Shown piece after piece: positions 1 through 64,000 of a DNA stretch of 64,000 bases. Both the position numbers and the translations under genes were made by a program. The DNA is from Escherichia coli (GTDB lineage Bacteria > Pseudomonadota > Gammaproteobacteria > Enterobacterales > Enterobacteriaceae). Location: the NCBI RefSeq assembly GCF_002854065.1, contig NZ_CP024147.1; one strand, 5' to 3'. Every line of letters starts with the position of its first letter. Positions within the stretch are counted from its first letter, which is position 1. The notes beneath the pieces are model-generated. The model was not told where the DNA came from and did not search any database. It was given only the letters and a program-made list of their open reading frames with translations.

Positions 1-12204: not shown

Positions 12205-12280
12205 AGCCGCTAAGATATTAAAGGATGTGTCAAAGATGCATACCCCGATCGAGGTAAAACCTGTAGCAGGATCAAAAGAG
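12205..12280 (-). promoter_or_regulatory. napF promoter region: NarP/NarL 7-2-7 heptamer pair (about 12241..12256, TACCCCG-AT-CGAGGTA), candidate -10 TAATAT (about 12215..12220 on minus strand), weak candidate FNR half-site ATCAA about 20 bp further upstream
   Basis: Inverted heptamer pair read directly from the sequence; spacing to the -10 candidate fits the known napF P1 architecture (NarP at -44.5, FNR at -64.5). Only one good FNR half-site is visible. Coordinates approximate (±2). Confidence 0.55.
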
Positions 12281-12533
12281 TGGCGGGAAGCGTGGCAAAA
12301 ACGGGCTTTTGCTCACATTTCAAATGGTTATAAATATATTTATATAGCGATTAATTCACCAGAGATATTTCTGCTGGTTTGTTCTCTCATCAGAATTTAA
12401 CACTAAAAGAGCAGGTAAAATTGTCTGAATATTCTTTAAGTTATTCATAAAGCAAATTAATAAATCTGATGAATATGTTAACCTTCAGCGACATCATCGG
12501 TGCAAACCTATAAATGAAGAAGGAAAGCAAAAA

Positions 12534-13022
12534 ATGAAGACCATTCTACCTGCAGTATTGTTTGCCGCTTTCGCCACCACTTCCGCCTGGGCGGCAGAGA
12601 GCGTCCAGCCACTGGAAAAAATCGCGCCTTATCCACAAGCTGAAAAAGGCATGAAGCGTCAGGTGATTCAGTTAACCCCGCAAGAAGATGAATCTACCCT
12701 GAAAGTAGAACTGTTAATCGGTCAGACGCTGGAAGTCGATTGCAATTTTCATCGTCTCGGCGGGAAGCTGGAAAGCAAAACGCTGGAAGGCTGGGGCTAT
12801 GATTATTATGTCTTTGATAAAGTTAGCTCGCCGGTTTCCACGATGATGGCCTGCCCGGATGGCAAGAAAGAGAAGAAATTTGTCACCGCGTATCTGGGCG
12901 ATGCTGGAATGCTGCGTTACAACAGCAAGCTGCCGATCGTGGTGTATACGCCAGACAATGTAGATGTGAAGTACCGCGTCTGGAAGGCGGAAGAGAAAAT
13001 TGACAACGCGGTAGTTCGCTAA
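12534..13022 (+). CDS. eco: Ecotin, periplasmic serine protease inhibitor
   Basis: 162-aa ORF with signal peptide; sequence recognised as ecotin. Confidence 0.95.
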
Positions 13023-13024
13023 AC

Positions 13025-13395
13025 TGCCGTGAAGTGCGGCACCCCGTAGGTTGGATAAAGCGGTCACGCCGCATCCGACATCTAACGCCCGAGCCGGTTG
13101 CCTGATGCGACGCTGACGCGTGTTATCAGGCCTACACCGCTGTGAAGTGCTCCACCCCGTAGGTCGGATAAGGCGGTTACGCCGCATCCGACATCCAACG
13201 TCCGAGCCGGTTGCCTGATGCGACGCTGACGCGTCTTATCAGGCCTACACCGCTGTGAAGTGCGGCACCCCATAGGTTGGATAAGGCGGTTACGCCGCAT
13301 CCGACATCCAACGCCCGAGCCGGTTGCCTGATGCGACGCTGGCGCGTCTTATCAGCATACGCCACATCCGGCATACCATGCCGGATGTGGCACAT
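13025..13395. repeat. REP/BIME array: about three tandem copies of a ~114-bp unit rich in imperfect palindromes, between convergent eco and mqo
   Basis: Repeated motifs (gccgcatccgacatc..., gcctgatgcgacgctg.cgcgtcttatcaggcctac) read directly; spurious ORFs in the track show the repeating MRRNRLIRPTG peptide. Confidence 0.85.
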
Positions 13396-13397
13396 CA

Positions 13398-15056
<1,659 letters not shown>

Positions 15057-15261
15057 TTACTTTTAGTCGCTTTATTGCAGGTGAGATTTGCGCGGCATCA
15101 ACGGTAACACTTAAGTAACAACATTTAAATAATGTTTATAAATTATATTCTAATTTTAGAAACATTATAATTTCGTTGATTAATTATAGGGTTATTAGAA
15201 ATGAAGGGATTTTTAGCATATTGACCTGGCGGCAGCAGTCCGCCAGGTCAGCGTCGTAATA

Positions 15262-16905
15262 TTATGCCGTCCGGGCAACGGCATCACGCGAAGCGGCATC
15301 GCGCTCTTCGCCCGTCAGCTCGCTAAGTTGCCCGTTGCGCATCTCCAGCAGGCGGTCGGCGTGGATAAAGTAATGATCATCATGACTGATGGCGAAAATA
15401 GTTTTACCCATCTCCTGCATCAGCGGCAGCAACACCTGATAAAACTCACGACGGAAGTGTGGATCCTGATCCGCCGCCCATTCATCCAGCAGGATAATAT
15501 CGCGTTCTTCTGCCAGCGCCAGCAACAGCGCCACGCGTTTTTTCTGCCCTTTTGATAACTTCAGGTTAACAATACGCCCGTTGCTTAACTCAAGCTTATG
15601 AGCCATTTTCAGCTGCGCCAGCCACTTCTCAACCAGTTGCGGGTTAGCGGGTTTACCCTCCGGCCCCAGCAGTTGATCAAACAGCCAGACATCGGTAAAC
15701 ACTGCCGAAAACAGTTTGCGATAATCTTCCGGTTGTTCGCCGCTGACAGGTTTGCCATCCAGCAAGATTTCGCCGCTTTGTGGCTGATACAAGCCCGTCA
15801 ACAACATCGCCAGCGTCGATTTTCCGCTACCGTTGCCGCCAATCAGAAACAGCAGCTCGCCACGTTTGATGGTGAGATTAATCGGACCAACGGAAAACGC
15901 GTTATCCTGATAAGCAAACGTCACGTTACGCAGCTCCAGCGTTTGCCAGTTGGGAAACGCCTGCGGGCGCGGAAACTCTGCTTTGAAAGGCGCGAGCGCG
16001 AATTTGTTCAGCTTGTTAAACGCCACCTGCGCCGTCAGCAGCGTCGGCAATGCGCCAACCGCCGAAAGCAGCGGCGTACGCAGGAATAAAAGCGTCAACG
16101 AATAGGTCGCGGCAACGTTGGTATCAGCCCAACCGAGGCTGTTCGCCATCCAGAACACCAGGCCGATTGCGCCCAGCATCATGATGTTTGACCAGTTCAC
16201 GGCACTAAGATGGAAGGTGTCTGCGCGAATAATATGATGGCGATACTCTTGCGCATCAGGAATGTAGAGGTTGTTAAACACATACTCGGCGCGTTCCCGG
16301 TTCAGAGTCAGCTCTTTGCGCCCTTCAAGTACAGTTTGAAAATCCGTGTACAGCTTGTCTTCGGTTTCACGCAGGGTCGCCATATGTTTGTACACCCGCG
16401 CCACCAGCACAAAACCGCCCCAGATGGTGATCGCCATCCAGATAGCCGTTACCAGCAACATTTTGCCCGACAGCATCCACAGATACGCCGCAGAACCGAT
16501 AGTGAGAATGATCCCCTGCACCAGTTCCGGCAGACGCACAAAAGCAATGGTGATATTACGCACATCGCTGGTTAATCCCGCCAGCAACGAGGCGCTACCG
16601 AGTTGTTCAATGCGCTCGACGTGAGTATCCAGAATCCGCTTGATAAATTCACTACGCAGTCGGTAAACGAAGTGATGCCCCAAAGTGGTGAGCGCCAGTT
16701 GCGATCCGAGAGTGACTGCCATCAACAGCAGCAATAATCCCAGAAACTCCGGCAACACCAGCAGACTGGTATCCGCCGTTTCGATAAGGCGCTGATTGAT
16801 AAAAGCAATTAAGCCAATGCCTAAAGCCGCACTGGCGAGGCTTAGCGCCATCACACTGATAAATGGCCAGCGATACTGCCGCCAGACAAGTACAAGAAGT
16901 TCCAT
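15262..16905 (-). CDS. yojI: ABC transporter, fused permease/ATPase (microcin J25 efflux YojI)
   Basis: 547-aa ORF with N-terminal transmembrane domain and C-terminal ABC ATPase (Walker [10 protein letters not shown]; signature LSKGQKKR). Confidence 0.9.
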
Positions 16906-16980
16906 GCAGAAAACCCGGACAATGAATTACAGCCCGCAGTTTAAACATCTTCGCGCGCACAGCAATAATAATTCTTATTT

Positions 16981-17631
16981 TTATTCTTTTTTACCTGCCT
17001 GACGGAATGTCAGGTTGTAGCGGCAGTCGGTGGTGAGTGGATGAAACCCCGCTTTCAACGGTTGAATACCGTGATAAAACAGCCGCGATTCACCGCCCCA
17101 TACCACCACATCGCCATGTTCCAACAACAAACGTTTGAGCGGATCATTACGTTTCAGGCCACCAAATTGAAAAATCGCGGGTAAGCCCAGAGAAACAGAA
17201 ACAATTGGCGCGCGCAGATCCGGTTCGTCTTTATCCTGATGCAGCGACAGTTTCGCGCCAGGAGCGTAGCGGTTGATAAGACAAGCATCTGGCTGGAAAT
17301 CTGGATAGCCCGCCGCCGTAGCCGCACGTTGACATAAATTATGAAAACTCTGCGGCATGGCGGGCCACGGTTTATTTGTTTGCGGATCAATGGGCGAATA
17401 GAGATAACCTTGCCGATGGGTCGTCCAGCCCAGATGCCCACAGTTGGTCATCGCCACCGACATGGTATATCCCCCGGGGGTGACCATCTGGCGAAACGGC
17501 GACTGGCTGGCAACGTCATTAATATCGCGGATCAGTTGCTCCGCAGCGTTAAAAGCAAAACGCCGTAAAATTACCGCACCAGCCGCCAGTGGCTCTTGCC
17601 ACGGTTCAGCATCGGCAAACAGATCCAACAT
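16981..17631 (-). CDS. alkB: Alpha-ketoglutarate/Fe(II)-dependent DNA dioxygenase AlkB
   Basis: 216-aa ORF recognised as AlkB (HQDKDE region); immediately downstream of ada. Confidence 0.93.
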   Translation of the reverse strand: MLDLFADAEPWQEPLAAGAVILRRFAFNAAEQLIRDINDVASQSPFRQMVTPGGYTMSVAMTNCGHLGWTTHRQGYLYSPIDPQTNKPWPAMPQSFHNLCQRAATAAGYPDFQPDACLINRYAPGAKLSLHQDKDEPDLRAPIVSVSLGLPAIFQFGGLKRNDPLKRLLLEHGDVVVWGGESRLFYHGIQPLKAGFHPLTTDCRYNLTFRQAGKKE

Positions 17632-18695
17632 TACCTCTCCTCATTTTCAGCTTCGCGGCGCAGCAGTTGCGCTTTGCGCGACGCGCCCCAGCGGTAACCT
17701 GAAAGCGATCCATCACCGCGTACTACCCGATGACAGGGTATAACGATAGCCAGCTTGTTGGCGGCACAGGCACTTGCAACGGCCCGTACCGCTTTCGGTT
17801 TGCCGATGGCGTTAGCCAGTTGCTGATAACTGACGGTTTCACCGCAAGGTATCGTGCGCAGTGCCTGCCAGACTTGTTGCTGAAAAGCAGTGCCGCGAAT
17901 ATCCAGCGGTAACGTCAGCGGCGTATCGCGTTGATTGAGGCTGGCGATCACTTCACGCACATGTTGCTGAAACGTCAGATCGGCAGGCGCGTTGTCGGCA
18001 GCGGGAAACATCTGCTGCAACTCGCTGATTAATGTCGCGTCATCATCGCCCAGCAATATCGCGCAAATCCCCCGCTCGCTTTCTGCCACCAGGCAACGAC
18101 CCAGCGCACAATCAGCCAGCGCGTAACGCACCGCCAGATTTTCGCCACCGTGACGGAATTGTTTAGCCGTCATGCCCAGCGTTTCGTCAGCTTTGCGGTA
18201 GTAACTGCTGCTGTCGGGGAATCCGGCGTTAAGAATAGACGTCGTCACGCTCTCCCCTTTCGCCAGCGATTCGCGCAAACGGCGAACGCGCCAGGCCTGT
18301 TGCCAGGCTTTAGGCGTCATTCCGGTAGTCGCTTTAAACAACCGATGCAGATGGAACGGACTCATCGCCACCTGGTCGGCTAAGACTTCCAGCGTTACAG
18401 GCGTTTCCTGTTCCAGCAGTCGACACGCGTGGGTGATTTTATCCAACCGATGTTGCCGGGGATTGGCTTTGTCTGGCTGACAACGTTTGCAGGGGCGAAA
18501 TCCGGCGGCGAGTGCCTCGCTGGCATTTGCGTAGAAGGAGACGTTTTCCCGCAAAGCATGTCTGGCGCGGCAAGACGGACGGCAAAAGATGCCTGTGGTG
18601 CGCACGGCGAAAACGAATTCGCCGTCGGCATTCGGGTCGCGGGCTAAGACAGATTGCCAGCGTTGATCGTCAGTTAAGCATGTGGCGTTTTTCAT
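17631..18695 (-). CDS. ada: Bifunctional transcriptional regulator / O6-methylguanine-DNA methyltransferase Ada
   Basis: 354-aa ORF with N-terminal Zn Cys cluster (CRPSCRARH...CKRCQP), AraC-type HTH, and C-terminal PCHRV active site. Confidence 0.94.
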   Translation of the reverse strand: MKNATCLTDDQRWQSVLARDPNADGEFVFAVRTTGIFCRPSCRARHALRENVSFYANASEALAAGFRPCKRCQPDKANPRQHRLDKITHACRLLEQETPVTLEVLADQVAMSPFHLHRLFKATTGMTPKAWQQAWRVRRLRESLAKGESVTTSILNAGFPDSSSYYRKADETLGMTAKQFRHGGENLAVRYALADCALGRCLVAESERGICAILLGDDDATLISELQQMFPAADNAPADLTFQQHVREVIASLNQRDTPLTLPLDIRGTAFQQQVWQALRTIPCGETVSYQQLANAIGKPKAVRAVASACAANKLAIVIPCHRVVRGDGSLSGYRWGASRKAQLLRREAENEER

Positions 18696-18699
18696 AATC

Positions 18700-18775
18700 A
18701 GCTCCCTGGTTAAGGATAGCCTTTAGTCTGCCCGGTCACCATGGCACAAAAACCAACAATCTTGCGCTTTAATTT
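18700..18775 (-). promoter_or_regulatory. ada promoter with Ada box (AAATTAAAGCGCAAGATTGTTGG on the minus strand), overlapping the 3' end of apbE
   Basis: Minus-strand sequence upstream of the ada ATG reads ...aaaaaaattaaagcgcaagattgttggtttttgtgccatggtgaccgggcag..., containing the AAAGCGCA Ada recognition element. Confidence 0.7.
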
Positions 18776-19824
18776 TTTTCGCTGATAAGGAAGCTTTTAA
18801 ACTGCGGCGACATCCAGGTTTTAAAGCTATCACCTTCTTTGGTGATCATGTAGACCGCCAGCCCTTCCCGGCGAACAACCTCTTTGGCTTTCTCCGGCCC
18901 GAGCACCATTAAGCCAGTATCCCAGGCATCGGCTTCCAGCGCCGTCGGAGCAATCACCGTCACGGATACCAGATTGTGTTCGATGGGACGCCCGGTTTGC
19001 GGATCGATAACATGGGAAAGACGTTTGCCGTCCAGTTCGTAATAGTTACGGTAGCTGCCAGAGGTGCTAATCCCATGACCGTTGATATCCACCACAGCCT
19101 GAACCGCGTTTTCTTTATCGGTTGGTTTTTGAATCGCTACCCGCCACGGCAGGCCTTCACCGTTCATACCACGGCTGTTCAGCGCGCCGCCCACCGACAC
19201 CAGATAGCGGGAAATCCCTTCCTGCTCCATCAAGCGTGCCAGGTGATCCGCCGCATAACCTTCGCCGACGGTAGAGAGATCGACATATAAATCCGGCAGG
19301 TCTTTTTGCAGATATTGCTGATGCGACTGATTAATGACCGTCAGGTGCTGTAAGCCAGTTTTGGCTTTCATCGCATCGATCTGTTCCTGGCTCGGAATTT
19401 GAACCGGCTGTTGTTCCGGGCCAAAGCCCCACAGATTCACCAGCGGCCCGACGGTTATATCCATCGCACCATCGGTCCTTGCGCCAATGCGCAGCGAGGT
19501 GGTGACGATATCGGCCATCGCTTCACTTACCGGCCACGGCGACAAACTTTGCGAGTCGTTAAAGCGCATCAGCGCGGAATCTTTTTTATAGGTCGAAAGC
19601 AGCTGATCGTCGGCGTCCAGCTGGGTCTGAATCTTTTCTTTAAGTTCGGCGCTGCGTTTGGCGTCAATGCCCGGGATGCTGGCACGCCAGAAGGTACCCA
19701 TAGTTTTGCCTTCAAGAACGGTAACTTCAGTAGCGTGGGTTTTGGCGGGTTGTGGTTTTTGATCGCAACCAACAAAGAAGAGCGCGGCAGCCAGCAGTGC
19801 CACACGGGTAAAGCTTATTTCCAT
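18769..19824 (-). CDS. apbE: FAD:protein FMN transferase ApbE
   Basis: 351-aa ORF with lipoprotein-type signal (LFFVGC) recognised as ApbE. Confidence 0.9.
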   Translation of the reverse strand: MEISFTRVALLAAALFFVGCDQKPQPAKTHATEVTVLEGKTMGTFWRASIPGIDAKRSAELKEKIQTQLDADDQLLSTYKKDSALMRFNDSQSLSPWPVSEAMADIVTTSLRIGARTDGAMDITVGPLVNLWGFGPEQQPVQIPSQEQIDAMKAKTGLQHLTVINQSHQQYLQKDLPDLYVDLSTVGEGYAADHLARLMEQEGISRYLVSVGGALNSRGMNGEGLPWRVAIQKPTDKENAVQAVVDINGHGISTSGSYRNYYELDGKRLSHVIDPQTGRPIEHNLVSVTVIAPTALEADAWDTGLMVLGPEKAKEVVRREGLAVYMITKEGDSFKTWMSPQFKSFLISEKN

Positions 19825-19892
19825 ACGTGATTATCCTCATGCGAACGGTCGCAAGAGTACACCAAAAAACTGAGTTTGTACGCTGAAAACAA

Positions 19893-19916
19893 TGAAAAAA
19901 GGGCCCGCAGGCCCTT
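19893..19916 (-). terminator. Rho-independent terminator downstream of ompC
   Basis: GC hairpin GGGCC-TGC-GGGCC followed by a T-run on the minus strand, just after the ompC stop. Confidence 0.65.
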
Positions 19917-19935
19917 TGTTCGATATCAATCGAGA

Positions 19936-21078
<1,143 letters not shown>

Positions 21079-21189
21079 TTATATGCCTTTATTTGCTTTT
21101 TTATGCCACTGCATACTGATTAACCCTCATTAATCAGTCGGCAAGTCCATTCTCCCCAAAAATGCAGAATAATCCAACACGAATATGAT

Positions 21190-21250
21190 ACTAAAACTTT
21201 TAAGATGTTTCATTTATCGCTATAGATGTTTCAAAATGTAAATGCAAGGG
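21190..21250. promoter_or_regulatory. OmpR-binding region of the divergent ompC/micF control region
   Basis: Repeated GTTTCA / TGAAACATCT-type boxes (minus-strand TTTACATTTTGAAACATCTA) about 130-190 bp upstream of the ompC start. Coordinates approximate. Confidence 0.6.
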
Positions 21251-21397
21251 AACTTTTTAAGATTATTACGGAATGGCGAAATAAGCACCTAACATCAAGC
21301 AATAATAATTCAAGGTTAAAATCAATAACTTATTCTTAAGTATTTGACAGCACTGAATGTCAAAACAAAACCTTCACTCGCAACTAGAATAACTCCC

Positions 21398-21490
21398 GCT
21401 ATCATCATTAACTTTATTTATTACCGTCATTCATTTCTGAATGTCTGTTTACCCCTATTTCAACCGGATGCCTCGCATCCGGTTTTTTTT
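21398..21490 (+). ncRNA. micF: MicF antisense sRNA (93 nt)
   Basis: Sequence GCTATCATCATTAACTTTATTTATTACCGTCATTCATTTCTGAATGTCTGTTTACCCCTATTTCAACCGGATGCCTCGCATCCGGTTTTTTTT, ending in its own hairpin plus U-tract; divergent from ompC. Confidence 0.9.
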
Positions 21491-21801
21491 ACCCTTCTTT
21501 ACACACTTTTCATTATTCTGTGCTACCACAGAAAAACTATAACGCTTGTTAACTATTTCACAAATAATTAACATCAGCATAATTTCCAGCAATCTTTGTT
21601 TATTTGCAATTATTTTTGTTGGGCTTTTTGTAGGTTATTTGTACAGCAAAATGGCGCTTGTACATCTATTTCCCCCAATGCAGGATGATAAATATCACGG
21701 GAGAATAGAGAATCATCAATCAGGTAAGAGTCTGGAATTTCACACTGTACCCTTTATACTGCCCTATCACTTCGCGAAGTTTTAACAGGTCATAAACACG
21801 A

Positions 21802-24474
21802 ATGCGTCAGAAAGAGACAACGGCCACGACCCGCTTTTCACTCCTACCGGGGAGCATTACCCGCTTCTTTTTACTGTTGATCATTGTGTTACTGGTGACG
21901 ATGGGGGTAATGGTACAAAGCGCCGTTAACGCCTGGCTGAAAGATAAAAGTTACCAGATTGTCGACATTACCCACGCAATCCAAAAGCGCGTCGATACCT
22001 GGCGTTACGTGACCTGGCAGATCTACGACAACATTGCCGCGACGACCTCCCCCTCCTCCGGCGAAGGTTTACAAGAGACGCGCCTGAAACAGGATGTCTA
22101 CTATCTGGAAAAACCGCGCCGCAAAACGGAAGCGTTAATCTTTGGCTCTCACGACAACTCAACGCTTGAGATGACTCAACGGATGTCCACCTATCTGGAC
22201 ACATTGTGGGGCGCAGAAAATGTACCGTGGTCGATGTATTACCTGAATGGTCAGGATAACAGTCTGGTGCTGATCTCAACCCTGCCCCTCAAAGATCTCA
22301 CCTCCGGATTTAAAGAATCGACCGTCAGTGACATTGTTGATTCACGTCGTGCAGAGATGTTGCAACAGGCCAACGCCCTCGATGAACGCGAAAGTTTTTC
22401 TAACATGCGCCGCCTGGCCTGGCAGAACGGTCATTACTTTACCTTGCGTACCACGTTCAACCAGCCGGGACATCTGGCAACGGTTGTGGCTTTTGATCTG
22501 CCGATTAATGATTTGATCCCACCGGGTATGCCGCTGGACAGTTTCCGCCTTGAGCCAGACGCGACGGCAACGGGAGACAATGATAATGAGAAAGAAGGGA
22601 CGGATAGCGTCAGTATCCACTTTAACAGTACGAAGATTGAAATCTCCTCGGCACTCAACTCTACCGATATGCGACTGGTCTGGCAGGTTCCTTATGGCAC
22701 CTTATTGCTGGATACGTTGCAAAACATTCTGCTGCCACTGCTGCTGAACATCGGTTTGCTGGCGCTGGCGTTATTTGGCTATACCACATTCCGCCATTTC
22801 TCCAGTCGCAGTACAGAAAGTCTACCCAACACGGCGGTCAATAACGAATTGCGCATTTTACGGGCAATCAATGAAGAGATAGTCTCACTGCTGCCGCTCG
22901 GCCTGCTGGTTCACGATCAGGAATCGAACCGCACTGTCATAAGTAACAAAATTGCCGATCATTTGCTGCCGCATTTGAATCTGCAAAACATCACCACCAT
23001 GGCGGAACAGCATCAGGGGATTATTCAGGCGACGATCAATAACGAGCTGTATGAGATCCGCATGTTCCGCAGCCAGGTCGCGCCGCGCACACAAATTTTC
23101 ATTATTCGCGATCAGGATCGCGAAGTGCTGGTAAACAAGAAACTCAAGCAGGCGCAGCGTCTGTATGAGAAAAACCAGCAGGGGCGGATGACCTTTATGA
23201 AAAACATTGGCGATGCGCTGAAAGAACCTGCACAGTCCCTGGCGGAGAGCGCGGCTAAACTCAACGCCCCGGAAAGCAAACAACTGGCGAATCAGGCAGA
23301 TGTGCTGGTGCGGCTGGTCGATGAAATACAGTTAGCGAACATGCTTGCGGACGATAGCTGGAAAAGTGAGACGGTGCTGTTCTCCGTGCAGGATTTAATT
23401 GATGAAGTTGTGCCTTCAGTGTTGCCTGCCATCAAGCGTAAAGGTCTGCAACTGCTGATTAACAATCATCTGAAAGCACACGATATGCGCCGCGGCGATC
23501 GCGATGCCTTACGACGTATTTTGCTGCTACTGATGCAATATGCCGTGACCTCAACGCAATTGGGAAAAATCACCCTTGAGGTTGATCAGGATGAGTCCTC
23601 CGAAGACCGCCTGACGTTCCGCATTCTGGACACCGGAGAAGGCGTAAGCATTCATGAAATGGATAATTTGCACTTCCCGTTTATCAACCTGACCCAAAAC
23701 GATCGCTATGGCAAGGCGGACCCGCTGGCATTCTGGCTGAGCGATCAACTGGCACGTAAACTGGGCGGTCATTTAAACATCAAAACGCGGGATGGGCTTG
23801 GTACACGCTACTCTGTGCATATCAAAATGCTCGCAGCTGACCCGGAAGTTGAAGAGGAAGAAGAGCGTTTACTGGATGATGTCTGCGTAATGGTGGATGT
23901 TACTTCGGCAGAAATTCGGAATATTGTCACTCGCCAGTTAGAAAATTGGGGTGCAACCTGTATCACACCCGATGAAAGATTAATTAGTCAAGATTATGAT
24001 ATCTTTTTAACGGATAATCCGTCTAATCTTACTGCCTCTGGCTTGCTTTTAAGCGATGATGAGTCTGGCGTACGGGAAATTGGGCCTGGTCAATTGTGCG
24101 TCAACTTCAATATGAGCAACGCTATGCAGGAAGCGGTCTTACAATTAATTGAAGTGCAACTGGCGCAGGAAGAGGTGACAGAATCGCCTCTGGGCGGAGA
24201 TGAAAATGCGCAACTCCATGCCAGCGGCTATTATGCGCTCTTTGTAGACACAGTACCGGATGATGTTAAGAGGCTGTATACTGAAGCAGCAACCAGTGAC
24301 TTTGCTGCGTTAGCCCAAACGGCTCATCGTCTTAAAGGCGTATTTGCCATGCTAAATCTGGTACCCGGCAAGCAGTTATGTGAAACGCTGGAACATCTGA
24401 TTCGTGAGAAGGATGTTCCAGGAATAGAAAAATACATCAGCGACATTGACAGTTATGTCAAGAGCTTGCTGTAG
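21802..24474 (+). CDS. rcsD: Phosphotransfer intermediate protein RcsD
   Basis: 890-aa ORF with N-terminal transmembrane segments and C-terminal HPt-like region; located upstream of rcsB. Confidence 0.92.
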   Translation: MRQKETTATTRFSLLPGSITRFFLLLIIVLLVTMGVMVQSAVNAWLKDKSYQIVDITHAIQKRVDTWRYVTWQIYDNIAATTSPSSGEGLQETRLKQDVYYLEKPRRKTEALIFGSHDNSTLEMTQRMSTYLDTLWGAENVPWSMYYLNGQDNSLVLISTLPLKDLTSGFKESTVSDIVDSRRAEMLQQANALDERESFSNMRRLAWQNGHYFTLRTTFNQPGHLATVVAFDLPINDLIPPGMPLDSFRLEPDATATGDNDNEKEGTDSVSIHFNSTKIEISSALNSTDMRLVWQVPYGTLLLDTLQNILLPLLLNIGLLALALFGYTTFRHFSSRSTESLPNTAVNNELRILRAINEEIVSLLPLGLLVHDQESNRTVISNKIADHLLPHLNLQNITTMAEQHQGIIQATINNELYEIRMFRSQVAPRTQIFIIRDQDREVLVNKKLKQAQRLYEKNQQGRMTFMKNIGDALKEPAQSLAESAAKLNAPESKQLANQADVLVRLVDEIQLANMLADDSWKSETVLFSVQDLIDEVVPSVLPAIKRKGLQLLINNHLKAHDMRRGDRDALRRILLLLMQYAVTSTQLGKITLEVDQDESSEDRLTFRILDTGEGVSIHEMDNLHFPFINLTQNDRYGKADPLAFWLSDQLARKLGGHLNIKTRDGLGTRYSVHIKMLAADPEVEEEEERLLDDVCVMVDVTSAEIRNIVTRQLENWGATCITPDERLISQDYDIFLTDNPSNLTASGLLLSDDESGVREIGPGQLCVNFNMSNAMQEAVLQLIEVQLAQEEVTESPLGGDENAQLHASGYYALFVDTVPDDVKRLYTEAATSDFAALAQTAHRLKGVFAMLNLVPGKQLCETLEHLIREKDVPGIEKYISDIDSYVKSLL

Positions 24475-24490
24475 CAAGGTAGCCTATTAC

Positions 24491-25141
24491 ATGAACAATA
24501 TGAACGTAATTATTGCCGATGACCATCCGATAGTCTTGTTCGGTATTCGCAAATCACTTGAGCAAATTGAGTGGGTGAATGTTGTCGGCGAATTTGAAGA
24601 CTCTACAGCACTGATCAACAACCTGCCGAAACTGGATGCGCATGTGTTGATTACCGATCTCTCCATGCCTGGCGATAAGTACGGCGATGGCATTACCTTA
24701 ATTAAGTACATCAAGCGCCATTTCCCAAGCCTGTCGATCATTGTTCTGACTATGAACAACAACCCGGCGATTCTTAGTGCGGTATTGGATCTGGATATCG
24801 AAGGGATCGTGCTAAAACAAGGTGCACCGACCGATCTGCCGAAAGCTCTCGCCGCGCTGCAGAAAGGGAAGAAATTTACCCCGGAAAGCGTTTCTCGCCT
24901 GTTGGAAAAAATCAGTGCTGGTGGTTACGGTGACAAGCGTCTCTCGCCAAAAGAGAGTGAAGTTCTGCGCCTGTTTGCGGAAGGCTTCCTGGTGACCGAG
25001 ATCGCTAAAAAGCTGAACCGCAGTATTAAAACCATCAGTAGCCAGAAGAAATCTGCGATGATGAAGCTGGGTGTCGAGAACGATATCGCCCTGCTGAATT
25101 ATCTCTCTTCTGTGACCTTAAGTCCGGCAGATAAAGACTAA
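24491..25141 (+). CDS. rcsB: Response regulator RcsB (LuxR/FixJ family)
   Basis: Start at MNNMNVIIADDHP (codon 16 of track ORF 24446..25141), giving 216 aa; receiver domain plus C-terminal HTH. Confidence 0.95.
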   Translation: MNNMNVIIADDHPIVLFGIRKSLEQIEWVNVVGEFEDSTALINNLPKLDAHVLITDLSMPGDKYGDGITLIKYIKRHFPSLSIIVLTMNNNPAILSAVLDLDIEGIVLKQGAPTDLPKALAALQKGKKFTPESVSRLLEKISAGGYGDKRLSPKESEVLRLFAEGFLVTEIAKKLNRSIKTISSQKKSAMMKLGVENDIALLNYLSSVTLSPADKD

Positions 25142-25144
25142 TCA

Positions 25145-25458
25145 TCTGTAGGCCAGATAAGACGCGTTAGTGTCTTATCTGGCATTTGCACCGATTGCCG
25201 GATGCGGCGTAAACGCCTTATCCGTCCTACGATTCCCATTATTTCAACAGATTACATTAAAGTAGGCCAGATAAGACGCGTCAGCGTCGCATCTGGCATT
25301 TGCACTGAATGCCAGATGCGGCGTAAACGCCTTATCCGTCCTACGATTCCCATTATTTCAACAGATTACATTAAAGTAGGCCAGATAAGACGCGTCAGCG
25401 TCGCATCTGGCATTTGCACTGAATGCCAGATGCGGCGTAAACGCCTTATCCGTCCTAC
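25145..25458. repeat. REP/BIME array: two perfect tandem copies of a 114-bp unit plus a partial copy, between convergent rcsB and rcsC
   Basis: Units at about 25231..25344 and 25345..25458 are identical; the track's 91-aa ORF across them shows a 38-aa peptide repeated exactly. Confidence 0.85.
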
Positions 25459-28304
25459 GAATCCCGCGATTTCCTGACCCTCTCGGCATATACCGTCAGC
25501 GTCTGTTTTATCACATCCAGCGTTACCGGCTTCGACAGGCAGCTGTCCATACCGGACTCCAGACACCGCTGCTTCTCTTCAGCCAACGCATTAGCAGTTA
25601 CTCCGATTACCGGCAACGTCAGTCCCAACTGACGAATGCGTTGCGTCAAGCGGTAACCATCCATATTTGGCATGTTGACGTCGCTAAGCACGATATCAAT
25701 ATGATTCTTGCTAAGTACATTAAGCGCATCGACGCCATCATTCGCGGTTTTACATTGATAGCCCAACGATCCCAACTGATCTGCCAGCAGACGTCGGTTA
25801 ATCGGATGATCATCCACGACCAGAATCATCATATCGTCATTATCGCTGACCGCTTTGTCCGTCGACGGCAGAGCGTTAGCAGGATCGTCGCTCTCCATCT
25901 CGATCAAATAAATACGCGCCAACAATGCCGGTAGCTCATGCGGAGCAGCCACACTGTGTACCCACTCCCCTGGCGCTTTCTCCAGCGGAATACCAATATG
26001 TCGACGACAGAAGGTCACTACCGCTCTGCCCTGCCATTTTTTACTCACTACCTCGTCAGTGATTAACACATCTTCGGGAGTCGGTTCCTGCCCTTCGTAT
26101 GTTGTAACGACGATGCCGCTGCGCTGCAAACTGGTTTCCAGGAACTGACAGAGCGACGCATTGCGGACCGCCAGCCAGCAGCGTTTACCACTCAGCCCTT
26201 CCACGCCTTTTTTCTGCGGGTACTGAGCGCCGTACAACGGAATACGCACGGTAAACTGGCTGCCCATTCCCGGTTCTGAATCTACCGAGATGTCGCCGTC
26301 CATCATGCTGATCAGTTTTTCACAAATCGCCAGACCCAGACCGGTCCCCTGGAAGTTTCGCTGTACGCCCGTTCCGACCTGGAAGAAGGGATCAAACAAG
26401 CGCACCACTTCTTTCGCCGGAATCCCCACGCCGGTATCGCGAACACGGATAGAGAGATAATCGCCATCAGCGCGGACATGCAAAACTATACAGCCGGTAT
26501 CAGTGAATTTTATGGCGTTACTCAACAGGTTGGAGATGACCTGCTGTAAACGCATCGGGTCGCCATTTAAAGCCACTGGCACATCCGGTTCAATAAAGCA
26601 GTACAAGCCTAACTGCTTGCGTACCACCAGCGGTAAATAGTTGGCGGTGATGTGGTTCATCACTTCACGCGGTGAAAACTCACGCGGTTCGATCTTCAAC
26701 TGTTCCGATTCAATCTTCGAGAAATCGAGAATATCGCTGATAATTTTCAACAACAGGCTGGAAGAGTTGTTCATTGCCGTCACCAGACGATCGACGCCTT
26801 TCGGTAACTCTTTGGTTTGCAACAGATCCAGGTTACCGATAATGCCATACAGCGGCGTTCGCAGCTCATGACTGACGGTGGCAAGGAACATCGATTTTGA
26901 CTGGCTCGCCTGTTCCGCTGCTTGTGCCATCTCCTGCAACGACTCTTCCATCTTCACGCGCGAAGAAACATCCACCAGCACACAAATGGCCACGTTTTCA
27001 TTACGATAGCGCGAATGGACGAAGCTGATTTGCAGATTGGTATTGTTGCTGGTCAGGACATCAACAAAATTGACCTGCTGCCCACAGATAATTTGTGTCA
27101 GCCGTTGGCGGTCCTCATGCGTAAGCATATTGAGATAGGTATGCGCCAGTTCGTTACTTAAAATATTGACGCCATCTGCGGTACGCAAAATACAGATACC
27201 CACTGGCGCGGAGGCGACAATCTTGCGGTTAAACTGCTCATGTTCTTCCAGTCGCAGGGCATCGCTTTCCGCCGGAATGAAAATACGCCGCTCGTACATC
27301 CGCGCGAGAGTAAACAATGCAGCTCCAGCAAGCACATTCAGCAAAATTGCGTTAAGGATCAACATGCGAATGCGTTCCAGCACCTTATCAACCGGCACCG
27401 AATAAACGATGCTTAGCGATGAGGGAGGCAGATTTTTCTTCAGCACCAGCTCCCGGAAACCTTCCGTATAGCCAAACCAGGAGCGTTCCTGCATCCAGCG
27501 AGGATCGCCCTTAATTTTGCTTTCTGGTCCGGTAAGCGAAATCAGGGTATGACCATTTTCATCAAGAATGGTAACCCCCATCGGCAACGTACCCGGTAAG
27601 AAAAAATTCTCCATCCGGATGGTCTGCTCGACACCCAAAAGCGCCTGCAACCTGTTCGCCAGATAAACTGGCGTCAACGCGTAAAAATACCCGACGCCAG
27701 GGCGCGGACCTTCGCTGATCCAGTAGAGGTTACTGCCGCTATCATCTTGTGGTGCATTTCGATATTTATTGATGCGTTCATGCAACGCTTTCAACGCGGT
27801 ATCGCGTTCCACTGGCATATCACGCAGACCGAAATTGGCCATGCAGAGGTTATCGCTGCCGATTAAAAATACCCGGTTGAGATCGTAAGCCGCAGAAAAA
27901 TTATCGCGCCAGTAGCGCATAAACCACGCCAATGACTCCAGAGAACCTCGCCAGGTGTTACTCATTGCGGAACAATCGGAGTCGGCAAACAGCGGTTCAA
28001 ACGCAGGCACATCCGCCTGCGTTTCTCGTCCACGCGGGGAAAGCACACCGTTTTCTGCCGATAAGCGATTTTCAGCGATGTACTTCAGCTCTTTCATCAC
28101 ATCAGAGGTGCGTTGAATAAAGCGCTGAGCCTGATCGGAACTCAGATTAAATTCCTGACGAATTTCCGATTCTCGCTGATGTAACGCATTAACGATGTAA
28201 AAAACGGATGAAAAAGCAATCAACAGCCAGAGCACTAACGCCAATGCTCTGAACATGTAGCGCGAGGCTTTCAGGGTTGTACGAAAAGAAGCAAGGTATT
28301 TCAA
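25455..28304 (-). CDS. rcsC: Hybrid sensor histidine kinase RcsC
   Basis: 949-aa ORF with periplasmic sensor, HisKA (SHELRTP), ATPase domain, and C-terminal receiver (VDDHPINRRL...DVNMP). Confidence 0.95.
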   Translation of the reverse strand: MKYLASFRTTLKASRYMFRALALVLWLLIAFSSVFYIVNALHQRESEIRQEFNLSSDQAQRFIQRTSDVMKELKYIAENRLSAENGVLSPRGRETQADVPAFEPLFADSDCSAMSNTWRGSLESLAWFMRYWRDNFSAAYDLNRVFLIGSDNLCMANFGLRDMPVERDTALKALHERINKYRNAPQDDSGSNLYWISEGPRPGVGYFYALTPVYLANRLQALLGVEQTIRMENFFLPGTLPMGVTILDENGHTLISLTGPESKIKGDPRWMQERSWFGYTEGFRELVLKKNLPPSSLSIVYSVPVDKVLERIRMLILNAILLNVLAGAALFTLARMYERRIFIPAESDALRLEEHEQFNRKIVASAPVGICILRTADGVNILSNELAHTYLNMLTHEDRQRLTQIICGQQVNFVDVLTSNNTNLQISFVHSRYRNENVAICVLVDVSSRVKMEESLQEMAQAAEQASQSKSMFLATVSHELRTPLYGIIGNLDLLQTKELPKGVDRLVTAMNNSSSLLLKIISDILDFSKIESEQLKIEPREFSPREVMNHITANYLPLVVRKQLGLYCFIEPDVPVALNGDPMRLQQVISNLLSNAIKFTDTGCIVLHVRADGDYLSIRVRDTGVGIPAKEVVRLFDPFFQVGTGVQRNFQGTGLGLAICEKLISMMDGDISVDSEPGMGSQFTVRIPLYGAQYPQKKGVEGLSGKRCWLAVRNASLCQFLETSLQRSGIVVTTYEGQEPTPEDVLITDEVVSKKWQGRAVVTFCRRHIGIPLEKAPGEWVHSVAAPHELPALLARIYLIEMESDDPANALPSTDKAVSDNDDMMILVVDDHPINRRLLADQLGSLGYQCKTANDGVDALNVLSKNHIDIVLSDVNMPNMDGYRLTQRIRQLGLTLPVIGVTANALAEEKQRCLESGMDSCLSKPVTLDVIKQTLTVYAERVRKSRDS

Positions 28305-28481
28305 AGGGGCGAAGCTCCGCCTCAGGTGACCGATGGAGTGTGGTTAAGGTAGCGGTAAAAGCGTGTTACCGCAATGTTCTGTCACCATTGCAATAATGCG
28401 TATCGCTTAGAAACCATTGCCTTAACCAGGAAAGCCGGAGTAAATGGACAGTTCTCAGTACGAAAAATAAGAAATGACCAA

Positions 28482-28521
28482 TCTGCCGACGCTTGTTAAT
28501 GGTTATATCCTGGCGTCGGCA
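28482..28521 (-). terminator. Candidate terminator hairpin downstream of yfaP (10-bp stem ctgccgacgc / gcgtcggcag)
   Basis: Inverted repeat read directly; on the minus strand it is followed by T-rich sequence. Coordinates approximate. Confidence 0.4.
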
Positions 28522-28578
28522 GATCGCCCAGCAGTCTTATCTGAAAAAAGAAAGAGCCAGGTTGTGTGAAGGGATGGA

Positions 28579-29355
28579 TCACCAGTCAAAACTTTTCACC
28601 AGCGTCAGCTCGCCAGCATTACGCATCGGTACAATAAATTTTTCCTGTTTCTCATTGACCGATCCTTCATCGGTAATCAGCGTCAGTTGGGCGGTGGTTA
28701 ATTCCGTTTCGCTGCGCCCACCATAGTAGTTGATATACACCTGATAGCGCCCGTGAACTGGCGCTGGCATGGCGAAAATCTCGGGTCCGTACCCCGTCGT
28801 GACATCCATATCCAGTGCACCACTGTTTTTCAGCACGGTGTTACCGTACCAGGCGTGTTCGCCATCGGGCGTGACAACATGGAGATCGAGATCGGTATTG
28901 TCCGTATCCCACGAGAGAACCAGCCGTAAACGTGCACGAATCGTTCCTGTACCCGGCGTTGAGTAAAACTGCATTTTTTGTCGGCTTTGCCCATCCGGGC
29001 TGATGACCTGCACGCTGTTGCTGCCTTCAGTGAAAATATAAGGGCGTGCAAATGAACCATCGGATTCAATTCTCTGCGGCATACTGGCACCGTTGACCAC
29101 CAGCCGGCCCTGCTGAGCTTTACCCGCCGCAGCATAATTCTTTATTTTGCCGCGGATCTGCGCTGAGATATTTTGATCATCTGCCATGTTGACGGACGAC
29201 GCCGGGTAATTGATCGATTGTGAAAAACTGGCATCTTCGCCCTCTGCCGGATGCCAGCCTGAGAGCGGTGCGTCAATCTCGACTTCCTGCACACCTTCAC
29301 TGTGAGCGACAGGCGAAAGCGCCACCAGTAACAACAGAAGAAAAATCTTTCGCAT
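28579..29355 (-). CDS. yfaP: Secreted protein YfaP (DUF2135 family as recalled); last gene of the yfaA-T-S-Q-P cluster
   Basis: 258-aa ORF with signal peptide (MRKIFLLLLLVALSPVAHS); start overlaps the yfaQ stop. Confidence 0.85.
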   Translation of the reverse strand: MRKIFLLLLLVALSPVAHSEGVQEVEIDAPLSGWHPAEGEDASFSQSINYPASSVNMADDQNISAQIRGKIKNYAAAGKAQQGRLVVNGASMPQRIESDGSFARPYIFTEGSNSVQVISPDGQSRQKMQFYSTPGTGTIRARLRLVLSWDTDNTDLDLHVVTPDGEHAWYGNTVLKNSGALDMDVTTGYGPEIFAMPAPVHGRYQVYINYYGGRSETELTTAQLTLITDEGSVNEKQEKFIVPMRNAGELTLVKSFDW

Positions 29356-29359
29356 AGCA

Positions 29360-31009
29360 TTAGTCCATTAATAATTGTCGGGTCAGCGTTTCGATATAGT
29401 TCTCATCAAGCCCGGTGGGATAACCATCAAAGGCCAGGTGCAGATACTCATGGGTTAAATCCAGCCGATCCTGAAGCGTAAAGAAGTTACGAATAAACAG
29501 CCGTTTCTGCTGCCGATCGGTATAGGGGAAACCTGAGACTAAACGACAGACCGCAAACACGTCTGGTTCGTTGTACCCCGTCTCGCCTTGTAATATACGC
29601 CGCCACTGCGGCATTTTTTTCGCCAGCCAGGCTTTCGCTTTGGGTAATAACTGACAGGTTGAGCGTGGCGCTCCCCAGCGGCTAAGGCTGTTGTCGGGAT
29701 AAGCAAACGCGAGTATCTGGTCGTAACGCTCTCCCCGCCCCGCCTGGGCCATGGCTTGCCGCCAGGAAAGCGTCCCTTCGGTAGCGCGACTGCCGTGATA
29801 ATGAACCGGATCGCCCGCATAGATGAGATCCTGCGTCCAGGCGGTCATCGTTCGCGCCCCCGTGGTAGCTGGCGAAGCAGAAACACGCTGCGTGGCGCTG
29901 CTGTCGGGGATGGTCAGGCAATCGCCTTCCCGATTGGCGTTTTGCTGTAAAAAAGTGCGAATTGCCACGGTCATGGCTTTCGCTGCCTCAGGGGGCGTAC
30001 TTTTCGCCTCGCGATCCAGAACTCTGGCAACGTACTCTTCACGATCGAGATGCGACTGCAATTTCAGTTTGCCCTTTTCGCTCAGTAAGGTCGTCTCACC
30101 GTGGCTGACAAACGTAATGTGGTTACCATTGGCAAATGTCACACGATAGCGCCCATTAAGTACGCCGGGTTTTACTGACGTCGTACTCTTTTCCGCTGTG
30201 ATTTTCTTCAGCGGATAGCGGGCAAATAGCTCCATCTCTACACATTGCCCACTGGCAACTTGTGTCGGCACTGGCAAAACCCGATTAAGCACCGTCGCAT
30301 AACGGGTCAGTACCGTTTTGCTGGTGCCACTGCCAGTCACCCACAGCGGTGTACCATCGGTTAACCAGCCGGCAAAACCACCCTGACGGATTTCCTGTTT
30401 ATCATCGGCAAACCAGCTCCAGGTTTTCACCCGAACCCGACTACCGAGCATGGATGCGACACCGATTTTCGCCTCGTCCAGCACCACATCCAGTAAGACT
30501 TCCTGAGCTTTGTTTTGCGCAGGTAACGTCGCTAATGAATCAAGCAGCGATTTAACCGTTACCGAGGTTTCTGGCTTCAGCGTAGTAAGAGACGCTAACC
30601 ACGCAGGTGCCTGACGCTGTTGCCAGTATTGCCCCCACACATCTGCGCCAATATGCAACCGCTGCGGCGCAAAATAGAGCCCACAGGAACGTACCAGCGC
30701 GGTATCGCGCGTTATGCTCTCCCCAGCCTGACAACAATAAACCTCTTCCGGGGAGTTTCCGCGACACTGGTAGGGCTGCTCCGGTTGATGGGTATCCTCC
30801 AGCCAGGCGTAAACATACAGTTTCCACAAACTCCCTAACGGCGTGGTGAGCGAGTCAGGTAATGTCGAGGCTTTGGTCACGCCTGATGACGACAGCTGAT
30901 ACAGTTGATCGTGCTGCGCACCACGCAGTGCCAGTTGTAACGGCGTCTCCTCCGCAAGCGTTGGCAGAGTAACCAACGCCAATAGCCAGACGATTCTGCG
31001 CCAGTTCAC
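29360..31009 (-). CDS. yfaQ: Secreted protein YfaQ (DUF2300 family as recalled)
   Basis: 549-aa ORF with signal peptide (MNWRRIVWLLALVTLPTLA); abuts the yfaS stop. Confidence 0.85.
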   Translation of the reverse strand: MNWRRIVWLLALVTLPTLAEETPLQLALRGAQHDQLYQLSSSGVTKASTLPDSLTTPLGSLWKLYVYAWLEDTHQPEQPYQCRGNSPEEVYCCQAGESITRDTALVRSCGLYFAPQRLHIGADVWGQYWQQRQAPAWLASLTTLKPETSVTVKSLLDSLATLPAQNKAQEVLLDVVLDEAKIGVASMLGSRVRVKTWSWFADDKQEIRQGGFAGWLTDGTPLWVTGSGTSKTVLTRYATVLNRVLPVPTQVASGQCVEMELFARYPLKKITAEKSTTSVKPGVLNGRYRVTFANGNHITFVSHGETTLLSEKGKLKLQSHLDREEYVARVLDREAKSTPPEAAKAMTVAIRTFLQQNANREGDCLTIPDSSATQRVSASPATTGARTMTAWTQDLIYAGDPVHYHGSRATEGTLSWRQAMAQAGRGERYDQILAFAYPDNSLSRWGAPRSTCQLLPKAKAWLAKKMPQWRRILQGETGYNEPDVFAVCRLVSGFPYTDRQQKRLFIRNFFTLQDRLDLTHEYLHLAFDGYPTGLDENYIETLTRQLLMD

Positions 31010-36141
<5,132 letters not shown>

Positions 36142-36162
36142 TCAGCGCCAGCAGCCCGTGCC

Positions 36163-37851
36163 TCATAGCGGCTGCCAGGCTATGGTTAGCCACTGCCAGG
36201 CGGCACCGGGTTCCATCTGGGCCAGCTTCATGACATAACGCGGTTGTTGAGATAAAGCGTCCAGCTTCGGCATTAATAAAGTTTGTGCGGCGTTATAAAA
36301 AACCGGTTCGAGATTCTTCGGCAGACTGGTCAGCGTTTCGTTACGCAGCAGTTTCGCCACGCCTTGTGGATTGATATAGAGCGGAACGATGCCATCTGTG
36401 GGTATTACATCCACCATTGCCGGGCGGGTTTTATTCAGTGTTTGCAGGGCGTTATTAACCAGCGTGTCATCGAGGGAGAAAAGCAGCGTTTTGTTTTGCA
36501 TCGCCAGCGACACGCGGAAAAAATAATCCGACATTAATTGATCGGGTTGCACCGCCTGCGCTTTCGGATACTGACCGTACCGGGAACTCACTTCGCGACG
36601 CCAGATTTGCGCTTCGCCTTGCTGAGTCTGGCTTACCGGCAAAACACCTTCTGGCGCTTTGCTTTCGTGCGCGCCAATATTTTGCGTAAACAGTTTCCCT
36701 GGCAATTGCGCCTGTTCGGCAGTGCCATCAAACTGACCGACAAACAGCGGGGTTTGCAATTTTGAGTCTGCATACCAGCACAGCCCCGCGGCACCGTCCA
36801 ACGCCCCATTCAACTTGTCGTTTTCCTGGCTGATGTGCGAAAGCATCTCTTCGGCAATACCGTGTGAATACGGCACCGCCACACAGAAGCTGGCCCCGGC
36901 AGGCATACTGTTCCAGACCGGCGTAAAATCGAAACTGGCATCTACGCTGGCGGATTCATCATTTAACGCCACAAAACTGTGCCAGCCGTCGTTACCCATT
37001 TCGAAGCGTACGCCAGCAAAAGAAGGCATTAATCGCTGGTAGCCAAACCCCAGCAACCTGGCGCTGACTACGATACGCTGGCGTACTGGCGTTTTTTCGG
37101 CAGCACGCTCTTCCAGGCCAAAGCTGGCTTGCCAGCGTTTTTTGCCGCTCAACAAATCGCTTGCGATCGCCGTGGCTTCGGTATCCTGCTGATCATCTTT
37201 AAACAGCATATCCGTGCTGGAAAACACCAGCATCTTGTCCTGATATGTCGCGAACATCAGGGCGTTATTGCCGTTATAGCGCAACTGATAAACAGGAATA
37301 GTTTCACTATTTATCTTGATGCTACTGATTTCCGTTTTGCTTAACTGGCTATCGCTGGTAGCAGCAAACAGCAATGGCTCCAGCAGTTTGCTTAAACCAC
37401 TGCGTTGGATCAGCACCATGTAATGTGAAAGATGGCCTTGTTTATCGTGCCATAGCGCCGCCTGCGCGGGCTGATCTAAGAGTGACGAAAAGAGTTTATC
37501 TTTCAGCGTGAGATCGTGTTCATAGACAATGCGGCGAATGCTGCCTTCAATGCCCAGACGATCGGCATGATTCTGATAATAGAAAACGAAATCTTCGCTA
37601 AGAACATCGTGGAGAAACGGAATGGTGAGGAGATCTTTGGGAAGCTGGCTCAGAGAGTCGCTGTCGAGAAAGAGGTCTGGCTCATTGAGATCGATTTGCA
37701 GATTGTTGTGCACCACCAGCGGCGACAACGTTTTTTCTGGCCCACTGCCAGCATATTGCAACGCCCAGACGCCAGCGGAAAGCAGTACTATTGCGCCAAA
37801 ACCTACAAGACCATAGAACCGCCAGCCTTTCGCCTTTTTTTCACCACTCAT
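36163..37851 (-). CDS. yfaA: YfaA (DUF2138 family as recalled), first gene of the cluster
   Basis: Track ORF 36163..37899; start placed at MSGEKKAKGWRF (codon 17), giving 562 aa with an N-terminal transmembrane/signal segment. Confidence 0.85.
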   Translation of the reverse strand: MSGEKKAKGWRFYGLVGFGAIVLLSAGVWALQYAGSGPEKTLSPLVVHNNLQIDLNEPDLFLDSDSLSQLPKDLLTIPFLHDVLSEDFVFYYQNHADRLGIEGSIRRIVYEHDLTLKDKLFSSLLDQPAQAALWHDKQGHLSHYMVLIQRSGLSKLLEPLLFAATSDSQLSKTEISSIKINSETIPVYQLRYNGNNALMFATYQDKMLVFSSTDMLFKDDQQDTEATAIASDLLSGKKRWQASFGLEERAAEKTPVRQRIVVSARLLGFGYQRLMPSFAGVRFEMGNDGWHSFVALNDESASVDASFDFTPVWNSMPAGASFCVAVPYSHGIAEEMLSHISQENDKLNGALDGAAGLCWYADSKLQTPLFVGQFDGTAEQAQLPGKLFTQNIGAHESKAPEGVLPVSQTQQGEAQIWRREVSSRYGQYPKAQAVQPDQLMSDYFFRVSLAMQNKTLLFSLDDTLVNNALQTLNKTRPAMVDVIPTDGIVPLYINPQGVAKLLRNETLTSLPKNLEPVFYNAAQTLLMPKLDALSQQPRYVMKLAQMEPGAAWQWLTIAWQPL

Positions 37852-37924
37852 TCCCACATTCCTTGTGTATAGCCAGCCATTTTTTACGGGCACAGCCAAA
37901 CTTTACCGTGCCCTAATACGACAA

Positions 37925-37975
37925 AAGCCCAGACTTTGCAGCCTGGACTTTTCAATTCAAACAAGGGAGATAGCT
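37925..37975 (-). terminator. Candidate gyrA terminator hairpins in the gyrA-yfaA gap
   Basis: Short inverted repeats (GGGAG...CTCCC; CCAG...CTGG) followed by T-rich sequence on the minus strand. Weak and approximate. Confidence 0.35.
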
Positions 37976-37999
37976 CCCTTTTGGCATGAAGAAGTAAAA

Positions 38000-40627
38000 T
38001 TATTCTTCTTCTGGCTCGTCGTCAACGTCCACTTCCGGAGCGATTTCATCGTCCCCTTCCGCGGCACTGCCGTCGATGGTATCCAGATCTTCCTCGTCAA
38101 CCGGTTCAGCAACACGTTGCAGACCCACTACGTTTTCATCTTCCGCAGTACGGATGAGGATCACGCCCTGGGTGTTACGGCCCACGATGCTGATTTCTGA
38201 AACGCGAGTACGTACCAGCGTACCGGCATCGGTGATCATCATGATCTGGTCGCAGTCATCTACCTGTACCGCGCCAACAACTAAACCGTTACGTTCGGTA
38301 ACCTTGATGGAGATAACCCCTTTCGTCGCGCGCGACTTGGTTGGGTATTCCGCCACTGCGGTACGCTTACCATAACCGTTTTGCGTTGCGGTGAGGATTG
38401 CGCCATCGCCACGAGGCACGATCAGAGAGACGACTTTATCACCTTCGCCTAAACGAATACCGCGAACACCGGTGGTGTTGCAGCCCATCGCACGGACAGA
38501 AGACTCTTTAAAGCGCACCACTTTACCTTCGGCGGAGAACAGCATTACTTCATCTTCGCCACTGGTCAGGTCAACGCCGATCAACTCATCGCCTTCAACC
38601 AGTTTGATCGCCACTTTACCGGCGGTACGCAGACGGTTGAATTCGGTGAGGACGGTTTTCTTCACAGTACCGTTAGCGGTCGCCATGAAGACTTTCACGC
38701 CTTCTTCAAACTCGGTCACCGGCAGGATCGCGGTGATACGTTCGTCCTGCTCCAGCGGCAGCAGGTTGACGATCGGACGACCGCGCGCGCCACGAGTGGC
38801 CTCCGGCAACTGGTAAACTTTCATCGAATAGACGCGACCACGGCTGGAGAAGCACAGAATATGGTCGTGCGTGTTCGCCACCAGCAGTCGGTCGATAAAG
38901 TCTTCTTCTTTAATACGTGCGGCAGATTTACCTTTCCCGCCACGACGCTGCGCTTCGTATTCAGAAAGCGGCTGATATTTAACGTAGCCCTGGTGAGAGA
39001 GCGTCACGACCACATCTTCCTGGGTGATCAGATCTTCCAGGTTGATGTCTGCGCTGTTGGCGGTGATTTCAGTACGACGTTTGTCACCGAACTGTTCACG
39101 AACCAGCTCCAGCTCTTCACGGATCACTTCCATCAGACGATCGGCGCTACCAAGAATACGCAGCAGTTCCGCGATCTGATCCAGCAGCTCTTTGTATTCG
39201 TCGAGCAGTTTTTCGTGCTCAAGGCCGGTCAGTTTCTGCAAACGCAGATCCAGAATCGCCTGAGCTTGCTGTTCGGTCAGGTAGTACAGACCATCACGCA
39301 CGCCGAACTCTGGCTCCAGCCATTCCGGACGCGCAGCATCGTCGCCAGCACGTTCGAGCATCGCGGCAACGTTGCCCAGCTGCCACGGATTAGCCACCAG
39401 CGCAGTTTTCGCTTCTGCAGGCGTCGGCGCATGACGGATCAGTTCGATGATCGGGTCGATGTTCGCCAGCGCCACGGCTAATGCTTCAAGGATATGAGCA
39501 CGATCGCGAGCTTTACGCAGTTCGAAAATAGTACGACGGGTCACCACTTCACGGCGGTGACGAACAAACGCCGCGATGATGTCTTTCAGGTTCATGATCT
39601 TTGGCTGACCATGGTGCAATGCCACCATGTTGATACCGAAAGAAACCTGCAACTGGGTCTGGGAGTAGAGGTTGTTGAGCACAACTTCACCGACCGCATC
39701 GCGTTTCACTTCAATCACGATGCGCATACCGTCTTTGTCAGACTCGTCACGCAGCGCGCTGATGCCTTCCACGCGTTTTTCTTTTACCAGTTCCGCAATC
39801 TTCTCGATCAGGCGCGCTTTGTTTACCTGATACGGAATTTCGTGGACGATAATGGTTTCACGTCCGGTTTTGGCGTCAACTTCCACTTCGGCACGGGCGC
39901 GGATATATACCTTGCCGCGACCGGTACGGTAAGCTTCTTCAATACCGCGACGGCCGTTAATGATTGCCGCCGTCGGGAAGTCCGGCCCCGGGATGTGTTC
40001 CATCAGCCCTTCAATGCTGATGTCTTCATCATCGATATACGCCAGACAACCGTTGATGACTTCCGTCAGGTTGTGCGGCGGGATGTTGGTTGCCATACCT
40101 ACGGCGATACCGGAAGAACCGTTCACCAGCAGGTTAGGAATTTTGGTTGGCATGACGTCGGGAATTTTTTCCGTGCCGTCATAGTTATCAACGAAATCGA
40201 CCGTCTCTTTTTCGAGATCGGCCATCAGTTCATGGGCAATTTTCGCCAGACGGATTTCCGTATAACGCATTGCCGCCGCAGAGTCGCCGTCGATGGAACC
40301 GAAGTTACCCTGACCGTCTACCAGCATGTAACGCAGCGAGAATGGCTGCGCCATACGGACGATCGTGTCATAAACCGCCGAGTCACCATGGGGATGGTAT
40401 TTACCGATTACGTCACCAACGACACGGGCAGATTTTTTATAGGCTTTGTTCCAGTCATTGCCTAGTACGTTCATGGCGTAAAGTACGCGACGGTGTACCG
40501 GCTTCAGGCCATCTCGGACATCTGGCAGCGCACGGCCAACAATGACCGACATCGCATAATCCAGATAGGAGCTCTTCAGCTCTTCCTCAATGTTGACCGG
40601 TGTAATTTCTCTCGCAAGGTCGCTCAT
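38000..40627 (-). CDS. gyrA: DNA gyrase subunit A
   Basis: 875-aa ORF starting [22 protein letters not shown] reads [13 protein letters not shown] (Ser83, Asp87); acidic C-terminal tail. Confidence 0.97.
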
Positions 40628-40773
40628 CTAACCGCTATCCCTCTACTGTATCCCGGATTCAAAGGTCGCAAATTATAACACAGCCGCGCAGTTTGAGGTA
40701 AACCTATACGCTTTATTCACATCCAATGCCTGATATACTCGTTTGTCTTGCCAATTACGGAGTAGAAGTGCCA

Positions 40774-41496
40774 ATGAATGCCGAAAAATCGCCGGTAAAC
40801 CATAACGTAGACCACGAAGAGATCGCTAAATTTGAAGCCGTCGCCTCCCGCTGGTGGGATCTGGAAGGTGAGTTCAAACCGCTGCACCGCATTAACCCGC
40901 TGCGTCTGGGCTATATTGCCGAGCGTGCTGGCGGTTTATTCGGCAAAAAGGTGCTCGATGTCGGTTGTGGCGGCGGCATTCTGGCCGAGAGTATGGCGCG
41001 CGAAGGTGCGACGGTGACCGGTCTGGATATGGGCTTTGAGCCATTGCAGGTGGCAAAACTGCACGCGCTGGAAAGCGGCATTCAGGTGGATTACGTGCAG
41101 GAAACCGTGGAAGAGCACGCGGCAAAACATGCCGGGCAGTATGATGTGGTGACCTGCATGGAGATGCTGGAGCACGTTCCCGATCCGCAGTCAGTGGTGA
41201 GAGCCTGTGCGCAACTGGTGAAACCAGGCGGCGATGTCTTTTTCTCGACGCTTAACCGCAACGGCAAGTCATGGCTGATGGCGGTGGTTGGTGCTGAATA
41301 TATTTTGCGCATGGTGCCCAAAGGCACGCATGATGTGAAGAAGTTTATTAAACCGGCAGAGCTGCTTGGCTGGGTAGATCAGACAAGCCTTAAAGAGCGA
41401 CATATAACCGGGCTACATTACAACCCGATCACTAATACTTTTAAACTCGGCCCCGGCGTGGATGTGAACTATATGCTGCACACGCAGAATAAGTGA
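40774..41496 (+). CDS. ubiG: Bifunctional 3-demethylubiquinone 3-O-methyltransferase UbiG
   Basis: Start at [11 protein letters not shown] (codon 17 of the track ORF), giving 240 aa; SAM-binding motif [11 protein letters not shown]. Confidence 0.93.
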
Positions 41497-41504
41497 GGTT
41501 GTTG

Positions 41505-64000: not shown

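What the first reader, a model, noticed from the sequence alone, without database searches (positions are those of the whole stretch)
12205..12280. napF promoter: clear NarP/NarL 7-2-7 site but only a degenerate FNR site visible
The inverted heptamer pair TACCCCG-AT-CGAGGTA is unambiguous and correctly spaced from a TAATAT -10 candidate. At the expected FNR position, about 20 bp upstream, I can see only one good half-site (ATCAA). Either the FNR site is naturally asymmetric here or I have mis-registered it.
Basis: partly seen in the sequence, partly recalled or inferred. Interest (0 to 1): 0.2.

Follow-up and report, generated by a model that had tools for sequence, protein, structure and literature searches.

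The report
E. coli napF promoter, known sites
This is the well-studied control region of the E. coli periplasmic nitrate reductase (napF) operon: the NarP/NarL site is real, and the FNR site beside it really does have only one good half, so the finding is correct but ordinary.

Summary
The window carries the E. coli napF-eco intergenic region, and napF is on the minus strand at 11633..12127. Read on the napF strand, the 7-2-7 NarP/NarL site is TACCTCG-AT-CGGGGTA (12256..12241). Exactly 20 bp upstream, centre to centre, lies TTGATCCTGCTACA (12275..12262). Its promoter-distal half, TTGAT, is perfect. Its promoter-proximal half, CTACA, matches ATCAA at 2 of 5 positions. I built a PWM from 63 ChIP-supported FNR sites. 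It ranks this 14-mer first in 12200..12330 but scores it at only -2.95 bits, and about 1% of random positions score as well. No strong symmetric FNR site exists anywhere in the intergenic region or in seven orthologous regions. The register is right. With the 7-2-7 at -40..-49 as published, the FNR centre is -64.5. The published FNR ChIP-seq summit maps within about 7-14 bp of the site centre. TTGAT is invariant across Escherichia, Citrobacter and Leclercia, and the other half never reaches consensus. So the site is naturally asymmetric, not mis-registered. One correction: the -10 hexamer invariant in all eight sequences is TATCTT (12217..12212). Already known; low interest.

The parts
12262..12275 (-). 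FNR site TTGATCCTGCTACA, centred at -64.5. The promoter-distal half TTGAT (12275..12271) is consensus. The promoter-proximal half CTACA (12266..12262) matches ATCAA at 2 of 5 positions.
   Evidence: It is the top PWM hit in 12200..12330, at -2.95 bits. Its centre is 20 bp from the 7-2-7 centre. TTGAT is invariant in 8 of 8 sequences from three genera. The Myers 2013 ChIP summit maps to about 12276-12282.
12241..12256 (.). NarP/NarL 7-2-7 inverted heptamer pair, TACCTCG-AT-CGGGGTA on the napF strand, centred at -44.5.
   Evidence: It is the only exact match to TACYYMNNNNKRRGTA in the window, against 0.06 expected. 13 of 16 columns are invariant across three genera. A held paper gives -40 to -49 for the napF 7-2-7 (PMC4549865). 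K-12 differs at 12252, where it has the perfect palindrome TACCCCGATCGGGGTA.
12212..12217 (-). -10 hexamer TATCTT, at -13..-8 relative to the inferred start. It is the likely -10 of the main FNR- and NarP-dependent promoter.
   Evidence: All 6 columns are invariant in all 8 sequences. The position follows from the -44.5 anchor. Assigning it to promoter P1 is inference plus my memory of Stewart et al. 2003.
12215..12220 (-). It overlaps TATCTT by 3 bp and would fit a start site 3 nt further upstream (the minor promoter P2).
   Evidence: The sequence is present. Its first T becomes A (AAATAT) in Citrobacter and Leclercia. The existence of P2 is from memory. A held paper refers to 'the proximal promoter', which implies more than one.
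12204..12204 (-). Inferred transcription start (+1) of the main napF promoter. It gives a 77-nt leader before the napF GTG at 12127.
   Evidence: Derived by placing the 7-2-7 centre at -44.5. No start-site data could be read here.
12326..12349 (.). AT-rich palindrome CGCTATATAAATATATTTATAACC, centred at -133.5. It is the probable ModE operator.
   Evidence: The centre was computed. The palindrome is kept in Escherichia and Citrobacter, for example GTTATATAAT-TGA-TTATATAAC. ModE activation of nap is stated in a held review. The -133.5 figure is from my memory of McNicholas and Gunsalus 2002.
12299..12320 (-). CRP-like 22-mer AAATGTGAGCAAAAGCCCGTTT, centred at -105.5. The left half is perfect and the right half poor. 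It is the probable Crp site that mediates catabolite control.
   Evidence: It holds the only TGTGA/TCACA pentamer in the intergenic region. The block TTGAAATGTGAGCAAAAGC is conserved in Escherichia and Citrobacter. That a Crp site lies upstream of the FNR site is from my memory of the Stewart et al. 2009 abstract; only the title was seen here.
11633..12127 (-). napF coding sequence (164 aa, GTG start), the first gene of the nap operon. napD (11380..11643) and napA (8897..11383) follow; the later genes were not examined here.
   Evidence: ORF list and RefSeq annotation of identical DNA.

Best explanation
This is the known control region of the E. coli napF (periplasmic nitrate reductase) operon, transcribed leftward on the minus strand.

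A dimer of the oxygen sensor FNR binds TTGATCCTGCTACA, centred at -64.5. Only the promoter-distal half matches the consensus, so binding is intrinsically weak. Phospho-NarP binds the 7-2-7 palindrome centred at -44.5, one face-aligned pair of helical turns downstream. Together the two proteins recruit RNA polymerase to a promoter that has a usable -10 (TATCTT) but no -35. Phospho-NarL competes for the same 7-2-7 site.

The weak, one-sided FNR site makes expression depend on both signals, anaerobiosis and low nitrate or nitrite.

Shown here:
- the identity of the locus;
- the sequences, spacing and conservation of the sites;
- the absence of any better FNR site;
- the coincidence with the published ChIP summit.

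Taken from the literature: regulation by FNR, NarP and NarL.

Inferred: that the site's weakness is what enforces co-dependence.
For: - **Locus identity.** 100% match to E. coli chromosomes, flanked by napF, napD, yojO and eco.
- **K-12 comparison.** The FNR 14-mer is identical in K-12. The only difference within the FNR-to-7-2-7 stretch (12241..12275) is one Y-to-Y change in the 7-2-7 at 12252.
- **PWM scan.** The site ranks first within 12200..12330. The best score anywhere in the intergenic region is 5.68 bits, against a minimum of 11.9 bits for the training sites.
- **Geometry.** FNR spans -71..-58 and the 7-2-7 spans -52..-37. This matches the published -40..-49 for the 7-2-7.
- **ChIP data.** Myers 2013 Table S5 lists an FNR peak at napF/yojO with PatSer ln(p) -5.37, in the weakest 12.5% of 208 peaks. 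The summit converts to window 12276-12282.
- **Conservation.** TTGAT 5/5, 7-2-7 13/16 and TATCTT 6/6 columns are invariant across Escherichia, Citrobacter and Leclercia. The site stays at a fixed -147..-149 from the napF start codon.
- **Population.** 5405 of 5426 complete E. coli genomes carry one of two 50-bp alleles with this exact FNR 14-mer.
- **Literature statements.** FNR and NarP-P activate and NarL-P blocks NarP-P (PMC9262595). FNR-dependent transcription needs NarP co-activation (PMC3688515).
Against: - On sequence alone the FNR 14-mer cannot be told from chance. About 1% of window 14-mers score as well, and 0.6 such hits are expected in 131 bp at the published p-value.
- The ChIP peak was called by only one of three ChIP-seq peak finders plus ChIP-chip.
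- A second half-site-like element, GTGAGCAAAAGCCC at 12303..12316, scores almost the same (-3.37 bits).
- -64.5 is not a canonical FNR activation position.
- The primary footprinting and mutagenesis papers could not be read here. The -64.5 assignment therefore rests on my memory of those papers plus the geometry computed here.
Confidence: 0.93

Rival explanations
1. The FNR site is mis-registered. The functional site would be another element in the intergenic region, such as GTGAGCAAAAGCCC (12303..12316, centre -105.5) or TTGGTCGCTCTCAA in the leader (12160..12173).
For: The PWM scores are similar or better: -3.37 and +2.17 bits, against -2.95 for the site at -64.5. ChIP-seq resolution is tens of base pairs.
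Against: - The leader hit loses its right half even in the closest relatives, reading CTCTG in the GTDB E. coli representative L002 (NapF 96% identical to the window's) and in E. albertii. It also lies downstream of the inferred start.
- The -105.5 element begins with TGTGA, a CRP half-site rather than an FNR one. It is 33-39 bp from the ChIP summit, against 7-14 bp for the -64.5 site.
- Neither alternative has a perfect TTGAT.
Confidence: 0.03
2. The TTGAT half-site is a chance occurrence and FNR controls napF only indirectly, for example through NarP levels or another factor.
For: The motif match is at chance level. The ChIP signal is weak.
Against: - TTGAT is invariant at a fixed position in three genera, while the flanking spacer (12276..12298) keeps only 4 of 23 columns.
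- The ChIP summit coincides with the site.
- The literature describes direct co-activation.
Confidence: 0.02
3. The reader's TAATAT is the -10 of the main regulated promoter, rather than TATCTT.
For: TAATAT is the closer match to TATAAT, at 5 of 6 positions against 4 of 6. It lies only 3 bp upstream of TATCTT.
Against: - With the 7-2-7 at -44.5, TAATAT falls at -16..-11, which is too far from +1.
- Its critical first T is lost in Citrobacter and Leclercia (AAATAT), while TATCTT is invariant.
Confidence: 0.2

Closest known systems
E. coli K-12 napF operon control region (Darwin and Stewart 1995; Darwin et al. 1998; Stewart et al. 2003, 2009; McNicholas and Gunsalus 2002)
   Same: It is the same locus. 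The FNR 14-mer, the -10 region, the ModE-like palindrome and the CRP-like element are identical to MG1655. The geometry reproduces -44.5, -64.5 and -133.5.
   Different: There is one base difference inside the 7-2-7. The window has TACCTCG where K-12 has TACCCCG (position 12252). This minority allele occurs in 444 of 5426 complete genomes, including O157:H7 and O145. Both bases fit the Y of TACYYMT.
Canonical FNR-activated promoters with a symmetric site near -41.5, such as narG, nirB and narK
   Same: The same regulator and the same TTGAT recognition element. These promoters are also co-regulated by NarL and/or NarP.
   Different: Those sites are near-perfect palindromes: TTGATCGTTATCAA and TTGATTTACATCAA, with PatSer ln(p) of -13 to -16.5. 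They overlap the -35 region. The napF site has one consensus half, ln(p) -5.37, and lies at -64.5, upstream of the response-regulator site.
Other 7-2-7 NarP/NarL targets (fdnG, nirB, nrfA, yeaR)
   Same: An inverted TACYYMT heptamer pair with a 2-bp spacer, bound by both NarP and NarL dimers.
   Different: At napF the 7-2-7 lies between the FNR site and the core promoter. NarL antagonises rather than mimics NarP there.

Membership tests
FNR binding site | Match to the TTGAT-N4-ATCAA consensus or PWM at a predictive threshold | tested here: not met
   7 of 10 consensus positions match, 5/5 in the left half and 2/5 in the right. The PWM score is -2.95 bits against a training minimum of 11.9. The published PatSer ln(p) of -5.37 is well short of the authors' -10.75 threshold.
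FNR binding site | In vivo occupancy by FNR at that position | tested here: met
   The published ChIP-seq/ChIP-chip peak at napF/yojO has its summit at 2301669 or 2301675 (U00096.2). Converted here, that is window 12276-12282, within about 7-14 bp of the site centre at 12268.5. The signal is weak: one of three ChIP-seq callers plus ChIP-chip.
FNR binding site | Conservation of the recognition half-site in orthologous promoters | tested here: met
   TTGAT is invariant in the window, in K-12 and in 7 orthologues from Escherichia, Citrobacter and Leclercia. It stays at -147..-149 from the napF start.
FNR binding site | FNR-dependent transcription that requires the site | not testable with these tools
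   Held papers state FNR dependence. I recall site mutagenesis and footprinting from Darwin et al. 1995 and 1998, but those papers are not held.
NarL/NarP 7-2-7 site | Two inverted TACYYMT heptamers separated by 2 bp | tested here: met
   Each heptamer matches at 6 of 7 positions, with position 7 G instead of T. The exact pattern for positions 1-6 is unique in 64 kb against 0.06 expected. With full degeneracy and 2 mismatches allowed it is not above chance, at 3 against 2.6.
NarL/NarP 7-2-7 site | Position and identity as published for napF | tested here: met
   A held paper gives -40 to -49 for the napF 7-2-7. Another lists napF among the four genes with reported 7-2-7 sites. 13 of 16 columns are invariant across three genera.
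Sigma-70 promoter | -10 hexamer with A at position 2 and T at position 6, suitably placed before the start | tested here: met
   TATCTT lies at -13..-8 and TAATAT at -16..-11 relative to the inferred +1. TATCTT is invariant.
Sigma-70 promoter | -35 hexamer 16-18 bp upstream of the -10 | tested here: not met
   The consensus scan finds no promoter on the minus strand. The TTGACA at -29..-24 is only 10 bp from TATCTT and 7 bp from TAATAT. A missing -35 is expected for an activator-dependent promoter.
Sigma-70 promoter | Mapped transcription start | not testable with these tools
   +1 = 12204 is derived from the published -44.5 numbering. No start-site data could be read.

The most novel reading that the evidence does not exclude
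The promoter-proximal half of the FNR site is not just degenerate but held in a specific non-consensus form. It reads GC(A/T)ACAG in 7 of the 8 aligned sequences, and no orthologue drifts toward ATCAA. This would suggest selection for a deliberately one-sided site. Such a site could keep FNR occupancy dependent on NarP, or the proximal half could be read through a contact other than canonical FNR half-site recognition. E. coli proper carries two derived changes, GGCAACA to TGCTACA, which raise the PWM score from -7.8 to -3.0 bits.
Probability: 0.15. Interest if true: 0.3.

Novelty: already known. Interest (0 to 1): 0.06.

Why it matters
It matters little beyond annotation. The exercise confirms that a textbook promoter is where it should be. 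It also shows that a functional, ChIP-occupied FNR site can sit far below any usable PWM threshold.

That second point is a useful caution for motif-based regulon prediction. Here the site is recovered only through its fixed 20-bp register to the NarP site, through conservation of a single half-site, and through experimental data.

Tried and rejected
- **Primary papers.** I tried to read Darwin 1998, Stewart 2003 and Stewart 2009 by PubMed id and by PMC id. None is held.
- **Text searches for positions.** Searches for '64.5' and '44.5' with napF returned only chemistry papers that match NaPF6.
- **Reporter sequence.** The supplement of the NAR 2022 paper might have given the -85..+19 fusion sequence, but it is not held.
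- **Promoter scan.** The sigma-70 consensus scan found nothing on the napF strand.
- **Orthologue scan.** The other 14 loci are distant ferredoxin-like proteins and were ignored.
- **Other FNR PWM hits in the intergenic region.**
  - 12484..12497, near eco, scores 5.68 bits. It lies 286 bp upstream of the inferred napF start, next to eco.
  - 12160..12173, in the napF leader, scores 2.17 bits and is not conserved.
  - 12303..12316 is CRP-like rather than FNR-like.
- **PWM limitation.** My PWM was trained on sites already thresholded at ln(p) <= -10.75, so it over-penalises rare bases. The published PatSer value of -5.37 is the better absolute measure.

Full report
**Locus.** The finding lies between a minus-strand ORF of 164 aa (11633..12127, GTG start) and a plus-strand ORF of 162 aa (12534..13022). 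A 961-bp query across the region is 100% identical to E. coli chromosomes. It is present in 5421 of 5426 complete genomes, and the annotated features are napD, napF, yojO and eco. This is therefore the napF-eco intergenic region of E. coli, and napF is transcribed leftward. All elements below are read on the minus strand.

**The observation.**
- Upstream of it lies TTGATCCTGCTACA (12275..12262).
- TAATAT is at 12220..12215.
- The centres of the two protein sites, 12268.5 and 12248.5, are exactly 20 bp apart.

**Is it more than chance?**
- *7-2-7 site.* An exact match to TACYYMNNNNKRRGTA occurs once in the window against 0.06 expected. The looser test, with the full heptamer and two mismatches allowed, gives 3 against 2.6 expected and is uninformative.
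- *FNR candidate.* Three mismatches to TTGATN4ATCAA is common: 318 in the window against 230 expected.

**PWM scan.** I built a symmetrised PWM from the 63 ChIP-supported sites printed in Table S6 of Myers et al. 2013.
- The napF 14-mer scores -2.95 bits, against 11.9 to 21.8 bits for the training sites.
- 0.96% of all window 14-mers do as well.
- Nothing in the whole 406-bp intergenic region exceeds 5.7 bits, so no strong symmetric site sits at another offset.

The authors' own PWM gave ln(p) = -5.37 for the best motif under the napF/yojO peak. That falls in the weakest 12.5% of 208 scored peaks and far from their -10.75 prediction threshold.

**Register.**
- A held paper places the napF 7-2-7 at -40 to -49 (PMC4549865).
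- Anchoring its centre at -44.5 puts +1 at window 12204. The FNR 14-mer then spans -71..-58, centre -64.5.
- The AT-rich palindrome CGCTATATAAATATATTTATAACC (12349..12326) is then centred at -133.5.
- The values -64.5 and -133.5 are the ones I remember for the Fnr and ModE sites, from Darwin et al. 1998 and McNicholas and Gunsalus 2002. Those papers are not held, so this is a consistency check and not a citation.

**In vivo occupancy.**
- Myers et al. list an FNR ChIP peak at napF/yojO with its summit at 2301669 (Table S5) or 2301675 (Table 2), in U00096.2 coordinates.
- I fixed the offset to NC_000913.3 using a site that appears both in their Table S6 and in K-12: TTGTTCGATATCAA, listed at 2309648 and found at 2311626.
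- I fixed the offset from NC_000913.3 to the window as 2291370.
- The summit then falls at window 12276-12282, within about 7-14 bp of the site centre.
- The peak was called by one of three ChIP-seq algorithms plus ChIP-chip, in medium without nitrate. That is consistent with weak occupancy when NarP is inactive.

**Conservation.**
- *Source of orthologues.* A NapF-based scan of one genome per species returned seven usable orthologues: the GTDB E. coli representative (NapF 96% identical to the window's), E. albertii, four Citrobacter and one Leclercia.
- *FNR site.* In the alignment, TTGAT is invariant and stays at -147..-149 from the napF start codon. The other half reads CTACA in the window and in K-12, CAACA in the GTDB E. 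coli representative L002, E. albertii and Citrobacter, and CTACT in Leclercia. It never approaches ATCAA.
- *No better site elsewhere.* No orthologous upstream region contains a better FNR site.
- *Invariant columns.* The counts are:

| Element | Invariant columns |
|---|---|
| TTGAT | 5/5 |
| 7-2-7 | 13/16 |
| TATCTT | 6/6 |
| spacer upstream of the FNR site (12276..12298) | 4/23 |

- *Within E. coli.* 4961 complete genomes carry the K-12 50-bp allele and 444 carry the window's allele. These differ only at 12252, inside the 7-2-7. None carries the CAACA form.

The asymmetry is therefore an old and stable feature, not a reading error.

**The -10 element.**
- TAATAT lies at -16..-11 relative to the inferred +1.
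- The overlapping TATCTT (12217..12212) lies at -13..-8 and is invariant in all eight sequences.
- The first T of TAATAT is A in Citrobacter and Leclercia.
- I recall that Stewart et al. 2003 described a second start 3 nt upstream (P2), and TAATAT would serve that start. A held paper's phrase 'the proximal promoter' agrees that there is more than one.
- The consensus promoter scan finds no -35/-10 pair on this strand, as expected for an activator-dependent promoter.

**Mechanism.**
[quoted passage not shown] NarL-P blocks NarP-P by binding the same site. FNR-dependent transcription requires NarP co-activation. ModE activates and IscR represses.
- *From the anatomy.* A one-sided FNR site at -64.5 is followed two helical turns later by a high-quality NarP palindrome, which abuts a promoter with no -35.
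- *Inference.* The weak FNR site makes productive occupancy depend on NarP, so the promoter acts as an AND gate for anaerobiosis and low nitrate or nitrite.

**Rivals.**
- A mis-registered FNR site is unlikely. The leader hit at 12160..12173 is not conserved. The hit at 12303..12316 begins with TGTGA, a CRP half-site, and is further from the ChIP summit.
- Chance is unlikely, given the invariant half-site at a fixed position and the ChIP peak.

**Verdict.** The -10 assignment needs the minor correction above. The region is already known and of low interest.

Noticed in passing
window 12236..12400 (+): RefSeq annotates a 54-aa CDS, yojO, lying entirely over the napF control region (NarP, FNR, CRP-like and ModE-like sites). 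The frame carries in-frame stop codons in E. albertii and in the GTDB E. coli representative L002. Its ATG is absent in Citrobacter and Leclercia. Its apparent conservation is probably that of the regulatory sites, not of a protein.
   Followed up: partly
window 12252: There is a SNP inside the NarP/NarL 7-2-7. The window has TACCTCG, and that allele is in 444 of 5426 complete E. coli genomes, including O157:H7 and O145. K-12 and 4961 genomes have TACCCCG, which makes a perfect 16-bp palindrome. Both bases fit the consensus Y.
   Followed up: yes
window 12299..12320 (-): The CRP-like sequence AAATGTGAGCAAAAGCCCGTTT is centred at -105.5. Its left half is perfect and its right half poor, so this is a second one-sided CRP/FNR-family site in the same promoter. 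It is conserved in Escherichia and Citrobacter but not in Leclercia. It is probably the Crp site of Stewart et al. 2009, which I recall from memory.
   Followed up: partly
L004 and L005 (Citrobacter), aligned to window 12241..12256: The Citrobacter 7-2-7 reads TACCCCAATTGGGGTA. Position 7 of both heptamers has changed symmetrically (G to A and C to T), which preserves a perfect palindrome. C. youngae ATCC 29220 (L007) shows the half-changed intermediate, TACCCCGATTGGGGTA.
   Followed up: no
window 63355..63368 (+): This is the best FNR PWM hit in the whole window: TTGACAGAAATCAA at 15.3 bits, above the weakest training site. It appears to lie inside a coding region. A second strong hit, TTGTTCGATATCAA at 19916..19929, is listed by Myers et al. 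as a predicted site near apbE without a ChIP peak.
   Followed up: no
window 12228..12233 (-): A perfect TTGACA sits at -29..-24. That is only 7-10 bp from the -10 hexamers, so it cannot act as their -35. It is not conserved outside Escherichia, although the adjacent ACACATCCT is invariant in all eight sequences and is unexplained.
   Followed up: no
window 12166..12182 (-): A terminator-like hairpin followed by a T-run (GCGGTTTATTTGGTCGC TCTCAATTTT) lies inside the 77-nt napF leader. A held review mentions an ArcZ sRNA interaction with napF mRNA.
   Followed up: no
window about 12503..12535: The window and K-12 fall out of register just upstream of the eco start codon. This looks like a 1-bp indel in or near the A-run before the ATG. 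I did not examine it further.
   Followed up: no

What the first reader, a model, noticed from the sequence alone, without database searches (positions are those of the whole stretch)
18700..18775. Ada-responsive promoter embedded in the 3' end of apbE
The Ada box (AAAGCGCA) and ada core promoter start within the last codons of apbE (stop at 18769) and occupy the 73-bp apbE-ada gap, so methylated-Ada-dependent activation operates on DNA that is also apbE coding and terminator sequence. This is a compact example of regulatory and coding overlap.
Basis: partly seen in the sequence, partly recalled or inferred. Interest (0 to 1): 0.15.

Follow-up and report, generated by a model that had tools for sequence, protein, structure and literature searches.

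The report
E. coli ada promoter abutting apbE
This is the well-known alkylation-damage-inducible ada promoter of E. coli, whose activator binding site uses the last codon and stop codon of the upstream gene apbE; that overlap is real and conserved in related bacteria, but it is small and ordinary, and no apbE terminator is there.

Summary
On the minus strand apbE ends AAT TAA at 18774..18769, ada starts at 18695, and the gap is 73 bp. The classical Ada box AAAGCGCA lies at 18770..18763. The modern operator AAT-N6-GCAA lies at 18774..18762. Its A box is therefore the last sense codon of apbE (Asn351), and the stop codon lies in the operator's spacer.

The window is an E. coli chromosome, and the operator is identical to the K-12 ada promoter.

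Across 24 Enterobacteriaceae sequences from 15 named genera, the ompC-apbE-ada-alkB order and the string AAT-TA(A/G)-NNN-GCAA are invariant. A CAnnnT hexamer sits 31 nt after GCAA in 23 of them and 32 nt in one. The same 31-nt spacing occurs in K-12 aidB, so this hexamer is probably the Ada-dependent -10 element, with +1 near 18718/18717.

The "terminator" part of the claim fails. There is no hairpin plus T-run, and the RNA fold is no better than shuffled sequence (z = -0.06). The same scan does detect the ompC terminator.

The overlap with coding sequence is about 5-6 nt, or about 11 nt counting the remembered footprint. The element is already known and of low interest.

Two small additions came out of the work. 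The terminal Asn codon is always AAT in this family. A second conserved -10-like hexamer (TATCCT) keeps its distance to the ATG rather than to the Ada site.

The parts
18769..19824 (-). apbE coding sequence (FAD:protein FMN transferase, 351 aa) including the stop codon
   Evidence: ORF list, translation, NCBIfam NF007774 at 724 bits over the full length
18772..18774 (-). A box AAT of the Ada operator, which is also the last sense codon of apbE (Asn351)
   Evidence: Sequence; pattern match; A/B box definition from PMC4437013; invariant AAT in 24/24 Enterobacteriaceae sequences
18769..18771 (-). apbE stop codon TAA, forming the first 3 nt of the 6-nt spacer between the A and B boxes
   Evidence: TAA or TAG at this position in all 24 sequences
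18763..18770 (-). Classical 'Ada box' AAAGCGCA. This exact 8-mer occurs only in the Escherichia sequences.
   Evidence: other genera have AAAAAGCA, AAAACGCA, AAACCGCA or TAGACAGCA at this place
18762..18765 (-). B box GCAA, preceded by C (the high-affinity ada type) and followed by an invariant G
   Evidence: the role of the C 5' of the B box is described in PMC4437013 and PMC3788762
18748..18759 (-). Conserved block TTGTTGGTTTTT, inferred to be the -35 region and RNA polymerase contact region of the Ada-dependent promoter
   Evidence: The consensus base is shared by 10-13 of 13 genus-level representatives at each position. The block lies 17 nt upstream of the CAnnnT hexamer. This is inference, not a mapped element.
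18731..18747 (-). 17-nt variable spacer. It contains the patch that differs between this strain (GTGCCAT) and K-12 (GCGTGAT).
18725..18730 (-). CAGACT, the probable -10 hexamer of the Ada-dependent promoter (CAGCCT in K-12)
   Evidence: CAnnnT sits 31 nt after GCAA in 23 of 24 sequences and 32 nt in one. C, A and T are invariant. K-12 aidB shows the same 31-nt spacing to CATACT.
18717..18718 (-). Inferred transcription start of the Ada-dependent transcript. It was not mapped here.
   Evidence: It lies 7-8 nt downstream of the -10 hexamer. This places the operator at about -56..-44, which agrees with the published '-60 to -40' as I remember it.
18713..18718 (-). TATCCT, a second conserved -10-like hexamer (TAnn[C/A]T) that keeps 17-18 nt to the ATG. 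Its function is unknown.
   Evidence: It is the best -10 score in the region. It is present in 24/24 sequences, but 42-43, 49 or 53 nt from GCAA.
18702..18706 (-). Shine-Dalgarno sequence GGGAG of ada
   Evidence: Sequence; GGAG invariant across genera
17631..18695 (-). ada coding sequence (354 aa). Its stop overlaps the alkB ATG (TAATG).
   Evidence: PDB matches 1ZGW, 1U8B, 1WPK and 1SFE

Best explanation
This is the canonical ada-alkB promoter of E. coli. Ada that has been methylated on Cys38 binds the operator AAT-N6-GCAA (18774..18762) and recruits RNA polymerase to a core promoter that is too weak to work alone. That core promoter consists of a -35 region around GGTTTTT (18754..18748), a 17-nt spacer and the -10 hexamer CAGACT (18730..18725), with a start near 18718/18717. 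The result is autoinduction of ada and alkB, with read-through into yojI. Because apbE ends only 73 bp before ada, the operator's A box is apbE's last sense codon and the stop codon lies in the operator's spacer. This is tight gene packing that became fixed in the family Enterobacteriaceae. It is not a shared terminator/promoter element. What is shown here: the coordinates, the identity with the K-12 site, the cross-genus conservation and spacing, and the absence of an intrinsic terminator. What is taken from literature: methylation-dependent binding and activation. What is inferred: the exact -10, -35 and +1 positions.
For: The window is E. coli: 5421 of 5426 complete genomes match, all with the apbE|ada annotation. 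The block GCGAAAAAAATTAAAGCGCAAGATTGTTGGTTTTTG is identical in six diverse E. coli strains including K-12. The A box/B box definition, the contacts by R45/R71 and F114/H115/R118, the need for the RNA polymerase alpha subunit C-terminal domain, and the statement that RNA polymerase binds only with methylated Ada all come from PMC4437013 and PMC3788762. Those residues and the Zn cysteines are present in the window's Ada, and the protein matches the N-Ada-DNA complex structures. The order ompC-apbE-ada-alkB is conserved in every Enterobacteriaceae locus examined. AAT-TA[AG]-NNN-GCAA occurs in 24/24 sequences and CAnnnT follows 31 nt later in 23 of them, 32 nt in one. The per-column pattern is conserved operator, conserved T-tract, variable 17-nt spacer, then invariant C, A and T of the hexamer. 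K-12 aidB has AATGTTTTAGCAA, then 31 nt, then CATACT. alkA has 22 nt to TATGCT, which fits its known class II geometry. The MNNG-induced transcript on tiling arrays spans ada, alkB and yojI but not apbE (PMC6505713).
Against: The mapped transcription start and the DNase footprint could not be retrieved from the held literature. The -10 and +1 assignment therefore rests on phylogenetic spacing and on my memory of '-60 to -40'. The best-scoring sigma-70 -10 in the region is a different hexamer, TATCCT, and it is also conserved. No experiment was done on this strain, which differs from K-12 at three spacer positions and one -10 position.
Confidence: 0.9

Rival explanations
1. One reading: the same DNA serves as the apbE transcription terminator and the ada promoter, so that termination and activation are physically coupled.
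For: A T5 run (18752..18748) lies 17 nt after the apbE stop. Basal Ada and AlkB levels are extremely low, about 1 molecule per cell with most cells lacking AlkB (PMC6818145, PMC8643705). Something must therefore limit apbE transcripts from expressing ada.
Against: No stem-loop precedes the T-run. The terminator scan finds nothing on the minus strand between apbE and ada, yet it finds the ompC terminator AAAGGGCCTGCGGGCCCTTTTTTT at 19917..19898. The fold of 18830..18690 has z = -0.06 against shuffles. There is no Rfam hit. The T-run is conserved at a fixed distance from the operator and the -10, as a promoter element would be.
Confidence: 0.05
2. apbE-ada-alkB(-yojI) behaves as one read-through unit with an internal inducible promoter. 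On this view apbE transcripts run into ada and supply part or all of the Ada-independent basal expression.
For: There is no intrinsic terminator between apbE and ada or between alkB and yojI. RNA polymerase is reported to bind the ada promoter only with methylated Ada (PMC4437013), yet cells with zero Ada still make a first molecule at a constant rate (PMC6818145). The induced transcript is already known to run on into yojI.
Against: Ectopic and plasmid Pada fusions that lack the apbE promoter are functional reporters, and a Pada-ada plasmid removes the zero-Ada subpopulation. Basal Ada of about 1 per cell implies almost no productive read-through unless apbE itself is barely transcribed. Rho-dependent termination cannot be assessed here. 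Operon and 3'-end supplements that I searched held no apbE entry.
Confidence: 0.15
3. The functional -10 is TATCCT (18718..18713), with a start near 18706 and a leader of about 11 nt. Ada would then act as a classical class I activator centred near -62.
For: TATCCT is the best -10 match in the region. T, A and T of TAnn[C/A]T are present in 24/24 sequences. The Salmonella insertion is about 10 bp, which would keep the helical phase.
Against: The distance from the operator to this hexamer is 42-43, 49 (C. koseri) or 53 nt, so it is not fixed and the 49-nt case breaks the helical phase. The region 17 nt upstream of it is not conserved. The operator would lie at -68..-56, outside the '-60 to -40' that I recall being published. 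aidB shares the 31-nt spacing to CATACT, not this arrangement.
Confidence: 0.15

Closest known systems
E. coli K-12 ada promoter (Ada box of Teo et al. 1986; AAT-N6-GCAA consensus of Landini & Volkert 1995; N-Ada-DNA structures 1ZGW and 1U8B of He et al. 2005)
   Same: The gene order is the same, the 73-bp gap is the same, and the block GCGAAAAAAATTAAAGCGCAAGATTGTTGGTTTTTG is identical, including the overlap with the apbE stop. The Ada DNA-contact residues are the same.
   Different: There are three substitutions in the spacer (K-12 GCGTGAT, window GTGCCAT) and one in the probable -10 (K-12 CAGCCT, window CAGACT). At the -10 position K-12 is the minority allele among the six strains aligned.
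E. coli aidB promoter (activated by methylated Ada, with an upstream operator)
   Same: It has AAT-N6-GCAA followed after exactly 31 nt by a CAnnnT hexamer (CATACT). The operator also abuts the upstream gene: the yjfC stop TAA, one base, then AAT.
   Different: In aidB the operator starts 1 nt after the stop codon rather than including it. The base before GCAA is A rather than C, which the literature describes as the lower-affinity form.
E. coli alkA promoter
   Same: It has an AAT-N6-GCAA operator (AATATGAAAGCAA).
   Different: Only 22 nt separate GCAA from the -10 (TATGCT), so the operator overlaps the -35 region, which gives a different activation geometry. The upstream neighbour is divergent, so there is no overlap with a coding end.
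Salmonella ada promoter (GAATTAAAACGCA; Hakura et al. 1991, cited in PMC3788762)
   Same: apbE ends AAT TAA and the operator is AATTAAAACGCAA. CA(T/C)ACT lies 31 nt after GCAA.
   Different: An extra 10 bp lies downstream of the -10, giving an 80-bp gap. The literature reports a weaker adaptive response in Salmonella.
Transcription-factor sites inside coding sequences in bacteria
   Same: A regulator's site lies on DNA that also codes for protein. This is reported to be common (PMC9600179).
   Different: Here only the last sense codon and the stop codon are shared, and the site regulates the downstream gene from a normal upstream position.

Membership tests
Promoters activated by methylated Ada with an upstream operator (ada/aidB type) | A box AAT, a 6-nt spacer, then B box GCAA | tested here: met
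   AATTAAAGCGCAA at 18774..18762; definition from PMC4437013
Promoters activated by methylated Ada with an upstream operator (ada/aidB type) | Operator upstream of, and not overlapping, the -35 region, at about -60 to -40 from the start | tested here: inconclusive
   The start was not retrievable from the held literature. The spacing GCAA-31 nt-CAnnnT is shared with aidB and places the operator at about -56..-44 by inference.
Promoters activated by methylated Ada with an upstream operator (ada/aidB type) | C immediately 5' of the B box (the high-affinity ada type) | tested here: met
   AAAGC-GCAA, with C at 18766; its role is described. Most other genera have A at this position.
Promoters activated by methylated Ada with an upstream operator (ada/aidB type) | A cognate Ada protein with the Cys38 methyl acceptor, the Zn cysteines and the DNA-contact residues R45, R71, F114, H115 and R118 | tested here: met
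   All are present in the 354-aa product. NCBIfam Ada equivalog scores 745.6 bits. The product matches 1ZGW and 1U8B.
Promoters activated by methylated Ada with an upstream operator (ada/aidB type) | Core promoter too weak to work without the activator | tested here: met
   The consensus scan finds no sigma-70-like promoter. The best position-weight-matrix combinations on the minus strand of 18800..18680 score about 6 bits or less.
Promoters activated by methylated Ada with an upstream operator (ada/aidB type) | Induction by methylating agents that depends on Ada | not testable with these tools
   The literature covers K-12 sequences identical in the operator.
Intrinsic (Rho-independent) terminator of apbE | GC-rich stem-loop followed directly by a T-run on the transcribed strand | tested here: not met
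   No minus-strand hit lies between 18770 and 18696, while the ompC terminator is detected. Fold z = -0.06.
Rho-dependent terminator of apbE | A Rho-dependent 3' end downstream of the apbE stop | not testable with these tools
   No prediction tool was available, and the 3'-end supplements held no apbE entry.
Regulatory site overlapping coding sequence | Bases contacted by the regulator are also codons of another gene | tested here: met
   A box = Asn351 codon, and the stop codon lies within the operator's spacer.

The most novel reading that the evidence does not exclude
The junction may carry more than the textbook promoter, in two ways. First, the Ada operator may constrain ApbE itself. The terminal residue is Asn, always coded AAT, in all Enterobacteriaceae sequences examined, although the tail before it varies and distant ApbE proteins end differently. 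Second, the Ada-independent 'seed' expression that sets the noise of the adaptive response may not come from the Ada-dependent promoter. It may come from a second conserved -10-like hexamer (TATCCT, 18718..18713, locked to the ATG) and/or from apbE read-through, since no terminator separates the genes.
Probability: 0.3. Interest if true: 0.35.

Novelty: already known. Interest (0 to 1): 0.12.

Why it matters
The finding matters little on its own. The ada promoter is one of the best-studied activator-dependent promoters, and transcription-factor sites that touch neighbouring coding sequence are common in compact bacterial genomes.

The comparative data add three small points. The AAT-N6-GCAA consensus, not the 8-mer 'Ada box', is what is conserved across Enterobacteriaceae. 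The operator has probably frozen the last codon of ApbE. The origin of basal ada expression, which determines cell-to-cell delays in the adaptive response, is not explained by the known promoter and could be tested at this junction.

Tried and rejected
Primary papers. I tried to fetch them for the mapped start and the footprint: Landini & Volkert 2000 and 1995, Nakabeppu & Sekiguchi 1986, Landini & Busby 1999, and Hakura 1991. None is held.

Full-text searches. A search for the promoter sequence itself found nothing. A search for the bare 8-mer returned unrelated papers.

Supplement searches. I searched for apbE/alkB or for the K-12 coordinates in Term-seq, SMRT-Cappable-seq, Cappable-seq and operon-architecture papers. 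Nothing was found or nothing was held.

Papers on the MMS/MNNG (alkylating-agent) response. The MMS transcriptome paper and the main text of the MNNG tiling-array paper do not mention apbE.

Short-query BLAST. A 40-nt query of the invariant block against all E. coli genomes was masked and gave no match. An 81-nt query matched only 2385 genomes because of the word size, so per-site population invariance was not obtained.

Rfam. Only two chance-level hits appeared, to eukaryotic families.

TAAAGG. I considered TAAAGG (18725..18720) as the -10 and rejected it because it is not conserved outside Escherichia.

Motif counts. I considered them as evidence and rejected them because neither motif is enriched in the window.

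Full report
**What is in the sequence**

On the minus strand the window carries five genes in order:
- ompC (19936-21063)
- apbE (18769-19824)
- ada (17631-18695)
- alkB (16981-17631)
- yojI (15262-16905)

All five match NCBIfam models for the named proteins (equivalog, or subfamily for OmpC) at full length.

The minus strand across the junction reads...AGC GAA AAA AAT TAA AGCGCAAGATTGTTGGTTTTTGTGCCATGGTGACCGGGCAGACTAAAGGCTATCCTTAACCAGGGAGCTGATT ATG. The apbE stop codon is at 18771..18769 and the ada ATG at 18695..18693.

AAAGCGCA lies at 18770..18763. The longer operator AATTAAAGCGCAA lies at 18774..18762. On the current definition of the Ada site, the A box is AAT and the B box is GCAA, separated by 6 nt (PMC4437013; PMC3788762). 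The A box is therefore exactly the last sense codon of apbE (Asn351). The stop codon forms the first three bases of the spacer, and the B box is intergenic.

**Is it more than chance?**

The motifs alone are not. The 8-mer occurs 9 times in the window against 5.0 expected. AAT-N6-GCAA occurs 7 times against 15.5 expected. A tiling-array study reached the same conclusion genome-wide (PMC6505713).

The case rests on context. The window is E. coli: 5421 of 5426 complete genomes hold this stretch, annotated apbE|ada. It is 100% identical to strain XJ34 and about 96% identical to K-12. In six diverse strains the block GCGAAAAAAATTAAAGCGCAAGATTGTTGGTTTTTG is invariant. The variation sits just downstream of it, where K-12 has GCGTGAT and the window has GTGCCAT.

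The window's Ada keeps Cys38, the other zinc cysteines, and the DNA-contact residues R45, R71, F114, H115 and R118. It also matches the solved N-Ada-DNA complexes 1ZGW and 1U8B.

**Related genomes**

A DNA-pattern scan of one genome per species returned 26 ada loci. The 19 Enterobacteriaceae loci hold apbE directly upstream of ada with alkB downstream, and ompC upstream wherever the fetched stretch reaches that far (it does not in five short loci). They cover Escherichia species, Salmonella arizonae and diarizonae, Leclercia, Pseudocitrobacter, Pseudenterobacter, Phytobacter, Kosakonia, Huaxiibacter and Lelliottia. The seven non-enteric loci have no apbE. Klebsiella pneumoniae, Citrobacter koseri and an Enterobacter show the same order.

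In all 24 junction sequences apbE ends AAT + TAA/TAG, followed by three variable bases and GCAAG. The 8-mer AAAGCGCA is found only in Escherichia. The other genera have AAAAAGCA, AAAACGCA, AAACCGCA or TAGACAGCA at that place. The conserved entity is therefore AAT-N6-GCAA.

The per-column pattern across 13 genus-level representatives is as follows:
- Eleven of 14 operator positions are invariant.
- In TTGnnGGTTTTT (18759..18748) the consensus base is shared by 10-13 of the 13 representatives at each position.
- The next 17 nt are variable.
- C, A and T of a CAnnnT hexamer (18730..18725) are invariant.

**Where the core promoter is**

I could not retrieve the mapped start. The assignment below is therefore inferred.

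CAnnnT lies 31 nt after GCAA in 23 of 24 sequences and 32 nt in one. This holds even in Salmonella and C. koseri, which carry 10 and 7 extra base pairs further downstream. K-12 aidB, the other promoter with an upstream Ada operator, has AATGTTTTAGCAA, then 31 nt, then CATACT. alkA has only 22 nt before TATGCT, which fits its operator overlapping the -35 region.

I therefore assign CAGACT (18730..18725) as the Ada-dependent -10 and GGTTTTT as the -35 region. The start would be near 18718/18717, which puts the operator at about -56..-44. This agrees with my recollection that methylated Ada binds between -60 and -40 (Landini & Volkert 1995) and protects -63 to -31 (Sakumi & Sekiguchi 1989). Those two citations are from memory and were not checked here.

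A second hexamer, TATCCT (18718..18713), is the best -10 match in the region, and TAnn[C/A]T is conserved in 24/24 sequences. It keeps 17-18 nt to the ATG and not a fixed distance to the operator: 42-43, 49 or 53 nt. Its role is open. It could be part of the initial transcribed sequence or a separate basal promoter.

**The terminator claim**

No hairpin plus T-run exists on the minus strand between apbE and ada. RNA from 18830..18690 folds no better than shuffled sequence (z = -0.06). The same scan finds a textbook terminator after ompC, AAAGGGCCTGCGGGCCCTTTTTTT at 19917..19898.

Whether apbE transcripts read into ada remains unknown. Basal Ada is about one molecule per cell, 20-30% of cells have none, and most cells lack AlkB (PMC6818145; PMC8643705). 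The MNNG-induced transcript spans ada-alkB-yojI, not apbE. Productive read-through must therefore be very small, or apbE transcription must be very low.

**Does the operator constrain ApbE?**

The evidence for this is suggestive only and comes from three observations:
- Across 11 lineages, 57 apbE columns hold an invariant amino acid with a two-fold degenerate codon. Only 9 of these keep a single codon. The five other invariant Asn columns all mix AAC and AAT, and only the terminal Asn is always AAT.
- All 111 full-length Enterobacteriaceae ApbE cluster representatives end in N, while the three residues before it vary (GEK, NGK, REQ, SDK and others).
- Among 127 distant ApbE representatives, the tails differ in length and only 8 end in N.

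This fits a DNA-level constraint from the A box. Shared descent cannot be excluded, because a single column has about a 16% chance of being invariant.

**Verdict**

The overlap with coding sequence is real and conserved but small, about 5-6 nt. The 'terminator' element is absent. The feature is already known and of low interest.

Noticed in passing
window 18713-18718 (minus strand): A conserved -10-like hexamer TAnn[C/A]T (TATCCT here, TATGCT or TACACT elsewhere) keeps 17-18 nt to the ada ATG in 24/24 Enterobacteriaceae sequences. Its distance to the Ada operator varies (42-43, 49 or 53 nt). With the preceding C it resembles a sigma-S type -10 (CTATCCT). It may be an Ada-independent basal promoter.
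   Followed up: partly
window 17668-17675 (minus strand): A second AAAGCGCA(A) lies inside the 3' end of ada, 37 nt upstream of the alkB ATG. It has the B box GCAA but GCG where the A box should be, so it is at most a half-site. PMC3788762 also notes partial Ada-box-like fragments before alkB.
   Followed up: partly
window 17629-17633 (minus strand): The ada stop and the alkB start overlap as TAATG, sharing one base, which fits translational coupling within the ada-alkB operon.
   Followed up: no
window 19898-19917 (minus strand): A clean intrinsic terminator (AAAGGGCCTGCGGGCCCTTT + T-run) lies between ompC and apbE. No terminator-like site lies between apbE and ada or between alkB and yojI. 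The latter fits the reported MNNG-induced transcript covering ada, alkB and yojI.
   Followed up: partly
L035 8013-8066 (E. coli K-12 aidB upstream region): The aidB Ada operator AATGTTTTAGCAA starts one base after the stop codon of the upstream gene yjfC, and CATACT follows GCAA after 31 nt. Both upstream-operator Ada promoters are therefore pressed against the end of the preceding gene.
   Followed up: partly
window 18725-18747 (minus strand); L001 (K-12): Within E. coli the spacer just after the T-tract is a small polymorphic patch (GTGCCAT, GCGTGAT or GCGCGAT). K-12 carries CAGCCT where five of the six strains aligned, including this window, have CAGACT in the probable -10.
   Followed up: no
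protein P0061 (375 aa, from the Logan assembly collection, Kosakonia-like): One ApbE variant reads ...SEKLNRKIAG..., as if two A's were lost from the A7 run before AAT TAA. This extends the reading frame across the Ada operator. It is either homopolymer slippage or an assembly error.
   Followed up: no
L017 and L030 (Salmonella), L033 (Citrobacter koseri): Salmonella and C. koseri carry 10 and 7 extra base pairs between the probable -10 and the TATGCT hexamer, which lengthens the inferred leader. Salmonella is reported to have a weak adaptive response. Whether this insertion contributes is unknown.
   Followed up: no

What the first reader, a model, noticed from the sequence alone, without database searches (positions are those of the whole stretch)
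25145..25458. Exact 114-bp tandem duplication of a REP-containing unit at the rcsB / rcsC convergent junction
Two copies at about 25231..25344 and 25345..25458 are identical, preceded by a partial copy, and the array runs up to the rcsC stop codon. Perfect identity suggests a recent duplication. REP/BIME arrays at convergent gene ends can act as mRNA stabilisers, terminators, or gyrase/IHF binding sites, so copy number here could affect rcsB or rcsC 3'-end processing. The eco-mqo array (13025..13395) has a similar ~114-bp periodicity but with diverged copies.
Basis: seen in the sequence. Interest (0 to 1): 0.3.

Follow-up and report, generated by a model that had tools for sequence, protein, structure and literature searches.

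The report
Extra REP/BIME repeat between rcsB and rcsC
This is an ordinary E. coli REP/BIME repeat array between two convergent genes that gained one extra identical 114-bp unit by a recent local duplication, a well-known kind of strain-to-strain variation that probably has little effect.

Summary
A period-114 array spans 25148..25476, and 25201..25460 (260 bp) is a perfect period-114 repeat.

Each unit is a Z2-type REP, an 11-nt spacer, an inverted Y-type REP and a 31-nt linker. This is BIME-2 architecture: all three REP pairs match Rfam RF02564 full length, above its threshold.

The array fills the rcsB-rcsC gap. The rcsC TAG stop lies inside the GTAG of the last REP.

Unit counts in 5,426 complete E. 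coli genomes:
- two units, about 81%, including K-12
- one unit or none, about 18%
- three units, about 30 genomes
- four units, 2 genomes

The exact-duplicate allele occurs only in CUWW06, XJ34 and XJ6-3. Strain 100416 carries the exact two-unit parent allele. The middle unit is a chimera whose junction falls in a 32-nt identical stretch. This points to unequal exchange or slippage, although transposase (RAYT) action is not excluded.

The REPs nearest each gene are unchanged, so I expect little functional effect. The array most likely works as a two-way 3'-end hairpin block and partial terminator.

Verdict: already known and of low interest.

The parts
24491..25141 (+). rcsB coding sequence. 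The TAA stop is at 25139-25141. The first REP hairpin starts 10 nt downstream.
   Evidence: ORF list; translation ends ...SPADKD*; RefSeq annotation of the near-identical CUWW06 record.
25148..25261 (.). Unit 1 (U1), the diverged full-length copy. Z2-type REP 25148-25184, here a perfect palindrome with 12-nt arms at 25152-25163 and 25172-25183. 11-nt spacer 25185-25195. Inverted Y-type REP 25196-25230. 31-nt inter-unit linker 25231-25261.
   Evidence: In-register print-outs; inverted repeat I8; Rfam RF02564 hit 25151-25227 on the minus strand, 73.7 bits; fold.
25262..25375 (.). Unit 2 (U2), the extra copy. It is a chimera. Its left 85 nt equal U3 at all 7 diagnostic sites, and its linker equals the U1 linker. 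Z2 REP 25262-25298, spacer 25299-25309, Y REP 25310-25344, linker 25345-25375.
   Evidence: The two-unit strains 100416 and TUM13936 lack exactly 114 bp here. Rfam RF02564 hit 25265-25341 on the minus strand, 73.8 bits.
25376..25458 (.). Unit 3 (U3), the rcsC-proximal REP pair. Z2 REP 25376-25412, spacer 25413-25423, Y REP 25424-25458. Its terminal CCTAC (25454-25458) holds the rcsC stop codon.
   Evidence: Rfam RF02564 hit 25379-25455 on the minus strand, 73.8 bits.
25201..25460 (.). Stretch of perfect period-114 identity (260 bp).
25315..25346 (.). The 32-nt interval within which the duplication junction must lie. It is equivalent to 25201-25232 in U1 and 25429-25460 in U3. It holds the 3' half of the Y REP, including the CC|TAC motif.
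   Evidence: Positions of the diagnostic mismatches and comparison with the two-unit parent allele of strain 100416. CC|TAC is a TnpA_REP cleavage site according to PMC3333891.
25459..25476 (-). The last codons of rcsC (...K S R D S). This stretch is homologous to the first 16 nt of the inter-unit linker, so the linker holds a relic of the rcsC 3' end.
   Evidence: CGATTCCCATTATTTC (linker) against CGAATCCCGCGATTTC here: 12 of 16 identical in the same register after CCTAC. Against CGATTCCCGCGATTTC in strains 042 and EC0585 it is 13 of 16.
25455..28304 (-). rcsC coding sequence. The TAG stop is at 25457-25455, inside the GTAG of the last REP.

Best explanation
What it is. This is a BIME-2-type array: tandem pairs of inverted Z2 and Y REP palindromes. 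It occupies the whole gap between the convergent genes rcsB and rcsC of E. coli. The window carries three units where most strains carry two.

How the extra unit arose (inferred). It came from a recent local duplication. Misaligned exchange, either unequal sister-strand recombination or replication slippage, occurred between the Y REP of the rcsC-proximal unit and the Y REP of the rcsB-proximal unit. The exchange fell within a 32-nt stretch where the two are identical. The product is a middle unit that is U3 on its left and U1 on its right. It is therefore identical to its neighbour over 260 bp.

How the array works (inferred from family knowledge, not shown here). Once transcribed from either side, the REP hairpins form very stable stem-loops in the 3' UTRs of both mRNAs. 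These block 3'-to-5' exonucleases and partly stop read-through, in part through Rho, into the opposing gene. The hairpins start 10 nt after the rcsB stop and at the rcsC stop itself. They therefore also meet the published condition (under 16 nt) for REP-dependent ribosome stalling and reduced translation.

Effect of the duplication. It adds two internal hairpins and leaves both gene-proximal REPs untouched. It is most likely a nearly neutral copy-number variant, with at most a slightly stronger barrier between the two genes.
For: Anatomy and exactness.

REP/BIME-2 identity:
- GTAGG/CCTAC ends and imperfect palindromes are present.
- All three pairs match Rfam RF02564 full length (model positions 1-77) at 73.7-73.8 bits, above the gathering score of 59.5. 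RF02564 is a Y plus Z2 pair modelled on REP325. The same family matches the eco-mqo and nrdA-nrdB arrays.
- The definition of BIME-2 and its between-strain copy-number variation are given in PMC3333891.

Census of 5,426 complete genomes:
- The locus-specific linker occurs in 4,436 genomes, at 4,470 places, at most 3 per genome, and never elsewhere.
- A synthetic four-unit query separates 29 three-unit and 2 four-unit records.
- In a spread sample, 47 of 58 records have two units and 11 of 58 have one.

Recency and parent allele:
- Strain 100416 equals the window's array minus 114 bp, with 6 substitutions in 7.5 kb.
- XJ34 shares the duplication.

Chimeric junction.

Homology-driven dynamics at this locus: the other three- and four-unit alleles carry differently mosaic units.

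Structure:
- Fold z-scores are -11.3 (plus strand) and -8.9 (minus strand).
- The U2 and U3 pairs each fold as one hairpin of -52 kcal/mol (plus) and -49 kcal/mol (minus).
- No intrinsic terminator was found in 24400-26000.

Function of REPs at 3' ends and between convergent genes: bioRxiv 10.64898/2026.03.23.713779. The under-16-nt rule is taken from PMC12306157, which cites Liang et al. 2015.
Against: - No expression, 3'-end or protein data for this locus were available, so every functional step is inferred from the family.
- The 2026 preprint stresses that REP effects depend on context, and that constructs of 2-4 hairpins did not respond to Rho inhibition while the 12-hairpin REP325 did. 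Going from 4 to 6 hairpins could therefore matter more than I assume.
- The junction interval contains a TnpA_REP cleavage motif (CC|TAC). A transposase-mediated origin cannot be separated from homologous exchange on sequence alone.
- The flanking SNP tree of window, XJ34 and 100416 is star-like. Loss of a unit in 100416, rather than gain in the others, is not excluded.
- The inter-unit linker is unique to this locus. I could not compare it with the canonical s, l and r motifs of BIME-2.
Confidence: 0.8

Rival explanations
1. The extra unit was made by the REP-associated tyrosine transposase (TnpA_REP, also called RAYT). It would cut at the CC|TAC site of the inverted Y REP and rejoin strands between neighbouring units, rather than by homology-driven slippage or unequal exchange.
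For: - TnpA_REP cleaves at CC|TAC and at C|T sites in linkers. In vitro it joins products into multi-REP assemblies, proposed as a route to BIME amplification (PMC3333891).
- The 32-nt junction interval here (25315-25346, equivalent to 25429-25460) contains GTCC|TACG, which fits the published site II consensus.
- The Z2 REPs of U2 and U3 keep the stem mismatch needed for TnpA_REP binding.
Against: - In vivo amplification by TnpA_REP has not been demonstrated (PMC8266576; preprint section 45).
- The junction sits in a perfectly homologous 32-nt tract inside 86-nt repeats that are about 92% identical, which is enough for slippage or recombination (my own background knowledge).
- Other alleles at this locus have patchy mosaic units (T16R, M18, MS 115-1, CH4799). 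That pattern is typical of gene conversion, not of single cut-and-join events.
- Whether the source strain carries rayT was not checked.
Confidence: 0.12
2. Three units is the older state in this small lineage, and the two-unit allele of the nearest relative (100416) arose by deletion. The window would then retain a unit rather than have gained one.
For: - The 7.5-kb flanking SNPs give a star-like tree for window/CUWW06, XJ34 and 100416, with no site uniting the two duplication carriers.
- Contractions clearly happen at this locus. There are two different one-unit alleles, YDC107 and EC0585.
Against: - All more distant relatives at 99.1-99.3% identity have two units, so a gain still has to be placed just below this node.
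- The middle unit is exactly the chimera predicted from the 100416-type U1 and U3, and is still 100% identical to its neighbours.
- The allele is present in only 3 of 5,426 genomes.
Confidence: 0.1
3. The copy number is functional and under selection. Adding a unit would change termination, antisense read-through or gyrase binding between rcsB and rcsC, and so tune the Rcs envelope-stress phosphorelay.
For: - Long REP arrays give ladders of truncated transcripts, and Rho inhibition increased read-through of the 12-hairpin REP325 but had no effect on the 2- and 4-hairpin constructs.
- REPs between convergent genes correlate with higher expression of both genes.
- BIME-2 Y REPs are preferred gyrase cleavage sites (PMC6379681).
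- Expansions to three or four units arose at least twice independently.
Against: - Alleles with three or more units are rare, at about 0.6%, and scattered across hosts and sources. That fits mutation-drift rather than selection.
- The REPs next to each stop codon are unchanged.
- RcsB and RcsC proteins in CUWW06 have the same accessions as in two-unit strains. RcsB is WP_001061917.1 throughout, and RcsC WP_000876013.1 also occurs in TUM13936.
- There are no expression data.
Confidence: 0.05
4. The duplication is an assembly or sequencing artefact.
For: Tandem repeats are a classic source of mis-assembly.
Against: - The same three-unit allele is found in the window and in three independently assembled complete genomes from Thailand and China.
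- Other three- and four-unit alleles exist in about 28 further records.
- The repeat (342 bp in all) is shorter than long reads and than typical paired-end inserts (my own background knowledge).
Confidence: 0.01

Closest known systems
The rcsB-rcsC intergenic BIME of E. coli K-12 MG1655 (same locus, two units, 199-bp intergenic region)
   Same: - Same genes and same position.
- Same unit architecture and same locus-specific 31-nt linker.
- Same overlap of the last REP with the rcsC TAG stop.
   Different: - The window has one more 114-bp unit (313-bp intergenic region).
- There are a few point differences in the REPs (GCCAGATG against GCCGGATG; CCGTCCTAC against CCGGCCTAC).
BIME-2 arrays (Gilson, Bachellier, Hofnung; reviewed in Ton-Hoang et al. 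2012, PMC3333891), e.g. REP325 between yjdM and yjdN, which has 12 hairpins
   Same: - Alternating Y and Z2 REPs with a short spacer.
- Tandem units that are well conserved within a locus.
- Copy number that varies between strains.
- Location in a 3' UTR.
   Different: - The inter-unit linker is unique to this locus and carries a relic of the rcsC 3' end. I could not compare it with the canonical s, l and r motifs.
- The Z2 REPs carry a compensated T-A to A-T swap (CCAGAT...ATCTGG instead of CCTGAT...ATCAGG).
- The array sits between convergent genes, whereas REP325 sits inside an operon.
Rfam RF02564, naRNA4 (nucleoid-associated noncoding RNA 4, one Y plus Z2 pair of REP325)
   Same: Each of the three REP pairs matches the whole model above its gathering score on the rcsC-sense strand.
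   Different: - The family in effect describes any BIME-2 pair. It also hits the eco-mqo and nrdA-nrdB arrays in this window.
- The nucleoid-compaction role behind the name was not reproduced in the 2026 preprint.
- A match therefore says 'BIME-2 pair', not 'nucleoid RNA gene'.
REPIN/RAYT systems (REP doublets forming hairpins, associated with a domesticated tyrosine transposase)
   Same: U2 and U3 each fold as one long hairpin made of two inverted REPs flanked by GTAG/CTAC. This is the substrate type of TnpA_REP.
   Different: - There is no evidence here that the transposase made this copy.
- The U1 Z2 REP is a perfect palindrome. It lacks the stem mismatch that TnpA_REP needs for binding.
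BIME-1 / RIB / RIP elements (Y plus Z1 REPs around a conserved long linker with an IHF site)
   Same: - A long (31-nt) linker lies between the GTAG ends of neighbouring REPs.
- It contains a near-consensus IHF-like motif, TTTCAACAGATTA (the consensus is recalled from memory).
   Different: - There is no Z1 REP.
- The units are tandemly repeated, whereas BIME-1 elements are single.
- The linker is not the conserved genome-wide L motif. It occurs only at this locus.

Membership tests
REP (palindromic unit) elements of E. coli | Conserved GTAG tetranucleotide next to the foot of the palindrome | tested here: met
   All six REPs carry GTAGG (Z2 side) or CCTAC (Y side) at their outer ends. Definition from PMC3333891.
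REP (palindromic unit) elements of E. coli | Imperfect palindrome of 30-40 nt with a mismatch in the stem | tested here: met
   REPs of 35-37 nt fold as hairpins with an internal mismatch. The exception is the U1 Z2 REP, which has become a perfect palindrome (inverted repeat I8).
REP (palindromic unit) elements of E. coli | Extragenic and highly repeated in the genome | tested here: met
   The array lies between two stop codons, and only the last 4 nt overlap rcsC. The 701-bp query finds a median of 19 places per E. coli genome. Further copies lie in this window at about 13.0-13.4 kb and 48.4-48.6 kb.
BIME-2 | Made of Y and Z2 REPs in opposite orientation, separated by a short spacer | tested here: met
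   Full-length matches (1-77 of 77) to the Y plus Z2 covariance model RF02564 at 73.7-73.8 bits, above the gathering score of 59.5, for all three pairs. The spacer is 11 nt. The units align with the canonical Y and Z2 REPs of the eco-mqo array.
BIME-2 | Occurs as tandem copies that are well conserved within a locus | tested here: met
   2.8 copies at 96% matches, with 260 bp perfect.
BIME-2 | Number of tandem units at a locus varies between strains | tested here: met
   One to four units across 5,426 complete genomes.
BIME-2 | Inter-unit motif of type s, l or r | not testable with these tools
   The consensus sequences of these motifs were not available to me. Bachellier et al. 1994, 1997 and 1999 are not held. 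The 31-nt linker here is specific to this locus, so the array might formally be classed as 'atypical'.
BIME-2 | Bound and cleaved by DNA gyrase in vivo | not testable with these tools
   Known for a subset of BIME-2 elements (PMC6379681). This locus was not looked up in that data set.
BIME-1 / RIB / RIP | Y plus Z1 REPs, single copy, conserved L linker with an IHF site | tested here: not met
   The REPs are Y plus Z2 and tandemly repeated. The linker is found only at this locus. It has only one near-consensus IHF-like motif.
Rfam RF02564 naRNA4 | Score at or above the curated gathering threshold | tested here: met
   73.7-73.8 bits against 59.5 on the minus strand. On the plus strand the score is 52.5, below threshold. 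The nucleoid-associated function is not implied and is disputed.
REP-dependent translational down-regulation (Liang, Rudd and Deutscher 2015) | [quoted passage not shown] | tested here: met
   For rcsB, the TAA ends at 25141 and the hairpin starts at 25152, a gap of 10 nt. For rcsC, the TAG is inside the GTAG at the base of the hairpin, a gap of 0 nt. The rule is taken from PMC12306157. The actual effect on RcsB or RcsC was not tested.

The most novel reading that the evidence does not exclude
The rcsB-rcsC BIME may act as a copy-number 'dial'. Frequent gain and loss of 114-bp units (one to four seen in nature) would change how well convergent transcription is stopped and how stable the two mRNAs are. 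That would shift the RcsB:RcsC ratio and hence the set point of the Rcs envelope-stress, capsule and biofilm pathway. Together with the REP-supplied rcsC stop codon, RcsC output would then be governed by a mobile-element-derived 3' end.
Probability: 0.05. Interest if true: 0.4.

Novelty: already known. Interest (0 to 1): 0.1.

Why it matters
It matters little. Between-strain variation in BIME-2 copy number has been described since the 1990s (cited in PMC3333891), and this locus behaves as expected.

The useful by-products are modest:
- a clean, dated example of a single-unit expansion, with the exact parent allele identified and the junction narrowed to 32 nt
- a census of unit number at one locus in 5,426 genomes
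- the observation that the E. coli rcsC stop codon is supplied by the REP's GTAG, and that the inter-unit linker preserves a relic of the rcsC 3' end

If copy number did tune Rcs signalling, it would be a simple natural example of regulatory variation without any promoter or coding change. Nothing here argues for that.

Tried and rejected
- Intrinsic terminators and promoters. None were found in 24400-26000, so the REP hairpins are the only obvious 3' structures.
- BIME-1/IHF reading. Rejected because there is no Z1 REP, the units are tandem and the linker is specific to this locus. The single IHF-like motif is kept only as a lead.
- The name of the Rfam hit ('nucleoid-associated RNA'). I read it as 'Y plus Z2 pair' only, because the same model hits other BIMEs in the window and the nucleoid role was not reproduced in 2026.
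- The right half of the linker as a relic of the rcsB 3' end. Only 6 of 15 positions match, which is not convincing (my inspection of the sequences printed). The left half against the rcsC 3' end (12-13 of 16, same register) I accept.
- Outgroups.
  - It gave one divergent Escherichia genome (L014), plus Citrobacter, Enterobacter and others, but no E. albertii, E. fergusonii or Salmonella. The ancestral unit number therefore stays unresolved.
  - It did show that the convergent arrangement is general, with a median gap of 61 bp in 69 loci, and that REPs at this junction are limited to a few close genera.
- Literature on this specific locus. Nothing relevant was found.
- Primary papers not held. 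These are Liang et al. 2015, Liang and Deutscher 2016, Bachellier et al. 1997 and Gilson et al. 1991. Their content is cited second-hand.
- The 91-aa ORF 25202..25477 running through the array. Treated as spurious, because it is made of REP sequence and is not annotated in RefSeq.
- 'Window = CUWW06'. Rejected after a base-by-base comparison found 16 substitutions and a 28-bp insertion in 50 kb. The '100.0%' was rounding.

Full report
**Observation.**
- The perfect period-114 identity is longer than reported. It runs from 25201 to 25460, which is 260 bp.
- Tandem Repeats Finder calls 25148..25465, period 114, 2.8 copies, 96% matches. The repeat finder gives three in-register copies starting at 25148, 25262 and 25376.
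- The longest exact direct repeat is 146 nt, against at most 11 nt in shuffles.
- rcsB ends with TAA at 25139-25141. rcsC is the minus-strand ORF 25455..28304.
- The array therefore fills the whole 313-bp convergent gap and overlaps the rcsC stop.

**Anatomy.** Read from GTAGG, each 114-bp unit has four parts:

| Part | Length | Sequence |
|---|---|---|
| Z2-type REP | 37 nt | GTAGGCCAGATAAGACGCGTCAGCGTCGCATCTGGCA |
| Spacer | 11 nt | TTTGCACTGAA |
| Inverted Y-type REP | 35 nt | TGCCAGATGCGGCGTAAACGCCTTATCCGTCCTAC |
| Inter-unit linker | 31 nt | GATTCCCATTATTTCAACAGATTACATTAAA |

- U1 (25148-25261) differs from U2 at 7 sites. Its Z2 REP has become a perfect palindrome (inverted repeat I8).
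- U2 (25262-25375) and U3 (from 25376) are identical up to 25460.
- On the rcsC strand the sequence reads ...AAA TCG CGG GAT TCG TAG GAC GG. The G of the last sense codon plus the TAG stop form the conserved GTAG of the last REP.
- The first REP hairpin starts 10 nt after the rcsB stop.

**What it is.**
- All three REP pairs match Rfam RF02564 (naRNA4) over the whole model at 73.7-73.8 bits, above the gathering score of 59.5, on the rcsC-sense strand. RF02564 is one Y plus Z2 pair of the model array REP325.
- The same family matches the eco-mqo array (13162-13245 and 13275-13357) and the nrdA-nrdB element (48437-48507).
- Ton-Hoang et al. 2012 (PMC3333891) define BIME-2 as Y plus Z2 REPs with a short spacer, present in tandem copies that are well conserved within a locus and variable in number between strains. 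Every one of those features that I could test is met.
- The similar period of the eco-mqo array (113 bp) reflects this shared architecture. The REPs align but the linkers do not.
- The sequence folds far better than shuffles, with z = -11.3 on the plus strand and -8.9 on the minus strand.
- The U2 and U3 pairs each fold as one long hairpin of about -50 kcal/mol. U1 folds as two separate REP hairpins.
- No intrinsic terminator or sigma-70 promoter pattern lies in 24400-26000.

**Population census.**
- The 31-nt linker is specific to this locus. A 39-nt query finds it in 4,436 of 5,426 complete E. coli genomes, at 4,470 places in all, at most three per genome, always chromosomal and never elsewhere.
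- A synthetic four-unit query separates 31 records with full coverage. Two have four units (MS 115-1 and CH4799) and 29 have three.
- An evenly spaced sample of the ranking gave two units in 47 of 58 records, including K-12, and one unit in 11 of 58. The K-12 MG1655 gap is 199 bp.

| Units | Share of complete genomes |
|---|---|
| one or none | about 18% |
| two | about 81% |
| three | about 0.5% |
| four | 2 genomes |

- The allele with two identical copies is found only in CUWW06 (Thailand, wastewater) and in XJ34 and XJ6-3 (China, bovine).
- The window is a very close relative of CUWW06 but not identical to it. It differs by 16 substitutions and one 28-bp insertion in 50 kb.

**Origin of the extra unit.**
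- Strain 100416 (Gambia) has the same U1 and U3 as the window, base for base, but only two units. Over 7.5 kb it differs from the window by 6 substitutions and the 114-bp gap.
- The window's middle unit equals U3 at all seven sites that distinguish U1 from U3, and it carries the U1 linker. The novel junction must therefore lie in the 32 nt where U1 and U3 are identical (25201-25232, equivalent to 25429-25460).
- This is the product expected from one misaligned exchange or slippage event between neighbouring units (inference).
- The same interval holds GTCC|TACG, which fits the TnpA_REP site II consensus. A transposase-made copy is therefore not excluded.
- I rank that second, for two reasons.
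  - In vivo amplification by this enzyme is unproven.
  - Other alleles at this locus show patchy mosaics typical of conversion. The middle unit of T16R and M18 mixes U1 and U3 characters, the two four-unit alleles differ again, and there are two kinds of one-unit allele.
- Expansion to three units therefore happened at least twice.
- The flanking SNPs give a star-like tree for window/CUWW06, XJ34 and 100416. 'Gain before the CUWW06-XJ34 split' is the simplest reading, but loss in 100416 cannot be ruled out.

**Older history.**
- The first 16 nt of the linker (CGATTCCCATTATTTC) match the last 16 nt of rcsC at 12-13 of 16 positions, in the same register after CCTAC (CGAATCCCGCGATTTC here; CGATTCCCGCGATTTC in strains 042 and EC0585).
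- I read this as a relic of the rcsC 3' end, copied when the first duplication was made (inference).
- The two-unit state is old. It is present with a diverged linker in strains 042, TA8571 and C21. It is also present in a divergent genome labelled E. coli (L014, RcsC C-terminus 96.5% identical), where the first unit has collapsed to a single hairpin.
- In 69 other Enterobacterales loci rcsB and rcsC are also convergent, but the median gap is 61 bp. REP-like GTAGG/CCTAC pairs appear only in some Citrobacter and one Enterobacter.
- RcsC ends ...RVRKSRDS-TAG in E. coli but ...RVRKTRG-TAA in Citrobacter. This is consistent with the REP having replaced the original stop region.

**How it most likely works.** None of this was measured at this locus.
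- REPs in 3' UTRs protect upstream mRNA from decay and attenuate transcription, partly through Rho.
- About 60% of E. coli REPs lie between convergent genes. There they are proposed to act as two-way terminators and degradation blocks, and they correlate with higher expression of both genes (bioRxiv 10.64898/2026.03.23.713779).
- REPs closer than 16 nt to a stop codon stall ribosomes and lower translation (Liang et al. 2015, as cited in PMC12306157). Both rcsB (10 nt) and rcsC (0 nt) meet that condition.
- BIME-2 Y REPs are also favoured gyrase cleavage sites (PMC6379681).
- The duplication leaves the REP next to each stop codon unchanged and adds only two internal hairpins. I therefore expect a nearly neutral variant, or at most a slightly better barrier to convergent read-through.
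- One caution applies. In the preprint, Rho inhibition increased read-through of the 12-hairpin REP325, while the 2- and 4-hairpin constructs did not respond. An effect of going from 4 to 6 hairpins is therefore not excluded.

**Verdict.**
- The element is a known kind at a known locus, and copy-number polymorphism of such arrays is textbook for E. coli. Novelty: already known. Interest: low.

**Limits.**
- There are no expression data.
- The outgroup scan was truncated.
- The canonical s, l and r linker motifs could not be compared.

Noticed in passing
window 44867-44922 (inside yfaL, minus strand; the CUWW06 CDS corresponds to 41637..45371): An exact 28-bp tandem duplication (CATTAGCGATGTTATTGCGAAACACGGC, two copies, 100%) that the closest complete genome, CUWW06, lacks. 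Because 28 is not a multiple of 3, it splits the autotransporter adhesin gene yfaL/ehaC into ORFs 44878..45399 and 41637..45020. The 12 top-ranked complete genomes all lack it, but ties in the ranking prevent a full count.
   Followed up: partly
window 1-50000 against NZ_CP182139.1 3084528-3134527 (L096): The window is not identical to any complete genome searched. It differs from CUWW06 by 16 scattered substitutions plus the 28-bp insertion. Three of the substitutions (21617, 23690, 28640) are private to the window relative to CUWW06, XJ34 and 100416.
   Followed up: partly
window 13029-13355 (between eco and mqo): A second BIME-2 array, period 113, 2.9 copies, 93% matches, in the opposite orientation to the rcsB-rcsC array. 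It has two Rfam RF02564 hits on the plus strand. Its REPs align with those of the rcsB-rcsC units but its linkers do not.
   Followed up: partly
window 48389-48557 (between nrdA and nrdB): A REP array of period 87, 1.9 copies, with an RF02564 hit at 48437-48507 on the minus strand. The nrdAB REP is mentioned in PMC12306157 as the transcript used to show REP-dependent translational control.
   Followed up: no
window 25242-25254 and 25356-25368: Each 31-nt inter-unit linker contains TTTCAACAGATTA, one mismatch from the IHF consensus WATCAANNNNTTR (consensus recalled from memory). From the density of such matches in the window, about 0.02 would be expected per linker. The motif region is kept, with changes in the N positions, in K-12 and strain 042.
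   Followed up: partly
window 25152-25183: The Z2 REP of unit 1 is a perfect palindrome (12-nt arms, 100% complementary). It has lost the stem mismatch that TnpA_REP needs for binding and cleavage according to PMC3333891. The same variant is copied into the middle units of the T16R, M18 and MS 115-1 alleles.
   Followed up: partly
window 25455-25460; L015, L018, L019, L025: The E. coli RcsC C-terminus (...RVRKSRDS, TAG) is one residue longer than in Citrobacter and Enterobacter (...RVRKTRG or ...RVRKTRV, TAA). Its stop codon is part of the REP GTAG, which suggests the REP remodelled the gene end.
   Followed up: partly
L014 (NZ_JAATUR010000027.1, labelled E. coli SCPM-O-B-8794), rcsB-rcsC gap of 154 bp: In this divergent genome the first unit is collapsed to a single hairpin (GCAGGCCAGATAAG...CTTATCTGGCCTAC). 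It is followed by the same linker and a full REP pair. This looks like a deletion between the two inverted REPs of one unit.
   Followed up: no
window 21397-21490 (+): The MicF antisense RNA lies upstream of ompC, as expected for this region (Rfam RF00033, 116.8 bits).
   Followed up: no
window 35548-36166 (-): yfaT is annotated as a frameshifted pseudogene in the near-identical CUWW06 record.
   Followed up: no
window 42545-42602 and 60804-60865: Short in-frame-sized tandem repeats. The first (periods 18 and 30) lies inside yfaL. The second has period 24 and 2.6 copies.
   Followed up: no
window 25202-25477 (+): A 91-aa ATG ORF runs through the REP array. It is created by the repeat and is not annotated in RefSeq, so it was treated as spurious.
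   Followed up: no

What the first reader, a model, noticed from the sequence alone, without database searches (positions are those of the whole stretch)
28305..28578. No ato operon between rcsC and yfaP
In K-12 as I recall it, atoSC-atoDAEB (about 6-7 kb, short-chain fatty acid and acetoacetate utilisation) lies between rcsC and yfaP. Here only 274 bp separate the rcsC start from the yfaP stop, so this genome lacks that block (or K-12 gained it). The junction contains a 10-bp-stem inverted repeat at about 28482..28521.
Basis: partly seen in the sequence, partly recalled or inferred. Interest (0 to 1): 0.4.

Follow-up and report, generated by a model that had tools for sequence, protein, structure and literature searches.

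The report
Old deletion scar replacing ato operon
This E. coli lacks the acetoacetate/short-chain fatty acid (ato) genes that K-12 carries between rcsC and yfaP, and the 274-bp gap holds a decayed leftover of atoS, so this is an old gene loss shared by about 28% of E. coli strains and already known as a strain difference.

Summary
rcsC (25455-28304, minus strand) and yfaP (28579-29355, minus strand) are 274 bp apart. K-12-type genomes carry atoS-atoC-atoDAEB there: 7,413 bp where the window has 197 bp (28381-28577).

The same junction occurs in 1,539 of 5,426 complete E. coli genomes, including O157:H7, O55:H7 and O111:H8. ato DNA is found in 3,932 genomes.

The 197 bp is not an empty insertion site. 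It is a collinear, decayed relic of the atoS promoter region and the first ~150-180 nt of atoS. The start codon ATG has become ACG, there are internal gaps of 11, 52 and 10 bp, and substitutions ignore codon position. The ato-less state is therefore a loss.

The loss is old. E. whittamii-like genomes carry the same scar at 89% identity. K-12-type ato, in contrast, is 96-100% identical between E. coli and E. albertii, whose flanks are only 82-93% identical. A second, deeply diverged ato allele also sits at this locus.

The inverted repeat is real and longer than reported: 12 perfect bp (28481-28492 / 28513-28524, 20-nt loop). It is non-random and arose inside the relic. Its function is unknown.

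Variable ato content is already documented in the literature. Interest is low to moderate.

The parts
25455..28304 (-). rcsC (sensor kinase of the Rcs phosphorelay), TTG start at 28304
   Evidence: ORF list; 99.9% aa identity to K-12 RcsC; RefSeq annotation of near-identical genomes
28305..28380 (.). 76 bp upstream of rcsC, shared by ato-positive and ato-less alleles (presumed rcsC promoter and leader)
   Evidence: 76/76 identical to K-12 and 73/76 to E. whittamii; homology to K-12 drops sharply after 28380
28381..28473 (+). Decayed relic of the distal rcsC-atoS intergenic region and the atoS start. It aligns to atoS -90..-39 and -27..+14 with an 11-bp gap. The former start codon ATG is now ACG at 28460-28462.
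   Evidence: Collinear alignment. Local alignment score 14 against 8.1 +/- 1.3 in shuffles (8/2000), at the same offset in both sequences. 54/95 identity to K-12, while the same stretch is almost unchanged between K-12 and the 75-80%-diverged L027 allele.
28474..28553 (+). Relic of atoS nt 67-146 (codons 23-49), following a 52-bp gap that removed atoS nt 15-66
   Evidence: BLAST 54/69 identities, E=9e-7 against the K-12 locus and E=8e-6 against all 28 Gb of E. coli genomes. Shuffle test 38 against 7.9 +/- 1.2, 0/2000. The 22 differences fall 7/8/7 over codon positions. Residues invariant in functional AtoS orthologues are replaced.
28481..28492 (.). Left arm of the perfect 12-bp inverted repeat (ATCTGCCGACGC)
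   Evidence: RNA fold of the minus strand -29.7 kcal/mol, z = -5.4
28513..28524 (.). Right arm of the perfect 12-bp inverted repeat (GCGTCGGCAGAT)
   Evidence: 10 of the 22 differences from atoS lie in the 24 arm bases, and all of them improve pairing (hand comparison of the sequences).
28554..28577 (.). Last 24 bp before the yfaP stop codon. No detectable homology to atoS, atoB or the K-12 atoB-yfaP spacer. The right end of the deletion lies here, within about 10-24 bp of the yfaP stop codon.
   Evidence: 5/24 identity to K-12 atoS; shuffle test not significant, 704/2000; only 12/24 identical between E. coli and E. whittamii
28579..29355 (-). yfaP, last gene of the yfaA-yfaT-yfaS-yfaQ-yfaP (alpha-2-macroglobulin) cluster, co-directional with rcsC
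   Evidence: ORF list; 98.4% aa identity to K-12 YfaP; homology to K-12 resumes at 28578

Best explanation
The rcsC-yfaP spacer is the scar of an old deletion of about 7.2 kb. The deletion removed atoS from about codon 50-60, then atoC, atoD, atoA, atoE, atoB and the atoB-yfaP terminator, from a chromosome that had the K-12 gene order. What remained was the atoS promoter region and the first ~150-180 nt of atoS. Having lost its function, this remnant decayed: the start codon was lost, small deletions of 11, 52 and 10 bp occurred, and 28-43% of bases were substituted. Only the 76 bp next to rcsC stayed unchanged. The scar allele was already present before the E. coli and E. whittamii alleles separated. 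Inference: it is passed among strains by homologous recombination in the nearly identical rcsC and yfaP flanks. It co-exists with functional ato alleles. From established knowledge of the ato system (Pauli & Overath 1972; Jenkins & Nunn 1987, as cited in PMC9602453), cells carrying the scar allele lack the AtoSC two-component system, the AtoDA CoA-transferase, the AtoE transporter and the AtoB thiolase. They should therefore be unable to use acetoacetate or short-chain fatty acids by this route, unless they carry ato elsewhere, for example on the LAA island. Shown here: the gene order, the breakpoints, the relic homology, the population frequency, the cross-species sharing and the non-random hairpin. 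Inferred: the phenotype, the recombination route, and any role of the hairpin.
For: Gene order and breakpoints. Frequency: contiguous junction in 1,539 of 5,426 genomes; the same 197 bp at 95% identity or more in about 1,540 genomes, at one place per genome in most (median 1, highest 2); ato DNA in 3,932 genomes. Relic homology. Decay rather than functional divergence: differences fall 7/8/7 over codon positions; ATG has become ACG; E. whittamii has an in-frame stop; and the stretch GYIVETEGRSAVLSEKEKKL, identical in the orthologues P0005-P0009 (77-83% overall identity), reads GYILASADRPAVLSEKRK in the relic. Derived from the Escherichia-type atoS: at the 12 sites where K-12 and the L027 allele differ, the relic matches K-12 at 6, L027 at 2 and neither at 4. 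Old age: E. whittamii Sa2BVA5 and three further contigs encoding the identical YfaP protein carry the same scar with the same gaps at 88.9% identity, similar to their flanks (rcsC 87.8%, yfaP 92.3%). Recurrent loss elsewhere: an IS1A-bounded truncation in strain PCP06171 (atoS cut at ~nt 414, IS1A, then a partial yfaQ-type gene) and an atoS'-'atoB fusion in Escherichia sp. MOD1-EC7003. Literature: ato prevalence differs by more than 50% between phylogroups A and B1 (PMC9602453); AtoSC is listed as not present in three of the four Shigella columns of the table (PMC9496106).
Against: The relic is short (197 bp), and its first 95 bp align only weakly (57% identity, p about 0.004). The last 24 bp cannot be assigned. 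The age estimate is inflated if several substitutions arose in one event, for example a template switch that created the hairpin. K-12 and the window are virtually identical right up to both breakpoints (176/176 and 121/123), so the flanks carry no signal of an ancient split; this has to be explained by later recombination. The phenotype was not tested. The rest of this genome was not available.
Confidence: 0.85

Rival explanations
1. The rcsC-yfaP junction is the ancestral empty site, and K-12-type strains gained the ato block by insertion. On this view the 197 bp is the original spacer.
For: ato does move. It sits on the LAA pathogenicity island next to hes in 48 complete genomes (PMC5539235). 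K-12-type ato is 96-100% identical between E. coli and E. albertii although their flanks are only 82-93% identical, so ato-positive strains could in principle have regained it.
Against: The 'empty' site contains collinear atoS 5' and atoS-upstream sequence. An insertion model cannot produce that. No integrase, tRNA or direct repeats lie at the borders. The chromosomal ato block starts and ends exactly where the relic is collinear.
Confidence: 0.03
2. The relic does not come from long neutral decay. It comes from a third, already highly diverged functional ato allele, imported from outside Escherichia, that was deleted fairly recently.
For: A second deep allele class exists at this very locus (L027, L034: atoS 74%, atoC 77% identical to K-12), so deep allelic diversity is real here. 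The relic is about as far from K-12 atoS (72-78%) as that allele is overall.
Against: In the aligned 80 nt the two functional alleles differ at 12 sites, with only 2 amino-acid changes in 26 codons. The relic differs from either at 22-26 sites, spread evenly over codon positions, and it replaces residues that are invariant in all close orthologues. The three-taxon branch lengths are 18 (relic), 4 (K-12) and 8 (L027). The upstream intergenic part is nearly unchanged between K-12 and L027 but 43% changed in the relic. The E. whittamii scar shares the same gaps, so the deletion predates that split.
Confidence: 0.08
3. The 12-bp hairpin is a functional element that evolved in the scar. It would be an mRNA 3'-end stabiliser, a partial terminator for the yfa operon, or an insulator in front of rcsC, replacing the atoB-yfaP terminator that was deleted.
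For: The repeat is non-random. All 10 arm substitutions improve pairing. The minus-strand RNA folds at -29.7 kcal/mol, z = -5.4. The core 28476-28553 is better conserved between the E. coli and E. whittamii scars (73/78) than the rest (91/118), Fisher p = 0.0026, and it has 1 versus 9 variable sites among 7 E. coli alleles. K-12 has a canonical stem plus U-tract downstream of yfaP, and that element is missing here. yfaP and rcsC are co-directional.
Against: The loop is 20 nt. The U-rich run starts 8-9 nt after the stem and is not conserved in strains E8/L37 or in E. whittamii. The terminator scan did not call it. E. whittamii has an uncompensated mismatch in the stem. There is no Rfam match. 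A single template-switch mutation could create such a repeat with no function.
Confidence: 0.25

Closest known systems
atoSC-atoDAEB locus of E. coli K-12 (acetoacetate / short-chain fatty acid catabolism; Pauli & Overath 1972, Jenkins & Nunn 1987, as cited in PMC9602453)
   Same: Same chromosomal position, between rcsC and yfaP. The flanks are 98-100% identical. The spacer retains recognisable atoS 5' and upstream sequence.
   Different: All six genes are gone. Only about 170-190 bp of decayed atoS-derived sequence remains.
Strain-specific segments between K-12 and O157:H7 ('K-islands' and 'O-islands' of the EDL933/K-12 comparison; recalled from memory, not retrieved here), and the reported variable ato prevalence among phylogroups (PMC9602453) and Shigella (PMC9496106)
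   Same: O157:H7 carries exactly this junction, with the 197 bp 100% identical. Papers already treat ato as an accessory cluster.
   Different: I found no paper describing the atoS relic, its presence in E. whittamii, or the hairpin. A missing hit in this library is not proof that none exists.
ato module of the LAA pathogenicity island (PMC5539235, PMC6174562)
   Same: The same six genes, about 98% identical to K-12, are found in LEE-negative STEC.
   Different: They lie in another chromosomal context (hes and phosphoethanolamine transferase on one side, IS66 on the other). Similarity to the K-12 locus begins about 29 bp upstream of atoS (megablast match from query position 62, context). Nothing of LAA is in this window.
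Quasipalindrome / template-switch mutations (Ripley-type; recalled from memory)
   Same: A cluster of substitutions converts an imperfect repeat (5/12 pairs in the atoS ancestor) into a perfect one.
   Different: Both arms changed (4 and 6 substitutions), so one switch alone does not explain it. Not testable here.

Membership tests
ato-negative allele of the rcsC-ato-yfaP locus (accessory-gene presence/absence polymorphism) | rcsC and yfaP flanks collinear with ato-positive genomes, and no ato gene between them | tested here: met
ato-negative allele of the rcsC-ato-yfaP locus (accessory-gene presence/absence polymorphism) | The same junction recurs in independent complete genomes, so it is not an assembly artefact | tested here: met
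   1,539 genomes with the contiguous junction; about 1,540 with the 197 bp at 95% identity or more
ato-negative allele of the rcsC-ato-yfaP locus (accessory-gene presence/absence polymorphism) | No ato genes elsewhere in the same genome | not testable with these tools
   Only the 64-kb window is available. The window is 100% identical over 20 kb to strain CUWW06. 1,494 of 5,426 genomes have no ato DNA, and only 48 carry the LAA-type hes-atoS junction.
Pseudogene relic / deletion scar of atoS | Statistically significant similarity to the gene and its upstream region, in the same order as in the intact locus | tested here: met
   E=9e-7 and E=8e-6; shuffle tests 0/2000 and 8/2000; collinear multiple alignment
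Pseudogene relic / deletion scar of atoS | Reading frame destroyed, and substitutions blind to codon position | tested here: met
   ATG to ACG at 28460-28462; gaps of 11, 52 and 10 bp; differences 7/8/7 by codon position; stop codon in the E. whittamii copy
Intrinsic (Rho-independent) terminator | G+C-rich stem | tested here: met
   12-13 bp stem with 8 G-C pairs; -29.7 kcal/mol
Intrinsic (Rho-independent) terminator | Short loop (3-8 nt) and a U-tract directly after the stem | tested here: not met
   The loop is 20 nt. The U-rich run begins 8-9 nt after the stem and is not conserved. The scan did not call it.
REP/BIME, MITE or IS end | Many copies per genome, present as an insertion relative to the homologous sequence | tested here: not met
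   One place per genome in most (median 1, highest 2). The arms and loop are collinear with atoS codons 25-40.
Described RNA family (Rfam 15) | Match to a covariance model | tested here: not met
   No match at E <= 1 in 27800-29000, both strands
Genomic island inserted in K-12 (gain model) | An empty site free of island sequence; integrase, tRNA or direct repeats at the borders | tested here: not met
   The 'empty' site carries atoS-derived sequence. No such border features in L001 or in the spacer.

The most novel reading that the evidence does not exclude
The rcsC-yfaP locus holds an ancient, selectively maintained polymorphism with three deep allele classes: K-12-type ato, a ~75%-identical second ato type, and the ato-less scar. 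The alleles are older than the Escherichia species that carry them and are exchanged between species. The scar's conserved perfect hairpin has been co-opted to end yfa-operon transcripts or to insulate rcsC from them, so that losing ato rewired the transcriptional context of the Rcs sensor kinase.
Probability: 0.15. Interest if true: 0.45.

Novelty: already known. Interest (0 to 1): 0.2.

Why it matters
In practical terms, this strain, like O157:H7 and many B1 strains, should be unable to catabolise acetoacetate or butyrate through AtoDAEB, and it lacks the AtoSC regulator. That is relevant to growth in gut niches rich in short-chain fatty acids, and one study linked ato to lactic-acid resistance (PMC9602453). 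In evolutionary terms, the locus is a compact example of an old deletion scar that persists alongside functional alleles which move between Escherichia species. That bears on how accessory metabolic operons are kept polymorphic. None of it changes current understanding. The hairpin would matter only if it proves to control yfaP or rcsC transcripts.

Tried and rejected
- Consensus promoter and terminator scans of the spacer found nothing relevant to the hairpin. The same simple scan also missed the obvious K-12 atoB-yfaP terminator, so its negative result is weak; folding was used instead.
- The Rfam search gave no match.
- I looked for an extant atoS closer to the relic, among AtoS N-terminal homologues and among Escherichia loci. 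None was closer than 80%. The L027/L034 allele is farther from the relic (74-75%).
- The 31-codon ORF 28476-28571 (a 41-codon version is annotated 'hypothetical protein' in strains E8 and L37) was rejected as a gene. It is the atoS relic read in frame, and E. whittamii has a stop at codon 15.
- The last 24 bp were tested as a relic of the atoB 3' end or the atoB-yfaP spacer. The result was not significant.
- The YfaP-based genome scan did not return E. fergusonii, E. marmotae or E. ruysiae representatives, so their state at this locus is unknown.
- Literature searches for a description of the relic or of K-islands found nothing specific.
- I could not list all genomes per allele, so no phylogroup-by-allele table was made. 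The serotype examples come from sampled rows only.

Full report
**1. Observation**

- The window carries rcsC at 25455-28304 (minus strand, TTG start) and yfaP at 28579-29355 (minus strand). The spacer is exactly 274 bp.
- The encoded proteins are 99.9% and 98.4% identical to K-12 RcsC and YfaP.
- In a K-12 derivative the order is rcsC, atoS, atoC, atoD, atoA, atoE, atoB, yfaP (L001). O157:H7 86-24 has the same direct rcsC-yfaP junction as the window (L002).
- BLAST against the K-12 locus is 100% identical up to window 28380, which is 76 bp upstream of the rcsC start, and resumes at 28578, one base before the yfaP stop codon. So 7,413 bp of K-12 correspond to 197 bp here (28381-28577).
- No Ato protein has a true match anywhere in the 64-kb window.

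**2. Frequency**

- Of 5,426 complete E. coli genomes, 1,539 carry the contiguous junction.
- About 1,540 carry the same 197 bp at 95% identity or more, at one place per genome in most (median 1, highest 2). It is 100% identical in O157:H7 strains and 99% in O111:H8 and other strains.
- ato DNA is found in 3,932 genomes, so 1,494 genomes have none.
- The sums overlap by about 50 genomes. That matches the 48 genomes in which ato sits next to hes on the LAA island (PMC5539235, PMC6174562).
- The window itself is 100% identical over 20 kb to strain CUWW06, a wastewater isolate.
- The literature already treats ato as variable. Its prevalence differs by more than 50% between phylogroups A and B1 (PMC9602453), and AtoSC is listed as not present in three of the four Shigella columns of the table (PMC9496106).

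**3. What the 197 bp is**

It is not an empty site. It aligns collinearly with the K-12 rcsC-atoS intergenic region and the atoS 5' end:

| Window | Corresponds to |
|---|---|
| 28381-28431 | atoS -90..-39 |
| (gap) | 11 bp missing |
| 28432-28473 | atoS -27..+14; the start codon ATG is now ACG (28460-28462) |
| (gap) | 52 bp missing |
| 28474-28553 | atoS nt 67-146 |
| 28554-28577 | no assignable homology (5/24 identical after a further 10-bp gap) |

- The coding part is highly significant: 54/69 identities, E=9e-7 against the K-12 locus and E=8e-6 against the whole 28-Gb collection, with 0/2000 shuffles reaching the score.
- The upstream part is weaker but sits at the same offset in both sequences (8/2000 shuffles).
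- The final 24 bp cannot be assigned.

**4. Decay, not functional divergence**

- In atoS nt 67-146 the relic differs from K-12 at 22 of 80 sites, split 7/8/7 over codon positions.
- K-12 and a ~75%-identical functional allele (L027) differ at only 12 sites there, with 2 amino-acid changes in 26 codons.
- The stretch GYIVETEGRSAVLSEKEKKL is identical in the AtoS orthologues P0005-P0009, which are 77-83% identical overall. The relic reads GYILASADRPAVLSEKRK.
- The E. whittamii copy has an in-frame stop.
- At the sites that separate K-12 from L027, the relic sides with K-12 at 6, with L027 at 2 and with neither at 4. The relic therefore stems from the Escherichia-type atoS.
- The upstream intergenic part is nearly unchanged between K-12 and L027, but 43% changed in the relic. 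That fits release from constraint once atoS was gone.
- The ato-less allele is therefore a loss, not an ancestral empty site.

**5. Age and the wider locus**

- E. whittamii Sa2BVA5 and three further contigs that encode the identical YfaP protein carry the same scar, with the same gaps, at 88.9% identity. That is similar to their flanks (rcsC 87.8%, yfaP 92.3%). The scar therefore predates the separation of these alleles.
- E. albertii is ato-positive at this locus in the four genomes examined. Its ato block is 96-100% identical to K-12, while its rcsC and yfaP-yfaQ flanks are only 82-93% identical. K-12-type ato has evidently crossed species borders recently.
- A second functional allele class occurs at the same locus in a whittamii-like genome (L034) and in L027-L029. 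Identities to K-12 are atoS 74%, atoC 77% and atoD/A/E 82-89%, with a recombination breakpoint inside atoE-atoB.
- Independent, younger ato losses also exist: an IS1A-bounded truncation in strain PCP06171 (atoS cut at ~nt 414, IS1A, then a partial yfaQ-type gene) and an atoS'-'atoB fusion in Escherichia sp. MOD1-EC7003.
- Outside Escherichia, yfaP is not next to rcsC or ato.
- I infer that the locus holds several old alleles reshuffled by homologous recombination in the conserved flanks. Whether ato-positive E. coli retained ato or regained it cannot be decided from these data.

**6. The inverted repeat**

- It has 12 perfect pairs (28481-28492 / 28513-28524) and a 20-nt loop.
- It is not expected by chance: 0/5000 simulations gave 12 bp or more.
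- It lies inside the atoS relic. The corresponding atoS arms pair at only 5 of 12 positions. All 10 substitutions in the arms, 4 in one arm and 6 in the other, improve pairing (hand comparison of the sequences).
- The minus-strand RNA, downstream of yfaP, folds at -29.7 kcal/mol with z = -5.4.
- The core 28476-28553 is better conserved between the E. coli and E. whittamii scars than the rest of the scar (73/78 against 91/118, p = 0.0026), and it is nearly invariant among seven E. coli alleles.
- The canonical atoB-yfaP terminator of K-12 is absent here, and yfaP is co-directional with rcsC. A role as a transcript 3' end or insulator is therefore conceivable.
- Against that role: the loop is too long, the U-rich run is displaced and not conserved, E. 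whittamii has an uncompensated mismatch, and neither Rfam nor the terminator scan recognises it.
- A template-switch mutation with no function is at least as likely. This remains unexplained.

**7. Verdict**

- The absence of ato in this lineage is already known biology, and the mechanism is ordinary: deletion followed by pseudogene decay.
- The points I did not find described are the relic, its age, the inter-species exchange of ato alleles, and the non-random hairpin.
- Overall interest is low to moderate.

Noticed in passing
window 25148-25465: A tandem array with a 114-bp period (2.8 copies, 96% matches), built of REP/BIME-like palindromes, fills the convergent rcsB-rcsC spacer. The window has one more 114-bp unit than K-12 and O157:H7 86-24.
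   Followed up: partly
L027 (GCA_028883695.1) 1-17247; L028, L029; L034 10851-18095: A second, deeply diverged allele of the whole ada-apbE-ompC-rcsDBC-atoSCDAE region (74-88% identical to K-12), joined to E. coli-like atoB/yfaP/yfaQ or gyrA (97-100%). atoS is split into two ORFs in L027-L029. L027 has no yfa operon: atoB lies directly next to gyrA. No complete E. coli genome carries this allele at more than 90% identity.
   Followed up: partly
L030-L033 (E. albertii) versus L001: The ato block is 96-100% identical between E. albertii and K-12, while the flanking rcsC and yfaP-yfaQ are 82-93% identical. This indicates recent inter-species transfer of ato by homologous recombination.
   Followed up: yes
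L026 (O178:H19 2012C-4431) 3030-10280: A complete atoSC-atoDAEB cluster, about 98% identical to K-12, lies in LAA-island context, with hes and phosphoethanolamine transferase upstream and IS66 downstream. The hes-atoS junction is present in 48 complete genomes.
   Followed up: yes
L025 (strain PCP06171) 4091-5745; L004 (Escherichia sp. MOD1-EC7003) 10962-11369: Two independent, younger ato losses. In one, atoS is truncated at about nt 414 and followed by IS1A and a partial yfaQ-type gene. The other is a fusion of the first ~302 nt of atoS to the last ~112 nt of atoB.
   Followed up: partly
window 31010-35629 and 29360-31009: The yfaS-type alpha-2-macroglobulin ORF is intact here (1,539 aa) but annotated as a pseudogene (internal stop) in the K-12 derivative L001. 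yfaQ is intact here but a pseudogene in O157:H7 86-24.
   Followed up: no
window 28342-28349 and 28419-28426: The 8-bp inverted pair GGTTAAGG / CCTTAACC, about 70 bp apart upstream of rcsC, is kept in K-12, E69, MOD1, the L027-type allele and both scar alleles, although the sequence around the second copy has decayed. It may be part of the rcsC control region.
   Followed up: no
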